Assembly (NCBI GenBank): GCA_903813345.2
Contig: CAIIXF020000001.1
Span: 17,980,001 to 18,044,000 of the forward strand
Reading direction: 5' to 3'
DNA from: Owenia fusiformis
Taxonomy: Eukaryota
DNA length: 64,000 nucleotides
Positions 1 to 64,000 of this stretch are shown one piece after another. Positions within the stretch are counted from its first letter, which is position 1; each line of letters starts with the position of its first letter. The position numbers and the translations under genes are program-made. A model generated the notes under the pieces. It had not been told where the DNA came from, made no database searches, and saw nothing but the letters and a program-made list of their open reading frames with translations.

Positions 1-23
1 AAATAAATAAAAATAAAAATAAA

Positions 24-234
24 TTTTTCAGAAAATGTACCCAATATATTGTTCTAACTGATACAATCTTCGAAATTTTAGAAAATTGACTGAAACAAAA
101 ATGGCGGTCATAAAAAGGAAAATAGATCGCCTCTTAATTCAGCTTATTCAGTTTTTTCCTTTTTCTACGAATGATATCACATTTTCAAAGATTGTATTAT
201 TTAGAGCCATATATTGGGCACATTTTCAGAAAAA
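24..234. repeat. 26-bp inverted repeat in a probable transposon fragment at the window edge
   Basis: tttttcagaaaatgtacccaatatat (24-49) versus atatattgggcacattttcagaaaaa (209-234), 2 mismatches. Confidence 0.55.
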
Positions 235-3200
235 TTCAAAAGATTCTGTTCAGTGACCTTTCCTAAGCTTCTACTTTTAGCTATTTTTCAGTCACATTTT
301 CAGAGGGCTGAAAAAAATTTATTTCATCATGTCTAGGGTCATTCTGACCATGTACATTGTGATCCTTGTCCTGTAAATGATATGTGGAACTATTTGAATT
401 GACTGGATGTCAAAACAGAACTCTGTTATCTTTGTTAAAAAAATATCTAAAAGTGCCACATTTTTTGTCACTTCCTGTTTTTGTCATTTCCTGTTAAGTG
501 GGTGTATGTGTTTGAAAAGAGTTTTTTTATCACTATTTTATGTTATAAAGGAGTTTCATTCATTTGTTTATAACGAATTTCACCGACTGATCATTCCTCA
601 AAAAGGTGTTTTGTGCTAGATGAGAAGACTCAAGATGCAAGACGATAACGACAACGTCATGGTGACAAATTGCATGTCAATATTTTTTCATTCGAATTAT
701 AAAGGGTCAGTCAGCAATTCTGATCCACTCCGAAATCGCTTCATAATGATCCGTCCTTTCGATAGACTGATTTTCATATATAAATACGCAATTGATCACG
801 TAACAAGTGAATTTTGTTTGCATTTTACAAATTAAAAAACATTTCAAGGTGGTTCATGATCAGGGCAGAGACTGCGAGCCTTACTTATTCCCCGTACACA
901 GGGCTCCAAGTATCCACTTTTTTCCAGTTCCAGAACATGATATCTAGATCAGAGTCTTGAGTTTGCCCTTGTTGAACAAAGAAATAAGAGCGCTTGGATC
1001 ACTTTTCTATCTGAGGGATTTTGTTGGATCGGTTTGTTACTTTTAAGGTTATAGCACACAATTCTTGATCGGGATTGTCGTTTAAAGGGAATTGTTTTTT
1101 TTTTCAGACTTTTGCTGTACAACTGAATACGTTTGCCTTATCACCATTTTCATTCAACTGCTTCGATATATAGACTCATATGTCGGCAGAGTGTACCTGG
1201 ACCCATGCGATAAACCAAGTCCTAAGTTAGATTTTGTAGAGGTGTCTGAGTAGATGGCTATAGTAATCAATGTCCGTTATAAAACCTGACGTTTGTCTGT
1301 GATCTATTGACATTTGACATTTTAAAAGAATGCTAATAGCGAATTGTAATTTCTAATAACGGTACATTTGCATGAGTTTCTGCCATCTTACATTGGTACT
1401 GTGATTGTCCCAGAGCTCCCGCCTTATAACAATAACTATACTCATTGTACTTGATAACCCTGATCAGTCTGTGAAATACATGTATTCTTATTGAATATAT
1501 CATTTTTAGCTTTCCTAATTGTCCCATAACTCAAATAAAACGAGATTATACTCGGCGTAACATCCGGGTGGATATACTGTTGCAGCTATTCATACTGCAG
1601 TACACGTAATTGACGAGGACTATGGTGACCTTTGACAATCAAGGGAATTAAGAGGACAGTTAAGGACCCCGATTGCTGATTCAAAAAACATATTATGAAA
1701 ATACATCATGCCAAATGAAGTGGTTCCCCTTGTTTAGCAGCTGACATTGTTTATATGTGATCGTCCTCTCTGACCGATCGTAAACCATCACTAGCTCGAA
1801 TAACACAAGTTTGTATTGTTTTGTACGCAGTTACTTTCCCTGCTTCAGTGTCTATGTTCGAGTCCTCTTGACAACCCATTCTATATGTGAAGTACCTCAG
1901 ATCCAAGTAAACTGTTTATTGATTCTAGACAATGACATTTACCTTGCAATTAATATAAACAATAAAAACTTTAATTAAACCTGGGACTATTTAACTTTGG
2001 TCTATTTACTAACTTTATTGTCTTTGCACCAATGAGTAAGGCAGGGTGGACAGAAGGTCATGTTTGCTCTCTGAATGTTTCGAAGACCGTCAAGATAAAA
2101 TGCTCACATCATAAATACATAACTGAACGTCACCCACGCATCAATTCAGATATTCCGTAACATTTTGAAGAATAAAAAATGAAAAAATTGCCATGATAAA
2201 AAATATCTAAAAAACAAAGATAACAGAGATTCAATTTCTGTGTGGAACGTTTATTTACGTATGCCGTCGACCATTGTATTTAAATTCTTTGTATACTTAA
2301 TGGTTGTCATGTTTTGTTAAGCGTTGCTAGGTGATTTCATCATATCTAACAGAACCTCAATTTTACTGCATCGTCTTGAGGTTCACTCAGTGCAAGTTCA
2401 GTCTTCATTTAACCCCACTTTCGCCTTAATTTACGACATTTTTATACCATGGCGGTCTTTTATTAATGGATAAGTGACCGTGTAAACGGTATATTCTACC
2501 TTCTTACAAATTTCCCCAATTCGTAACTGTCTTTCACATGTCCAAATATAGAAATAATTATGCTCATGTTCGTAAAATGAAAAGTGTAATACACAGCTTT
2601 ACATCTATTTAACAATTCTCATATCAACGCTTTATACTACAAATATAGTATCTGATGGCATAAAATCCGCACTTTGATGGCAACGGTTTGACAATAAAAT
2701 TTAAGTTCTGCGAGGTATATGTCTATGCAATTGATGTTATTAGTAGTAGGTGACCTTACTTTTGCCAGTTTCACTTGCTGTTAGGATAAATACAATCATG
2801 TCGAGTAAACTCTATACAAAACAACATTCCTGAAACCTACGTGGTCAACATAACAGGTAAGATAATTTACGTATAAAATATATTAATCATTTTCAGTAGA
2901 CAGTGGGACCCCATACTGCGGTTAGCCACCCCCTCGATGTGGCCCAAATGAAGGTCATTTGTGACGACAATATCGCCACATCACTCCAGTATTATGAGAT
3001 TTGTGGCATCTTCCTTGCGGCCTCCTTATCTGAAGACAATCATGGATATGATGAAGAATCCACTACTATAGGGATGAGTTGTGATGTTCGGGGGATTACT
3101 GAATCGTATAAGAGCTTAGGGACGCGATAAATCAAATGATGGGAAACTGCTAGGCTACGACAAACTGGATGCGCTGCTTTGATAATGACCTTATCTGACT

Positions 3201-3871
3201 GAGGTTATTCGGTACAAACTAATAAAAACTAATAATATCATTTCGATTTCTATATTATCCATTCAATGGGCTTGGTTTAGATTGCGCTATGAGAAAGGAT
3301 AATGGCTGCAGTTAGTGAAAGTAATTCGATGCATTAGAAATATCGCGGCATTTAGTGAAAGCGATTTTGAATATCGCATATTTTTCCCATGGAGCTATGA
3401 GATCATGGTATAGTTGTCACAAGAACACAAGATTTGACTGAGTCATACACGCTGTTACAAATTGTTAATTTTATAGTTCGCTCAAACCTTCTGATCAAGT
3501 TGATTGATTAAAAGTCAGTCTTATGTAAATTTTTAATTCGATGAATATGGATCTAGGCTTCTCTTGCTCACCCATGCTTATCCTCCTAGGTGCCATTCAC
3601 GTCATATTAATCTCTCTGCTATATATGATGTATATGTGCGATAACTGTTACATAATAACAAACGGCAAAACGAGAATTTGAATACAAACGGCAAAACCGG
3701 AATTTGAATGCATTATTAAAATTGGCAGATTGGTATTAGGAATTGTATAATTGGCTCTAAGTATGATCATAGTACTATATAGACCGCTGGATGTTATTAC
3801 AGATTTAAAATGTAAAATTGTTAGTTTAATTTGTTAGTTTTCATCTTAAAATTGGGCAACAATATGTCATA

Positions 3872-5640
3872 TACCGTATTCAACCATACTAGATGTAACC
3901 CTAAATAGCAAGGCATACCATATCGTATTTAACTGTATGCAACCATAAGGAACAAGGCATAACATATTTATTCAACCTTACTAGATACAACCCTAAATAG
4001 CAAGGCACAACTTATCGTATTCAACTGTATGCAACTAAAAGAAACAAGACATAACAAAATTTAAGCTTACTGGATGCAACCCTAAATAGCAAGGCAACGT
4101 ATCGTAATCAACTGTATGCAACCAAAAGTATAAGCATAAAATTTTTATTCAACCATACTTGATGCAACCCTAAATAGCAAGGTATACCATATCGTAATCA
4201 ACTGTATGCAACCAAAAGTAACAAAGCATAACATTTTTATTCAACCATACTTGATGCAACCCTAAATAGCAAGGTATACCATATCGTAATCAACTGTATG
4301 CAACCAAAAGTAACAAAGCATAACATTTTTATTCAACCATACTTGATGCAACCCTAAATAGCAAGGTATACCATATCGTAATCAACTGTATGCAACCAAA
4401 AGTAACAAAGCATAACATTTTTATTCAACCATACTTGATGCAACCCTAAATAGCAAGGTATACCATATCTTAAATCCCACTTGGGTAGCAACACAATAGA
4501 ATTTGCTGTGGTTTATTTTTAAGAATGTATGGTTTTATCAAAAGGAAAGTGCATTATTTTTCTATTGTTTTTAAAGAATGTACACTTGGCAAGCTATCAA
4601 AAACAAGTGAGACATAAATGACCATTGACAGTTTTTGATAGTTTTCATTCCCTAAAAACAATATACAAAAATACATGTACCCTTCTCTTGTTACTGTGCA
4701 TTCTTTAGAATAAAACAATTTATCAATTTTTGTTGCTATCTACATCATTGATCTTATCTTACTTACAAATATTCGGCTGTATTCAAATGCAATGTTCTGG
4801 ACTGGACAGTCACCTGTAGTGCACTGAAGCTAGACTAATTATAGCCCACTCAGTCAATTACATCAACTCACACTCATGAGGTCAATGCAACCAACTCTTT
4901 TTGTTGTTACAATTAATTGGCTAACTACATGAACAGTCAACTCAAAAGAACTCACTCACTTACATGTATCAAACCACTAATTACCCTACATGAACAGTCA
5001 ACACAAAAGAAATAAAATTTTCCAGATTAGATCATTGACCATTTACCTGCAATATACCATTTACCTGTAATAAGAATGTGTGTGATTTAAGTAAGATAAA
5101 GCATTCGAATTCGATTTGATAAGAAATAATACCTCAGGCCTTCGGCCTTCGGTGTATTATTTCTTATAAAATCTCATTCTTATGCTTTATCCAGTACGTA
5201 ATCAACTGTATGCAACCAAAAGTAACAAGGCATAACATTTTTATTCAACCATACTTGATGCAACCCTAAATAGCAAGGTATACCATATCGTCATCAACTG
5301 TATGCAACCAAAAGTAACAAGGCATAACATTTTTATTCAACCATACTCGATGCAACCCTAAATATCAAGACACCACTTATCGTATTCAACAGTATACTCG
5401 TACAAATAAAAGTAACAAAGGCATAACATTTTTATTCAACCTTACTAGATGCAACCCTAAATAACAAGACACCACTCACCGTATTCAACTGTATGCAACC
5501 ATAAATAACAAGACACCACTCACCGTATTCAACTGTATGCAACCATAAATAACAAGTACAACATATTTATTCAACCTTACTAGATGCAACTGTAAGGTAC
5601 TACGTATCGTATTCAACTGTATGCAACCATAAGGGGCATC
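3872..5640. repeat. 92-bp tandem repeat array made of two related subunits, split by an insertion
   Basis: ATTCAACC recurs at 4147, 4239, 4331 and 4423 (period 92). The array stops at 4469, resumes in register at 5198, and degenerates toward both edges. Confidence 0.92.
4470..5197. mobile_element. 728-bp TSD-less insertion with a long 3'-terminal hairpin (Crypton-like non-autonomous element; class inferred)
   Basis: Interrupts the 92-bp unit precisely at TACCATATC|GTAATC with no duplication. Hairpin 5091-5197 has a perfect 14-bp stem ATAAGAAATAATAC/GTATTATTTCTTAT and apex AGGCCttcGGCCT. Confidence 0.75.
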
Positions 5641-5931
5641 GGGCCATGAAAAAAATGTTGTGTTTTGGTTGTAGCATGGGCTTTGAAAGCCCATGGTTTG
5701 AGGGGCCCAAAATCTTTTTCCACTCAAGTTGAAATGTGCCCACCCCCCTTGTCAGCTTACGGATCCGCCAGTGCAAGCTTATTGTATGTAATCAAAAGTA
5801 AGTTGGCATACCAACCACACTTAATTCATCCATATTGCTGTTTGCTACCTTAAGGGACCATAGATACGGTATCTTCCTCAACAAGGCATAACTTAATGCA
5901 TGCAAGATAAAGTTGCATATTGTATTTAAGA

Positions 5932-6197
5932 AATATAGACCGATGAGCAGGGGTAATATTGTCGAATACACCCCGCAGGGATACGTACAAACATTTTGAA
6001 AGTTTGTGCCTAGCCCTAAGGGGTGTATTCGATGATACAACCCATGCTCTGAGGTCTATATTACGATTAGAACATGATAACTCACCAAAATGTTTTCAAT
6101 ATTCATTATGGTCCGCCATCACTACGACCCGCCGTTATGACGTCACACATTACACGTTTTACCAGGGGTATTCTTCGCGAATATACCCCGGGTGAAA
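5932..6197. mobile_element. Foldback element remnant (two hairpins)
   Basis: ~130-bp hairpin 5932-6062 (AATATAGACC/GGTCTATATT; TCGAATACACCCC/GGGGTGTATTCGA) and a second hairpin at 6158-6197. Confidence 0.6.
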
Positions 6198-6379
6198 TGT
6201 TGACTTTGTTTACAGTTTATAGAAGGAGTGAATACAGTCGTGTTCGAATCAACCGTGCATACCTTGCTGTGCAACCAAATGTAAACAGACTCACTAAATG
6301 ATTAAACCGTGCATAAATTACATGCAAGTATATTGTATGCAACTAGTGAAGAATTGCTCCTGGTTGTTGAATATATAAG

Positions 6380-6578
6380 CGCAAATGCCAAAGGGAAGGG
6401 AAAAACTTTAAAGAAACCCAACAAGAAAAGCAAACTGTAAGTGTAAATCTGTCATAAGAAAAGTAGACCCTATATATCCCAAAACCATGATCTAACGTGA
6501 AAAGAAACAATGTCTAACATCCCCCCCCCCCTCCAATCGAGAACCAATATCACAATCCAGGAACAGAACACCAAGGGA
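6380..6578 (+). repeat. Dispersed ~200-bp repeat, copy 1 (class unknown)
   Basis: Core tatcccaaaaccatgatctaacgtgaaaagaaa...aatatcacaat...acaccaaggg is shared with 54670-54868 (+) and 56889-57087 (-). Confidence 0.8.
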
Positions 6579-7832
6579 CATTGATGTGTTTCAGAATGTC
6601 AATAGTTTTGTCTCGGCAAGGCGTACAAGGCGCACAAGGCGGCCGTAGCTTCACGAAATGGACATAGAATATCTACATCGCACTGCTTATCCATACATTG
6701 TATTGTTATGCTGCATACTTCTCTCGACTTTGGAAAGCTATGGCCGCAGTAGATCAAATGTTACTGAAGCATAGGCTTATGTATTTTACAAGTAGACTAT
6801 ACTAGAGGACATTTGCAAATCTTAAGATTCGATTGTTTTCCCTGTGCATTTGGCTGCTGAATACAGTCATGTAAGCATTGATTTGATAGTGGCCATGCAT
6901 GATCAATGATATTAATATCATTGGACAACGACATGACAAGGCTTATCTTTATTTCCAAGTAAGTGAGTTGAGTTATTTATCTATTTCACTTTACTTTCGA
7001 ATACTGTTCTTCGACAACGAGGAGTGCAAGTTACACATTTCTAAGAGAATGTGTACTTGTACTCTTTTGTAAGGGTGTTGTTTCCCGGGGACCACTGTAC
7101 CCTACGATCCCAAAGGTTGCAATCATGCCTAGCTTTCGGTAAGGAGGTAGATGGAAACATGAAGTGGGCATGGTTGGAACTCAAATCACAAATTGAGAAC
7201 TGCTTAAGATAGTATTCCACATTGTAAGATAAATAAGAACTTCTAATATAAATAAAAGTGTCTCATGTGTGATTTCATCTATGCGACGCACCATCTCTGT
7301 AGAGCACTGTGGCTAGTCGATCTATGTGGATGCAGTCATTTATATGTAATGTATCGTGGGTACTCGCGTTCATTATAGGGAATGGGATCATTGCAAAAAT
7401 ATGACAGCAAATCGAGGTAAGTGATCTCAGAGTTTCTACTTAACATTGTGACTTGAAATCTTGCATACATATTCAATATACATAGTATGACAATGTGTGA
7501 AATTTTCAGCTACCATATTCCTGTTATAGAGAAGATATTTGAAAAACATTTCGTAAACGTCAACATATATGTATAAAATGGATGCACCTATGTATCATTT
7601 GGATTCAGAACGGTAACAAATGGATGCTTTAATGAATTATACTTTTATCATGATGATTTATTTACTGATGGACAACTGGCCAGATTTTCTTTGTATACAT
7701 TGTTCGGATAAACATTCCTTACTCATTAAAGTAATTAGCCACCCCATTACAAGTAGTCTAAAGACACCCTCTTGAAAAATTGAAAATACTATATATAAAC
7801 CCATCAACTGGAAAATGCCATTACAGATGAGA

Positions 7833-8821
7833 TAAAGGACCCACGGTCCTGCTCACACAGTGTAGAACCTTCAGAGGAATGTATATCCTGATGTTCAAAC
7901 AAAAGTATTGGTAAATATGAGATCAATGAAAGATGAGTCCTTTGTTGTTGGTTCAGATATGATTTGTTGTAGTCAAAGGAAAAACTATGAATTTAACCTA
8001 GATTTTGACCTAGGCCTTTTAGTGTCCAAATTTTGAAGGAAAGTAGATTTTGAGGACGGCTTCTATTGTAGATTCTTATTAAGTTGGCAGCATCCAAGCT
8101 GTATCTAGTGTTGTGTTGTTACAAAAATGCCATAACTTCCGAACCGAAAGTCGGATCAAAATCTGGTTTGCAGATTCGGATTCTTTGGACAATTCTACAC
8201 ATATTTCATAACTCATACATTGAATTCCAAGAAGTTTTTATTGTGACCTACTTTTCGGATGCCATATCTCAAAAACGGTAAGAGTGATCAAAAACAACTT
8301 GCCTGTAGGGATTAGCTTTTTTCCAAGGAACATGATTAAAAAACGGAGCAAAAATATTGAAGGACGACTGAGAAAATTGAAAAAATGACAAAGTACTGGA
8401 TTTGACCTAGTTCTTGACCTTTGACCTAGATAAAACCTGATTAGACCTAGATCTGGACTTGGACCTGAACTGGACCTTGACTTGGACCTGGACTTGGACC
8501 TGGACTTGGACCTGGAAATGGACTGGACTGGTATTTTTTCAATCTTTTCTTCACTTCTCTTGACTTTCTATAAGGCTATCATCAGATCGATTTTTCTCGA
8601 AATTTAAAATTCAGCAATTTCTCGGAAACCGGGCGAACTTGGGAAATGGCGATGATAGGTCAAATAGACATTATGGATATGCATAAAACAAATGTGGAAA
8701 TGACTCAATCCGAATGGCAGTTTTAATTTGTGCAGCAAATGTTGACAGACGGACGGACCAACGGACGGACCAATGGAAGGACGCCTGGTCGATCCCATAG
8801 GCTTACTGTGTGAGCCAAAAA
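7833..8821 (+). mobile_element. Helentron-associated non-autonomous element (HINE-like), nested in the Transib-like element
   Basis: 5' palindrome AGGACCcacGGTCCT, then subTIR GCTCACACAGT (7851-7861). 3' ACGG microsatellite (~8745-8770), complementary ACTGTGTGAGC (8805-8815) and an A run. Internal tandem repeats, no TSD, A-rich junctions. Boundaries are approximate. Confidence 0.7.
8398..8532. repeat. 6-bp-unit minisatellite (GGACTT/GGACCT/TGACCT) inside the HINE-like element
   Basis: gacttggacctggacttggacctggacttggacctgg is directly visible. Confidence 0.85.
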
Positions 8822-8972
8822 CTATGGTTTTATCGCTAATACTGTTAATTTGAAAAACGGGTCCATAACATGTAATGATGACAATGAAAATGTTGAAATT
8901 AGGTACGCCAATGAAGTGAATTCAGAGCAAACGACCCATCGACCCACTGGAATACCCACAAATCAAGTTTCA

Positions 8973-9551
8973 TAGCCTTGCCCAAGTCGGTCTCTTTTAC
9001 TTATCTTGATTTCTATCATGACCACCTTGTACCTTAGAGAAAGCCACGTGCTTTACCGACCCAATGTTTTTGTCGGTACAATTTGACAAATCAACGACGA
9101 GCCTACATTACCGGACTAGGTCTTCGTGCATTTCTTCGAGAATTCAGTTTTGATTTTTTTGAATCAACATTGAATTGCATGATTTCATTTAGACGAGTAT
9201 TAATGACTGCTTACATTCCAATGTACATTTAATAACATAATATATTGTAACTCTCAAGAAACACTCGATCAGATCATTGAATTTCAAGTCCTAGATGGGT
9301 AGTTTGCTTTTTTTATGCAGGTCAACCTGATAACGTTTTGATTGGTCAATCAGCCTGAAGTCACACGTTGTGTCCATGTCCATATTGTCAATCAATATGG
9401 TTTTGCGATACCGTTAGGTAGCCTAGGTATTATGGGAATCTCGAAACCGCTGAATAACTTAGTATAATATCAGCGATGCTGCATAGGATTGTTTAAGGTT
9501 GTAATAATTCAAGATCAGATAAGTAAATAAATACCGACTTGGGCAAGGCTA
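8973..9551. mobile_element. 579-bp non-autonomous TIR element with 9-bp TSD (AcademH-like; MuDR not excluded), nested in the Transib-like element
   Basis: Perfect 19-bp TIR TAGCCTTGCCCAAGTCGGT (8973-8991 / 9533-9551), imperfect to ~38 bp. Perfect TSD CAAGTTTCA at 8964-8972 and 9552-9560. Confidence 0.88.
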
Positions 9552-11051
9552 CAAGTTTCAGAGCCATTAACATTCCTTGAAAATGACAATGAGCAGCCAA
9601 CAGATGTACAATCCGTAAATCTTGATGATTTTGTCAGCTCAGCTGAACGAGCCTCCAGATTCCTTGAAACAAATGACCATAATTCAAGAATAATTTTATC
9701 TTATCGTGGTAAGTGGAATCTTTCCAATTACCAATATAGCATTATTATTGTTTTTTGACACTGTGGATTAAAATATTAAAAATACACACATTCAAAATGA
9801 TTCAATTGAAACCTAGCCAGTCTGTTCAATGAATCCAATCAGAACGTCTACTAATCCACATGATACATCATAATTAAATTGCTTTTTTAAAGCGGATATT
9901 TCATACCATAACCCCAAAAATATTATAGAACGCATTGTATTTGTAATTTACTTCACACAGACATATTTGTGTATATGTGAAATAATTATATTACTTGACT
10001 TTTTTATTCCCCATTACAAGGTAAACCTATGGCAAATTATACAGCCTTCTCACAGCTGTGAGCGAGATGATAAAACTGGTCGAGTGAACTTGTTTGAGTT
10101 ATCTATTCTCCGTAAAAATATCAGAGAATGTGTGTTTATAGCGTAGCTTTGGTTTTATAAATCAATGAAGTATGATATACACGGATGAGTAAATATAGAT
10201 TATTTAAACAGAAGAGCAAAATTCTTCCATTGAAAAGTACAGAGGCGGGTACTCATGAAACATTACATGTGCCTGACTGCATCCTCATAGATCGACTAGC
10301 CACAGTGTAGAGAGCATCCACACACGTTATTATCGTAAGAAAGAGAGAACTGGGAAAGGTAAATCCATCAGGCTGGATCCGACTGGATCCGACTGTGCAT
10401 GACAAATATATCGCATATACCTACTGTTGTTCTCGTTACACTCTACCTTCCGAGGTTCTGAAATTTAAAAAAATATTAATATTTATTTAAAAATGGATTT
10501 AAAATGTTTCTTAAAAGTGAAAAATTTCATATCCAAAGTGTTAAATTTGATATTATTTTCGTTTGTTTATTTCACTGAAATTCAGTGGATTCAGATTCAA
10601 TGAATATTGTTGAGTAAAAATAGTATGCCAAAAAACTCACATGTTATTCCCGATTGTTCATTGGTGGCAAAATAACGACCAATCAGAACACAATAACGTA
10701 AATACACTCAGCTTGTATTCGCGAATGCAACTAACGACTGTTGGCTATCGGATTAACACACTATCTTACAGATAACTCATTTAAATATGAATAGTACCTG
10801 CCGCAATTTCATTTATATTCAAATGAGTTGGTCATAGAATAGTAGGTAAACCCGCTAGTCGATCCGCTCGACAAGCTCAGTGTATTTATCTTATACTGTG
10901 TTCTAACTGGCCAGAAGATGTAACGCTTGCCTACTTATATGTAACACTCACCATATGGTTCAGTGCCTTTTTGATTATTCATTTTAAATGGCAATGGGTT
11001 ACGTATTAGTTTCAACCCGTTTTGATCTTGATGTAACATACATACATAGAG

Positions 11052-11629
11052 ATTATCCTATATGAGGTTCAGGATATTGGGATTACCCCGAGGCCAATAT
11101 AATATATTTGCCCGAGGGCCGCAGGTCCCGAGGGAAAATATATTATATTGGCCAAGGGATAATCCCAATATCCTGAACCGACTATATAGGGGTTATGCAC
11201 TGGGAGGTTTTGGATACAGGGAATATCCCGAGGGATATACAATATATCTTCCTGAGGGACCGAAGGGACCAAGGGAAGATATATTGGATATCCCAAGGGA
11301 TATTTCTTGTATCCAAACCGACCGTGCATACCTGTTGTATTCCATACCTGATGAGGTTTGAAATAATAAGCACGTATCCCATTTTTTCTAAATTTTTTTC
11401 AAAATCTTTTTCACATTTTTTTGCATAATTTTTTTTCAGAATTTTTTTCACATTTTTTTCAAAACATTTTTTCTCAACATTTTTTCAAATTTTTTTGAGC
11501 GGGACATACGATTTATATGTCCCGGAGCTCCGTTGGAGCGGGACATACGAAAAATATTTGCCCGAATATGGAATATATTCCCGGTTGATATGTCCCTGAA
11601 ACCTCATAAGGTATGGAATACAGGATAAT
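11052..11629. mobile_element. Triple-hairpin foldback element (Crypton-like non-autonomous; class inferred)
   Basis: Hairpins at 11057-11190 and 11194-11330; 11331-11359 pairs with 11598-11624. 8-bp terminal IR ATTATCCT/AGGATAAT. Near-identical partial inverted copy at 56468-56585. Confidence 0.8.
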
Positions 11630-12109
11630 ATGTTTATCCCATACCAATCTTGGTCATCTGGTTCACATTGTTCAATCGTGAAAATATTTAAGAATATTCA
11701 TGTCCAGTTTTGTTTTCTTGGCCGTGGGCGGATTTTCCTGTTCTCTCAAATATTCCCACATTTATTTTCTCGATTTTTTTGATTGATTAAGTGGATGCTC
11801 CTTCCCTTTTTTAAACCATCAAACAGATCCCGATTGTCTATGTTTTCTCCATTGTCGTTTACAGTCATTACGCGAACGTTACAAATTAGGAACAAATATG
11901 CGAGCGGGGCAGAATATAAGATACGTTTGTCATAGGGACCTCAGCGAGGATATAGACTATATCATTTAGTCTAAAATTATTTTGAAAATGAAAATATTCA
12001 AACAATAGCCCACATGTATTAAAATTTGGGATTGAAAATGATTTGTTTACATAGACCGTGCCATTCAAAATGTCAAGTCTGTCGTTGCATGAAATGAATT
12101 GTTATACTT

Positions 12110-12234
12110 GCCCGTAGCCAGCTCTTACCAGGAGGGAGGGGACCTTTTGACAGGTTTGGCTAAAAAATCATGCGAAAACTTCATGATTTTATAAGAACTT
12201 CCGGCCGGGGGAGAGTTTCCCTGACTACGGGCCT
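12110..12234. mobile_element. Small MITE remnant
   Basis: TIR GCCCGTAGCCAG (12110-12121) / CTGACTACGGGC (12221-12232), 11/12 match, with a G-rich interior. No clear TSD. Confidence 0.5.
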
Positions 12235-15200
12235 CTTATCTGTCTATTCCCTGTTGCAATAAATATACCATGCCCGTTATTCCTGGTTGCATTAAGTATT
12301 TTACGCTTCGTCAATTCTGACTAGGACATGTACCTATTGTTTAAAGTACAATGTTTGCATTGTCAATTAAGTTCTATCATCTAGTCGTTTTGAGTCATGC
12401 CGTCTCCACTCTACAAATATAACAGTGATATTCATGGTAAAATAAATACTTACCAAGAAAATAAAAAGTTCTGGTTCAATGTATTTAGCACTTAATGCTT
12501 TCATTTAATATGTTATTAAACGATTTAATATTTTAAAAACAGTTTCATTGCAAAATGCAGCACAAATCGACATTCACAGGATGATCTAGTCAGGACGTTG
12601 TTGGTCAGACTGTATACATACATACATAATATATTTTAGTTTTGGATTACATAATGGAATCTAAAAATAAAAATGGTTTCATGTACTTTGTTCCACCTAT
12701 GCATATATAAATCTAAGTGAAAATGTAAATATCTTTGATATCCAGCAACCTAACAAACTTCCCACAAACGGAAATAGTGAAAATACCCATTTATCTAAAT
12801 CAAAAGTGACAAAGGTTTCAGAAGTCTCTTTAGAACAAGAGTCTTAGTAGCCATGTCTGCTACTTTCAGGAGCCTTAACCCAGAATGTATGGAAATATGA
12901 ATATACATGTTCTAAAGAGCTATTGAGTCTGCTTTCATTTTTTCTGAGAGGACAATGGAAGAAAGGAGAAGGGATGCAGATGAGTTTAGATTAAGATTAA
13001 GTTAATTAATCTTTTATCTTATTTTTTCCTTCAATCGCGTCTATAGACTTTGTGTTCGATCTGTTCTATTCTTTAGAAATAAAATAAAATTGTAAGGGAA
13101 ATGTTGGCATGTTTTTGAAAAGATATATTCCAACGGGCTATTGTTTTTGTCTTCTTATTCCCGGCCTACAAGTTATTCTTAATGTCAGATCTTATCTGTC
13201 CATTTAAGTGGGAACAGTCATTTTCATCAAAGTAATCAGGTAAGTATGCATTTTTCATTTCACTTTTACTCTGGTGGAATACCTTCAATATTGATTTCAA
13301 TATGACTTTTTTAGAATATTTCAGGTCTGAGTTTTTCTTAAAACCCGCAAACTTCATTTTCGGCAAATTGTTGTAGCTCTAATTGAAACATTAGGGTTTA
13401 TCTTCAGGATTAGAAATCCAGTTGGGTTCAACTTACAACTTGATTGACAAATGTATAATTGTTTTATGGGGTTATTGAAAAGCTGTCCGAAATAATATAT
13501 ATCTGATAATGGTGAATAAAGTTATTGTAATTTGCAATGACTATTGAATAATTCCACATCCTTGTTTAGCAATAAGCTGTCTACAATTTCATTGCTGTTG
13601 TCTGATGGCATATCATACTGTTCAGATAATATGATAATTATTGATTCTCTGGTGTCATACCAAACTAGAATAGAAATACAAGAACAAGTCAAATGTAAAA
13701 TACAACATGACAAAATGAAAATACATCAGTGTGATGTATCATTTTTAAATGAAGACAACAAGCAATAATGGAAATATATTTTTGCAAAAACATTGAAATA
13801 AAAACTTACGATCTGAATGATTTATAAACCGTTTGACATATGCATCTCTACCACACGTTTCATTTGAATTTACTGTTACACATATAAATCTGATGTAATA
13901 CCTTCACTATTGATAGTTAAATGACAATGCGTTGTTGAACAAACATATTTCATGATTGATTTTTTCTGAAAAGTCATTTTTGTATTTCGGCAAAATGTTC
14001 GAACCTTAATTGTAACATATGTTTGATTGATAACATCGTAACATTGATATGATGTATCGGAACAGTCGGGTGAAATGAAGGCGTGTCATTGTCTTCAATT
14101 TAGTATAATATGTGCTAAAAGATGGAGGTCCCGTTCGGTCGGTAAATCGAGTTGTTCACATATTATCCATTTAGATATCCAAATAATTCCATTTCCAGAT
14201 GCAATCGATATATTTGGGCATTTGGAGAATCGACCCATCACGCAAAACAGATATTGATAAAAATAATGGAACTCAATAATTGCAATTCGCAATGGCTATG
14301 ATTCTAAGTAATGTTATAAAATAAAACATAATATAGCCTAGTCTGGTGATAAAATGAAAAACAAATGAAAAACAAAGAACATAAGAAATATTTGCTAACC
14401 TTCCACATATCCCATATTTAAGATCATTTCAATATTTTTGAAATCTGGTAAAGACGTTTCCATATCAAGTCTGATGCAAATTGGTTTGATATTTAATTCT
14501 CAAAGATGATTCTTGCACCTGTTTTAAAAACACAGTTGGAATGTGTTCTAATTGCTGGCTGGGTAACTTTGGTTTTCCTTGCGTTGGGCCTTGTGCTCGT
14601 GATGCGTTTGCTTCCGAAAGTTAGAAATGACTGAGATATTTCGGAGTCAACAATGGTTCGCAAGATAAATTTGGGTCATCCTTGGTGACTAGAGCTGTCG
14701 TTTACTGTCACTTCGAAGAGAGTGTTTCACTCGAATTTCAGCAGAGAACACAGTCTTGTTATTTCACCATCATAAGGTGTGACATATTGTTATTTGTCGC
14801 AAACCGTTTTGTGGTTGGTGTTTGGCGTTCTGCGTCTGTCGGTAGGCGTTTGGCGTCTGTAACAAATGGCGACAATTGGTTAATGCCTTGTGTTGTATTT
14901 GTTATTTACAATCTGATTTCGTTTCGTTAGGGATTGCAGAATGTGTCAGAAAATTTGCAGAAAATCATTTGACTAGGTATCAAAGGATTTTCTGACCTTA
15001 ATAAGATAAGAAGGATAAGATCGTAGGGATAAAAATCGATGTTCAGCAATTACAGACACTTGACATTATTTTACCAGTAAACATAATCTTCCAGATCCCC
15101 ATGTTCGAATTGCATTGTTTTCTTCTCATTTAACGACTTTAACGGAGGCTGGGAGGTATGATAATATCCATAGAGTATAAATTGCATTTTGAACATACTG

Positions 15201-18200
15201 TTATAGAAACATATATTAGAATTTTAATGTATGTCCACTAAATGTGAAATACATGCATATTTCGTATTATGTCAATTCTGGTAGCAATAGTATATTATTT
15301 AAAAAGTAATGTCACTTAGGCAAATAATATATGGGATAATGCGCCACCCACCCATAGGAATATATAGTACATCTTATGTTAATAGCTCCATGCTAAGATC
15401 AAGGCTTCAGTTTTATGGTTATTTACGCGCTAACATTTTCATTTTATATCTTTCAAATAGCATTTCCCAAATAAGTTGAACTTCCAAAAGACTTATTGGA
15501 TTGGGCTAAACTGGAATATGTTGACCTGTTTCTGAAAATAGAATTATTCATGCATTTATGTGGTGTTATATGTGTTTTCTATGCAATTAAATTGAAGCAC
15601 ATTGTGATATTTCTAGGTCTTCTCCTTATTGGATTGAATATGCAGACTCGAACATTTTTTATGCTTTTAAGATGTTACATATGGAGTGGTATATGAAACA
15701 TTGAACCATTTTAGCCTCTCGATAAATATTCACAATTTTAATTAATTATCACAGAATCAAAGTTTTTTTCTCGAAGTTTCTCATTTTATCGATTATTGTG
15801 TATATTTTTCATTTTCTCGAAACAAAAAAACATATTCTTTGATCGAAATAAGACATTACAAATGATACACTCTACTGGAACTTTATCCATGATGCAGTTG
15901 GACTATACCACACTGTCCCCCAAGATATTCAAAAATGAATTATAAGAAATATTTTCTGCTGGGCAGAAGCTGTAAAACGTGATACAATATAGCCTCTCCT
16001 CATAGCGCCACCTATAGAATACTATAGAAAATATAAAGATTTGAATATTTTTATTTTCATGAGTGTGCTAGAGGTTCCAAATTTCCTCTCAAATAACACC
16101 ATCTAGTCAATTATGAATTTTTAAATATTGTATTAAGGTATCAGGTACCCGCGGGTAGTACTTCTTCCTAATTAGACCGGTAGTACAACATGATCATCAA
16201 AAATACCATAATGCAAATTACCCGAGCGACAATTCAATAGTTTTGGTACAAAAATGAAGATTTGCAATCAAAAGGTAATCAACTGTGCAAGGTCGTATTT
16301 TTTAATGTTAATTAAAGATAATAAAATCCACAATAAATGTCAGAAAACATTATAATAACTACTTCCCAAATAATCTTCTTTATAAAATGATACATTCGGT
16401 TCCTTTGCCAATTAAATCATTCAGAATTTTGATGAGAAATTAAGACGACAGTAGAAAAAATGTTTTATTTTCATTAATGGAAAGCTTTGATTTTGATTAA
16501 AAAAATATATCTTTAGATCAAGAATTCAGTCAGAAAATATGGTCAAAGATGATCTAAATGATTCAGATTTTCATCGAATTGCAAACAACTTTCTATACCT
16601 ATAGACAACTATAATTTCGGTGCTCTGGTATTTAATGAACTTTAGAAATAGTTTATTACAAAACGATCAGAAGTTAAATTATTAAGGTAATTCCAGACCA
16701 AAACCAAAAAATGAGAGAAATCTATGCTTATTTTTTTCTTAAAAATAGTAAGTAAACGTAAATAATCAAGACGTCGTACTGCTCTTGTTATTGTCTTTTT
16801 CAACATTGTCAATATGTATTCATGAACACATTCGTTTTGTTGTTGCTGTTTAATTAAGCTTCTGTATATTCCACCATCTCCATTAGAACCTGCCTCACTC
16901 CCTCTATATACTATACAATGAACTACGGAATGGTTCATTGTATAAACATTTATATTTAAATTCATTGGAATTTAAATGTCAAATCTATTGAACTTTGCTA
17001 CAGCGGCGGAGGGATTTATACATGGCATCCAAATATGGTATCGCACTAATACTGTTGCTCCGCCCCCATACGTCAAGGTACACCCCGGCTGTCTCTGTTT
17101 ATATAATTAATCCAGGATAAAACCACAAAGTGCTGATACTATTATAACTGCACCGAGTTATTTTTTAATATGAGAAGTAATCTTCGGTAATATTAGTCGC
17201 AAAACATCGACACCTTACTGAGCACCCGGTCAATTCCTCGATTTACGGATAATCTTCCTTCGTAATGAAGAGTCCATTATCAATGTTTTATTGGTCTAGT
17301 ATATAGCTGTAGAAACTAAATTAGATCTAAAAAAGTAGTTTCGACATTTATGGTGTTCCATATCATGTTTTCGTGTAATTTGTCAGGCCAGCGTCTTGTA
17401 AATGGAACAAACTGCTTGGCATCGGAATGTTTCTATACATGCAATGGAGACGTCTGTGTTTAATTAGAATCGCATCATTGAATGGTAAACAATGAGATTA
17501 TGGGTGCTAGTACATACGTAGCGTTTGGCTCGACAAGTCTCACAGAAAATAGTTCAAATATACAAATAAGAAAGATGATCCATGGAAAAAATCACCAATT
17601 TTAGTGAAACATACCCGCAAGCCATAATTATTACCCACGGGGAAACGAAGGATTAAATATTCTTTCCTTTTCTATTATATGATATTAAATCGAACGACCA
17701 TTCTATATAACCGTCAGTGACTGAATATAAGGAATATATTTCTGTTTCTTAATATATCATATGACCTAAATAGAGATCTTGATAAACGTAAGAAAAGCCT
17801 GAACAATATTAAAAAGAAATGCGGCTAAAAGAGTCTCAAACAGTATCGCATCAATTTTCAATTTATAAATCCATGTCGAAGTCTCTGTTAGATTATTCAG
17901 TACCAGAAACTGCAAATACTGAGGTGGCCTCACCATCTCTATGGTGGACAAATTTGATCTGAACCAAAAGTTATGTTCAGTGATTATCTGTATTGGGTTG
18001 ATGTTATTTTGAGCGCGTGACGAAACTCTGATAAATCTGCTCGAGGACTGGAAGTCCAATAGGTAGCTATATTATTAATGACCAAGGGATTATCCCAATA
18101 TTCGTGAACCAAATTTAGGATGATCTGATCCTGTACTATATAATTGTGTTATTTGTATATTCAATCATTCATTATTTTCTGGAGGTGTCTGATAATTTTT

Positions 18201-20053
18201 GGGTGATTTTTTTCAATCCTGACAGTTTCTCTTTAAAAAAGAGAGAAAAACACTATATTTTAAATTTTTAGGAAATATTCTTTTATTTTGAGCAAAACTT
18301 GAATTTTCCGTAGACTTGAAATTTTCCGTAGACGTAAAACTAAGTCTGCTTGCTGCAACCTTTTTTAAATCCACTTTGAGTACATGAAACACATCCAGGT
18401 ATGTTATAAGCACGTTTACTCTTCTCGGATTTAAAATCGAGAAAAATTATTTTGTAACCTGCCCCGGAGGCTTTAATTAGAAATATCTCATCAGTCAAAG
18501 AAAAGCAAAAATATATTTAAGCCAACATATACTGAAAACGAATGTGAATTCTCAGAAATGAGATACCCGCGTGAACTTGATGCTCCATCGTACGATACAA
18601 ACATTCACTTCATTATATGTTAATATTAACTTCTCTTCTCACCTGTAGCATTACTGTTTTTCTCAAATCTATGTTTATCTTTATTGCCCTTCATTAAACT
18701 GATATGTATGTATATTGTTTTATATAAAAACACAAACAATAATGTTGTTGTTTTATTACTATGCCATTAATCTCTTTGCAAGAACAATATATATGGAATG
18801 ATACATGTTTGTATTTAACCACTTTTTTATTGTTTTTATGTTTCAGGAAATTACTTCCAATATGTGTTAAAAGTAACCCATCTTCTCGACAGGAGCATCA
18901 ACCCCTATAATATTATCGGTATTATCAGTCTTATGTGCCATCATATAGAATTTAATGTCATCTATCGCGATCTTTCAAAGTCTCCTTTGTTTGTATTTAA
19001 GGTCTGGTGTCCTTTCCATAATAATGCAGGGAGAAGTAACTAACAATATTGCTTATCATTATCATGGTTTTTGGCATTAAGGTTTTTGGTCTATATGATA
19101 TGACATGTAATGTAGCTGGTTAATATTATCTAACACAGTTTAGAATGAGGATTCAGCGATTTCATGTACTCACTTTTTGGTCATTCGACATTCACTTTGA
19201 AAATGAAAATTCAAAACTAAAATTCTGATTCCTCCATGGTGTTCAGTAAAGATAATTAATTGAAATAAGATATAACTTTTTTGGAGGGTTTCAAAAGAAA
19301 TGTGCAAGAATATTATCATCTTGATGTAAAATTAGAGAAAGGGAAAAGCGGAGAGAAATCCAACATTTATTTTGAGTGATGTGATATACACGTAAACTTT
19401 TTAAATATGCTCCAAAAAAGATTCGGGGTATATACATAATTTGTAGGTACCCCTGGCACATGACCTGCAATAAATTGTAATATTAAGAGTTTCAACAACC
19501 TTGTAATATTGTAAGTTGTAATCAACCAAAATTTCCTTTGTACAATTACAATATTGAGAGACCTAAACATGTTGTGTTTATGTCGTTTTGTTCCAATGAT
19601 GTTCGGAAAGATGTTTCATTTCACTCTGGCAACATGATACCAAGAACAAAACATTGTGTTTGATGTGTTTTCTGAAACAATATAGAGAAAGGTATATAAA
19701 TGTTTTTCAAATTATATTGTTACCATTCGAAAGATGACCATTAAAATGACGATGTGTAAAAGTTTTAGATTTCTTATGACAGGTTTAAGAGAAACGTGTG
19801 TTCAAAAAGTTCTCCATATCGATACCACTCCTTTGTATTGTATTAATGTTCCTCTATAATTCTCTCTTAAAATTAGAGTATTTGTATCTTTCCTTTCCGG
19901 ACACCCTATCACCACATCTATCAGCAACCACTGCAGAATGTTCCAAAAGTATTCTTCAGGTTATCTCAAATACACGGGCATGGGTCGAAACATTTGTCCG
20001 CTGGGAGAGCATGCTATTTTTCATAAAACACTAAGAATTCTTTTCGAAAAAAT

Positions 20054-20290
20054 AATGTTTAATTGTCCGCTGTGACGGAGCAGTTAAGAATTAAGATTTT
20101 AATAATATATGCTTTACAACAACACTTTAGAGAAATACGTTTACTTGTCATAATTTAGGAAATGAGTTTGACACGTTCTCTCCTCTATAAAGTGTAGTTT
20201 TTAAAAGAAATATAATGAATCCTCAATTCTTAATTGTGTTTCACATTTGAAACTGCTCCGTCACAGCGGACACAAAAATTGAACATTAAT
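20054..20290. mobile_element. Inverted-repeat (MITE/foldback) element
   Basis: Perfect 22-bp IR TGTCCGCTGTGACGGAGCAGTT (20064-20085 / 20251-20272), with weaker inner and outer complementarity. Confidence 0.65.
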
Positions 20291-20835
20291 CTTTATAAAA
20301 AAAATTAAATCACCAGTACTATATTGTCGAAGAAGTATATCTACGCAGTTATCCTTGGATTTTCCCAGGATATCTTTTACGTATAATTAGAATATAATTG
20401 ATATTTGACTCGAGAGTCAATCACATCATCATTGCAACGATATTTTCAATAGTCCTCGATCTCATTTATCTAAAGACAGACTTGGGATCTTCAAAATAAT
20501 ACTAGAGCTATGCAAATGCATGGATGATAAACAACTTGATAATTCAATTTCCAAGAAAATATCTTACAACACTATTGAAGATGTAATAAGCAGTCTGAAT
20601 CTCTAATTGGATTGTACTTAGCACATAGAACAACTCTTTGGTTATTTTAACTACAAAGCTAGTGATATTTCCCCACAAGACACGATTTATAGGACGAGAC
20701 TGCCAACCTGTGAAATGTCGTTATTTTCGCGGACATTTTGAAGTCATGTGACCAAGACAGCTTGACGTACATGCCCTTTGTTTAAGTTATTCTGGCGCCA
20801 AATTTAAAAGTTGATATCGCAAACTTGCGACAATA

Positions 20836-21325
20836 CAAAGTCGATTCAGAAGTTCTGATAAAAAACACTTTATATCCTTTTCTTAAGTGAAGATAATCAC
20901 TTGAATTTTTTAAACTATGTACATGATTTATATGCCTATACAACAGGGACTTTTCAGAATGATTGATTGATCACATTTGTTCTATCTCATGGTAGAGGCA
21001 CTTGGTCCAGCACTTGAGCTCATATTGAACTTATATTCAAAAAACTAAATCCAAACAGCAATTTGTAGAATTAAACCTTGCCATGTGGTTGTGATCATTT
21101 AGTCAAAAGAAAACTAAGTTTAAGCTTCACATATATTACCCTGTCCCGCTTTACGTTATTGAGGTTACCATGCAGCCATAACTTCAAAAATATTCCTTAC
21201 CAGCATCTCGATTTTTGTAACTTATGTGGAAATAAATGACCCAGTTACTCTGTAAATATTGTGGAAAACGAATGACAAGGTTTTCAGTAATATCATTTTT
21301 ATCAGAACTTCTGGAACGGCCCTTG
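20836..21325. mobile_element. Tc1/mariner-type MITE (~490 bp)
   Basis: Perfect 18-bp IR CAGAAGTTCTGATAAAAA (20847-20864 / 21296-21313) inside ~30-bp imperfect TIRs, flanked by TA at 20834-20835 and 21326-21327. Confidence 0.65.
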
Positions 21326-24300
21326 TAGTTGATGTAAGCTCTAATCTGACATCACATGGTCTCGGTCACCCAAAGAAACAAGCACATAAATAACCTACCC
21401 AACAACTGGTTTGGCTTTTCTGAACAGAACAAGTATAACAAAGGCAGGAATGATTCAAATGTAATCAACAAGAATCTAAATTATTTGCTTTTCTTTAGTC
21501 TAACTAAGGCCAAACCAAAGTAAAACTATACATTAGTATCACATTCATAGACAGTATTGGTTTTCCTTCGGTAGATAGGGAGTTCTCATTTTGAGAAGAC
21601 GCCTTTCGCCATAGCATGCTCTTTCTTTAGAACCACATCTATTTTTTACATTCATACACAACAATTCAAATCATTCAAGAATGATATAGGCAAGACATAG
21701 ACTGAAGTTTAATTGCGTTTAGAAGATGCACTTTGTGTCACCCTGTAGATGGGACTTGAATTTAACTAAGTGAAACACACAAATTCATTTTTGAACAATT
21801 TCTACATGTTTCAATCTTTATATCATCAAACCACATTTTATTTTTAATCTCCACGCGATCATTAACTTTTGAATTTGACAACCAATGTTTATCATAAAAG
21901 CCCATATTTTTGGGTTCGATATTTTGTACATCACAGAGGTATTCACTTTAAAATGAAAATTTCATTTTAAGTCAAATCCACAATGACAACCCTGAACGGA
22001 AGCTATAGAAAAATATGCTTTGAATAAATTTTTATAACATATAATAAGTTCAAGCAGAGTTTTATCAAATGATTTAAATTACCTTTTACGGTTATCTCAT
22101 GGTGAATGAGCATGTACGCAGAAGCTTAAGACTACAGCAAACTCTTCATTTTTATAACATGAACTGGCATGATATCTATAATTGTATTTCTTGCTTCATT
22201 CAATTCATATAAATTGTAATATATTTTTATATTGTACAACTTTTGATTTTAGCACTGATATGCCCTTTTATGGGTATCAAGTGCCAACACTGTTAATGTA
22301 ATACTAAATGAATATGATAATAAAATAAATAAATAAAAAAAATAAAATAAAAATAAGGATTTGAATCGATATGGACATTTGCAGTCATGGCGTTCCAAGT
22401 TTAACTTTTCCAATGCGACGTTGAAGTGACCACATTCTTTCCACGGTATAAGTACGCGTCTAAAATAAATGCTCTTATATTGGATTGAATTTGCAAGTGA
22501 CGGGCATGATCTGTCTATGTCTAGGACAACATATATTTCTTCTTAATCGTTACATTTTAGGAATATTGACGATTGTTACATTACATGGATATGGTATTGA
22601 TGTTGTCTCCATTGATTTTGTGGATGATTTCCAATTGTTGCTGCATGTGCTTTCTGATAACCAATTACTAAGATCAAACAGCTTTAGAAAAAAAGCCTAT
22701 CACTGAACAATTGATCTGATAAAATGAGTTACATTTGCCAATACAACAGAATTGGGCAGTTGAATTGGGCTCGTCACTCTCTGGTTAAAATTATGATTTT
22801 GATAATTTTTTCACAAATCGTACAGGGTAATATTTTTACAAATATGATGCTCGAAACCCTCTTTGTAAATAACCCAAGGACATCGTAAATTGCGTTGGAA
22901 TTTTGAAACGGACTATAAATTCAAGACGTGATAGTTGACGTGCATTTACACGCATTCCACTTCTCAAAATTGTCACTTAATACTTGTGTGTCGTTTCAAC
23001 ATTTTTTGAATTGTACTCCAAGTGCATATTTTAAAAACCTAAATCACAAAACATGACAAAGAAGGGATGAACCATAATGTTAAGATTTTTACCAGTGTGG
23101 TTGATGTCATGAAAGATATATGTTTTATTAGCATATAATAATAGGACTATCGATTGAAATATTCATCGGGGTTAATATACGAGCTCAATATGTCCGTTTT
23201 ATTAACGTTTTGTTTTGTATGTATTTATCGTTATCCCAGAGAAAATATGAATTTATGAGTGTGATTTATCACAAGGTGAATAAATGTGATATATACCGCA
23301 TATAACCGCGGGATAAACTGTGTAAAGTATCTCTGGACGAATGACAGTGCAACGATCTCTCATAACCCGATACACTTTGGGTTCATAAAACCTAAAATAA
23401 AACTTCCGAATTATATCGTACTAAAATCCCCTCCTCCAATAAGAAAAACGAAGTAATGTCCTAATTAAATACTCTACATGCATGTTTTCATTATTATTGG
23501 GAGATATGCATTATGTCTCCGGAGTAGAAAAATAAGTATTTTAGACAATGAACACGACATACGGATTACTACTTTTCTTTAGATGGGTAAGTGTCTTCTT
23601 AGTATTTTGCTCATGCGCAATTGGATCTATGAGAACGATAGAAAACTATGTCAATGGCATACAAGAGATCGGTTATATTGTTCATATAGAAACAAAATGG
23701 CTGACTCAAATCAGTGATCTTATATTTCGCAATATCTGGCCTTTCTACGATTGAAACTGTGTTTAACATATGCAAAGATGTTCATGCATACAAGCAAATA
23801 TATATTCTTGTTCCATTTTGTTTCAGGATTAAATACTGTTAGGGTTACCCATGGTAACATACGCCAAATAAACATTACGAAATATGTCAAAGTTGTTTAT
23901 TCGTACAATCCACGTATAACGACAAGAAAATCAACATGACTTGTACAAACCAATAGGTCTCATGGACAGTAGTTGTAATTATGATGATAATATCATCACA
24001 TGCTGTACCATTAGGCCATATTACATGATTCTCGTCCCTTTAATCATTGAAATGAGCAATATTACCAGGGGACGAGGAGCTAAAGGGTCGTTTAGAAAAT
24101 GAGATGGGCGGGAATGGTACATTTACTCGGTGAGGTTTTAACATCTAATGGCTCATTATTTCTGCAAATAGTCAATATTCATCACCTAATGGATTATTAT
24201 AGTTTCAAATTAGATAACCTTTTTTTCAATTATAAAATATTGCCTTTAAATCATTATTCACTAATAGCACGTTTGATAAATACATATTTAGAATTGTTTT

Positions 24301-27300
24301 CCGTAGAACTACTTCTTTTCTATGGTACCGTTTGTTCATGCTAAAAACCAAAATGTATGGGAAAATTGTATTCCAAAATCTCATTTTGTTCGCAAATGAA
24401 AATCAATACTTTCGTCCTCAAAGTAATATATTGTTTGACTCCAGCAAATTAATAAAGTATTATTTGAAATAATTTATTGATAGCAATCAGTAGTGATCAA
24501 ACAGAGACCGGCATTTGAAAGACAAAGACATCCAATTTAGAAAATATTATTCATATATATTTTATTGTGTCTACATCTAATCTCTTAAAATTATGAAAAG
24601 TAAAAACACATAGGTTTTCTCAAATTATCAAATTATTTTAATTATAGTATTATCCAAAAGCTAGTATTAAAGAGAAAAACCAACTGACCAGAGAAATAAC
24701 GGAATAAGAATATATATTTATTTTTTTAATATTCTGTAAGTAATCATAATTTATCTTTGTTATTTCTAAAGAGAGCTAAGTTTGACATAACTCATCGAAA
24801 TTTTTATTTAGAAATTTACGCATTGGTTGTACTGTGACTCTCGGATCATATCTGAAGACATGCATAATTCAAAAAGAACTGTTAAATTCCAACGGTTTGT
24901 GTTGTTGCATATTTTTTAGATTATTTGAATTTTTCTCAGTGTCATATTTACATGTTGACACAATCAAGTGTATACTTTTCCTGACTTTTTGTGGAAAAGA
25001 TTGACGGATATGTGGATCGAGGTCGACGTAGGCCATTTGACGCTCTTATGGACTATACGCTTGGATTTTGTATAAGCTCTATAATATTCTTATTCCATGC
25101 TTGAATATGTAATTTGTTTCTTTGTTCGTTGGTCATAGTTGGGATATTGAGGTATGTTCTTGTAATTAGTTATGCTCTTTTTTGCTATTAATATATGTGT
25201 AATACTCGATGGTGTTTTCCATTTTGGACCTTTGCTTACATTTTCTTAATTATGTCTACTTTAAGTCTATGATAAATACTTTTATAAGTCCCGACGATCA
25301 TTTAATATGCATGTTTATAGGATTGGCCGTCACTCTTGCAGGTCATAGTCTCGATTTTGGAAAAGGCACATCTATTTTGAATTGTTATAAAAGCCAATAT
25401 TCTTTGTAAACTGATAAGTCAGAATTTCAATGCTGTATAACTGTTCGAATAAGTGCCAAAAATGTTTTAGGTCGTTTTGTGGCAAATACAAATTCACAGA
25501 TGCACTGTATTACGTTAGTTATATTGATATATGCACCAAACCATAACGATATTTCCAATAACGGCTTTTGAAATGACAGTGAACAAATTATCGATAACCG
25601 ATAAACCGATGTCTGGATAAAATACAGCGCATGCCATACAAGGAACCTGTTCAATCAGTTGATAGTGAAATATACTGCACAATCGGAAAGTTCAAGGAGT
25701 AGGGTCAAGATAATAAAATATAATTCATTCATTTTTATGTTAGCTGGAGGACTTGTCGATACTTTGAAGCACTATAGCGAGCAGGTTTTATTTGTCTTGT
25801 TTGATACCAAGGATATCGGAAATATAATTTATGAATATTAAAACCGAAATGTTCAAAACACATACAGATGTATCGGTGTCAAAGCATTGCTAAAATCTTA
25901 AATATCACCTTGAAGTGTCCGCTCCTTCAAACGAACAGTGTTTACAAACATTGTACATCATGTTTATCAGGGTAAACTTAATCAACGTTTGCAGACGTAA
26001 TTTCTGTGTAGACTCCGGGGATCAGTAAAAAGCTCCATACGACTTTTGTCTGATTAGAGTGTGCCAGAACTGGTATGCAATTATAGTAAGTCATCTGAAC
26101 TCGAACACTAATGGTACAAGCATATCTAAAACTTTGATTTATTATATAACACAGGAGGGTTTCAAGTTTTAACTAAGGTTTACTGTTATTGGAATGCCTT
26201 TCTCTACAAATAGCTTCTTAGACATTTGGTACACGTAAGATAAAGTAAATCAAAAGGTCTTGCAAATGAATATTTGCAGCCTTACAATAAAAGGATGAAA
26301 TATTCAAGAGCGATAAATAGTATAAGGTGTTTTCTTTCGTCATATTATCCCACACCTGTGTCCTTATCCTGGTAAAAAGGAATGCTCTTGGGTGTCCACT
26401 TGATATGCATTCTTTTTATAATGACATCTACAAAATAAGAACATAAAGAGGATTTCTAAATACTAAATACCAACTCAAATTACCAATGCGAACGTTTTGC
26501 TCTATCTTTCATGTGGTGATACTATACATGTATGTAGGTAAAATATGTATATTTTAATTACTATATCGAATTATAGCGTGCAATTGTTACATGTATTGAT
26601 ACAGAATAACGTTTGTATATCCCTTCGTGTCAGACATAACACCTACACGTAGTTTAGTCTAGTTTGAATGTATGTCGACTTAACTTTAGGCATGTGAGAC
26701 CAATTAGTATTTATTTGGTTTTAGCCATAGATCTTACTCAAAAATATAGTCCGGTTTAAATATGTTCTTTATTTATCAACTACCGATATGACTATGATGA
26801 ATTCAAACGTTTTCTTGATTTAAATAATACAATTTCGTTGTTTCCCCTTTGACGGTGGCCACTATCATGGGTTAACCATGAAACCAAGATGGCCGCCAAA
26901 ACTTCTCACAAGTGTTCCATTTTTCTCATAATGCAGCATAAAAAAGGCATAAATGGGCCATAATTCTGCCAATAATGTATTGAAAACGTTATTTTATTGT
27001 TAAAGGGAGTGTACTTAGTTCATTCTGCATAATTGACGTATTTGTGAATAACCTGCACGTGCTTTTTAATTAAAAGTTAGAATGATGTACGGTTGTGAAT
27101 AGAAAACAGGACCTTACAACAGATTACCGTCAATTATATGACCGCCATTAGATTTGATTGAAGGCCACGATTTAGCTCATACTCATGCATTTTATATTTT
27201 TAGTGCAAACGAATTTAATTTAATTTAACCTTTCATAAGAATTGGGCAGCGAACTGAATAATATATTCTTGAAGAAAATATAACTTTAATTATAACAATC

Positions 27301-30300
27301 TCGTACCTAATATAAGACGGTTTTATTTTGTTCTTTGTCCAAAATGCAAGTTGAAATGGTCAATTTTTGGAGAAGTAGGTGATGTGTTACACAAACTTTT
27401 CTCATCAGAAAGTTTTGTATCAAAAAGCATTCGTTGAAAACATTTGGATTGATGAAACAACCAAACACTCGATACTTTCCAAAGCTAGGTAATGACTAAG
27501 AAATTACATTTAATTTTTCCGTTCTTCGTACTTTTTCCGTTTCTACCCCGTTTAATATAATTCCAGTGCAGGTTGTTATTAAAATTTTAAGCTCTTTTGT
27601 CAAAATGGACGTAGTTTTATGTAAATTTCAGTTAATATTCTTTAAAACCTTGTTTTTGGCCAAATGACTCCCTGATAATAATGAAGTACAATACAATTGT
27701 TATCAACAATTGTATTTCATATTACTTCAGCTTGTTTTTATCAAGAAGAACCAATTAATGATATAATCTAGGAATCAGGAAGGCTACTAATTCCAAAGTT
27801 AAGTCTCAAGACAAGTGTTTCTGTGTGTCGTGTGTGTGTATGCATCTACAGATTCACCGCTTGACATTGAGATATTCCTCGAATCTTTCTGTTTTTAACT
27901 CGAAATAATAAGGCCATGATTTCTGTGCTGTTTGTTGACAAATAAATTATACTTAAATTAATATTTTACTTTTCTATAGATTAATAATTGATATAGAAAT
28001 GATATATTATTTTCATGTTTGCCTTGCGAATAGCGATGTAGTTTGCTGTTATTTATGATTGTACTTTTGCTCAATGTATCTACCTTAAAGAGAGAATCAG
28101 ATCTAGCCAGCAAGCTCAACAAATATTGTTTCAATTTTAGATTTTTTGGCTTATATAATTCCTTGTTATGTCTATTTTATGTATTTTTATATAACCTCTT
28201 CTAACAATTTAAACACCCCCCCCCCCATTTTTGCAACTTGATTCCTAAACAACTTCACCAATTCAAAATATATCATGGACCGCTTTGAAGATATTGAATC
28301 TGTGATTATAAAGAAACATTGGTAGGTCAATTGTACATTTTGCTTGCATTTTTTTCACCCACTATACATCTGATTTGGCCTTTAAGCGTATTATTTCAAA
28401 TTGCGTCGGCTGTTATATGCATGGAGCATGCACGAGAATTTCCTTGCGTGCTTTTTTCACCTAAATTTGTCTAGATTATTACCAGAGTACGACATGTCGA
28501 TGCATTGTGTGAATACTCTAACTCAAAATGAATTATTTGCTATATTATTGACACTTTAATACTCGATGGTTGTAGATAATGAACTATTAATATGTTGTTC
28601 TCGTAGTGGCAGAGAGATGGTATCGTAAGATTACAACATTCTCATTCCAATATTGTTCAATGTCATACATATTGTTCATAATATTGTATATAAAATAAAT
28701 GAATTTTATCATTTGATGTTTCATGGGTCGCGATGAACTTTTAGATATAACAGTAGCAGGTTTGGATTTGATATTGATCATTGCAATTTTTTGTTTCAAG
28801 GTTTTTCCTTCATGTTTACGTATTATTGCTTTTGCATCTGTAATCCAAATATATGATTCGTCACTGTAAATATAATACAGGGATGAATAATATCATGACT
28901 GGCCACTAGGGGCAGCACCTGTCAGAGCCAATACGCTGCATCTCGTCTGCTAATACAAGAGCAGTTCAATTACTCAAGCCGCCATCTTGAATCGAGATAA
29001 CAAGCTTTAAGATAATGATGTACTGCGGATGTCATGTTCTCCAGCAAAATACATGCATTTTGGCAAATATATAGGTGAGGTTCTTTCACGACACAGAGAG
29101 TAACTTTGCGTGGTAAGCTGGGTCGGGTTGACACACATTGTGCGTCTATGAATACAGAGGACCCTAGGCCTCAACAAGGAGGCCTGTTTTTAAAACACAC
29201 TTGCTATCATATTTAACTCTGAATGTTTACTGAAAATGATATTATATACAACCTTGAGCAGGGAAAGTTGAACTATATTCAACTCAACTATTCATAATTG
29301 CTTTTAAGTATTATTTAGTGTAACAGATGTTATTCGCCAAATTCTTAAATGTTGTTTCTGTTAACATACCATCCAGTCCTCGAGTTCTGATTCCCTTCTC
29401 ACGCCAGAACATGCTAAATAACACGGTGACATGATTTAGGGAAGACGCCTGAAAGGATAAACGTATAAATCTCCTTGTAATCTTATTTTCTTGTGCATTT
29501 GCTATGTGATGAAAACCACCGGGTGGTGGCATTAACTATGTTTCAAATATATCAGAGATTGCGATATCCCTGTTTCGACATACGTAAGTTGTACAAAATC
29601 CTAGAATTATGATGAATAAGTGCCTAATCAGAGGTATATGGCCCTATATTTCAAGGGCTATTTAATTCGAAGCAAAACGAACCGATGTTCCGCAAAATTG
29701 AAAAGATAGTAAAATATAAATTTCTCCATTATCAAAGTTCAAGATTGTTGTAATAGGCACTTCTAGTTTACAATTGCTATGGAATCTAAGGATTTATGCT
29801 TCAATTTTGATATAGTTCTTATAAGTTATCTATTTTATGCATCTTTTATGCTTCTTTAAGGGTTGAGTTTCGATAAAATTTCCTTGGGATAATTGTAGCC
29901 TGAGGCAGACCTATCCGGGGAGTAAATATCCTATCATAACTTACCATAAACTTCGTACTAAAACACGTCTGTTCCATTTGTATCCAACTATATTTTACAA
30001 AGTAAACCTAATTTTTCTTTTTCAGTTTCCATCGTATGTCTCTAGAACCGCTTTCGATATTTATTAAAACTATTCTGAGCAAACACTTTTAATATAAGTA
30101 AAAATTCAAAATGGACTAATAATATCCGCATTCAAATTGAAGAAACCACAAAATATTCATGAATCCAACGGCAACCACGTATTTCAATATATCATAGATC
30201 AAAACTGACTTTATGAAGCTTATATTTCAACATACTAATAGCTCAAATTAATACACTCTCCTAGTTTGATTTTCATTTATAAACAAGGACCGATCATTTC

Positions 30301-33300
30301 GGCCATATTTGTTTGAATTAACTCTTCCAAGATCAGATGTTTATCTTGGGGTTGTCTAGTAATAGGTCGGACGATATCGATGACACGAAGTGAACCAGTT
30401 ATTGCGACTCCATCGGATGCTTAACGCCAAAAGTAAGTTTTGAGTCTAAATGAATACACAAGGCTTGTCTGTTCAGTATTTCTTTATTCACAGAAAACGC
30501 AAATTATTATTAAAGAATAAAGTCATCTAAGAAGCTAAAGAAGCTTATTGGGACCCTTTTTGGAATTTTAATAAGTAGTTGCTAAGATTCATTACGTGCC
30601 ACACTTTCATTTCCAAAATTAAAGACTATATATATATTGGAGTGTCTAAAATAACCCGCAACGTTGATCATCCTAAACAAGATCTCATCTAAAATAGGAG
30701 AAATACACGTACGTGGAATTTTCCAACGTGTGTTTAATAACATACATTCGAAGCATCATCGATTGAACAAATGAAATCGATTTATCCATATACCTCCACG
30801 CACTGTAGATCTGCTTAATTTTTTGTTTAGATGGTAACAATTACTTTTACATTTTCAAATGTTCCCTCATCATTAGACTTTCAGTGAGTGCAAAACATTT
30901 AAACGATAAGCTGACACGTATATCAGCTATCGTGTTACCCATATGGTTGTGATTTTACGCACAATGTCACATTGTATACGTTAGTTTATATATATACATC
31001 ATTGAATGAATACGACTGTATCTTTTTTTCATTTGTTTGTTGGATATTGTGCACGATGAAAATTAGTATTCACGTATTATTGTTGCTTGGGTTGTCTAGA
31101 CAAATGTTCGTTCATCAAACAATTTAGCATCTTCAACATCGTATCACAATTACGTTCAGTAAAAAGATGCATATTATACAGTATACGTGTATACAATGCT
31201 CGAGCGATAAATCTTAAACTTAATACGCCCATGGTCCTCGAGAGTAATAGCCATGATATTTATACAGTAATACATCGTTGGTTTCTATATACATTTCTTC
31301 TTACATTAAATTAAATGTCCCATTACTTTGATTTATAAGATCCCATTGCCGCAGATTATACAACTGTTACAGCAAATATGATCACAGCCAATACTTGAAA
31401 TTGAATGCTAATATTTATGAGGACGCCTGTGGGACCTTCAATTTATTTAGATGTATCATATAGGCCTGCACATTTTTATGAAGTTCATGATGTGTACATT
31501 AGATATTTTGATATCGCGTTGATCATCTGTGCAATTTTTCCATGTTCAACTCATTATTAGACTAGTACAACATGTATCCAATTCCGCAAATATAATTGTC
31601 TTATAATATCAATTATACTCTTTCGTTATGGTTAAGATTTATCATTGATATGTGAGCAAGGTTAAAAATACAAGATTCCCGAGCGTATAAATAACGGAAA
31701 ATACAAACGGCCATATTGGATAGTTTAGTGTGTGGCGACGTCTATACACAGATGTTAAAACTATTCTTATGGGTTTCCGCCTCGATTATGGTTACTCTCT
31801 AAAGATAACGAAATTTAAGAGATGAGATTACGGGTTGTATTTATCTTAACATGTTAACTTGCGCATAACTTTGATGCATATTATGGTTACATTTTCTTTC
31901 TCACTACTTCCATCTATACGGAGTATTTTGAACGTCAAATAATCATCAAAAATAAAATTGGCATTAAACTATCATAAAAGGCTTCTCATAAGCATATTAC
32001 CAACATAAAACACACCGCATAAATATTTGAGAATATTGATTTATGACAGATTGAAGTGTTTTTTCGAAATAAAATTCTAGTTAATGTTGCCAGACAGAGA
32101 AAGCTCTTCGCATTAATACTGTACAGACAGAATTGCGGATACATTTTCTAAATTGGAATGTGAGAATGTAATCTGAGATACCGATCTGGCATTATACTAA
32201 AGATATATGCTTTACAATCTTTTTGAACAACTTATGTTTGAATTATAAATAGTTGAATGTAGGCACTATACCATGCGAACATATATTAATTTCTATTTAA
32301 AACCATTGACATTTCAAGGCTGTAAATTACAGTTTGTATAATCTCACTGAATGCTTGATGTAGAACAGACTGTAGTAAACATAGCAACCGTATTATGTTT
32401 ATGGTTATTCCAGATGAAAGAGTCTTTGTAGATCATCAGAGATTCAGATTTACTTCATGTATATTTCCTCTCTGATTTGAGCCACAAAGGTAGCATCCAT
32501 AGCCATAGTTATGAATACCACATTTTTAAGTACACATGTATGTCATCGTAAATAATACTTTATTTGTTCTTAGTTAAAGTGGGGTTATCAAATATACTTG
32601 TGAATGTAGGTCATATAGTTTAGCTCAGAGTTAAGGTCCATTGTAAGCTACAGTGTACAAATTATACACGGTAAACTGTTAGAATGATGGTGAATGATGG
32701 AACCTCAAACTAACATGTTTTTTTCGAGATATTACATATCTATATAGTAATTAGCCTTTTGATTGTATTAGTTATTGCTTGTAAAACGTTGATGATCTCA
32801 TTAGTGGTACATCGGGGATAATTTAGCTTTTTATTCATTGCGGGTTATGTATAAAATGACTCTAATCGATCTAAGAACAGAACGTGAAAAAAGTCTTAAC
32901 ACCGATTTTATATCTTATTTATAATCATTCGCAGTCCAATTATACCTGCTGAAATTCGATTTTTATGTAGATCAAGTATTTCTGAAATGGAAAAATGTCT
33001 CTTCATAGAATATAAAACTTAAATCAATTAGTCAATGTTTTCACAACGTTCGACACAACAATTAATTACTTTTCATGTATAGTTGTGTACATTTTGTACT
33101 AATATGGTTTGTAGGGATTTGCTCTTACGAGTGTCATTTTCATCTGTTGATTGGATTTGAGCTAAATGTGTCATTTAGTTATTTTGATTATATCTAATTT
33201 CTACCAGTTCAAGTTACCTCCAGTATGTCTATCGTGTCTATGGACGTTCTCGCATCCCGATGCATTATTTATCATTACAGAACACATTTAGTGCTAGGCG

Positions 33301-35582
33301 ATTCCTGAGACTTTAAATAATAGACATAAGAAGTGTACTAATCAGCCATTGTCCGATGCCTACGTCCCATATGTCTCAACCTAATCACGAATAGCAGCAA
33401 TGCTTTAATTTAACTAATTATATTGGGACCAATAAAACAAATCCTTGCGAAATTACTTTTTCCATGTTCAGTTTCAGATCTTATTTTAGAACCGACATTC
33501 TCGCTGGTTTTGTCAGTTTCAGTTGCCATGTCAAGATAAGACCAATAAATCATTATGGATCGCCAGGCAATTAAGAATTTTGACAAAGAAAGATGAAAAT
33601 AGTGCCACGATTGCGTATAAATCACAATTTTGTGGTTAATTTTTTATAAAAGTATCATATTTATTGGTCAAATATGACATCGGTTAAATTGTTTCAAAAG
33701 CAATCTAAAATATACGGTTTATTTCACCCCTTGTTTGACCGCTGGATATAATATGTCATTGTTTAAAGTTGAACAATTCGGAAAACTCAGATCCAAACAT
33801 AATCCAAAATAGGACACTTGGTAAATCTTATTCAATTAGAACCAATTTAATCAACAGTATAAGATGCATAAATGTCTAATTCTTACCAAGAATGTACAAA
33901 TCTACTCTTATGATATACAATCATAGTAATATTCCTGGATTGTAAATAAGGCACGAAAAGAAATAAAAAAAAATACCCATGAATTTTTTTCTAAAAGTCT
34001 CAAAGGGTTTTGAAAACATCTACGAGTGAAATAAAAACATTTACAATTGTAAAATGCACTAGACGTGAAATGTATACGTTAAGAAGAGAACGTCAGTTGA
34101 AACCTAAGCCAAATGTCCAAATGTTCATAAAACCTATCAGTAGATTAACACCATGGGTTTAATTTCACCTTTATTTTTGGATCTCATTGTGGACAAAAGT
34201 GCCATTACTTGCCAAGTAATGGAATTAGAACATTTGTAATTGATCACAAAACGACCGCCCAGCATACATTTACAGTAGTTAAAGAACAATTCCCTGGCAT
34301 ATTGACCTAATTTATCTCGAGTCCAGCAATTATATCATTATATCATTACAATATATGTAATTAGAGGTGTTTGAGAGGAATACAAAAACATATACATGTT
34401 TTTATAATATCATGAGAATTATTAGCTGGTGGGATAGTATGCCGTGGGGTGTGTCGATATTCAAGACTATGACAGAAGTAGTTGTTTTAGAGTTTATACT
34501 TCAAGTTTATAGGACCAATGATTCGCTCATGTTTTCCTTTTGTAGTGCTCATAGTGGGTTTTCACAGCAGTTTCACCTGGATGTTGCCCTGTACGTCATC
34601 TTGGAATACAAATGTGACACGCTGAATGTTAGAACTAATTTAGAGCTCCTGAAATATTCATTTCAGAAAGTAGTTCAAATCATTTGGGATATGGGAATGG
34701 TACACTAACCAAAATAGCAAATTATTTATGAGTTCCAAAGGCACAGAGTGAGATGTCTTATACTAATAATTGACCCAACTCCATAGCTTATTAAAAGGCC
34801 AACTTAAACTTTTGAGATAATCAGAATAGAAATGGATACTGAAATTAAAAAAGTTGAATTTGTTTACTCGGATATTGATAGACTGGTACTATGAATCTGG
34901 TTAACCGATAGCATAACTCATTAGATGAAGTAATTAAACAAATTTGCAATAAAGGAAATGTTCAGTGTACATGGATAACATGAGACTCCATGTAATTTGA
35001 CATACATGTAAGCCGTACTGTCCTTTTTAACAAACAGACAAGACAAATAGTAAGAATTGATAAGGATACGAAAAATATATTGCATTAGATATTGCATTAA
35101 ACATCACAACTTTTGTCATCTTCCCATTACATTGTCCCTAAGTTTACCGGGATGCAAAAATGTTCAACTCGGTTGAACAAATGAAAACCCTGATATTCCC
35201 GGTGAATTCAACAGCAGCACAGTGTTTATTATAGGGCCCTGTGTCGATGTCTTCATTAGACTATCAAGACTTTTAAATGTTATGAAGGCAAGCATGCGAT
35301 ACCATAGCCTTTATTGTCGTATTGTCATGTACAAACATCAAAGCGTCTAAATATTTTATAGACGACCGTGAGTTGGAATGTAAGACCACTTGGAGAAGGG
35401 TTATACAGTCACAATATAAGAAATATCAGATCAACTAGTGGTTGGTGCTAAACACATCTAATTAATGGAGGTTTGACCATATTCACACCATATAACACTG
35501 TTTTATATACCATAAACAACAATAACAATTAATTAATAGCCCATTTTAAAATACTACCATGCTAGATCCGCGGAGGGATATT

Positions 35583-35615
35583 TCAGTTGCTGCGAGTAGG
35601 CTTACAAAATGGCCG
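35583..35615 (+). promoter_or_regulatory. Candidate Lox2 core promoter (Inr-like TCAGTT plus YY1/Pho-like CAAAATGGCCG)
   Basis: TCAGTT at 35583-35588 and CAAAATGGCCG at 35605-35615, about 450 bp upstream of the ATG in a TAAT/TTTAT-rich region. Motif match only. Confidence 0.3.
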
Positions 35616-36044
35616 TGGTAATTAATTATGAATTCATAGAAACTGTGACCTTTATCTAAAAAGTTGGCAAATTTTAACAAGAAGTGAAGATAACTATTTT
35701 CTATTTGTCTTCAATTAGTCTTTGTTATTATTGAAGTCACGGTGAGATGTATTTTGATAGAGCAGAAACGTATACTGTTGAAATATTTTTATTAGCGCAA
35801 TATCTTCCGATAGGTGTGTGTCAGTGTCAGAGTTCATCTCTACACATCAACCACAGCCGCAGTTTTATTGGTTGACATAAAACGAAGTATGTATCAGTTT
35901 ATATGCGGAGTTTATAGCTGTGGGAGCAATAATCTGCATTATTATTATTCTTAAAGGCGAAAATTATCTAGGAACTTGCGTTTAGATATTGACTCATATA
36001 CTTTGTGGATTTTAGTGGTCATATTAGTTCAATTTATAGACGAT

Positions 36045-36426
36045 ATGAGTTCATATTTCCCACAAGGCCAGGCCGGTGACATGGGGCCCCACGATGCAGG
36101 ATCGAGTGCTGTTTCGGAAGGGAGTTTTAATCGAGAAAGCTGCACAAGTACCGATTTCAAATCCCCCGGATACGTTGCCCCGGGGTCGAATTACAATGAC
36201 TTTACATGCCGAATGCCAGCAGCCTTTCAATCCAGGACGGGGGAATTTCGAAATGGACTACCAAATAACAATTTTCTAGCTTCACAATATGGCCAATCGG
36301 GACTCGGAGGCCAAGGTTTTGCCGACATTGACTGTGGTTTAGGAACTGCTACCTCGCTAAGTCATTGTTCACCAGTGTCTCCACCCCCACGAGTAACACC
36401 ATTTTACCCATGGATGTCTATAGTCG
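36045..36426 (+). CDS. Lox2: Hox gene Lox2 (Ubx/abd-A-like central Hox), coding exon 1
   Basis: ATG at 36045 opens MSSYFPQG... (the conserved Hox N-terminal SSYF motif). The exon ends ...RVTPFYPWMSIV-G with the YPWM hexapeptide, followed by the donor GTAAGC at 36427 (phase 1). Confidence 0.93.
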
Positions 36427-38976
36427 GTAAGCTACCATTTCAGTTAGTTTAAAGTTTCTAAATCCCTTATGTTGTACTACAGATAAGTTACGACGCTATT
36501 ATTCGCGTCATTATAACTCTCTATAATTACAATTCCCGCAGTTAAGATGGCTTCTTGTGATTTAAAGGTTGAAAGATCACACTGCTCTTTCATCTCAACC
36601 ATTTGGGGTTGTTTATACCATGTCTTGTCCTTTTAATATGTTGATATGCTTTAATTATTCCTACCTGTTCATACTTATTCATTTAAACTTGTATTGAATG
36701 AGTAAGCATGTCGTCTTAATTGTTGTACTTCTGCGGGTATTGTCATGGTGTATCATGGTTGCACCGCAATATTTGAATTGGTTTACTGTAACTGTGCTAT
36801 ATGGATTCAGATTGACAATACGACATCTGATGGGCCAAAACACATAAGAAATCTCGATAACACAATTGAAGCAGACCATATCAGTAAATGACTTACTTGT
36901 GTCAATTGAATATAAACTATCTGCTAAACAGGTCACCGTGCCATCCGAAAGATGCAATTGAGCGATTGGAGTTTACACTGGTAATGGTATAATGTGATGG
37001 TAAGATGCTCCTTGCAGACTTGAGCTTCATGTGGGTGAGAAACCAATGCAGCTTCCTACATGTGCTGGGTTGGATCATGGTTCAGAATATCAGGGGCTAG
37101 TTTTCCCTCAAAATACCCGGGGTTAGTTTTCCTTCAGAATATCGGAGGCTAGTTTTCCTTCAGAATATTGGGAGCTAGTTTCCCCTCGGAATATCAAATA
37201 TCAGGGGCTACTTTTCCATCAGAATATTGGGGGGTCAGTTTTCCATCAGAATATCGGGGGCTACAGTAATTTTCCACCAGGAGCTAGTTTTCCCTCAGAA
37301 TATTGGGGGCTAGTTTTCCCCATGACTTGTCATGGTCCTGGATGTTTCTTTATCGTGCAATGTTTTGTAATGTTCTTTGGTACACTTCTCACCTTGCTCT
37401 TGTTCTTGCATAACAATCAGCATTTTGTGCTTTATTAATACATGTGAATGGTAAGATATGGCTAAAATAAGTGACAGTACTATACATGCAAGAACAGCTA
37501 AACATTCTTTAGTTATCATTGAATTGTTCAAGATTAGTTGACATAGATACGTAGGTCAAACATGTTGTTGACCAGATTTAACTTTCCCTGGCTCTCCATT
37601 GCCATTTTGCACAAACGTCCCATAGCTACTGGCCATATACATGTGTCCATCAATAGTATCAACCCTGTCCTTAACCTCATGTGCTCTGTCGCTATGTTTA
37701 GTTCCCTGGGGAGATTTGCTATAAAATAAGCATAAAATAAAATCATATCACAAACATGGTTTATGACCGAGATAGGAAGATCTCAGAACACGAGCCCCAT
37801 ATCTTGCGCATATGTAAACATTACTAAATGGCCAATACTATCAATTTATAAAAGAAATCGCGTTCAAGTAGGTACCCACCTCGCAACTGTAAAACATCAA
37901 CAAATCAAAGATGATGATGCAAGGAAATATACCAAAATAGCGTCTGTAACAAACATATACAGGTATATTATACACGTTAGTTGAACCGAGCCCAATCTGT
38001 TTAAATATTTTTAAAACTAAATGCTCCCGAAATTCCAATGGCCTGTTCACTTGCCACGATTTTACAACGATTTTTGGGCATTCAGAAGATAACATTTCAT
38101 TCGGGTTGTTCAGGTTGTTCATACTATTCGATGTTTCTCCCAGTCTGTCAGATGATATGCATATTTTTAGGTAAATTTTATTCTTCCGATGTAGCCAAAA
38201 TGGAAAGCATTGCATAAACCAAACCTCCATAAATCATTCACAAAGGCTAAAATACCTGCCCTCCTGTCGACATAAAAAGTGCAATAACTCTTAATTGTAC
38301 TTTTGTGTAATAAATACAATTACACGTTAACATAATTTACATTATTTTATATTACAACACATGCCAATATATTGCTGACCCCTTTTAAATAATGATAAGT
38401 TTTAATGATGCACTTTTTAAAATAACATTGATTTATTATCTTAGTTCCCAAGCACTAGAATTTGGAGAGAAGACTCGTCACACTGTTCACTCTCAAATAT
38501 CCCTCAGTCAACATTTTTATTACTGAAATGATTTATAGCTGAGCTGGGTAAAACTTTAATCAATTATCCCTTTTATTTATTTGATTTATTTCAAAATTAT
38601 CCCATTTTTTACTTTACGACGGTTTAGAATAGTCATTACTCTCGAAACTTTGGTTAAGTTCACTTTGAAGTCAAATGTATAAAGTTGATGTCACCTAGCC
38701 GTAACGGGGAATTTACTAAGTTATGTCTAGTCAATCCCAAATTGTAAACAGATTTGAACATTGGTAGAGTAAATAAAAAGACTCAATCGGTAAGAGAATG
38801 GTTATGGCTACTGACGTGTACAATAGCAAAACTAGTTATTTCAGTTCAAGTTTCCAGTCAAGGTTTTTGTCTTGGCTTCCCTCAAATGCTGACACAAACA
38901 TGTTATATATGATTGCTGTTTTATTTCAAAGTGTAACCAATAACGTAATTATCGCATCTGTTTGCTATTACTTCAG
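36427..38976 (+). other. Lox2 intron (2550 bp, GT-AG, phase 1) between hexapeptide and homeodomain
   Basis: GTAAGC donor and pyrimidine-rich TTCAG acceptor; the frame is preserved; this is the canonical Hox intron position. Confidence 0.9.
37082..37320. repeat. 26-27-bp minisatellite in the Lox2 intron (~8-9 copies)
   Basis: Unit tcagaatatcrggggctagttttcc(c/t) is repeated. Confidence 0.9.
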
Positions 38977-39260
38977 GGCCAAACTCTAATCAAAGAAGAA
39001 GAGGAAGACAGACTTACACTCGCTTCCAGACTCTGGAACTGGAGAAAGAATTCAAATTCAACCGCTACTTGACAAGAAGGCGACGGATAGAGCTATCCCA
39101 CATGTTGTGTCTGACGGAAAGACAAATTAAAATTTGGTTCCAAAACAGAAGAATGAAAGAGAAAAAGGAGAACCAAGCGATCAAAGAGATCAACGAACAA
39201 AGTAAGACTGATCCAATACCAGCACAATCTTCACAGCGGACATTGACTAGTCCTTCGTAA
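38977..39260 (+). CDS. Lox2: Hox gene Lox2, coding exon 2 (homeodomain 38994-39173, UbdA peptide QAIKEINE 39174-39197)
   Basis: Acceptor ...ttacttcAG ends at 38976. The phase-1 join gives [74 protein letters not shown]..., stop TAA 39258-39260. PNSNQ, KFNRY, ELSHML and MKEKKE match Lox2 rather than Lox4 as I recall them. Spliced CDS is 666 nt, 221 aa. Confidence 0.95.
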
Positions 39261-40990
39261 AGCAACCTATACTTAGACTTATATGTGTGAACCTAAACAG
39301 AGCTCCCTCCAAGGGCAATCTCAGCAAGTTAACTCAACAACCACAGGCTCATGTGTTCGCTAGTCCTGATATTATTGCCAATTTGCTCTGTGGTGTGACA
39401 TTAAACTGCATATACAATTCAGCAGGTGAGGAGAACCAGACAAGGTGTGCTGCGTTTGATGTATAATGTACTGTAAATAGTCAAAGCTGTGTATAGCCCA
39501 CTGTAGGTTCTAAAAATGTAAATTTAACATGAGAAATGGCCGGGTAAATGTATTTTCACATAGAGTGGATATTTTACATGAGAAAACTGATAGTGCAACT
39601 GTGTGAAAAAATACGTATAGTTTCAATATGATGACATCTCATCGCTTAAGTGATACTGAAAAAATGTTCAAAGTACTAAAGTATCCGGGTAGGTATTGAA
39701 GAATGCGCCAGCATCATCTCCCGCCATATGCGTACCGCCATGTGCAGAATAAATGAATTCGATGGGATACAAGATGTTTTAGTTCAGTTGGTGTATATTT
39801 CCTGTTTTAATTTAAACCAAATTAGGCTTGGATGAATTCATTGTGTCGTATACGCCACTACATCGTCCGTGTAGCAGAAAGATATATAGTAGGCCGAGGA
39901 CCAATGGTTCCATCCAAGACCTTCAAATGACAATAGTTTTCTGTCATTTGCTAATTTGCTCCGTTTTCCTCTGTGAGTTGCAGTACATAAGTAATATCTG
40001 CCATTTGATAGCCTTTCAGGTAATCTGGAACTGTAAATAAAAAGTGTACATGTAATGTATCAGATCATAATTTATTTTCATTTTGTCAAAATAACGCTTT
40101 TAAAGCTGAACATAGGTGCTTTCTCATTGATATTGAACTTAGTATTCTTTCAACTATATACTATCTAGAAAGGGTAAATGTTAAACGACGAAGGGTAAAG
40201 GTTCCATTTTAATTTACGCTAGGAAAGATGATCTAAATGCATATCAAGCGTGTAAATCGCATGCATGCTTTGGTAGTATTGTTGTATGATAGGTAAATAT
40301 TGTTAGTTGTAGAAGTGTAATTAGTACACATGAAAGATCATTCTAATAATCTGCTGGGACTTCTGACACATGTTTTTCGTCGCCAACTTACTTTTATATC
40401 AAGTAATACCTCATAAATTAAACATACAATTTGATGTAATTATATTTCTGATTTGTATGTATTCGCTGCACAGCGGGACTTTGAACATGTATGATACAAT
40501 AACAGTCCTATTAAGTACATTTTCTAAATCAATAAAACGATTTCTAAGAAACAATCAACAAAAAGTAATTACAATTGCAACCACTACTTGCATATGCACA
40601 CAAGTAGTTGTGAAATGCTGTTCTTGTAACACATTAAAGAAAAGATGTAGATTCACTTGTGGTCATCACCACAACACGATTAAGCAATTTTCACAATGTG
40701 CCATTGTTTTAGTTTTTCTCCGCATATATAAGATCAAACAGTAATCATGTAGCTATTACCAATGATGCATAGCTTTGTGGCTAGTGATGGGCAATTTATA
40801 TGCGTTTGTTCCATATACAAATGTCATGTATGTGTACAAACGTTTGTCAAAGGATAAAGTTCTAACATTAAATGAGAAACTAATGCAACTATTTATAGTG
40901 TGTATCATCTTATTTGTAATTTATATCAATAATGGATGTTATAGATAATTGGTATATGTAAAATAAAACGTCAGTATGTAATTTCAATCG
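39261..40990 (+). promoter_or_regulatory. Probable Lox2 3' UTR with several candidate polyadenylation signals
   Basis: AATAAA at 39748, 40036, 40531 and 40962. The last has upstream TGTA and a downstream GT/T-rich tract (tcgtgtgttgcctttt), so it is the best distal site. The actual 3' end cannot be determined from sequence. Confidence 0.5.
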
Positions 40991-41354
40991 TGTGTTGCCT
41001 TTTTAATATATAAACAAAACATTGAAAATGAGACCCAACAGATATACATATGTATAATGAACACATATGACGATTTACATATATTCCATAAATCAGGGCA
41101 AGATATACTATTTACCCAGATACTGCGGTGCATTAGTTATCCTTTTATTACCCCCATATACCGCTGGCGAGACAGCTCAATATGAATTGTGCATGCACAG
41201 AAAACGTTTACTTTGAAATGTTTACCATTGTCAGTCCAATAACAATACGTGCCACAATAAAGGCGTCAATTCAATCAGTTGACTTCTGGCTTTTCCATGC
41301 AATAGTTGTATTATTAATTTTCCCTTGGTGATTGTGTTTGACAATTGTGTTTAA

Positions 41355-42140
41355 GTGGCTGTCCCTTATACGGTTATCCTTCCCTTTTGCTTTATTTTTC
41401 ATTATACAGTTGTCCCTTTTACAGTTCTGATTTGGTTGAACTTTTGGTTGTCCATTTTTGGTTGTCCCTTTCACAATGTGTTTCTGTGCCTTTTGTTATT
41501 TTGTTTCCTTTTCGACTGTCCTTTCGACGGTGCGTTTGTGTTGGGTTTGATATTTGTTTCTTACCTGATTGCCCTTTCCAAATTGTGTTTGCGTGGCTGT
41601 TTGATGTTTGCTTAGTCTTGTATCTCTTTGGCCTTTGATAGTTCGTTCGTCATGTGAGTCCTTTCAACTGCGTTGGTGAGGCGGTTTAATATTTTGTGCA
41701 TCGAGATGACTGGCCTTTCTAGAGTATGTTTTTCCTGAATGTGCTTGGTATTATGTGCGTTGTTTTCTACAGAGAAATTTCGAAGTGATATTGTATCTTA
41801 ACACTAATTGTTTCTCCTGTGTGTTATGTGAATCGTTCTACTTTGATAAGGCATTTTAATGTCTTGTGTTGCATTCTGAGTATTTTGTTCTTGGGATACG
41901 AGTACTTGTCCCTTCCCAGGCGCATAAGTGACTATTTTTGGCATTCTGAGTATTTTTTCCTTTGATATTTGTCCCTTCCTAGGCGCTTTAGTGTGACTAT
42001 TATTTTGGCATCTGAGTATTTTGTTCCTTGGATAGTTTCCTTCTTAGGTCCGTTAGTCTGCATGATTTAGTAGACTGGGTATTTTTATCCTTATTTGTCC
42101 TTAGTTGTGTTAACTTTAAGTTGGTATTCTAGGTATTTTT
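41355..42140. repeat. Degenerate T-rich tandem repeats downstream of Lox2
   Basis: Recurrent (t/c)tgtcccttt at 41360-41580 and gcattctgagtatttt...gtcccttcc units at 41870-42140. Confidence 0.6.
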
Positions 42141-45100
42141 TAAGATAGTTTTCTTATGACAATTCTACACTTAGTTCGCTTTTCTTGCAAGGTTTATTTA
42201 AAGTTTTTGGTCTTTTCCATTTGGCACTTGTGCTAATATATTTGTAGCTTGGATATAAACCATACTATTTTGAAACTTTAATTGTGTAATTGTTTAGTGT
42301 ACAAACTGGACAATGAAAAAAAATCTGAAACTGCATATTTCATAATGACTCAGTCCCAAAATCCAAAGGCAAAACTAGGTCACATTCAAAATAAATAATA
42401 AAGAGTAATTCGCAAAGTGTTAACATGACTGATTATTGGGTACACAATTAGAAAGTTGTTTGAAATATCAAATTTTCTGCAATTATATGATACAATATAT
42501 CAGTAGCATCCACCAAATGCTGTAATTTGAATATTTCTTGGGACAACCGTACCGCGAGGCTTGGTTGTCATGGACGTAAGTAGGGTGCACGGTTTACTTT
42601 TGGGAAAATTATTGAATTTTACTTCAGATATATGTCACGGTGCATGTGGTAATCTATAGTCAAACTGAAGCATCATTGTACTGCTTTTAATAAAAGAAAG
42701 TAACGTTGTTGGGCAACATAAGACTGCACATACTGTGGATACACGTCGCACGAAACTCGGGACAATTGGCGTAACATTATGGCGTCAAAATACCAAAACA
42801 AACAATGCGCAGTATAGGGCGCAAACATTCTTACAACGTCAAAAACGAAGAGCTACACACGTCATATGGAATAATTTGTTATTAATTACTTATCAAATGC
42901 CATATTATTCTTTAAATTGAAATAAATCTTTTTTAGTTTTGTACTTTTGTACTTTAATACCCATGTTATAGACTTTGAAACCGATACTGTCAAATTGACA
43001 ATGACATTAAAAATCATACTAAATCAAGCATTTTCTGATTTCTGATTCAAATATCAAAAGTGGTGATTCTAATTGTAACTTTAATAACGCATTTATTAAG
43101 ATGGTTTTTGTGTAAGAACTCTCACAAAAATAAGTCAAAACAATACAAGTGTGTCAATGAAAAGTATTTTATTCGCTTGGGATATGAAACGTCACAGAAA
43201 TATATTGACTAAATTGTAATTTGACGTCGTGTTATTGTCACTCAACCGAATCTTGTAAAATAGAACATATACAATGTACAATCTGTACACACCAGTGACT
43301 AATCAAACGTGTAATCAAAACAATTGTTATTGCTATATACGAGAGAAAGTCACCAATAAATCGTCAGCAAGCATATTTAGTGTCTAAAAACTATTAGATC
43401 AAATATAACGACTCTAATCAGGTGTGGAGATTTATCATTTGTAGGCTAAAAGGCTTCAGAGAACCTATTAAATTGCAGTTGTCCGATTGCAGTATGTCAT
43501 GCCAAAAACATATCTAATTTGTCAAGTTGATTGAATACTTTCTTCGGTATTATTGATGCAACTGATCTATTATATGAACTATGGTATAGTGTTTTATTGT
43601 TGCTTGCATATGTCATGTAAAAACATAATCTTCCATGTATTTTTATCAATTTGTCGCCAGAATTTTGATATGTTTTTAACATGCGCAGACTGATACATCA
43701 AGCATTGTCGGTCGTTTGTCATAAGTCATATATTGCCTACCAGTAGCCTTCTCGCATGCAGATGGTTTATATAATATAGAACCTATAACGGTTTTGACTA
43801 TGATGTTTTTTATATTTATCATAAATAACATTCACCATTCATCATATTACGCAGATAAACAAATGTAGGAATATATGTGCAGAACGCACGCCCGGAACGA
43901 CAATTAGCTTTCAAAGTGTCATTATTTTATTATCCTGGTGAATTGTTTTTTCTTAATTGTATCACCATTGTGGTAAGTCGTCCTCCATTCCAGCTGTGCT
44001 TGTGATTTCACTCCAGATGCGTTCAACAACATTTGCAGTCTAATTGGTCCCGGTTTACATGAATCTAAAGACATTTTAGACATTTACATAGTTATATCTC
44101 ACCAAGACGAGCATTTTGTTTGTACGTGTTAATTATGCAATATCGGACTAAAAAATAAATGTGACAAAAGTTCAAATTATGAGAATTAGAGATGGTTTCG
44201 GAATTGTATGAGTTATCCATCACTGAGTCCTCCTGGTATAGCATTGTAAAGCCACATTTAGCCAGACACAGCGTGGAAATTAAAATACCCAAAATGGAAG
44301 TACCTATCATATTCCATTTGGAACTTTTAGATAAATGATTTTTTGCAAGTCACCTACCCTTTTCACTGAATATTTTTTGCACCCACCTGAAAATACATTT
44401 GCACCCACTTGAAAATGAGAGAAATCGTGAAAAATTGGCATATGTTGACCAATTTTGGTCTAAATTGTGAAAATGAGAATTTTGCACCCACTTCAGAAAA
44501 AGACATGTGGAGATCACTGTAGATACTGAAATCATTAGATGTATAGAATATTAAGGCTGCAAAAATTAGAGCACAGTGGTGGGGAAATAGTTAATCAAAA
44601 TATCAATGTCTGGTAATTTGTGAAATTCCAAGAGGATGCTGTAATATAAACTCTAATAACATATCTAAAACCTGAGTATTTGTGCCACTTTTTCCTTGAG
44701 TATTCATTGAAAATTGTTGATATTTGTGAAGTTTTTCTTTCGAAATGCATATTGCTGGATCACAGAACCTTGCCTTGTTCGAGATGCACGAAAGTGTATT
44801 GTTTATACTTGAAGTCGTTTGGATATTTGGATGTGATTCCAACTTAATTTTTGAAAGCCAAATACGATGGTCACTAATTGATGATTTAGGTCAAACGTTG
44901 ATGCATACTTCATATGTGTACATTAACTGTCTAATAGATGCCGACTTACATGTATATAAATCTCCAAAGTTCATTTTCATGAACATTTCATTTTAATTTA
45001 TAATTATGGTATCGGAGTTGAGTATGATTTTAGATGAGGCTCAAGCAAAGCAATTCAAATGTATGAAACGTCTTGTTAAAATTCGAACGATTTTCGAAGA

Positions 45101-45327
45101 ATCCTCCTTCAAAGTGTTACTAAAATGCTCCCTTGAATGTAAATTTCGTCTTGTGCAATCAAAATAACAGAGGTTAGTTTGAATTTTTGTTTGAGTTTAA
45201 AAATTTTAAAACACATCATCTCATTGAAAGGTACATGCAGTTTTTGGCGATCCATCATGATAGGAGGATTAATATTGTGAACAACACGAGTTGACACGGT
45301 CCTGACTGAATTGCATCATTTACCAAT

Positions 45328-45650
45328 TTCACAGTCTTCAGTTTCAAGCGTCCTCGTAACATCCGACAGTGGGATTAAAAATTACCACTCATCATTATTT
45401 CAACGATTTCACTGAGTCTTCAGTTTCAGGTTTTCTCGTATCATCCGACAGTGTGATTAAAAAATACCACTCATCATTATTCCAACGATTTCACTGAGTC
45501 TTCAGTTTCAAGTCTCCTCATAACATCCGATGGTGGGATTAAAAATTACCACTCATCATTATTTTAACGATTTCACCGAGTTTTCAGTTTCGAGTGTCCT
45601 CGTAACATCCGATGGTGGGATTAAAAATTACCACTCATCATTATCTCAAC
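45328..45650. repeat. 82-bp tandem repeat, ~4 copies
   Basis: ATCCGA recurs at 45361, 45443, 45525 and 45607. Confidence 0.92.
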
Positions 45651-45756
45651 AGCTCACCATTGCACTAATATATACATGTACAGAATATATTTTCAATTAA
45701 CCATTGACTTTCTTGATTCTAGCGTGGTCTGACATTTTCTGCTCAAGAAAGACTAA

Positions 45757-46246
45757 CACCCCAGTCACATTTGTCGTAAGGCGGCCGTACGTCGACCGCA
45801 GATCAATTAAATCAGTGTATTTCTGCGGCGAGCGTAGGAAAACTACGCTCGCCTTGCGGGCTCCGTACGGCGTATCCAGTTTTTTAAAGGCCGCAGGGTC
45901 GCCGTAGAAATTATATCTCGGAGTTATAATATCTGTTCATTTCTGAGGTCCCCGTAGAAATCAACTGGCTCAACAAGATTGAATTATTATTTGACAATGT
46001 TTCACGATCACTTTTCATTTGATATTACATCCTAGCACTATGAAAAACATTTATAATTTGCCCTGATGTAAATACAATGAAAAAAGTATTATTTATCAAC
46101 AAAAACTTTAAATTCACCGTGCGGCTGCCGTGGGAAATGTGACTACAAAAGCATGAGAGCGCAGAAATTCTACGGCGAGCGTAGAAAAGCTACTGGCCGC
46201 AGAAATGATAGACCGCACGGCGGCCGTGGGAAATGTGACTGGGATG
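45757..46246. mobile_element. Harbinger-like MITE (~490 bp; superfamily inferred)
   Basis: TIR CACCCCAGTCACATTT / AAATGTGACTGGGATG (15/16), TAA on the left flank, CpG-rich subterminal repeats (cggcgagcgtag, ggccg). Confidence 0.65.
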
Positions 46247-48550
46247 GTAGACTCACAGAGACTTCGTCAGAATGGGACTTTATTTTTGAAAAAGGGACCT
46301 TTATTTTCGGAGTGGGGTAAATTATTTCTTATGGATTTATTCAAATAACAATACTGGTTGAAACCTCTGTCAGATTTGACCTTCCCCAAACTACCCCAAA
46401 CGTTCTCACATCATCTTAATCAATCGGGATATTTCATTTCTAAGGAAGGTCGAATTTCTGATTTTGGGTCAGTATTTGGCTACCCCCAGTTCTGGGCATG
46501 TGTCCCACTCGCGCATTTGATGTTCTTTCAAAGTATTTTTGTGATGTATTGCTATTCTAGATTTACTACACAAGAATCTGCTATGACAACACGCATCCCT
46601 GCTATTACATTGTTTATGTATCATAAATACAAGCAGCTGATGTGCTAGTCTTCCAGGCATGAGATTGTTTAATGTTTATTGAGATTATGTAAACTGATTG
46701 AATACCGACAATGCAGAATGTAGGGGGTAGACATTACGCACCATGTACACATAACGTATATGTTATATATTTGAATAAAATAACTTCACGTACTATACGT
46801 CAACCGAAGATGGGAACGTGAAGAAAATCATCTTTACTTGACCAATATGAAGCAAAGAAGTCTAAGGTCCGTATATAAAATATATGCATTTGCACAATGA
46901 TCTTTCTCCAGTTTGACTTCGCCTCTCTTTATAGAACTTCATTGAAAAATACTACGCTTAAAGGGAACCTGTATGCGATGGTTATAAATCTCAATGGTCA
47001 TAAAATAAAAAATATGTACGTGTAATTTACGGGCCATATAACATTATTTAATGTTTTAATAAAAAAGTATTTGCAATATGCATCTAAACTAGCTCATAGA
47101 CTCAATTTTATATATTTTAATCATCGATATACACGTACATTTTTAAATACAGCTCAAAAGTCAAATCCCAAGGTTAACTAACGATTGTTTTATTACGCAC
47201 ATTGTCTTGGCGTGTGTTACACCCGCACCCTGGTACCATATTGAATAGTAACATCCCGTTCAAGAAGTCGGCGTAGACCTGTTTCACGAGATGCATTTGT
47301 GAATGGTTTCAGATCCGTTAATTAAATGTTCTTTATTTTATTCGAGTTAATCTCGTGAGTGTATTATTTTCAATAATTAAAATACCATAAAGAGGGACGA
47401 AATGTAATAGCAATATTTTCAGTTATCAGCAATATTTAACTATTCATCATCACATATGTACATAGATGTGTTTACAAATTAGAAATTATGAAAAGTTTGT
47501 CATTTTAAAATATCTTCAAAAATGATTACATTAATTTATAAGTCAGGGTTTTCTTTTAAAATATACATATTATTCGAATTTGTAAAATCGTTGAATGGGT
47601 TAAAGCGGTGTACATAATGTTTAAAACATGTATTTGAGAATTACTTTTAAATGAATTCACATCTCAACTCTCTTATCATCTGCACAGAAATGTCCGAGAG
47701 AGATGTTTTAAACGTCAATGCTTTTCTTGTGTATAGACGACTTGAATCCGTGGAAAAGATGATGGTACTGTACGCATGTTGTTTATACCGCTTAACATTA
47801 ATTGAATTGTTAGACATTTCAATCACAAAGAATCAGTATGGGAATTAATCCTACATTATTGCTTGCATATATCGATCTCTTGGATTTTGTCAATAAACAA
47901 TAATTAGTGACACTGCATTTCAAATGGGATTTTAAGCTGCTTTGTTGTAATATTTAAAATTATGGGCCCTTTGGCTTATGAACCCATAACTACCGCGACC
48001 CTGTGTCTTAATTAGGATCTGGTTCGTGAAGATTTATCCGCAAAACCTAATAAATGGGAATACTTTTATACATTTCTAAGATTTCTTAACGGAGATTCTA
48101 CGCAAAACGGTAACATTACTGCAAGACGATGTTAAATATAAACACACCTTCCACGTGCACGCCCTTTGTCTTTGGTTTGTAGAGAGTTTATATCGTATAC
48201 ACGTTTGAGTAAACGTTGACATGAATTCACTTGCATTTTCTCTAAAAGTGCTGGATTCTATAAAATACCAGGATGTGTAACATAATGAATTTATTGATCT
48301 ATAAAGATTGCTCAGAGAAACACTTACATTTTTGTGGTAAGGGGCTTGGAGATTTCTACACTTTAACTGCTTCAATACAGTCACATCAATTCAAAGTTCC
48401 GACTACTGTATTGCTGTATCTCATGCGATTGCTGGTTTATCTTTTGAAATGTATCTTGGTGTGTGCATTTGTATTCTTTAAACATATTTACAAAGAGCAT
48501 CGTTTGGAACTGATATTATGGTCTTAATGATATATTGAGGAAATGGGAAA

Positions 48551-48760
48551 CAGGGGCGGATCTGAGAATAAAAAGGAGGGAGACCAACATTGTGGGCCAA
48601 AATTCAGAAAGTTCGGGCCCAAGTTTTGAAAATTAAAACATAATGTCCACTAATGTCAGTTTGTTACCTAAATGGCCCAATTTATTTGGTCAATTTTAAA
48701 AAAGAATACAGGGCCCATTTTAAGGGGCGTCTATGCCCGCTTCTAAAATGTGCATCTACA
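48551..48760. mobile_element. MITE remnant beginning CAGGGGCGGATC
   Basis: 5' terminus of a type common in invertebrate MITEs, with internal gggccc motifs; the right end is degenerate. A related right end, GGATCCGCCAGTG, lies at 5761-5773. Confidence 0.45.
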
Positions 48761-49729
48761 TTGCATACAGCATCGCTAACCGTTTTTACACGAACCGTCA
48801 GAATAGCAAGTGTATGAGCGTCATGATTTCTTTTGCTGAGATGAATTCTTCTTTCAAATGGTTTATTGACTGTGAACTATTTGAATCATTGCCTTAGATA
48901 TTTCCTTTTTAAGTATTGTACAACACACGCCATCCAAAGGATAGGCAACCCAAAGATTGCAGTTGACCTTGGTACCATTAATTAAATGCTCGTTTTATGT
49001 CCGTTATTATTCACTTCTCGAATCCATGAGAAAGTGAGGGCGACAGATTCATTGCGCTAGACCATCTGAGCCAGACGGAAAAGCTATAAAAATTGTTCCA
49101 CTAAACAAAGTGTATTAATGTATACATGACCAAAGGGATTATTATTCGCTCATTAATGTAAGTCCCTGACCTTGAAAATATGCGATTGCTGTAGACTGAT
49201 GGTCATGTTGTAGTAATTAAATGTAATAATGATAAATGATGATCAATGATTATTGCGATGTCTCAATAAGCTGAAGTCGTTTGTACATGAATAAACTGCA
49301 ACATGATTTTGTGAAATTCATGTTTTTTCCCAAATATTCTACTTTCACTATATTCATTATTTCTCTGATTATATTTCATTTACCTGCATATGCAGTAATC
49401 ATTATACCATTAATCTAATGATTAATCTTAATGATAATATATTAATATGCTGGTATAATTTTGTTAACAATTTACTTAAATACTAAGATCAACTAACTCA
49501 ACGGAAAAATCATTTTAAAAATATGAACAAACATTAAATGGATATAATGAAGAGTCAACTCTTCCAGAATAATGTTGTGTTGGTTGTGCGTTAGCAGGAT
49601 TGCATACATTAACACATGCACACATTTTATATACCACCCATTCACTAAAGATGTGTAGAATTCAGCCACCCATCTTGGTAACCAGTGCAACATTCTAGGA
49701 TACTCTGATACACGACGATAAAGCACACA

Positions 49730-51095
49730 GAATGGTACGACACTACAAGATGCAAGCAGACCAACACAACCCAAACCTTAACATGACACGACACGACACT
49801 GCACGATAGCTGTAAGACAATACAACATGACACAACACAGTACAAGATAGAATACAAAGAATACAAGACAACACAACACAACGTTTTACATAACTAAGTG
49901 CGACATTGCAAGATATAATGTAAGACAACACAAAGACACACAACATCGTACGAAACCGGAATACACAAATAATAGAATACAAGATAATTCAACGCATAAC
50001 ATAGTAAAGCATTGCACGCTGGATACAGTACAACACAAGACCTAACATCACAGAACACTGTAAGATATAATGCAAGACAACTCAAGGCACAACATGTAAA
50101 ACATTGCAATCTGGGATACAAGCCAGCGCAACTCACAGCATAGTTAAACATTGAAAGCTAGAATACAAGACAACACAATACAACTCACAACATAGTAAAA
50201 CATTGCAAGATAGAACACAAGACAACACAACTCACAACATAGTAAAACATTGCAAGATAGAATACAAGACAACACAATACAACTCACAACATAGTAAAAC
50301 ATTGCAAGATAGAACACAAGACAACACAACTCACAACATAGTAAAACATTGCAAGATACAAGACAAAACAACTCCCAAATTAGTAAAACATCGCAAGATA
50401 GAATACAAGACAACACAATACAACTCACAACATAGTAAAACATTGCAAGATAGAACACAAGACAACACAACTCACAACATAGTAAAACATTGCAAGATAC
50501 AAGACAAAACAACTCCCAAATTAGTAACACATCGCAAGATAGAATACAAAACATACAAGACCCACAACATGGAAAACTGCAAGGTAGAATGCAGTGCAAC
50601 GTAAAACGACAAAGAACGACACTTCAATATGCAAGACAACTTAACACACAACATAGTACGATAGACAACATCTTACGATACGACACTGTTAGCTAGAATG
50701 CAAGGCAACAAAACAATCTTAGACACTCCAAGGTAGAATGCAAGACAACATAACAATGTGGATATAAGACACACAGAACACACAACCAGGTCGACACTAC
50801 ATGACTTATGACAACACAACAGACATCGTATGCCGCATCATAGACAAACACAGTTTATAACACATACTAGTAAACATTTTTATATGTTTGATAGCTTTGC
50901 TGCAGAGTGGATGTAAGCCATCAAAACATACAACATGATATGATATGGAAGAGGAAGTGCAAGGGAAAACAACACGCAACACAGTACAACAAACTCCAGA
51001 AAATAAATAACACAACACAAAACATTTAATTGCACAGCAGAAGGATACCAGAGAACACAACACACGACTGAACACGAGGCAATACACAACATAGT
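49730..51095. repeat. A/C-rich pentamer-derived tandem repeat with a homogeneous core of ~47-52-bp units (50160-50545)
   Basis: Unit caagacaacacaa(tacaa)ctcacaacatagtaaaacattgcaagatagaa is repeated; it explains the repetitive ORFs on both strands. Confidence 0.9.
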
Positions 51096-52954
51096 TCAAA
51101 GTTGACCATCATGGTCAGGGAAATAGTTACACCTCGAAGCCTGAATTTCTCATTCATAATTTGCAATCTACGCCATAATTTATAACCACACGACCTAATA
51201 TTGCACATGGCACCGACACAACACTCCAAAGCTCCATATAGTTTGAAAACATACCACTGCACTTAGATGTTAGATAGGAAAGAAGCGCAGGGATAAGATC
51301 TTCAAAGAAGGCATTTATCCTATTAAAACTCCCAAGCTATTTCAAAGACTCCGTAAATCAATTCTACCCTTTCATAATTGAAAATAATCGTCTTTTTTCT
51401 CTAAATATTTTAAGTTAGTTGAAGTGCCTAGCTTTTAAGTGCCTCGTTATATATTATTTATATAATGCTCTGTAATCGAGTTTAGGGCACTTGTTTTGGA
51501 TAACCAATCGGTTTGATGGGCCATATCTATTTAGGCGAGGTGAAAGTGTAAGTAATAGCGCTAAATTACGGAAACAAGAGTATGTAAGCGATAGTTGCAG
51601 AAAGATATGGCACGCATTGTTTATTAGATTCTATGAGATCTTGTGTTTTTTTTAAGTTTAAACATTATTAAATCGTAAACTATTTTCAATTATGGTGATA
51701 GGTTCCTAAATCTATGAGGTACTGCCTCGAAAATCTCTAGATGGTCCTTAAAATGATTAAGATTGACGGTTTAAAATGTTTGATACTAACAGAAATTGTT
51801 TTGGATTCATTTATTTTTTGCTAGCTAAGGTATTTTTGCGTTTGTCCCTGTCTTTGGTCTTTGTTACCGTGTGTGCTGCACCTGTCAGTCTTCATGTTAG
51901 CCCGAAAATTAAGGAGTGTGGGTAAATGGAACATCGTCGCAGACATATGAAGGTCAATAAATTTAATGTGTAGTCCATGATCAGTTGATACCACATATAG
52001 TACGAGGGTTGTATGATAACATCTCAATAGTTGTCCGTGTCTTTAAGTGATAGATGGCGATGATATTATATTTCTAGTATATCACACGATGACAAAAACC
52101 AACTGGACAATATATTTCACTTTCTAATATTTCCAAAGGAGCACGTTGGTTATCGCAATGAATTTCAGAAGGTTATATCTTGGATTATGACTATTTTCTG
52201 ACAATGGAGACAGGTTTATCTTTTAGATCAATTCATTGTCTCAAAGAAAATTATATACAGTAATAATAAAATCAAACAAACTCGGAGATATTTAACTAGA
52301 AATCAACCCATCAAGACACTTTTCAAAGATGTTGACCTCATTTTCACCAAAAATGCAATCATTTTTACATTGTTTAATGCATTACTATTCTTTATTTTAA
52401 TGTATCAAATATTTCTTGAAAGAAAAGCGTAATTGCTTTAAGATAAGTGTCCCCCATGTTATTTCTCCATTGAAAAACCTCATGCTATCCATTGGTTTCA
52501 GTTCATTTTGGTCATCCAAATTTAGTATCTTTAAAGTCCCTGGGGCAAATTCTAATTATGCATTCAACAATATAATAAAAGGTTGCATTTTGGTGAAAAT
52601 TAGGTCGACATTTTTGAAAAAGTATGTTGATTGGTCCATTGCCCCTTCAATATCACATAGGTCTGATTAACTAAATTATCATTATATTTACTTTTCTTGA
52701 AGATAATGAATGGATCTAAACGATACGCCCTTGTTCATGATCAGAAATATTCATAATTCAAGTTAGAATCGTTTGAAATTGTTTGCGATAACCTACGTGC
52801 TCCTTTTTAAGTCAAATTTTGCACTAAGAAGCGAAGAGTGTTGCTCATTCTTAACAAGAGGCAAAATCACCTTCTACTGGTAATTATCAAAACACCCAGC
52901 TGTTTTTGGTGTATAAAAGAAGTTATTCACCACAAGGGATTTGATATGGGGAAT

Positions 52955-53430
52955 AACACAAGGATGATATTAATATGTCACGAGGGGACGCAGTGACTGA
53001 GGAAAATATTTAAATCATCCTATATCAATTATCGTCCATGGTTTGAATTATACCATAATCAGAGATCACTATGACATGAGGTATATATATAACGTTGATA
53101 AAAATGATATATCTATAGCTTTTTTGCTATATACCCGTATATCCCGCTTATTTCCCTTCCGGGGAAAACAGATAAGAATACTAAATCCAACACTCTTGAA
53201 AATGAGTGCTCATTCAGAATATGATTGTTATTAAGGTGTGGTTAAGCTATTAAGACTTTTATTTACATTTGCATCATTTTAATGTTGGCAATTGTTTAAC
53301 TGTTAATTGATTATTATGGTATTAAAAGTTCATACTCCGGTAGGTATTGTATGCTGGGTCGATCTATCCTTCAGCATGATATGGTATCTCCCCTTGGTCC
53401 CCTCGGTCCCCTAAGGTATATTATATCATC
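52955..53430. mobile_element. Degenerate remnants related to the same foldback family
   Basis: Hairpin 52961-53020 with apex gaggggacgcagtgactgagg, and 53386-53426 cccttggtcccctcggtcccctaaggtatattatatc, resemble the apices at 11113-11134 and 11253-11275. Confidence 0.45.
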
Positions 53431-54669
53431 CCTTTGAATAAACCCAATATACTATCCTTTCCTAGGTATTACACCTGTTTAATTTTCTTCAATGATTCCA
53501 AAGACTATTTAGCAGCTTGGTCATCTGAATATAGCAGTCCTATGATATCCATGTCATACCTCCCAAGAATATTTAAGAAGAATATTTGCTTTTTCGAGTA
53601 TTTTCCACGAAATTGGCCTTCACTTTCAATATACTGTATATATATTAAATGTCAAATAAGCCCCGTATCTCCTGTTACAGCAAAACCTTAATATATGGTA
53701 TCTAGTGTGATATACCATTGGAAATATGGTTAGTGTGCCTCCCTGCAGCAGCTTTCTTTTACGTAAAGATGAGTAGGTTATGGCATCAGAAATATAACAA
53801 AAATGTTATCTTTTCGCATTACACTTGTTACAAAAATGTCTTCATCTAACCCTATTCTGAAACGATTAAATTCACTGCCATATACATGTGTTGTAGTCTT
53901 GGGTTCCTTTGACTTTTCTGATGCCTGATTCTCAAATTTTGCAAAATGGCAATTTGTGACATTGCTTGGAATTACATATGCTAAGCCATGTAAATTTTAA
54001 CGATATTTCCAAGAATATATCACACTTGGTACCTTCGTTATACATCTATCTTTGTTTCGGTTGTAGACGGTGGACTTATTTGACACCATGTGTATTTAAA
54101 TGTTATTGTATAGAATGTTTAGGTGAAGTACCAAACATTTGGGACCACCAAGTATATTAACATATTTATGGGTATTAGTATGGTAATAATATATCTGTGA
54201 TATTGTGATGATATGTTGTGTTCGATGCTGTTCACCTACGTGAATTAATGTTGACCTAATTTATAAACTGTAGCAATGTTGACTGAAAAGTGGAAGGGAT
54301 AGTTTAGCCCCATATAAAAGGCAAACTTAAACAATGAATCATCTGTTAAACTTTTCATTTTGAGCCGAATAAATCATCCTTGATTTATCATCAATTACTT
54401 ATGGCCGTACATGAATTCACCCCCAAGCAAGTGATATACAAAAAGTAGCAACGAAACCGTCACTTGGTTTCATGGGTCATTTTTTACAATAGACAAAGAA
54501 ACTGCGGTGTGGGAATATTTATCTAAATCTGTGTCTCTATAGGCTTGATAATGTATGGCTTCTAGACAGGTCAAGATAGATACATCTCAATTCACCTTAA
54601 GATGATAATATACAGAATGGCTCGCAAAGCTCTGTAGACAGTTCCAGATAATAAGTTAAAGATACGAAT

Positions 54670-54868
54670 GCGCAAAAACCAAAGGGAAAGTGCCAAAGAT
54701 GGTTACAGAAAACAGCAAGAAAAATAATACATCGAGGAGTACTCTAGTCATAAAAACAAACCCAACTATCCCAAATCATAATCCAACGTGAAAAGAAACG
54801 GTGTCCAATGTCCACCTCTCCCACCATTCTAGTCCCAATATCACAATTCGATACCACAACACCAAGGG
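54670..54868 (+). repeat. Dispersed ~200-bp repeat, copy 2 (more diverged)
   Basis: tatcccaaatcataatccaacgtgaaaagaaac...ccaatatcacaat...acaccaaggg aligns to 6380-6578. Confidence 0.7.
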
Positions 54869-56275
54869 GCGTTTCATTCATACTAAAGTCATTACAATAC
54901 ATGTTGAAGAATAAATTAAAAATTGATAGCCAATACTCATAATATCAAAAAGTGTTTTAGATACTTGTCTTAATCCAAGTAATATTGTATTGAGTCTTAA
55001 ATGATGTTGGATAAACAAAATTCAATTTAATCTCGAAGTCTTGTAATAAATTTCTTATTTGCATTCTTTATTTTTTCAGATACCTTTTTGAATCGTTAAA
55101 TAATTCATATAGCTAGATTCTCTTGCGATAATCTCCCGTGCCCCTTCCATTTTAGTGTAAGGGATTGGCTGATACATGCTAGGGGCAAATGAGCTTGATG
55201 CGAGGCTTAATCTAATATAACGTTTTATATATAAATGTGTGTTATACATTTCCAACCATTTTTATCATATTTGAATAATGGTGAATTGCTATTACAATGT
55301 TAGCACTAAATTCACAAAGACCTGATTTCAATTTGCCTCTTGGGAATGTATCATTGATTAATATTCCTAGCCTAAATTATGTTCTTTTCGGATTCATCAA
55401 TTGCTCTCAAATTGTCCAAAAGCCAACTTTTACACTTGGTCCGTTAATAACTATGAATACTGTCAGTGAAACATTTTTCATGTTTTATAATGATGTTAAT
55501 GTCACACGTTGTGAGATCCTCGATGGTTTTCTAATATAATCACCACCTTGCAAGGCCTGTTCTCAAGGTTTCATTACTAGTTTAGGAGGCTTATATTTTA
55601 CAATATTGACTTGAGCAATAGGTGGAGCCATAGTGGCAGGCCATGGTCACAGTGTCATAGTTGTCATTATCCGACCTAGTGAAGGGCGAATAACGAGTTT
55701 GGCCCTTGGTCGAAGAGTGCCCGCTGAAAAGGTTATTGATATGTTCGTCTTTAGAATTGGCAAGTTAATACATAAAAACAAACAAATGCCCGGGCAAACT
55801 TCAATTTTGTTCTAAAGCACATGTCTCATTGTTGGATCCAGAGCCTTTACTTTTACTTACCTTTGGAATAGATAGAGAGGGGCTCTGATATATCAGAATG
55901 CACATTCCTAGACATCAGGTGAAAAATGGGTGTTCAAAAGAGATTCAGGTTGTATAGTGATACATATTCTTATTCTTAAAACCGATTTATTTGCTCTATT
56001 TTTGCCCCTTCAGGGATACAATTGCAAACTATGGGCCTAATCTAGTTCACCAGGAAATACATATATCTGCAAGTGATAATCACTGACATAATCCGCTAAT
56101 TCAACACATTTATCGTGAATTACTCGAAGAAACAGAATTTATTGGAAAGCCAAATCTTGGCTTGGATAAGGCATAACAAACCATATGCTTAAAAATAAAG
56201 GTTGCAATAAAGCGAATATTGATTTTGCTAAATGGTTGACACTGTCAAATATCATGCTGTATCTCATACTTAAGT

Positions 56276-56585
56276 GGGTTTGGGGTAGATATCACTCGGG
56301 AATATATATCATATCTGAGGAGTTTAATTTTAATTTTAAAATTTAAATTTTTTAAGTTTAAATGTTACAATTTCATTGTATTGAACAAAAAGAATATTAC
56401 GAAAATGTTAAATATAAATATCTTGTCATTTGAAAAAGGTGGAAAAGAATATATCTACCCTAAACCCTATATCCTTGGGATATACAATACATCTTCCCTC
56501 GGTCACTTCGGTCCCTCGGGAAGATATATTGTATACCCCTCGGGATATTCCCTGTATCCAAAACCTCCCAGTGCATAACCCCTAT
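56276..56585 (-). mobile_element. Partial inverted relative of the 11052-11629 foldback element
   Basis: 56468-56585 is the near-identical reverse complement of ~11186-11303; both give EDILY.PRDIPCIQNLPVHNPY in the ORF track. An additional IR pairs 56276-56292 with 56451-56467. Confidence 0.8.
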
Positions 56586-56888
56586 GTATTCACCAGTGAT
56601 ATCAGGTTGTATATTTGTATAATAATATAATTTATCAATATAATACCATCCTCAGCATGTTACTTTATCTCATCTTTCTCTGGGTCTTTCATATAGGTGG
56701 CGTGCATGTATACAATAATTTAATATATACACCCTATTGTAAATCATATACAATTCGTTAGACCGTGTGGTAGATTATTCTTGGAAAAATCAAGTTTAAT
56801 AAAATGCAGTATTCATTGGTATATACGAATTCACTTTTTGAATTTTTTCTTCAACATGTATTGTTATGTCTAAAGTATGAATGAAAAT

Positions 56889-57087
56889 TCCCTTGGTGTT
56901 CTTGTAGCAGATTGTGGTATTGTCTCTCAATTGGAGGGGGAATGGGGTGTTAGACATTATTTCTTTTCACGTTAGATCATGGTTTTGGGATATACTATAG
57001 GGTCTATTTTTCTTAAGACAGGTTTACAATTAGAGTTTGCTTTTCTTATTGGTTTTTTTTACAGTTTTTCCTGTCCCTTTGGCACTT
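56889..57087 (-). repeat. Dispersed ~200-bp repeat, copy 3
   Basis: ttcttttcacgttagatcatggttttgggatata is the exact reverse complement of the core of copy 1, and the flanks align along the whole length. Confidence 0.8.
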
Positions 57088-60000
57088 AATTCATATACTG
57101 TTCAACGATATGCATTATGAAAAAGTATAATATGGCCATTTATGATGTAAACGGTTGGTATCTGAATTATTGCATATACATGTCTTCATTTTGTTAACAC
57201 AAACTACTTTAAATGCATTGTTAAAAACGCATATATCATTTATAGTTTCGTTTTAAAGGCATCGCTAGTTTTAAACATAAATTGTGTATAATAATTGTAC
57301 AATACTACCCCGGGAATACTACGGTCAGAGAATCCCTGCAGATTAGTCTATGAAGTGCATGTATCGAAGTAGATTCGATGGCGAAGGCGTTCATTCCCAA
57401 ACTGAGAGAGAGAAAAGTTCAAACTGTCTGCTCAGAGACCCCAATTAGCCCAAGAAGGCTTGCGACAATAAATGGTTCATCTGAAACTCACAACGTATCT
57501 TAATTTGCATTTCTGTTGTAATAACAAGTATAATCTTCAAATATAACACTTCTCTTGAAGGGGGTATGTTCACCAGTCGAGTAAGTACTATATGAGGATA
57601 TTGCACATTTAATGGATATTCGAGTTAGTAATATTACTCAATCATGTATTAGGTCTTTGTAACCGGAATCTGATTTTATAACGACAAGCATGCAAAATGA
57701 ACACATCGTCAGTAGACTATTGGGACATTCCTTTGTAAAAATGGACACGATATTAACAAACCTACTCATATTTAGTGGGGAATTATTCATGTTCATATAT
57801 TTGGTTTGTGCAAATTGGAAGCACAGAGGCTTTATAAAATTCAGTCTTAACATAGGCCTATATACATTTCTGCTGTTTGCGACATTTATGGTTGTTTATT
57901 GCCTCATAAACATGGTCTCCAATGATTGTATTTTTAGAATAAAGCATTCATATGGGGAACCGGCCAACTGGTATGCCAAGGTTTGTTGGGTATAGTACAG
58001 TTTTCACCAGTAGATAAGTTTTTCTTAATATACGGCTTGTTTCAAACAATACTGGTCTGTTTCCACCATCGAACTACTAAATCCTGAAGTCCAGTATATT
58101 TGTATAAAACGGAACATTAAATTATTAGACATAAATAATGAATAATTTATTTGCTGGAACAGTACTTGGCATCGCATTCGTTTGGTATCCTTTGGGGTGT
58201 AATTTAATTCACATAATACGCTAAATTGAAATGTAATTTCTCAGCAATTTGCCATTTGGTTAATGTGTATACTAACATCAGTTTCGCAACGTTATGCTGA
58301 GCGTTATGTGGGTTACCATAAGATACGGTAATACCCCTCTGATGATAATCATTGAAACATTTAAATAAAGATTGTCTGGCAGTGGGCGTGTCTGTTAAAT
58401 TTATTAACCTTCCTAGAATATCGTTTGAAAAGGTTTACCAATTCAGAGAAGACGACAAATCCAACCTGGATGCGTCCTGCATGATAAGTCATCTTAAACT
58501 ACCCCTAGGAAAGATCAATGATCTAACCATAATTTGTCTGGGGATTTCATCTTCTTGGAACATGCAATTTAAGAACAACCTAATTCAGATGTAAAGGCTT
58601 TGGAGCATTTTAATTGCATCCTGTTCGCTTTCTACATTGAATGTTCTAAAACAGCTTGCGCATTACCCACAAGATGAAACAATTGTCCGTAATTACACAT
58701 CATCTCATTATTTTAATTAAAGAATTATATACATCTCTCAGGAAGATATATTATAACTGTAGTTTGACAAACAAACACGTGCCTGACCCTACGCTCAAAG
58801 CACCCAGTAACCAAGGGTCAGTGTTTCATCAGAGTCAAATGGTCATGTCAATTCCGTATCAAGGCTCACTTGTTGTAATGATGTGTTTCGGTGATAGATA
58901 ACCACTTCAATTGGGGGTCTTTTGGTGCATTCTTATTTAGATTTCACAACGGATATAAATATGTGAAATAGTTAACATCGATGTGTATTTCCCAACAAAA
59001 TTAATCGTATAATATTTCTCACTTACTTTATCCGGCTTAATAACTCGATATAGTTCAATGCAATGTTAAGACAAGTCATTAGATCGTGGGAACTAATTAT
59101 TTACCATTAAAAGAAATACGTTTAATGAAACAAACCAGATGGTTTACGACATGTAAGTAAATTTTAAATGACTATTTTGGTAAATTCAATCCTGAACTCA
59201 TTCTCTAATAAACTTTTTTAATACAAACTACATCAGAAACAAGAATGCAAGACCAATAATATAAAATACACACATTTTTATTCCATTGCCCTGCAAAACA
59301 GGTCAACCTACAAACACCTTCATAAAATTTTATTTTAATTCGTAAAATATTCTAAAAATGTAAAATGTGTTGAAAATTACAATCGTAGAATGCTTTTCTG
59401 CCCACGGCCATCTTGGATTCTTAAGAAACTCAGTCAAGCGGCTAAGACGTTTCTGTTTGAATTTACAGTGAGTTATAACCAAAAATCAACAAAATGCAAC
59501 ATTATCCAGAGTTGACATTGTTATAAATCAGACTTTATGAACAATAATGGATCGATTAGTCACATGGCTTTCTTAACTTCGTTAATATTTTAAAAGTCAA
59601 AGATATTTTCACACGTTCATCCTGCCATAAACCTTTGCAAATGTAATCAAGTGAATTTTAGCAGTTTTAATTAACATCCTAAGAATCGCAAAAAGCTTTC
59701 ATGACTTGAATACTTATTTTTCTTTTCTGTAGATTTAGGTTTCTGTTTTATCGCCCTACTAGTGGAGGGACATCAAACGAATGCAGTAAAGTACCATAAA
59801 ACCTGTCAAAGGCGAGCCAGCCATCATGGCATTCAAGACTACAAGGGAACGAGAGAATATACATGCAATTCGTCAATATTCCTAACAAGCTTGAGATGTG
59901 TTTGTCTTCCTTCTTCTTATTTTACCGAACTCTCATCTAAACCTACTACACATTTAACAAATAAGACTTCAAAGGCACCGCCATTGATGGCTACCGAATG

Positions 60001-63000
60001 TAGAGTTGACAGGTCAACGAGCAATTGAAAACAATCGCTTCACTTTTAAGATAACGGCTTTGTTTAAGTATCAAGAGTGCTACATACTTAACTCAACTTT
60101 GTATCTCAACTATGTTTACATGTAATTCCATAATATTTGATTCACGTATATGACAGCCATTATATATATACTATACTCAGTCAATGTATATTTCTCTAAC
60201 TTTTACGAGCCCCCTATAAAGGTTTTGTCCAAAATACACCTAGAAACTATGTTATCTAAGACATTAAATGCCAATAACTTATATAGAATATTGCTGGAAT
60301 GCAGAAATGCACTGGTAGAAAAACTAGCAATAATCAAGTGTTATTTGTTGATACTTGACCTTCAAGTACTGCGCATCGTTATAAACACTATGTCGGTGTT
60401 CTTATATATCACCGTTTCTTAGATACACTTTTCAATTAGAGTTGGTTCATCTCGGTTGATTAAAATAAAATACGAGCTTTTAATTTCAAACTATGCGCCC
60501 ATCTGTAGGTATTTATGGACATTGACGATTACAAGGTGTACATTTTCTACACTGAATTATATTCTCGTTGACAGAATTGTTCATTGAATATCATGCCGTT
60601 GCTCGAATTACACAATAATTATTGTTGTTTAGTTTGTAAAATAGTGTTACATATTGTATGATAGTTGGCTATATTGGTTATTGTACTTTTTCATATTCAT
60701 TTCAGCTTTCCTTCATATTAACCTTCAGTTTCACATCCTTGAATTGCCACCAATAAATGAATGTTTATTGATGCCATAAAAAGACAACAAAAAGCATTCA
60801 ATGTTATATGGTATTCAAAGACTATAAACGTTTACGATATACATGTCAATTTATATTTGTTCGTTTACCATGATAGAGATCATGGTGTTCTGTTTGATTT
60901 CAGAAGTAGAGTGCATTGTGATACATCATACTAACAATTGTAATTTATACTCATTGTTTTGCACCGGCCTTCTGATATACAATACCCTTTTGCCTGAATG
61001 CCATACCTTGTAATTAATGAATTTCATTGTTATCAGAAAAGGTAATCATAATGTATAGTAATTACTACATTATCCGTTAATGCAACAGACTTATTTTCTA
61101 GAAATTGGGATATAATTAAAGGAAACGCGGCGATATAGAAATTATAGATGTGATATCAACTATGATACGTGAGATCAAAAACAATACTTAAATATAATAT
61201 ATTAAAAAACATTAGTAAATTATCTTTAACTCCAAATCCTTTGTGTCTGTTCACAAACGATGCGTGGAGTGGAAGTGACAAGGTATGTAGCACATCAGTA
61301 TATTTTATTGTGTTTTTCTGCGAAAAATGAACAGGAGATATCATTTCAGATGAAGACTTTTAGTGCTAAGTACACCGAAATCAATCAATCTCTAAATTGA
61401 AGAAACTGTCCCTTGATTTTACATAAAGTTATTAATATTTCTTAGGAAAATAATTCTTGGGGTAGCAATACCTCAATTTGACGAAACTGTTCCTTGATTT
61501 ACCATTACGTTATTAATAATTCTTTGGGAAATTCATGGGGTATTAATACCTTTAGCCGCCATGCTAACGGTCTTGTGGTCCAAATGATATTGTCGGTTTG
61601 AGGGTTATAATTGTATTATGCTGGGAATTTCAAAGAAATACGTGTAGAGTTTCGGCATGGAGGTAATACATAGACATAAAAAGAAGCAAAGCAAATATAT
61701 TGGTGCAAAGGGAGGTTATTTTTACTTCAGAAAACAAATTTAATCAACTTACAGAAGCAATTAAGGAGCTTTTAGTACCGCAGTGCAATTGTTCTTTTTC
61801 AATCTCTTGGTATATCTGACATAACACAAAGCGATAACAATAAAATAATTCCGTATTCCTTTTTGTTTACTCGAAGTGCTATCTAATTTCGGTGTTTGTC
61901 CGAATTGTTCATCAACAAGAATCCAATTTAAGCATATCACATTCATGTACCAGTAGAGAAACGCTGTATATATACGAGTACAAGTAGATATTAGTGAACT
62001 AAACCATGATACTTCCTTTTGTGAAGATTAACCATCATTGCTTGTTATCCATCCCTGGTCCATCCCTTTATATGCCCGTTTTACTGTACGTGCACTACAA
62101 AATTGACTTTTTATTTACTCCTGGAACTAATACGATCATAAGTCCAGTATCGTCTATTGTTATAGTTGTAAACACCAAATGCCATGAGGATTGTTGCTGT
62201 CAACGAGTGCAAACCTACTACGGTAATAAGCCAAAGTATCAATTAATACTAACTGGTGATTATAATCATCATTTTCTGTATAAATGACTTGATGGAGATC
62301 ATACCCGATCAGGACAATAGCTTTATATAGCTTCGGGATAACAATTTATATTCTAACTGCATATCCCTTGTCCATCCTCATGATGAGTAAGGGAACATGT
62401 TGCTTGGTCAAACTATTTTATGATATAGCCAAAAGTATCCCCAACAGATTCCTAACTTTAGAACACTCTGTATATATCATGGAACGTCACTGAACAAATA
62501 TTATTATTATCACTCAAAACAAATCCCAATTTTTCAAAGGTACTCACCTTCTCTGAATTGGAAGTCCCACATACCAATCAACAAGTAAACATTTGTTGAG
62601 GGGAATTTGACCCATTTCACCTTTTTAGTTTGTAACAAAATGCGATACATATTCAGATAATTGGATTCTGTAAATTAATTTATTTTAGATATTTTGTATA
62701 CATATATAACCTGTTTTACTCCGGGCCTTAACATGTATATTATAGTTCATGTATTGGAAGTTGCAAAGGGACAGATAAGATATTGAAATACATGCAGACT
62801 TTGAGTTAGTTGAGTATTTATAAACTAAATCAATATAATTATAATCAAGAGAAAATATATTCATATTAACTTGAACTGGCTCCATCGACATATTCTACAT
62901 GATCATCAGCGTTATACAGATAAGCTATGACATATATATGAGTGCGGGGGCGTCAACATCCCATACCACGGTAAAGGGAGTCATTAAATCCATTAACTTT

Positions 63001-64000
63001 TCTTTTATGATAATTTACAATCGCTAAGTGATTTTTACATGTATTAACCTGAGATTATGCTACAGCGGCCAAGTGAAGCCTCTAAATAACAGTACACCGG
63101 TGATAAACGTCCAAACTGGGCCATTCAAGAGTGTCACATTGACATAAAATCCGTACTGGAAATTAACCCACAATTAATTAGATCATTTTGTATAGGAATT
63201 TGTAAGGCGATTGGTAGAGTCGCACCACGTGATCATTTATGTCGAAGGTCACGCAGCAAAATTTGCCATAAATCGACATTATATTTCTGCCGTTAAAAAG
63301 TATTCATTACCCGCCAGCCATTTAGACAGTTTATTGTGCAAAACTCTGTTCGTTAAGACAGACCTAGCCCATCTATGTGTTCGAATAGTTGGATTATGTG
63401 ATTTTTCCAGAGTTTCTAGGGATTTAGCAGAATTTTGAACAATGCAGTTAGCAGCGACAATGGGCAGCCCTAGACAAGACACACGTGGTAAGTTATGCCA
63501 GATTGTTTGACTCAATACGTCACCACTTCATTATGTTTGAATATCATTAAACAATAACGGTAGTATCTTGGGTGGGATGAATTCGGGTATCACATACACA
63601 GTGTGTCCTCTATGCAACAACTCAGATATTCCAAACGTTGGCATTGTGTAAGATTTCGTAATCAATTGCAATATACATATTTAGATGCGTAATTCAATGC
63701 CATTCATACATCTGCGCATATGGATGCATGACCGAATAAAAAGTCACGTTTATAAATCGTTCTTGGGGACAATGCCAAAAAACAATACTGAATTTCATTG
63801 TTGATCTGTATAAACAGAGCCATGTTTGCTAATCGATGTCATTGATCATGCAAGGTTGAGGCATATTTCAAGAGTTCAAATAAGGGCATATCTCAATAAT
63901 TAAATTCAAGATGGCTGACTATAATCATGTACATACATATCCATAACGTTTTCTGACAAACATTTTAGCTTATGTTCTTACTGAAAAACCTGAATTTAAG

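What the first reader, a model, noticed from the sequence alone, without database searches (positions are those of the whole stretch)
4461..5205. TSD-less element whose terminal hairpin is completed only by joining its two ends (circle-junction complement)
Seen: the insertion splits a 92-bp satellite unit with no duplication, which fixes its ends to within one ambiguous C. Joining the right end (TAC, 5195-5197) to the left end (TTAAATCCCAC, 4470-4480) gives TACTTAAATCCCAC. Its reverse complement matches the internal GTGTGATTTAAGTA (5080-5093) at 13/14, in register to extend the ~105-nt terminal hairpin. Established: internal regions complementary to joined termini occur in tyrosine-recombinase DIRS elements, and folded single-stranded sites are used by integron integrases and HUH transposases. 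Inference: the element moves through a circular intermediate whose junction folds into a duplex recombination site (Crypton-like, or Helitron2-like asymmetric TIRs).
Basis: partly seen in the sequence, partly recalled or inferred. Interest (0 to 1): 0.7.

Follow-up and report, generated by a model that had tools for sequence, protein, structure and literature searches.

The report
Crypton transposon with integron-like folded end
A small jumping element in an animal genome, and a dozen families built the same way, most of which carry a tyrosine recombinase gene, look designed to fold one DNA strand into a recombination site as bacterial integron cassettes do, which offers a testable mechanism for a transposon class whose way of moving has never been shown.

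Summary
Confirmed and extended. Window 4470-5197 is a 728-bp non-coding element with about 80 copies, fixed ends and no target-site duplication (72 sites; an empty allele exists). Its joined ends pair with an internal copy and close a 95-nt hairpin; a natural head-to-tail dimer carries that junction. New: targets are palindromic, TTAT-N6-NTAA, entered at one border of the 6-nt spacer (+3 A in 72 of 72), the geometry of a tyrosine-recombinase site. The element's own 7-nt spacer always lands on the right and faces a 5-nt spacer in the fold. The same 5/7 layout, with covarying sequences, occurs in 11 other families of this genome, eight encoding DUF3504-type (CryptonA) recombinases, two with a retained intron; one family is 5/6. 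Mismatches favour folding of the bottom strand, the strand that recombinase polarity predicts. Best reading: a non-autonomous CryptonA that integrates as a folded single-stranded circle by one strand exchange, like integron attC. Not shown: a free circle, the element's own recombinase, any biochemistry. Helitron2 and DIRS tests failed. The scan noted similar layouts before in other genomes, and once here as 'Helitron2-like', which these data contradict.

The parts
4470..5197 (+). Whole non-autonomous element, 728 bp; + is the strand on which recombinase-coding relatives read their gene
   Evidence: Copies share both ends exactly; no ORF of 50 aa on +, one of 61 aa on -
4470..4480 (+). Left end: right-hand arm of the circle-junction site
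   Evidence: Invariant in 60 of 60 full-length copies; 78 exact matches of the first 19 nt in the genome
5080..5090 (+). Internal complement of the left end (junction mimic), 10 of 11 pairs
   Evidence: 1.4% deviation from majority against 5.9% in the body
5091..5095 (+). 5-nt internal spacer that faces the 7-nt terminal spacer
   Evidence: 82 exact matches of the 16-nt stretch across it
5096..5190 (.). Imperfect 95-nt hairpin; outer arms 5096-5102 and 5184-5190; the - strand apex has GAA loops
5191..5197 (+). 7-nt terminal spacer, always carried on the right end
   Evidence: Two variants only, 59 and 13 of 72; of 79 distinct left flanks only the dimer junction ends in it
4460..4469 (+). Host target, left half: arm 4460-4463 (T at -9, A at -8) and 6-nt spacer 4464-4469
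   Evidence: fits the family consensus
5198..5201 (+). Host target, right arm (NTAA)
3877..5512 (+). 92-bp satellite array that was split by the insertion (host DNA, not part of the element)
4509..4717 (.). Weak inverted repeat in the body (about 72% over 80 nt), role unknown
5926..6248 (-). Second non-autonomous family with the same 5/7 end; its 3' end matches recombinase-coding loci L214 and L215
11186..11621 (-). Third non-autonomous family with the same 5/7 end, similar in its ends to recombinase-coding L109

Best explanation
A non-autonomous CryptonA-type DNA transposon, moved in trans by a DUF3504-class tyrosine recombinase. The bottom strand (the template strand of the recombinase gene in coding relatives) is the active one. 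As a single-stranded circle it folds so that the joined ends pair with the internal mimic and form a duplex site: arm, 7-nt spacer opposite 5-nt spacer (two extra bases), arm. The recombinase pairs this site with a double-stranded target made of two inverted arms around any 6 bases, exchanges only the bottom strands at one spacer border, and replication or repair finishes the job. That gives no TSD, no need for spacer homology and the element's spacer always on the right. Excision is probably the same reaction between the folded right end and the left end, which would release a single-stranded circle. Shown: ends, target geometry, one-sided outcome, 5/7 layout, covariation, strand bias, link of the layout to recombinase genes. 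Inferred: the circle, the folded substrate, the single exchange, the excision step, and which recombinase serves this family.
For: Target: T at -10 (55 of 72), T -9 (68), A -8 (60), T -7 (52), A +1 (50), T +2 (50), A +3 (72), A +4 (62); reproduced in 37 sites not used to find it; no identity between target spacer and element spacer (12-23 of 72 per position). Overlap at the ends equals shuffled flanks. Contigs of another run skip exactly 727 bases at L002. Natural exact junctions in tandem copies: L004, L120/L121, L126; the L004 junction folds at z -10.7. Ten families: own left end against own mimic 92 of 100 pairs, other families' mimics 5.7 of 10 on average, 0 of 100,000 permutations. Sister family L097/L302 changes left end and mimic together. 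Bottom strand folds better in 10 of 10, G.T pairs 19 against 0 in the predicted folds; by arm alignment of 12 hairpins, bottom G.A 38 against top 6 and bottom G.T 17 against top 4, the bias reported for attC bottom strands (PMC5027507, passages). Coding relatives: DUF3504 at E 9e-23 to 6e-9, catalytic motifs kept, model matches Cre (Z 17.0), XerA and integron integrase, GT-AG intron in families A and C. Cleavage 5' of the spacer by these enzymes (established knowledge, recalled) puts the observed crossover on the bottom strand.
Against: No recombinase-coding element shares sequence with this family's ends, so membership rests on layout and target. No end-to-start joint among the 15 joints listed in four runs (9 more not shown; 18% of two raw runs read). 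One coding family (L208-L210, L114) has a 6-nt, not 7-nt, junction spacer, so two extra bases are not universal. Of the 30 DUF3504 loci fetched, 13 showed the layout; 17 did not within the stretch held (many are broken, cut short or host genes, not checked one by one). For three single-copy families (L107, L172, L173) and L109 I placed the right end myself. The families are related, so the permutation and mismatch counts are not independent events. A one-sided outcome can also come from ordered exchange on a duplex (bacterial SE elements, PMC9345347, Discussion).
Confidence: 0.72

Rival explanations
1. CryptonA-mobilised, but the circle integrates as double-stranded DNA with a fixed order of exchanges; the internal complement only splints the two ends together during excision, as the DIRS internal complementary region is thought to do.
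For: The published Crypton model assumes a double-stranded circle (PMC13565253, passage). SE elements place their 6-bp spacer on one side without a described folded site. The complement to the left end runs 11-32 nt, long enough for a splint.
Against: A splint does not need a kept 5-versus-7 mismatch; DIRS elements of the same genome have exact complements of 38 nt and 82-88 nt. A duplex circle would bring a 7-bp spacer to a 6-bp target, and both strand outcomes would be expected, yet 0 of 78 non-dimer left flanks end in the element's spacer.
Confidence: 0.17
2. A Helitron2/Helentron-like element moved by a Rep-helicase: the left end and its internal complement are asymmetric terminal inverted repeats, and the hairpin is a termination signal.
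For: No TSD, 5' T, an 11-nt complement just upstream of a 3' hairpin, tandem copies, and a 4-bp stem near the left end fit the description in PMC3627910 (passages).
Against: The complement lies 107 nt from the end, not 20-30; the target is a spaced palindrome with A at +1 in 50 of 72 and T at -1 in only 26 of 72; elements with the same ends encode a tyrosine recombinase, and no Rep-helicase-sized ORF lies between their ends (2.0-2.6 kb).
Confidence: 0.05
3. A non-autonomous derivative of a DIRS retrotransposon, copied through RNA, with the mimic as its internal complementary region.
For: Complement to both joined ends and no TSD are DIRS features (PMC7192593, passages); DIRS-like elements are abundant in this genome.
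Against: No inverted terminal repeats; no similarity to 30 integrase loci beyond chance-level words; local DIRS complements are exact and share three bases at the junction; coding relatives keep introns; the favoured fold is on the antisense strand.
Confidence: 0.04
4. The match is a by-product of template switching at the hairpin and has no function.
For: Within this family the mimic is nearly invariant, so no compensating change is seen among its own copies.
Against: Same register and covariation in 12 families; mimic better kept than the body.
Confidence: 0.02

Closest known systems
CryptonA DNA transposons of animals (DUF3504 group; Kojima and Jurka 2011, PMC3212892)
   Same: Recombinase-only coding relatives of 2.0-2.6 kb that match DUF3504; abundant non-autonomous derivatives; no TSD, no terminal repeats.
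   Different: That paper found no terminal repeats in animal Cryptons (termini 'n.d.' in the two supplement rows seen) and describes no hairpin, junction complement or spaced target; a 2026 review states that the mechanism is unproven and assumes a double-stranded circle (PMC13565253).
Integron attC x attI recombination (PMC4792948, PMC5027507)
   Same: Folded bottom strand recombined with a duplex site, one exchange at a fixed border, unpaired bases, purine-rich and G.T-rich bottom strand, GAA loop, tandem arrays.
   Different: Eukaryotic; many dispersed targets instead of one attI; the extra bases lie in the spacer; the site is completed by the element's distant left end; different recombinase family.
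CTX phage attP folded for XerCD (mentioned in PMC4792948; spacer details recalled)
   Same: A single-stranded circle folds two inverted sites into a duplex with an unpaired spacer and integrates by one exchange.
   Different: CTX borrows host XerCD and one dif site; here coding relatives bring their own enzyme.
DIRS-1 internal complementary region (PMC7192593)
   Same: An internal stretch complementary to both joined ends; tyrosine recombinase; insertion into copies of itself.
   Different: DIRS has reverse transcriptase and inverted terminal repeats, and its complement is exact; here it is offset by two bases and continuous with the terminal hairpin.
Bacterial SE elements (PMC9345347)
   Same: Tyrosine recombinases, one strand circularised, spacer placed on one side after integration.
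   Different: SE circles take 6 bp from the donor flank and need four genes; here the spacer is the element's own and fixed.
Helitron2/Helentron (PMC3627910)
   Same: Left end complementary to a stretch upstream of a 3' hairpin, no TSD.
   Different: Different enzyme, T-run targets, complement 20-30 bp from the end.

Membership tests
CryptonA | Tyrosine recombinase of the DUF3504 group with catalytic residues as the transposase | tested here: inconclusive
   Met for elements with the same end layout; the window's element is non-coding and no coding element with its own ends was found
CryptonA | No TSD, no terminal inverted or long direct repeats | tested here: met
CryptonA | DNA route: no reverse transcriptase, introns may be kept | tested here: met
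   For coding relatives: 2.0-2.6 kb, ORFs listed, GT-AG intron read in families A and C
CryptonA | Placement in the CryptonA clade against Repbase references | not testable with these tools
   No reference set; nearest named homologs are KIAA1958-like and QRICH1-named proteins of corals
Crypton (fungal, oomycete) | 4-6-bp direct repeats at both ends | tested here: not met
   this feature is also reported absent in animal Cryptons
Crypton | Extrachromosomal circle | tested here: inconclusive
   Exact junctions in tandem copies; none among listed read joints
Helitron2/Helentron | 3' asymmetric repeat 20-30 bp from the end | tested here: not met
   107 nt here, 107-187 nt in ten families
Helitron2/Helentron | Insertion in a T run | tested here: not met
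   T at -1 in 26 of 72, T at +1 in 12 of 72
Helitron2/Helentron | 5' hairpin that overlaps the 5' repeat | tested here: inconclusive
   Only a 4-bp stem
Helitron2/Helentron | Rep-helicase in autonomous members | tested here: not met
   Coding elements with these ends hold a tyrosine recombinase; the genome was not searched for Rep-helicase genes
DIRS1-like | Inverted terminal repeats | tested here: not met
DIRS1-like | Internal region exactly complementary to the joined ends | tested here: not met
   Complement present but offset 5 against 7; exact in local DIRS
Integron attC-type site (works like; not a member) | Recombines only as a folded single strand | not testable with these tools
   Indirect support:
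Integron attC-type site (works like; not a member) | Bottom strand more stable, more G.T pairs, purine-rich unpaired bases | tested here: met
   against PMC5027507

The most novel reading that the evidence does not exclude
Animal CryptonA transposons in general move by integron-type chemistry: a single-stranded circle folds into a bulged recombination site and one strand exchange inserts it at any NTAN-N6-NTAN-like target or at another element's folded end, building cassette-like arrays. This would be the first such system in eukaryotes and a one-protein tool that integrates single-stranded DNA without a double-strand break, with target preference that follows the element's arms.
Probability: 0.6. 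Interest if true: 0.88.

Novelty: new variant of a known kind. Interest (0 to 1): 0.76.

Why it matters
How Cryptons move has never been shown, and their ends were called featureless. These data give the site, the strand, the cut position and candidate intact enzymes (L105, L107, L125), so the question can be tested with oligonucleotides. If right, folded-strand recombination is not confined to integrons and CTX-like phages; many unclassified or 'Helitron-like' hairpin repeats of marine invertebrates can be assigned by a simple rule; and the DNA substrate of the ancestors of ZMYM, QRICH1, KCTD1 and KIAA1958 becomes known.

Tried and rejected
Search for the family's own autonomous partner: no match of the element to 30 integrase loci, 30 DUF3504 loci or further recombinase loci (which found only a copy of the element beside an unrelated integrase gene); unpaired and long copies are old, deleted or interrupted; long copies of the sister family gave no recombinase hit. 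Layout in other species: metagenome scans by protein and by pattern and a viral-contig scan found nothing; the homologs come without DNA context, so generality beyond this genome was not tested by me. Free circle: not among listed joints, inconclusive. PMC11872487 (passages) was irrelevant. Hairpins at L128, L132, L171 and L220 were not resolved into ends. Literature searches (listings) found no description of this layout in Cryptons; Repbase and Dfam entries, Goodwin 2003 and Poulter and Butler 2015 were not seen and may describe the hairpin.

Full report
Observation. The insert lies in a 92-bp satellite array whose other units show the empty site with nothing duplicated. The terminal hairpin is real (z -8.4 and -8.0).

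The family. The host genome (500 Mb) holds 78 exact matches of the left 19 nt and 82 of the 16 nt across the mimic. Every full-length copy begins and ends at the same bases, which fixes the element at 4470-5197. From the loci fetched, 74 left-right pairs had both ends intact; I dropped the two of the L004 dimer, leaving 72 sites; copies with a damaged end were not counted. End overlap was 0 nt in 42, 1 in 23, 2 in 4, 3 in 2 and 4 in 1, as for shuffled flanks. Contigs of another run skip exactly the 727 bases of copy L002, and a second contig has an empty site of the expected length with two substitutions. L004 is a head-to-tail dimer with the exact predicted junction, which folds as one duplex with the mimic (z -10.7).

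The target. Flanks are not random: T at -10 to -7 except A at -8 (55, 68, 60, 52 of 72), six free bases, then A/T, T, A, A (A 50, T 50, A 72, A 62 of 72). The pattern was seen in 35 sites and held in 37 others. It is a palindrome around a 6-nt spacer, entered at the right border, and the target spacer shows no identity to the element's spacer. The element's 7-nt spacer is always on the right; of 79 distinct left flanks only the dimer junction ends in it (one other flank matched 5 of 7 bases). Two inverted arms around 6-8 bp is the usual tyrosine-recombinase site (PMC3212892, passage). These enzymes cut 5' of the spacer (established knowledge, recalled), so a crossover at the right border of the top strand is a cut on the bottom strand. 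This step is inference.

The link to an enzyme. A DUF3504 search gave 34 matches and 30 loci; further loci came. Twelve of the 30 showed a 3' hairpin whose base is a complement of the element's left end, a 5-nt spacer and a complement of the right arm, facing a 7-nt terminal spacer; a thirteenth (L114) belongs to a family with 5 against 6; 17 showed no resolved layout in the stretch held. With L172 and L173 this makes eight coding families of 2.0-2.6 kb. Their proteins match DUF3504 and, weakly, Phage_integrase (5 ORFs tested), keep the R, H-x-x-R, H and Y motifs in L105, L107 and L125, and a model of L107 (mean pLDDT 78.5) matches QRICH1 and Cre by Foldseek and Cre (Z 17.0, rmsd 5.5, 279 aligned), XerA, XerH and integron integrase (Z 14.2) by VIA-align. 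Named homologs are KIAA1958-like and QRICH1-named coral proteins. Kojima and Jurka report that CryptonA recombinases match DUF3504 and DIRS ones do not. Families A and C keep a GT-AG intron at the same place, which argues for a DNA route.

Covariation. In ten families (the window's element, eight coding, and window 11186-11621) the left end pairs with its own mimic at 92 of 100 positions outside the core, against 5.7 of 10 for other families; 0 of 100,000 permutations reached this. The families are related, and for L107, L109, L172 and L173 I placed the right end myself; for the window's element and families A, B, C, D and 11186-11621 two or more copies fix it. Window 5926-6248 is an eleventh 5/7 family with coding relatives L214 and L215, if the A at -1 (16 of 16) is taken as target. 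A twelfth, inserted directly behind a copy of the window's element at L097, changes left end and mimic together and has the same core. Target preference follows the arms: family 11186-11621 prefers A at -10 (18 of 26) and T at +4 (19 of 26) where the window's family prefers T and A. Elements of different families insert at each other's right ends (L097, L274, L280, window 11186), as a folded end used as a target would predict.

Strand. The bottom strand folds more stably in 10 of 10 families, with 19 G.T pairs against 0 on top in the predicted folds. Aligning the arms of 12 hairpins gives top-strand C.T 38 against A.G 6 and A.C 17 against G.T 4, so purine mismatches sit on the bottom strand. 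attC sites show the same bias and a GAA loop (PMC5027507, passages); the element's bottom-strand apex has GAA loops. Fold bias and cleavage polarity name the same strand independently.

Mechanism. Most likely a single-stranded bottom-strand circle folds into a site with two extra bases in the spacer and is joined to a duplex target by one exchange, resolved by replication, as described for attC x attI (PMC4792948, abstract and passages). In place, the right flank NTAA can pair in part with the mimic, so the right end may fold on its own and recombine with the left end to release the circle; this is my inference and untested.

Against. No coding element with this family's ends was found. No circle joint was among the 15 joints listed for four runs, 9 were not shown. 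The 5/6 family shows the offset is not fixed. Ordered exchange on a duplex, as in SE elements (PMC9345347, abstract and Discussion), is not excluded. Other species could not be examined (empty).

Known kinds. Helitron2 features (PMC3627910, passages) fail on repeat position and target. DIRS (PMC7192593, abstract and passages) fails on terminal repeats and exactness; local DIRS elements have exact complements. For animal Cryptons the 2011 paper found no terminal repeats (abstract, passages, two supplement rows), PMC5753468 (passages) notes only terminal similarity to Eulor5/6, and a 2026 review says the mechanism is not demonstrated and assumes a double-stranded circle (PMC13565253, passages). 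Ten searches (listed under Tried and rejected) found no account of this layout; Repbase and Dfam notes and subscription papers were not seen. Earlier notes of this scan report similar layouts in other genomes, one in a coral, unchecked by me, and one in this genome that filed them as Helitron2-like.

Verdict. A real, young, non-autonomous element that works like a CryptonA (about 0.9) and most likely uses an integron-like folded strand (0.72 overall). New variant of a known kind; interest 0.76.

Noticed in passing
window 11045-11185 (-): Right-end hairpin of another family directly adjoining the 11186-11621 element, whose insertion seems to have cut its mimic.
   Followed up: partly
window 56469-56591: Partial 3' end of the 11186-11621 family (93% over 124 nt), left part missing.
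   Followed up: partly
L208-L210, L114: Recombinase-coding family in tandem arrays with a 5/6 spacer pair instead of 5/7.
   Followed up: partly
L097:1363 to L302:2479; L303; L304: Sister family (about 14-20 copies, mostly about 1.1 kb) carrying fragments of an unidentified ORF on the opposite strand; C at -8 in 4 of 9 targets, matching its own arm (read by eye).
   Followed up: partly
L061-L088: Several young DIRS1-like families with 82-90-nt exact internal complements that are themselves weak hairpins.
   Followed up: partly
L136:3277-4030: A 750-bp element with inverted ends inserted at the TTAA of the mimic of one copy, apparently duplicating it.
   Followed up: no
window 5192 (family position 723): A variant spacer (T for C, 13 of 72 sites, in more diverged copies) gives a clean two-base bulge; the commoner form is G.T on the bottom strand.
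   Followed up: yes
L028 downstream flank: Left end of a related family in the opposite orientation right next to a copy.
   Followed up: no
L302:2912-4501: Open frame of at least 530 aa with leucine-rich-repeat-like units just beyond the sister element.
   Followed up: no
L092 (C6): Three copies spaced 1093 bp with identical flanks and a right end short by two bases: a later tandem duplication, not transposition.
   Followed up: yes

Follow-up and report, generated by a model that had tools for sequence, protein, structure and literature searches.

A short transposon with CAC ends upstream of an annelid Hox gene is probably only superficially like the ancestors of the antibody recombinase

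When a transposon is non-autonomous, its classification follows from its ends and from the length of its target site duplication, a practice described for Repbase (PMC4455052). Ends that begin with CAC together with a 5-bp duplication are published hallmarks of Transib and of RAG-like (RAGL) transposons (PMC1131882, PMC7204232), and in 2005 Transib alone was said to make duplications of 5 bp (PMC1131882). An element of 3,003 bp, at positions 7305-10307 of a 64-kb stretch of Owenia fusiformis DNA (the window, which is the whole stretch analysed here), carries both of these features, and a preliminary description of the locus therefore placed it in the Transib/RAGL group. This raises the question of whether the element is truly a relative of the transposons that gave rise to the antibody recombinase, or whether its ends resemble theirs for another reason.

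The boundaries of the element are well defined (Table 1). Both ends read inward as CACTGTGGCTAGTCGATCTATG, so that the CACTGTG described earlier, one base from CACAGTG, is present at each, and the described extent and likeness of the terminal inverted repeat (TIR) were reproduced, the arms being 86% identical over 63 nt. A 22-nt terminal word occurs exactly twice in the window, once on each strand, and still only twice with three mismatches allowed, and it did not occur in 100 dinucleotide shuffles. Of all the CACNNTG...CANNGTG combinations that the window offers (57 x 58 sites), just one had both a 5-bp flank repeat and TIR identity of at least 14/20, and it was formed by the element's own ends. 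Because the shuffles gave no terminal word and the pair scan yielded the element alone, the combination of TIR and duplication is not a product of chance. The flanks can also be read as a 7-bp repeat, TGTAGAG at 7298-7304 and 10306-10312, but the ends then differ in extent by 2 nt; read symmetrically, the repeat is 5 bp long and the duplication is perfect, as had been stated. GC content is raised around the target site, at 54% over 35 bp compared with 34% in the window as a whole. No convincing subterminal repeats were found inside the element, and tRNA and Rfam scans of 7000-10600 gave no matches.

Table 1. Features of the element and its flanks, in window coordinates
Feature	Position	Strand	Details
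Left target site duplication copy, TAGAG	7300..7304		Identical to 10308-10312
Left TIR, starts CACTGTG	7305..7367	+	33/34, then 54/63, identical to right arm
Gene remnant part 1: start codon and C2H2-type finger (FLCIHC...H)	7620..7827	+	tblastn of P0001; frameshift between 7751 and 7765
Nested block, about 989 bp, of other, far more abundant repeats	7828..8816		Interrupts gene remnant; contig joins and read depth
Gene remnant part 2	8817..8972	+	tblastn, P0001 residues 70-123 at 78%; family profile 46-84, E 0.11
Nested 579-bp MITE-like insertion, own inverted ends TAGCCTTGCCCAAGTCGG...	8973..9551		9-bp duplication
Gene remnant part 3, ends in conserved FPITNIALLLF.DTVD block	9561..9768	+	tblastn of P0001
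Backbone 3' non-coding part	9769..10244		Depth 150-325 per orientation, like 5' part
Right TIR, ends CACAGTG	10245..10307	-	Pairs with left arm
Right target site duplication copy, TAGAG	10308..10312		Identical to left copy

Within these boundaries the element carries the broken 5' part of a gene. Window 9552-9698 matches P0001, a protein of 204 aa labelled Owenia fusiformis, at 88% identity, and P0001 is collinear with 7620-7827, 8817-8972 and 9552-9768 at 74-88%. In tblastn, the first part of the remnant corresponds to residues 1-44 (82%) and 46-68 (74%), and the third to residues 119-168 (86%) and 172-196 (88%); the family profile matches the first part weakly (positions 4-26, E 1.3) and the third at positions 149-172 (E 4e-5). 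The third part is disrupted by a frameshift near 9694-9701, and a stop at 9769-9771 falls close to the end of the coding homology. The sequence GGTAAGT at 9699 was considered as a splice site or exon end and rejected, as this region is coding in relatives and is interrupted by the frameshift instead. Two nested insertions also break the remnant. Contigs from other copies join 7827 to 8817 through AGG or AGA, an Arg codon that is present in P0001, and raw-read depth per orientation, 115-325 in the backbone, rises to 470-3,900 in the first inserted block, within which a 12-bp minisatellite occupies 8453-8529. The MITE-like insertion is flanked by its own duplication, CAAGTTTCA, at 8964-8972 and 9552-9560, and the sequencing runs also contain shorter forms of it that skip about 9016-9501. 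What is retained of the element proper is its 63-bp TIRs, a 5' leader of about 315 bp, the first approximately 200 codons, broken by two frameshifts and the two nested insertions, and about 540 bp of 3' sequence, of which the part between stop codon and TIR has no match to the C-terminus of the large protein family described below. Twelve ORFs of 52-109 aa, taken from a list of 21 with a length of at least 50 aa, gave no above-threshold Pfam match, in agreement with the earlier statement that no transposase ORF is present.

The protein relatives of this remnant indicate what kind of gene it was. No longer protein sharing words with P0001 was found at E<=0.01 among 582 candidates, and a word-free HMMER search with P0001 against 1.84 billion representatives returned 59 proteins at E<=1e-3, mostly aligning P0001 residues ~22-200 to their own residues ~2-175 and including P0018 (1,120 aa). 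In P0002, which is 62% identical to P0001, the sequence continues, still in frame, to the conserved block that follows in the large proteins. Identity of P0001 to P0018, P0063, P0023 and P0004 is only 24-29% in pairwise BLASTP, and its identity to the large proteins reaches 44% over the stretches matched by HMMER. These large relatives, of 1,100-1,650 aa and from molluscs and marine samples, combine a C2H2 finger (C-x2-C-x12-H-x4-H, with C6, C9, H22 and H27 conserved), a YqaJ nuclease domain and a catalytic core; the family comprises 32 proteins at E<=1e-3, with labels that include Pinctada, Mytilus, Ruditapes, Solemya and Batillaria. A Pfam scan of 26 members detected YqaJ in 23 and the TNP-like RNase H N-terminal domain (PF21787) in eight (best E 1.4e-5), and RAG1, hAT and CACTA families were absent from the 11 Pfam families listed for these members. 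No relatives of the protein family turned up in viral contigs. The proteins nearest to the remnant carry the label of an annelid, Owenia fusiformis, and give no support to a host among the bivalves, from which the preliminary description mentioned RAG-like elements.

In the model of one relative, P0088 (877 aa, pLDDT 69), the core is predicted to fold like P element transposase and not like RAG1 or Transib. VIA-align placed P element transposase (6p5a_A) first with Z 19.6 (rmsd 4.1, 278 aligned), followed by HzTransib (7.3), RAG1 (6.0-6.4), BbRAGL (6.0) and Hermes (6.0), and Foldseek gave 6p5a_A an E of 2.2e-4 and the best RAG1 0.11. The profile of the large family had no match among PDB sequences, the best being myomesin at E 0.15. 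Residues D775, D826, D1267xxH1270 and E1434 (AENFF) in P0063 numbering are conserved in the family alignment, and no CxxC is found among the columns conserved at 85% or more. The D(2)H motif is given as a signature of hAT, P, MuDR and Kolobok as well as of Dada (PMC9587614). The C/D(2)H signature would also fit a hAT element of the hAT5 group, and duplications of 5 bp are on record for one hAT group (Repbase Report cited in PMC12730594); yet the third base of hAT ends, always G according to the legend of Figure S7 in PMC1131882, is C in this element, Hermes scored far below P element transposase, and no hAT dimerisation domain was matched in the scanned large-family members, which makes this assignment scarcely credible. 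It is also very improbable that the element belongs to the CACTA/EnSpm-Mirage-Chapaev group with CA...TG ends. Its ends do start with CACTG, and the CMCT clade is described as sharing 5'-CA..TG-3' ends and duplications of 2-5 bp, but the 5-bp extreme of that range is that of Transib, the EnSpm families described in the same source make 3-bp duplications (PMC12730594), and the 5 bp seen here compare with 2-4 bp for the group; furthermore, the related transposase has no conserved C(2)C motif and a predicted P element-like fold, and no CACTA-type Pfam family was matched.

A second short element of similar layout, on an unrelated metagenome contig (L012:36-1357), keeps the first ~221 codons of the same protein family. 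Its ends read CACATGT.../...CATAGTG, it has 15-bp subterminal repeats in inverted orientation, and its 5-bp flanks, AAATG and AAATA, agree at four of five positions with no extension to 7. A CAC..GTG pair with flanks agreeing at 4/5 or better and an equally good TIR arose in none of 2,000 shuffles, a figure for a case that was found post hoc, and the TIR alignment score alone was equalled in 52/500. Around longer ORFs in seven other metagenome loci (L001, L002, L004-L007 and L013), no TIR pair with a duplication was found, only pairs at chance level. Comparison of the metagenome loci with each other revealed no homology boundaries, and the exact TIR word had no match in the metagenome contigs. 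The upstream regions of 10 loci showed no significant likeness to the window TIR; the best case, a resemblance to L003 noticed by eye (local alignment score 21), was equalled in 27/300 shuffles and rejected.

We consider it likely, with a probability of roughly 0.65, that the element is an internal-deletion derivative of a P-like, YqaJ-bearing transposon lineage and was moved in trans. The autonomous parent would have carried one large gene encoding an N-terminal C2H2 zinc finger, a YqaJ-type (PD-(D/E)XK) nuclease and a P-element-type RNase H (DDE) core, and internal deletion of this parent would have left a defective element incapable of moving itself. Binding of the TIRs and subterminal sequence by a family transposase made elsewhere in the genome could then lead to excision of the element, whose CAC ends would be joined by the enzyme to a target with strands cut 5 bp apart; repair of this stagger would produce the TAGAG duplication. 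We infer that the element's own transposase is of P type, that movement is by cut-and-paste and that 5 bp is the rule for the family, the duplication length being based on the window copy and L012. More tentatively, and with somewhat less than even odds, annelids and molluscs may harbour an undescribed P-like DDE lineage with a C2H2-YqaJ-P core protein of ~1,500 aa in which YqaJ is apparently intact, with CAC...GTG ends and a 5-bp cut, and with recent activity that left a polymorphism 26 kb from a Hox gene. No description of a YqaJ-bearing P-like transposon was found in the literature searched, Repbase and Repbase Reports lying outside that search, and a literature search for new superfamilies with 5-bp duplications gave no description of such a lineage.

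As the 540 bp of 3' sequence contain no C-terminal coding remnant, an unrelated element may have captured the 5' end of the gene. One such case would be a true Transib/RAG-like non-autonomous element, dependent on a RAG1-core transposase, with the P0001-like ORF taken up as a 5' piece of an unrelated gene and then spread along with the family. In favour of this, the element has in common with Transib and RAGL that its ends begin 5'-CAC, that its heptamer differs from CACAGTG at one base, that its duplication (seen in one copy) is 5 bp long and that its target is GC-rich, as reported for Transib and RAG, and no full-length P-like copy with the element's ends was seen. The interior of the TIR argues otherwise. 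The Transib TIR consensus is reported as CACAATG-N23-AAAAAAATC (PMC1131882), but at TIR positions 31-39 the arms read GTCATTTAT and GTCAGGCAC, and at positions 20-28 ATGTGGATG and ATGAGGATG, with no A-run at either spacing; the element thus has neither an A-rich nonamer 12 or 23 bp in nor 12/23 asymmetry, absences that the preliminary description had itself recorded. Against the protostome RAGL consensus, CACTWMCAAACKTYKBB with AAA conserved at positions 8-10 (PMC7204232), and at the level of that consensus, the element's CACTGTGGCTAGTCGAT agrees within the first 10 positions only at CACT, and has GCT at positions 8-10. A RAG1-core/Transib transposase would carry C(2)C and H(3-4)H motifs; in the remnant's relatives, which were compared in place of a partner with the same ends, D(2)H is conserved and no CxxC stands among the columns conserved at 85% or more, and the associated protein family is P-like by predicted fold and by signature, not RAG1-like. 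The fragment starts at the N-terminus of the protein, reads in the sense direction and begins 315 bp inside the left end, an arrangement that a deletion derivative would show, L012 has the same layout in another organism, and a survey of mollusc genomes reported a single Transib DDE element (PMC10294476). Membership of Transib/RAGL is therefore unlikely, and the element probably resembles the antibody recombinase's ancestors no more than superficially. The preliminary description holds in that the element is non-autonomous and internally deleted with CAC ends and a 5-bp duplication, but its superfamily assignment finds no support in the TIR, which lacks a nonamer, or in the P-like relatives. 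It had named a non-Transib autonomous partner as evidence against that assignment, and the remnant's relatives, rather than a full-length copy with the same ends, point to such a partner.

Read depth and contigs from sequencing runs suggest that the element's family is numerous and that the insertion is recent. In raw reads of run X13, depth per orientation is 0-1.3 in single-copy flanks (6800-7201) and 263-325 at the backbone ends, which suggests, as a rough figure, that the family numbers a few hundred copies with a likeness of at least 80%. In run X1, a contig of 488 nt and depth 65.7 (record 8) matches from exactly 10306 on, starting at its letter 66, and the sole X1 contig over 7242 also has a depth of 65.7 and ends 10 letters away. 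Since these depths and coordinates agree, the first 65 letters fit 7233-7297, giving flank, one TGTAGAG and flank. In run X2, a contig of depth 64.9 is present at both 7242 and 10428. Judging from coordinates and matching depths, the empty site that the preliminary description envisaged in other haplotypes, here a single TGTAGAG, appears to exist in the contigs of both runs, which would make the insertion polymorphic and young. The neighbouring Hox gene lies on the + strand, with a YPWM exon in the open frame 35955-36449 and a homeobox exon in the open frame 38949-39257 (Pfam Homeodomain, E 5e-22), and starts about 25.6 kb beyond the element's right end, in keeping with the earlier figure of about 26 kb. 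Its proximity looks incidental, the insertion being one of hundreds of copies and apparently absent from other haplotypes.

If the P-like reading is correct, CAC ends combined with a duplication of 5 bp do not suffice to identify Transib/RAGL, and short lophotrochozoan elements filed as Transib on these features may be misfiled. RSS-like ends, when used as the basis of a search for RAG ancestry, would in that case give false positives in annelids and molluscs, and an RSS-like heptamer would be a less specific trace of a RAG transposon than has been assumed. A further question is how an enzyme in which a YqaJ nuclease is fused to a P-type core cuts the second strand.

Other known systems share single features with the proposed lineage. 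KolobokP transposons are described from molluscs and annelids, including Owenia fusiformis, with 3-5 bp duplications and an extra nuclease beside the transposase (PMC9587614), but they are set apart by long terminal direct repeats, by RR..YY ends and by a nuclease of the His-Me finger type, features that were not seen for this element. ISL2EU elements also have a YqaJ nuclease domain, which is encoded in a separate second ORF beside a Harbinger-type transposase, and are reported to make 2-bp duplications and usually to have TIRs starting with GG (PMC4482050), in contrast to the 5-bp duplication and CAC ends of this element and to the fusion of YqaJ with the core in one protein among its relatives. 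The P superfamily, which includes the Drosophila P element and human THAP9, is typified by an N-terminal THAP DNA-binding domain and by duplications of 7-8 bp, 8 bp in P elements themselves. The 5-bp duplication here is atypical in this respect, and the relatives of the remnant have a C2H2 finger in place of THAP, with no THAP family listed, a YqaJ domain before the core, a distance of ~350-440 residues, partly variable and acidic, from the second Asp to D(2)H, and a profile that finds no P element transposase in PDB by sequence. They nevertheless share with this superfamily a predicted RNase H core into which a large helical domain is inserted, the D(2)H signature, an ENFF-type helix with a conserved glutamate and weak to moderate matches to PF21787, and the element's ends, like those of P elements, start with CA.

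The 3,003-bp element is a real, multi-copy and recently mobile transposon. Direct reading of the sequence and alignment of the arms bear out what the preliminary description had reported of its termini, namely CACTGTG-type ends, near-perfect terminal inverted repeats (TIRs) and a perfect 5-bp TAGAG duplication: both ends read inward CACTGTGGCTAGTCGATCTATG, and the TIR arms are identical at 33 of 34 positions at the tip and at 54 of 63 overall. Two TIR mismatches occur because GGGTACTC stands in the same, direct orientation in both arms. A 7-bp direct repeat can also be read, with TG preceding the left TAGAG and the element terminating in TG; the symmetric 5-bp duplication is preferred because the 7-bp reading leaves the ends unequal by two bases. 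Allowing up to 3 mismatches, the 22-nt tip still matches the window at the two element ends only, and it is contained in none of 100 shuffles. Comparison of the element with the window by BLASTN gave no further copy, and a scan of all CACNNTG...CANNGTG pairs in the window that required a reasonable TIR and a repeated 5-bp flank returned only the element's own pair.

Features of the element and its surroundings (window positions)
Feature	Position	Remarks
TAGAG target duplication	7300-7304 and 10308-10312	brackets the element
Element	7305-10307	3,003 bp
GGGTACTC	7358-7365 and 10247-10254	+ strand in both TIR arms; direct, not inverted
Segments collinear with P0001	7620-7827, 8817-8972, 9552-9768	identity 74-88%
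Nested block	7828-8816	989 bp
11-nt inverted pair GCTCACACAGT	7851-7861 and 8805-8815	within nested block
12-bp minisatellite CTGGACTTGGAC	8453-8529	x6.6; within nested block
9-bp duplication CAAGTTTCA	8964-8972 and 9552-9560	flanks 579-bp insert
MITE-like nested insert	8973-9551	579 bp; own inverted ends TAGCCTTGCCCAAGTCGG...; inside gene remnant
Other high-copy repeat	10686-10800	starts at 10686; raw-read depth 617-697 per orientation
Hox gene, YPWM-bearing open frame	35955-36449	+ strand; hexapeptide at 36405
Hox gene, homeobox open frame	38949-39257	+ strand; homeodomain Pfam E 5e-22

One run of raw reads and three sets of contigs from the same organism were aligned to 6800-10800 at 80% likeness. 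Raw-read depth per orientation was 0-1.3 in the single-copy flanks and 263-325 at both ends of the backbone (the element minus its nested inserts), which suggests, as a rough figure, that the family numbers a few hundred copies. An empty site with a single TAGAG, proposed earlier as something to look for, appears to exist in two sequencing runs, as deduced from contig coordinates and matching depths and not from a listed joint. One X1 contig (488 nt, depth 65.7) aligns from exactly 10306 onward, starting at contig letter 66; the sole contig over 7242 also has a depth of 65.7 and stops 10 letters away, and the first 65 letters therefore fit 7233-7297. So fitted, the contig reads as would an allele that lacks the element and has a single TGTAGAG. 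In X2, likewise, a contig of depth 64.9 is present at both 7242 and 10428. Two contigs from other members of the family still align 2 nt beyond the right end (10307-10309), so their flanks also start TA, which may reflect a target preference or one locus sampled in two runs.

Contigs of other copies run from 7827 straight to 8817, separated only by AGG or AGA, and the intervening sequence is therefore a nested block of this copy or of a subset. It is a mosaic of repeats far commoner than the backbone, with raw-read depth up to ~3,900 per orientation against ~0.5 for single-copy sequence, and many loose ends at 7976, 8124, 8183, 8294, 8399 and 8435 mark repeat-unit boundaries. Across the MITE-like insert the frame 8814-8972 resumes in phase from 9552 on, since 579 is a multiple of 3. 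Shorter relatives of this insert, without about 9016-9501, occur in reads and contigs. The neighbouring Hox gene is a two-exon, Antp-class gene whose start lies ~25.6 kb from the element by open-frame coordinates, in agreement with the ~26 kb first estimated, and the element's position near it looks incidental.

P0001, a 204-aa database protein labelled Owenia fusiformis, is collinear with three segments of the backbone, the stretch 9552-9698 matching it at 88% identity, and the backbone therefore contains a gene's first ~200 codons, which in this copy are disrupted by two frameshifts, two nested inserts and one stop. By this match the host is probably O. fusiformis, an annelid, or a close relative, and no finding points to a bivalve. 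Tested singly, 12 of the 21 ORFs of at least 50 aa gave no Pfam match above threshold, in keeping with the lack of a transposase ORF noted in the preliminary description. A word-free HMMER search with P0001 against 1.84 billion representatives returned 59 proteins at E<=1e-3, in most of which the first ~175 residues pair with P0001 residues ~22-200. Long matches include P0018 (1,120 aa), P0052 (968 aa) and P0023 (Pinctada, 469 aa), and P0002, 62% identical to P0001, continues in the same reading frame into the conserved block that follows in the long proteins, MRY...FW..G..LFHGKFLR. A profile of 20 long proteins matches the + strand peptides of the element in the correct order (profile positions 4-26, E 1.3; 46-84, E 0.11; 149-172, E 4e-5).

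At E<=1e-3 the long family numbers 32 proteins, mostly 1,100-1,650 aa in length, labelled Pinctada, Mytilus, Ruditapes, Solemya or Batillaria, or unlabelled. They have an N-terminal finger, C-x2-C-x12-H-x4-H, and conserved acidic columns at D775, D826, D1267xxH1270 and E1434 (in an AENFF helix). A YqaJ domain is found in 23 of 26 members scanned, its P581-D582...E596-x-K598 being retained in 20 of 20, and the P element/THAP9 RNase H N-terminal model is matched in 8 of the 26, with one member above the Pfam cut-off. The large gene at one metagenome locus (L002:583-5024) is split over three frames, 918-1736, 1727-2305 and 2394-5027, and this copy shares 95% identity with another locus (L009) over 2.1 kb, which indicates recent copies in that sample also.

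The relative P0088 (877 aa), spanning what in a full-length member are residues 626-1516, was folded with 25 relatives as alignment (mean pLDDT 69, pTM 0.53; pLDDT ~90 across residues 560-780). The top Foldseek match of this model was the Drosophila P element transposase (6p5a_A, E 2.2e-4, probability 1.00), followed by RAG1 (E at least 0.11), Hermes (0.92) and HzTransib (1.1). A structure search independent of Foldseek likewise gave 6p5a_A (Z 19.6, rmsd 4.1, 278 aligned), then HzTransib (Z 7.3), RAG1 (6.0-6.4), amphioxus RAGL (6.0) and Hermes (6.0). The family profile did not find the P element transposase among PDB sequences, and the lineage is therefore distant. D(2)H has been described as a signature of the hAT/P/MuDR/Kolobok/Dada group (PMC9587614), and C(2)C and H(3-4)H as common to Transib, RAG1 and the CACTA group (PMC12730594).

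We favour, with a probability of about 0.65, the view that the element arose by deletion from a P-like transposon bearing YqaJ, is moved in trans, and combines Transib-like ends with a 5-bp duplication. As the main alternative, it could be truly of Transib/RAGL type and have acquired the 5' end of a ZnF-YqaJ-P-like gene by capture, which in our judgement is unlikely; the 3' part of the element is free of coding remnant and a full-length copy with these ends was not seen, both of which leave room for such a capture. Relatives of the protein family are encoded at 15 metagenome loci. No convincing TIR with duplication was found around the longer ORFs in 7 of the 15, nor any significant likeness to the window TIR in the upstream regions of 10. 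At three loci, repeats are arranged as at transposon ends. In L003, TGTACGGT occurs three times ahead of the ORF, with inverted copies at the far end. L006 has five TTCCGTACTGCAC repeats ~20 bp apart at the contig start (L006:13-106), upstream of a near full-length ZnF-YqaJ-P-like ORF; the locus holds 6 matches, a number reached in 0 of 200 shuffles, and no inverted partner array was found within 2.7 kb downstream. In L012, 15-bp repeats in inverted orientation flank a remnant of the first ~221 codons. GTAC-centred subterminal repeats are also present in these three loci. Outside its repeats, L012 reads AAATG followed by CACATGTGAAATTTTAC... on the left and ...GTAATACTTCATAGTG followed by AAATA on the right. 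Its ends are thus CAC...GTG, its TIR is imperfect, and its 5-bp flanks match each other at 4 of 5 positions. The TIR score alone was reached in 52 of 500 shuffles, and a CAC..GTG pair with flanks of at least 4/5 and an equally good TIR in 0 of 2,000; this test was devised with the case already in view, and L012 accordingly gives moderate support to the family having the ends and duplication of the window element. In the literature searched, which did not include Repbase or Repbase Reports, we found neither a fusion of YqaJ to a P-type transposase nor P-like elements that make 5-bp duplications.

Transib/RAG-like membership, as proposed in the preliminary description, is not supported apart from the ends and the duplication. 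The RSS nonamer, already noted as lacking, is absent at either spacing in the TIR arms, the TIR agrees with the reported protostome RAGL consensus CACTWMCAAACKTYKBB (PMC7204232) at CACT only, and the protein family associated with the element is not RAG1-like. The likeness to Transib/RAGL lies in the CAC ends and the 5-bp duplication, hallmarks of those transposons, Transib having been called in 2005 the sole superfamily with 5-bp duplications (PMC1131882). The element's target, a single site with a GC content of 54% in 35 bp versus 34% in the window, also fits the Transib/RAG habit of inserting into GC-rich sequence.
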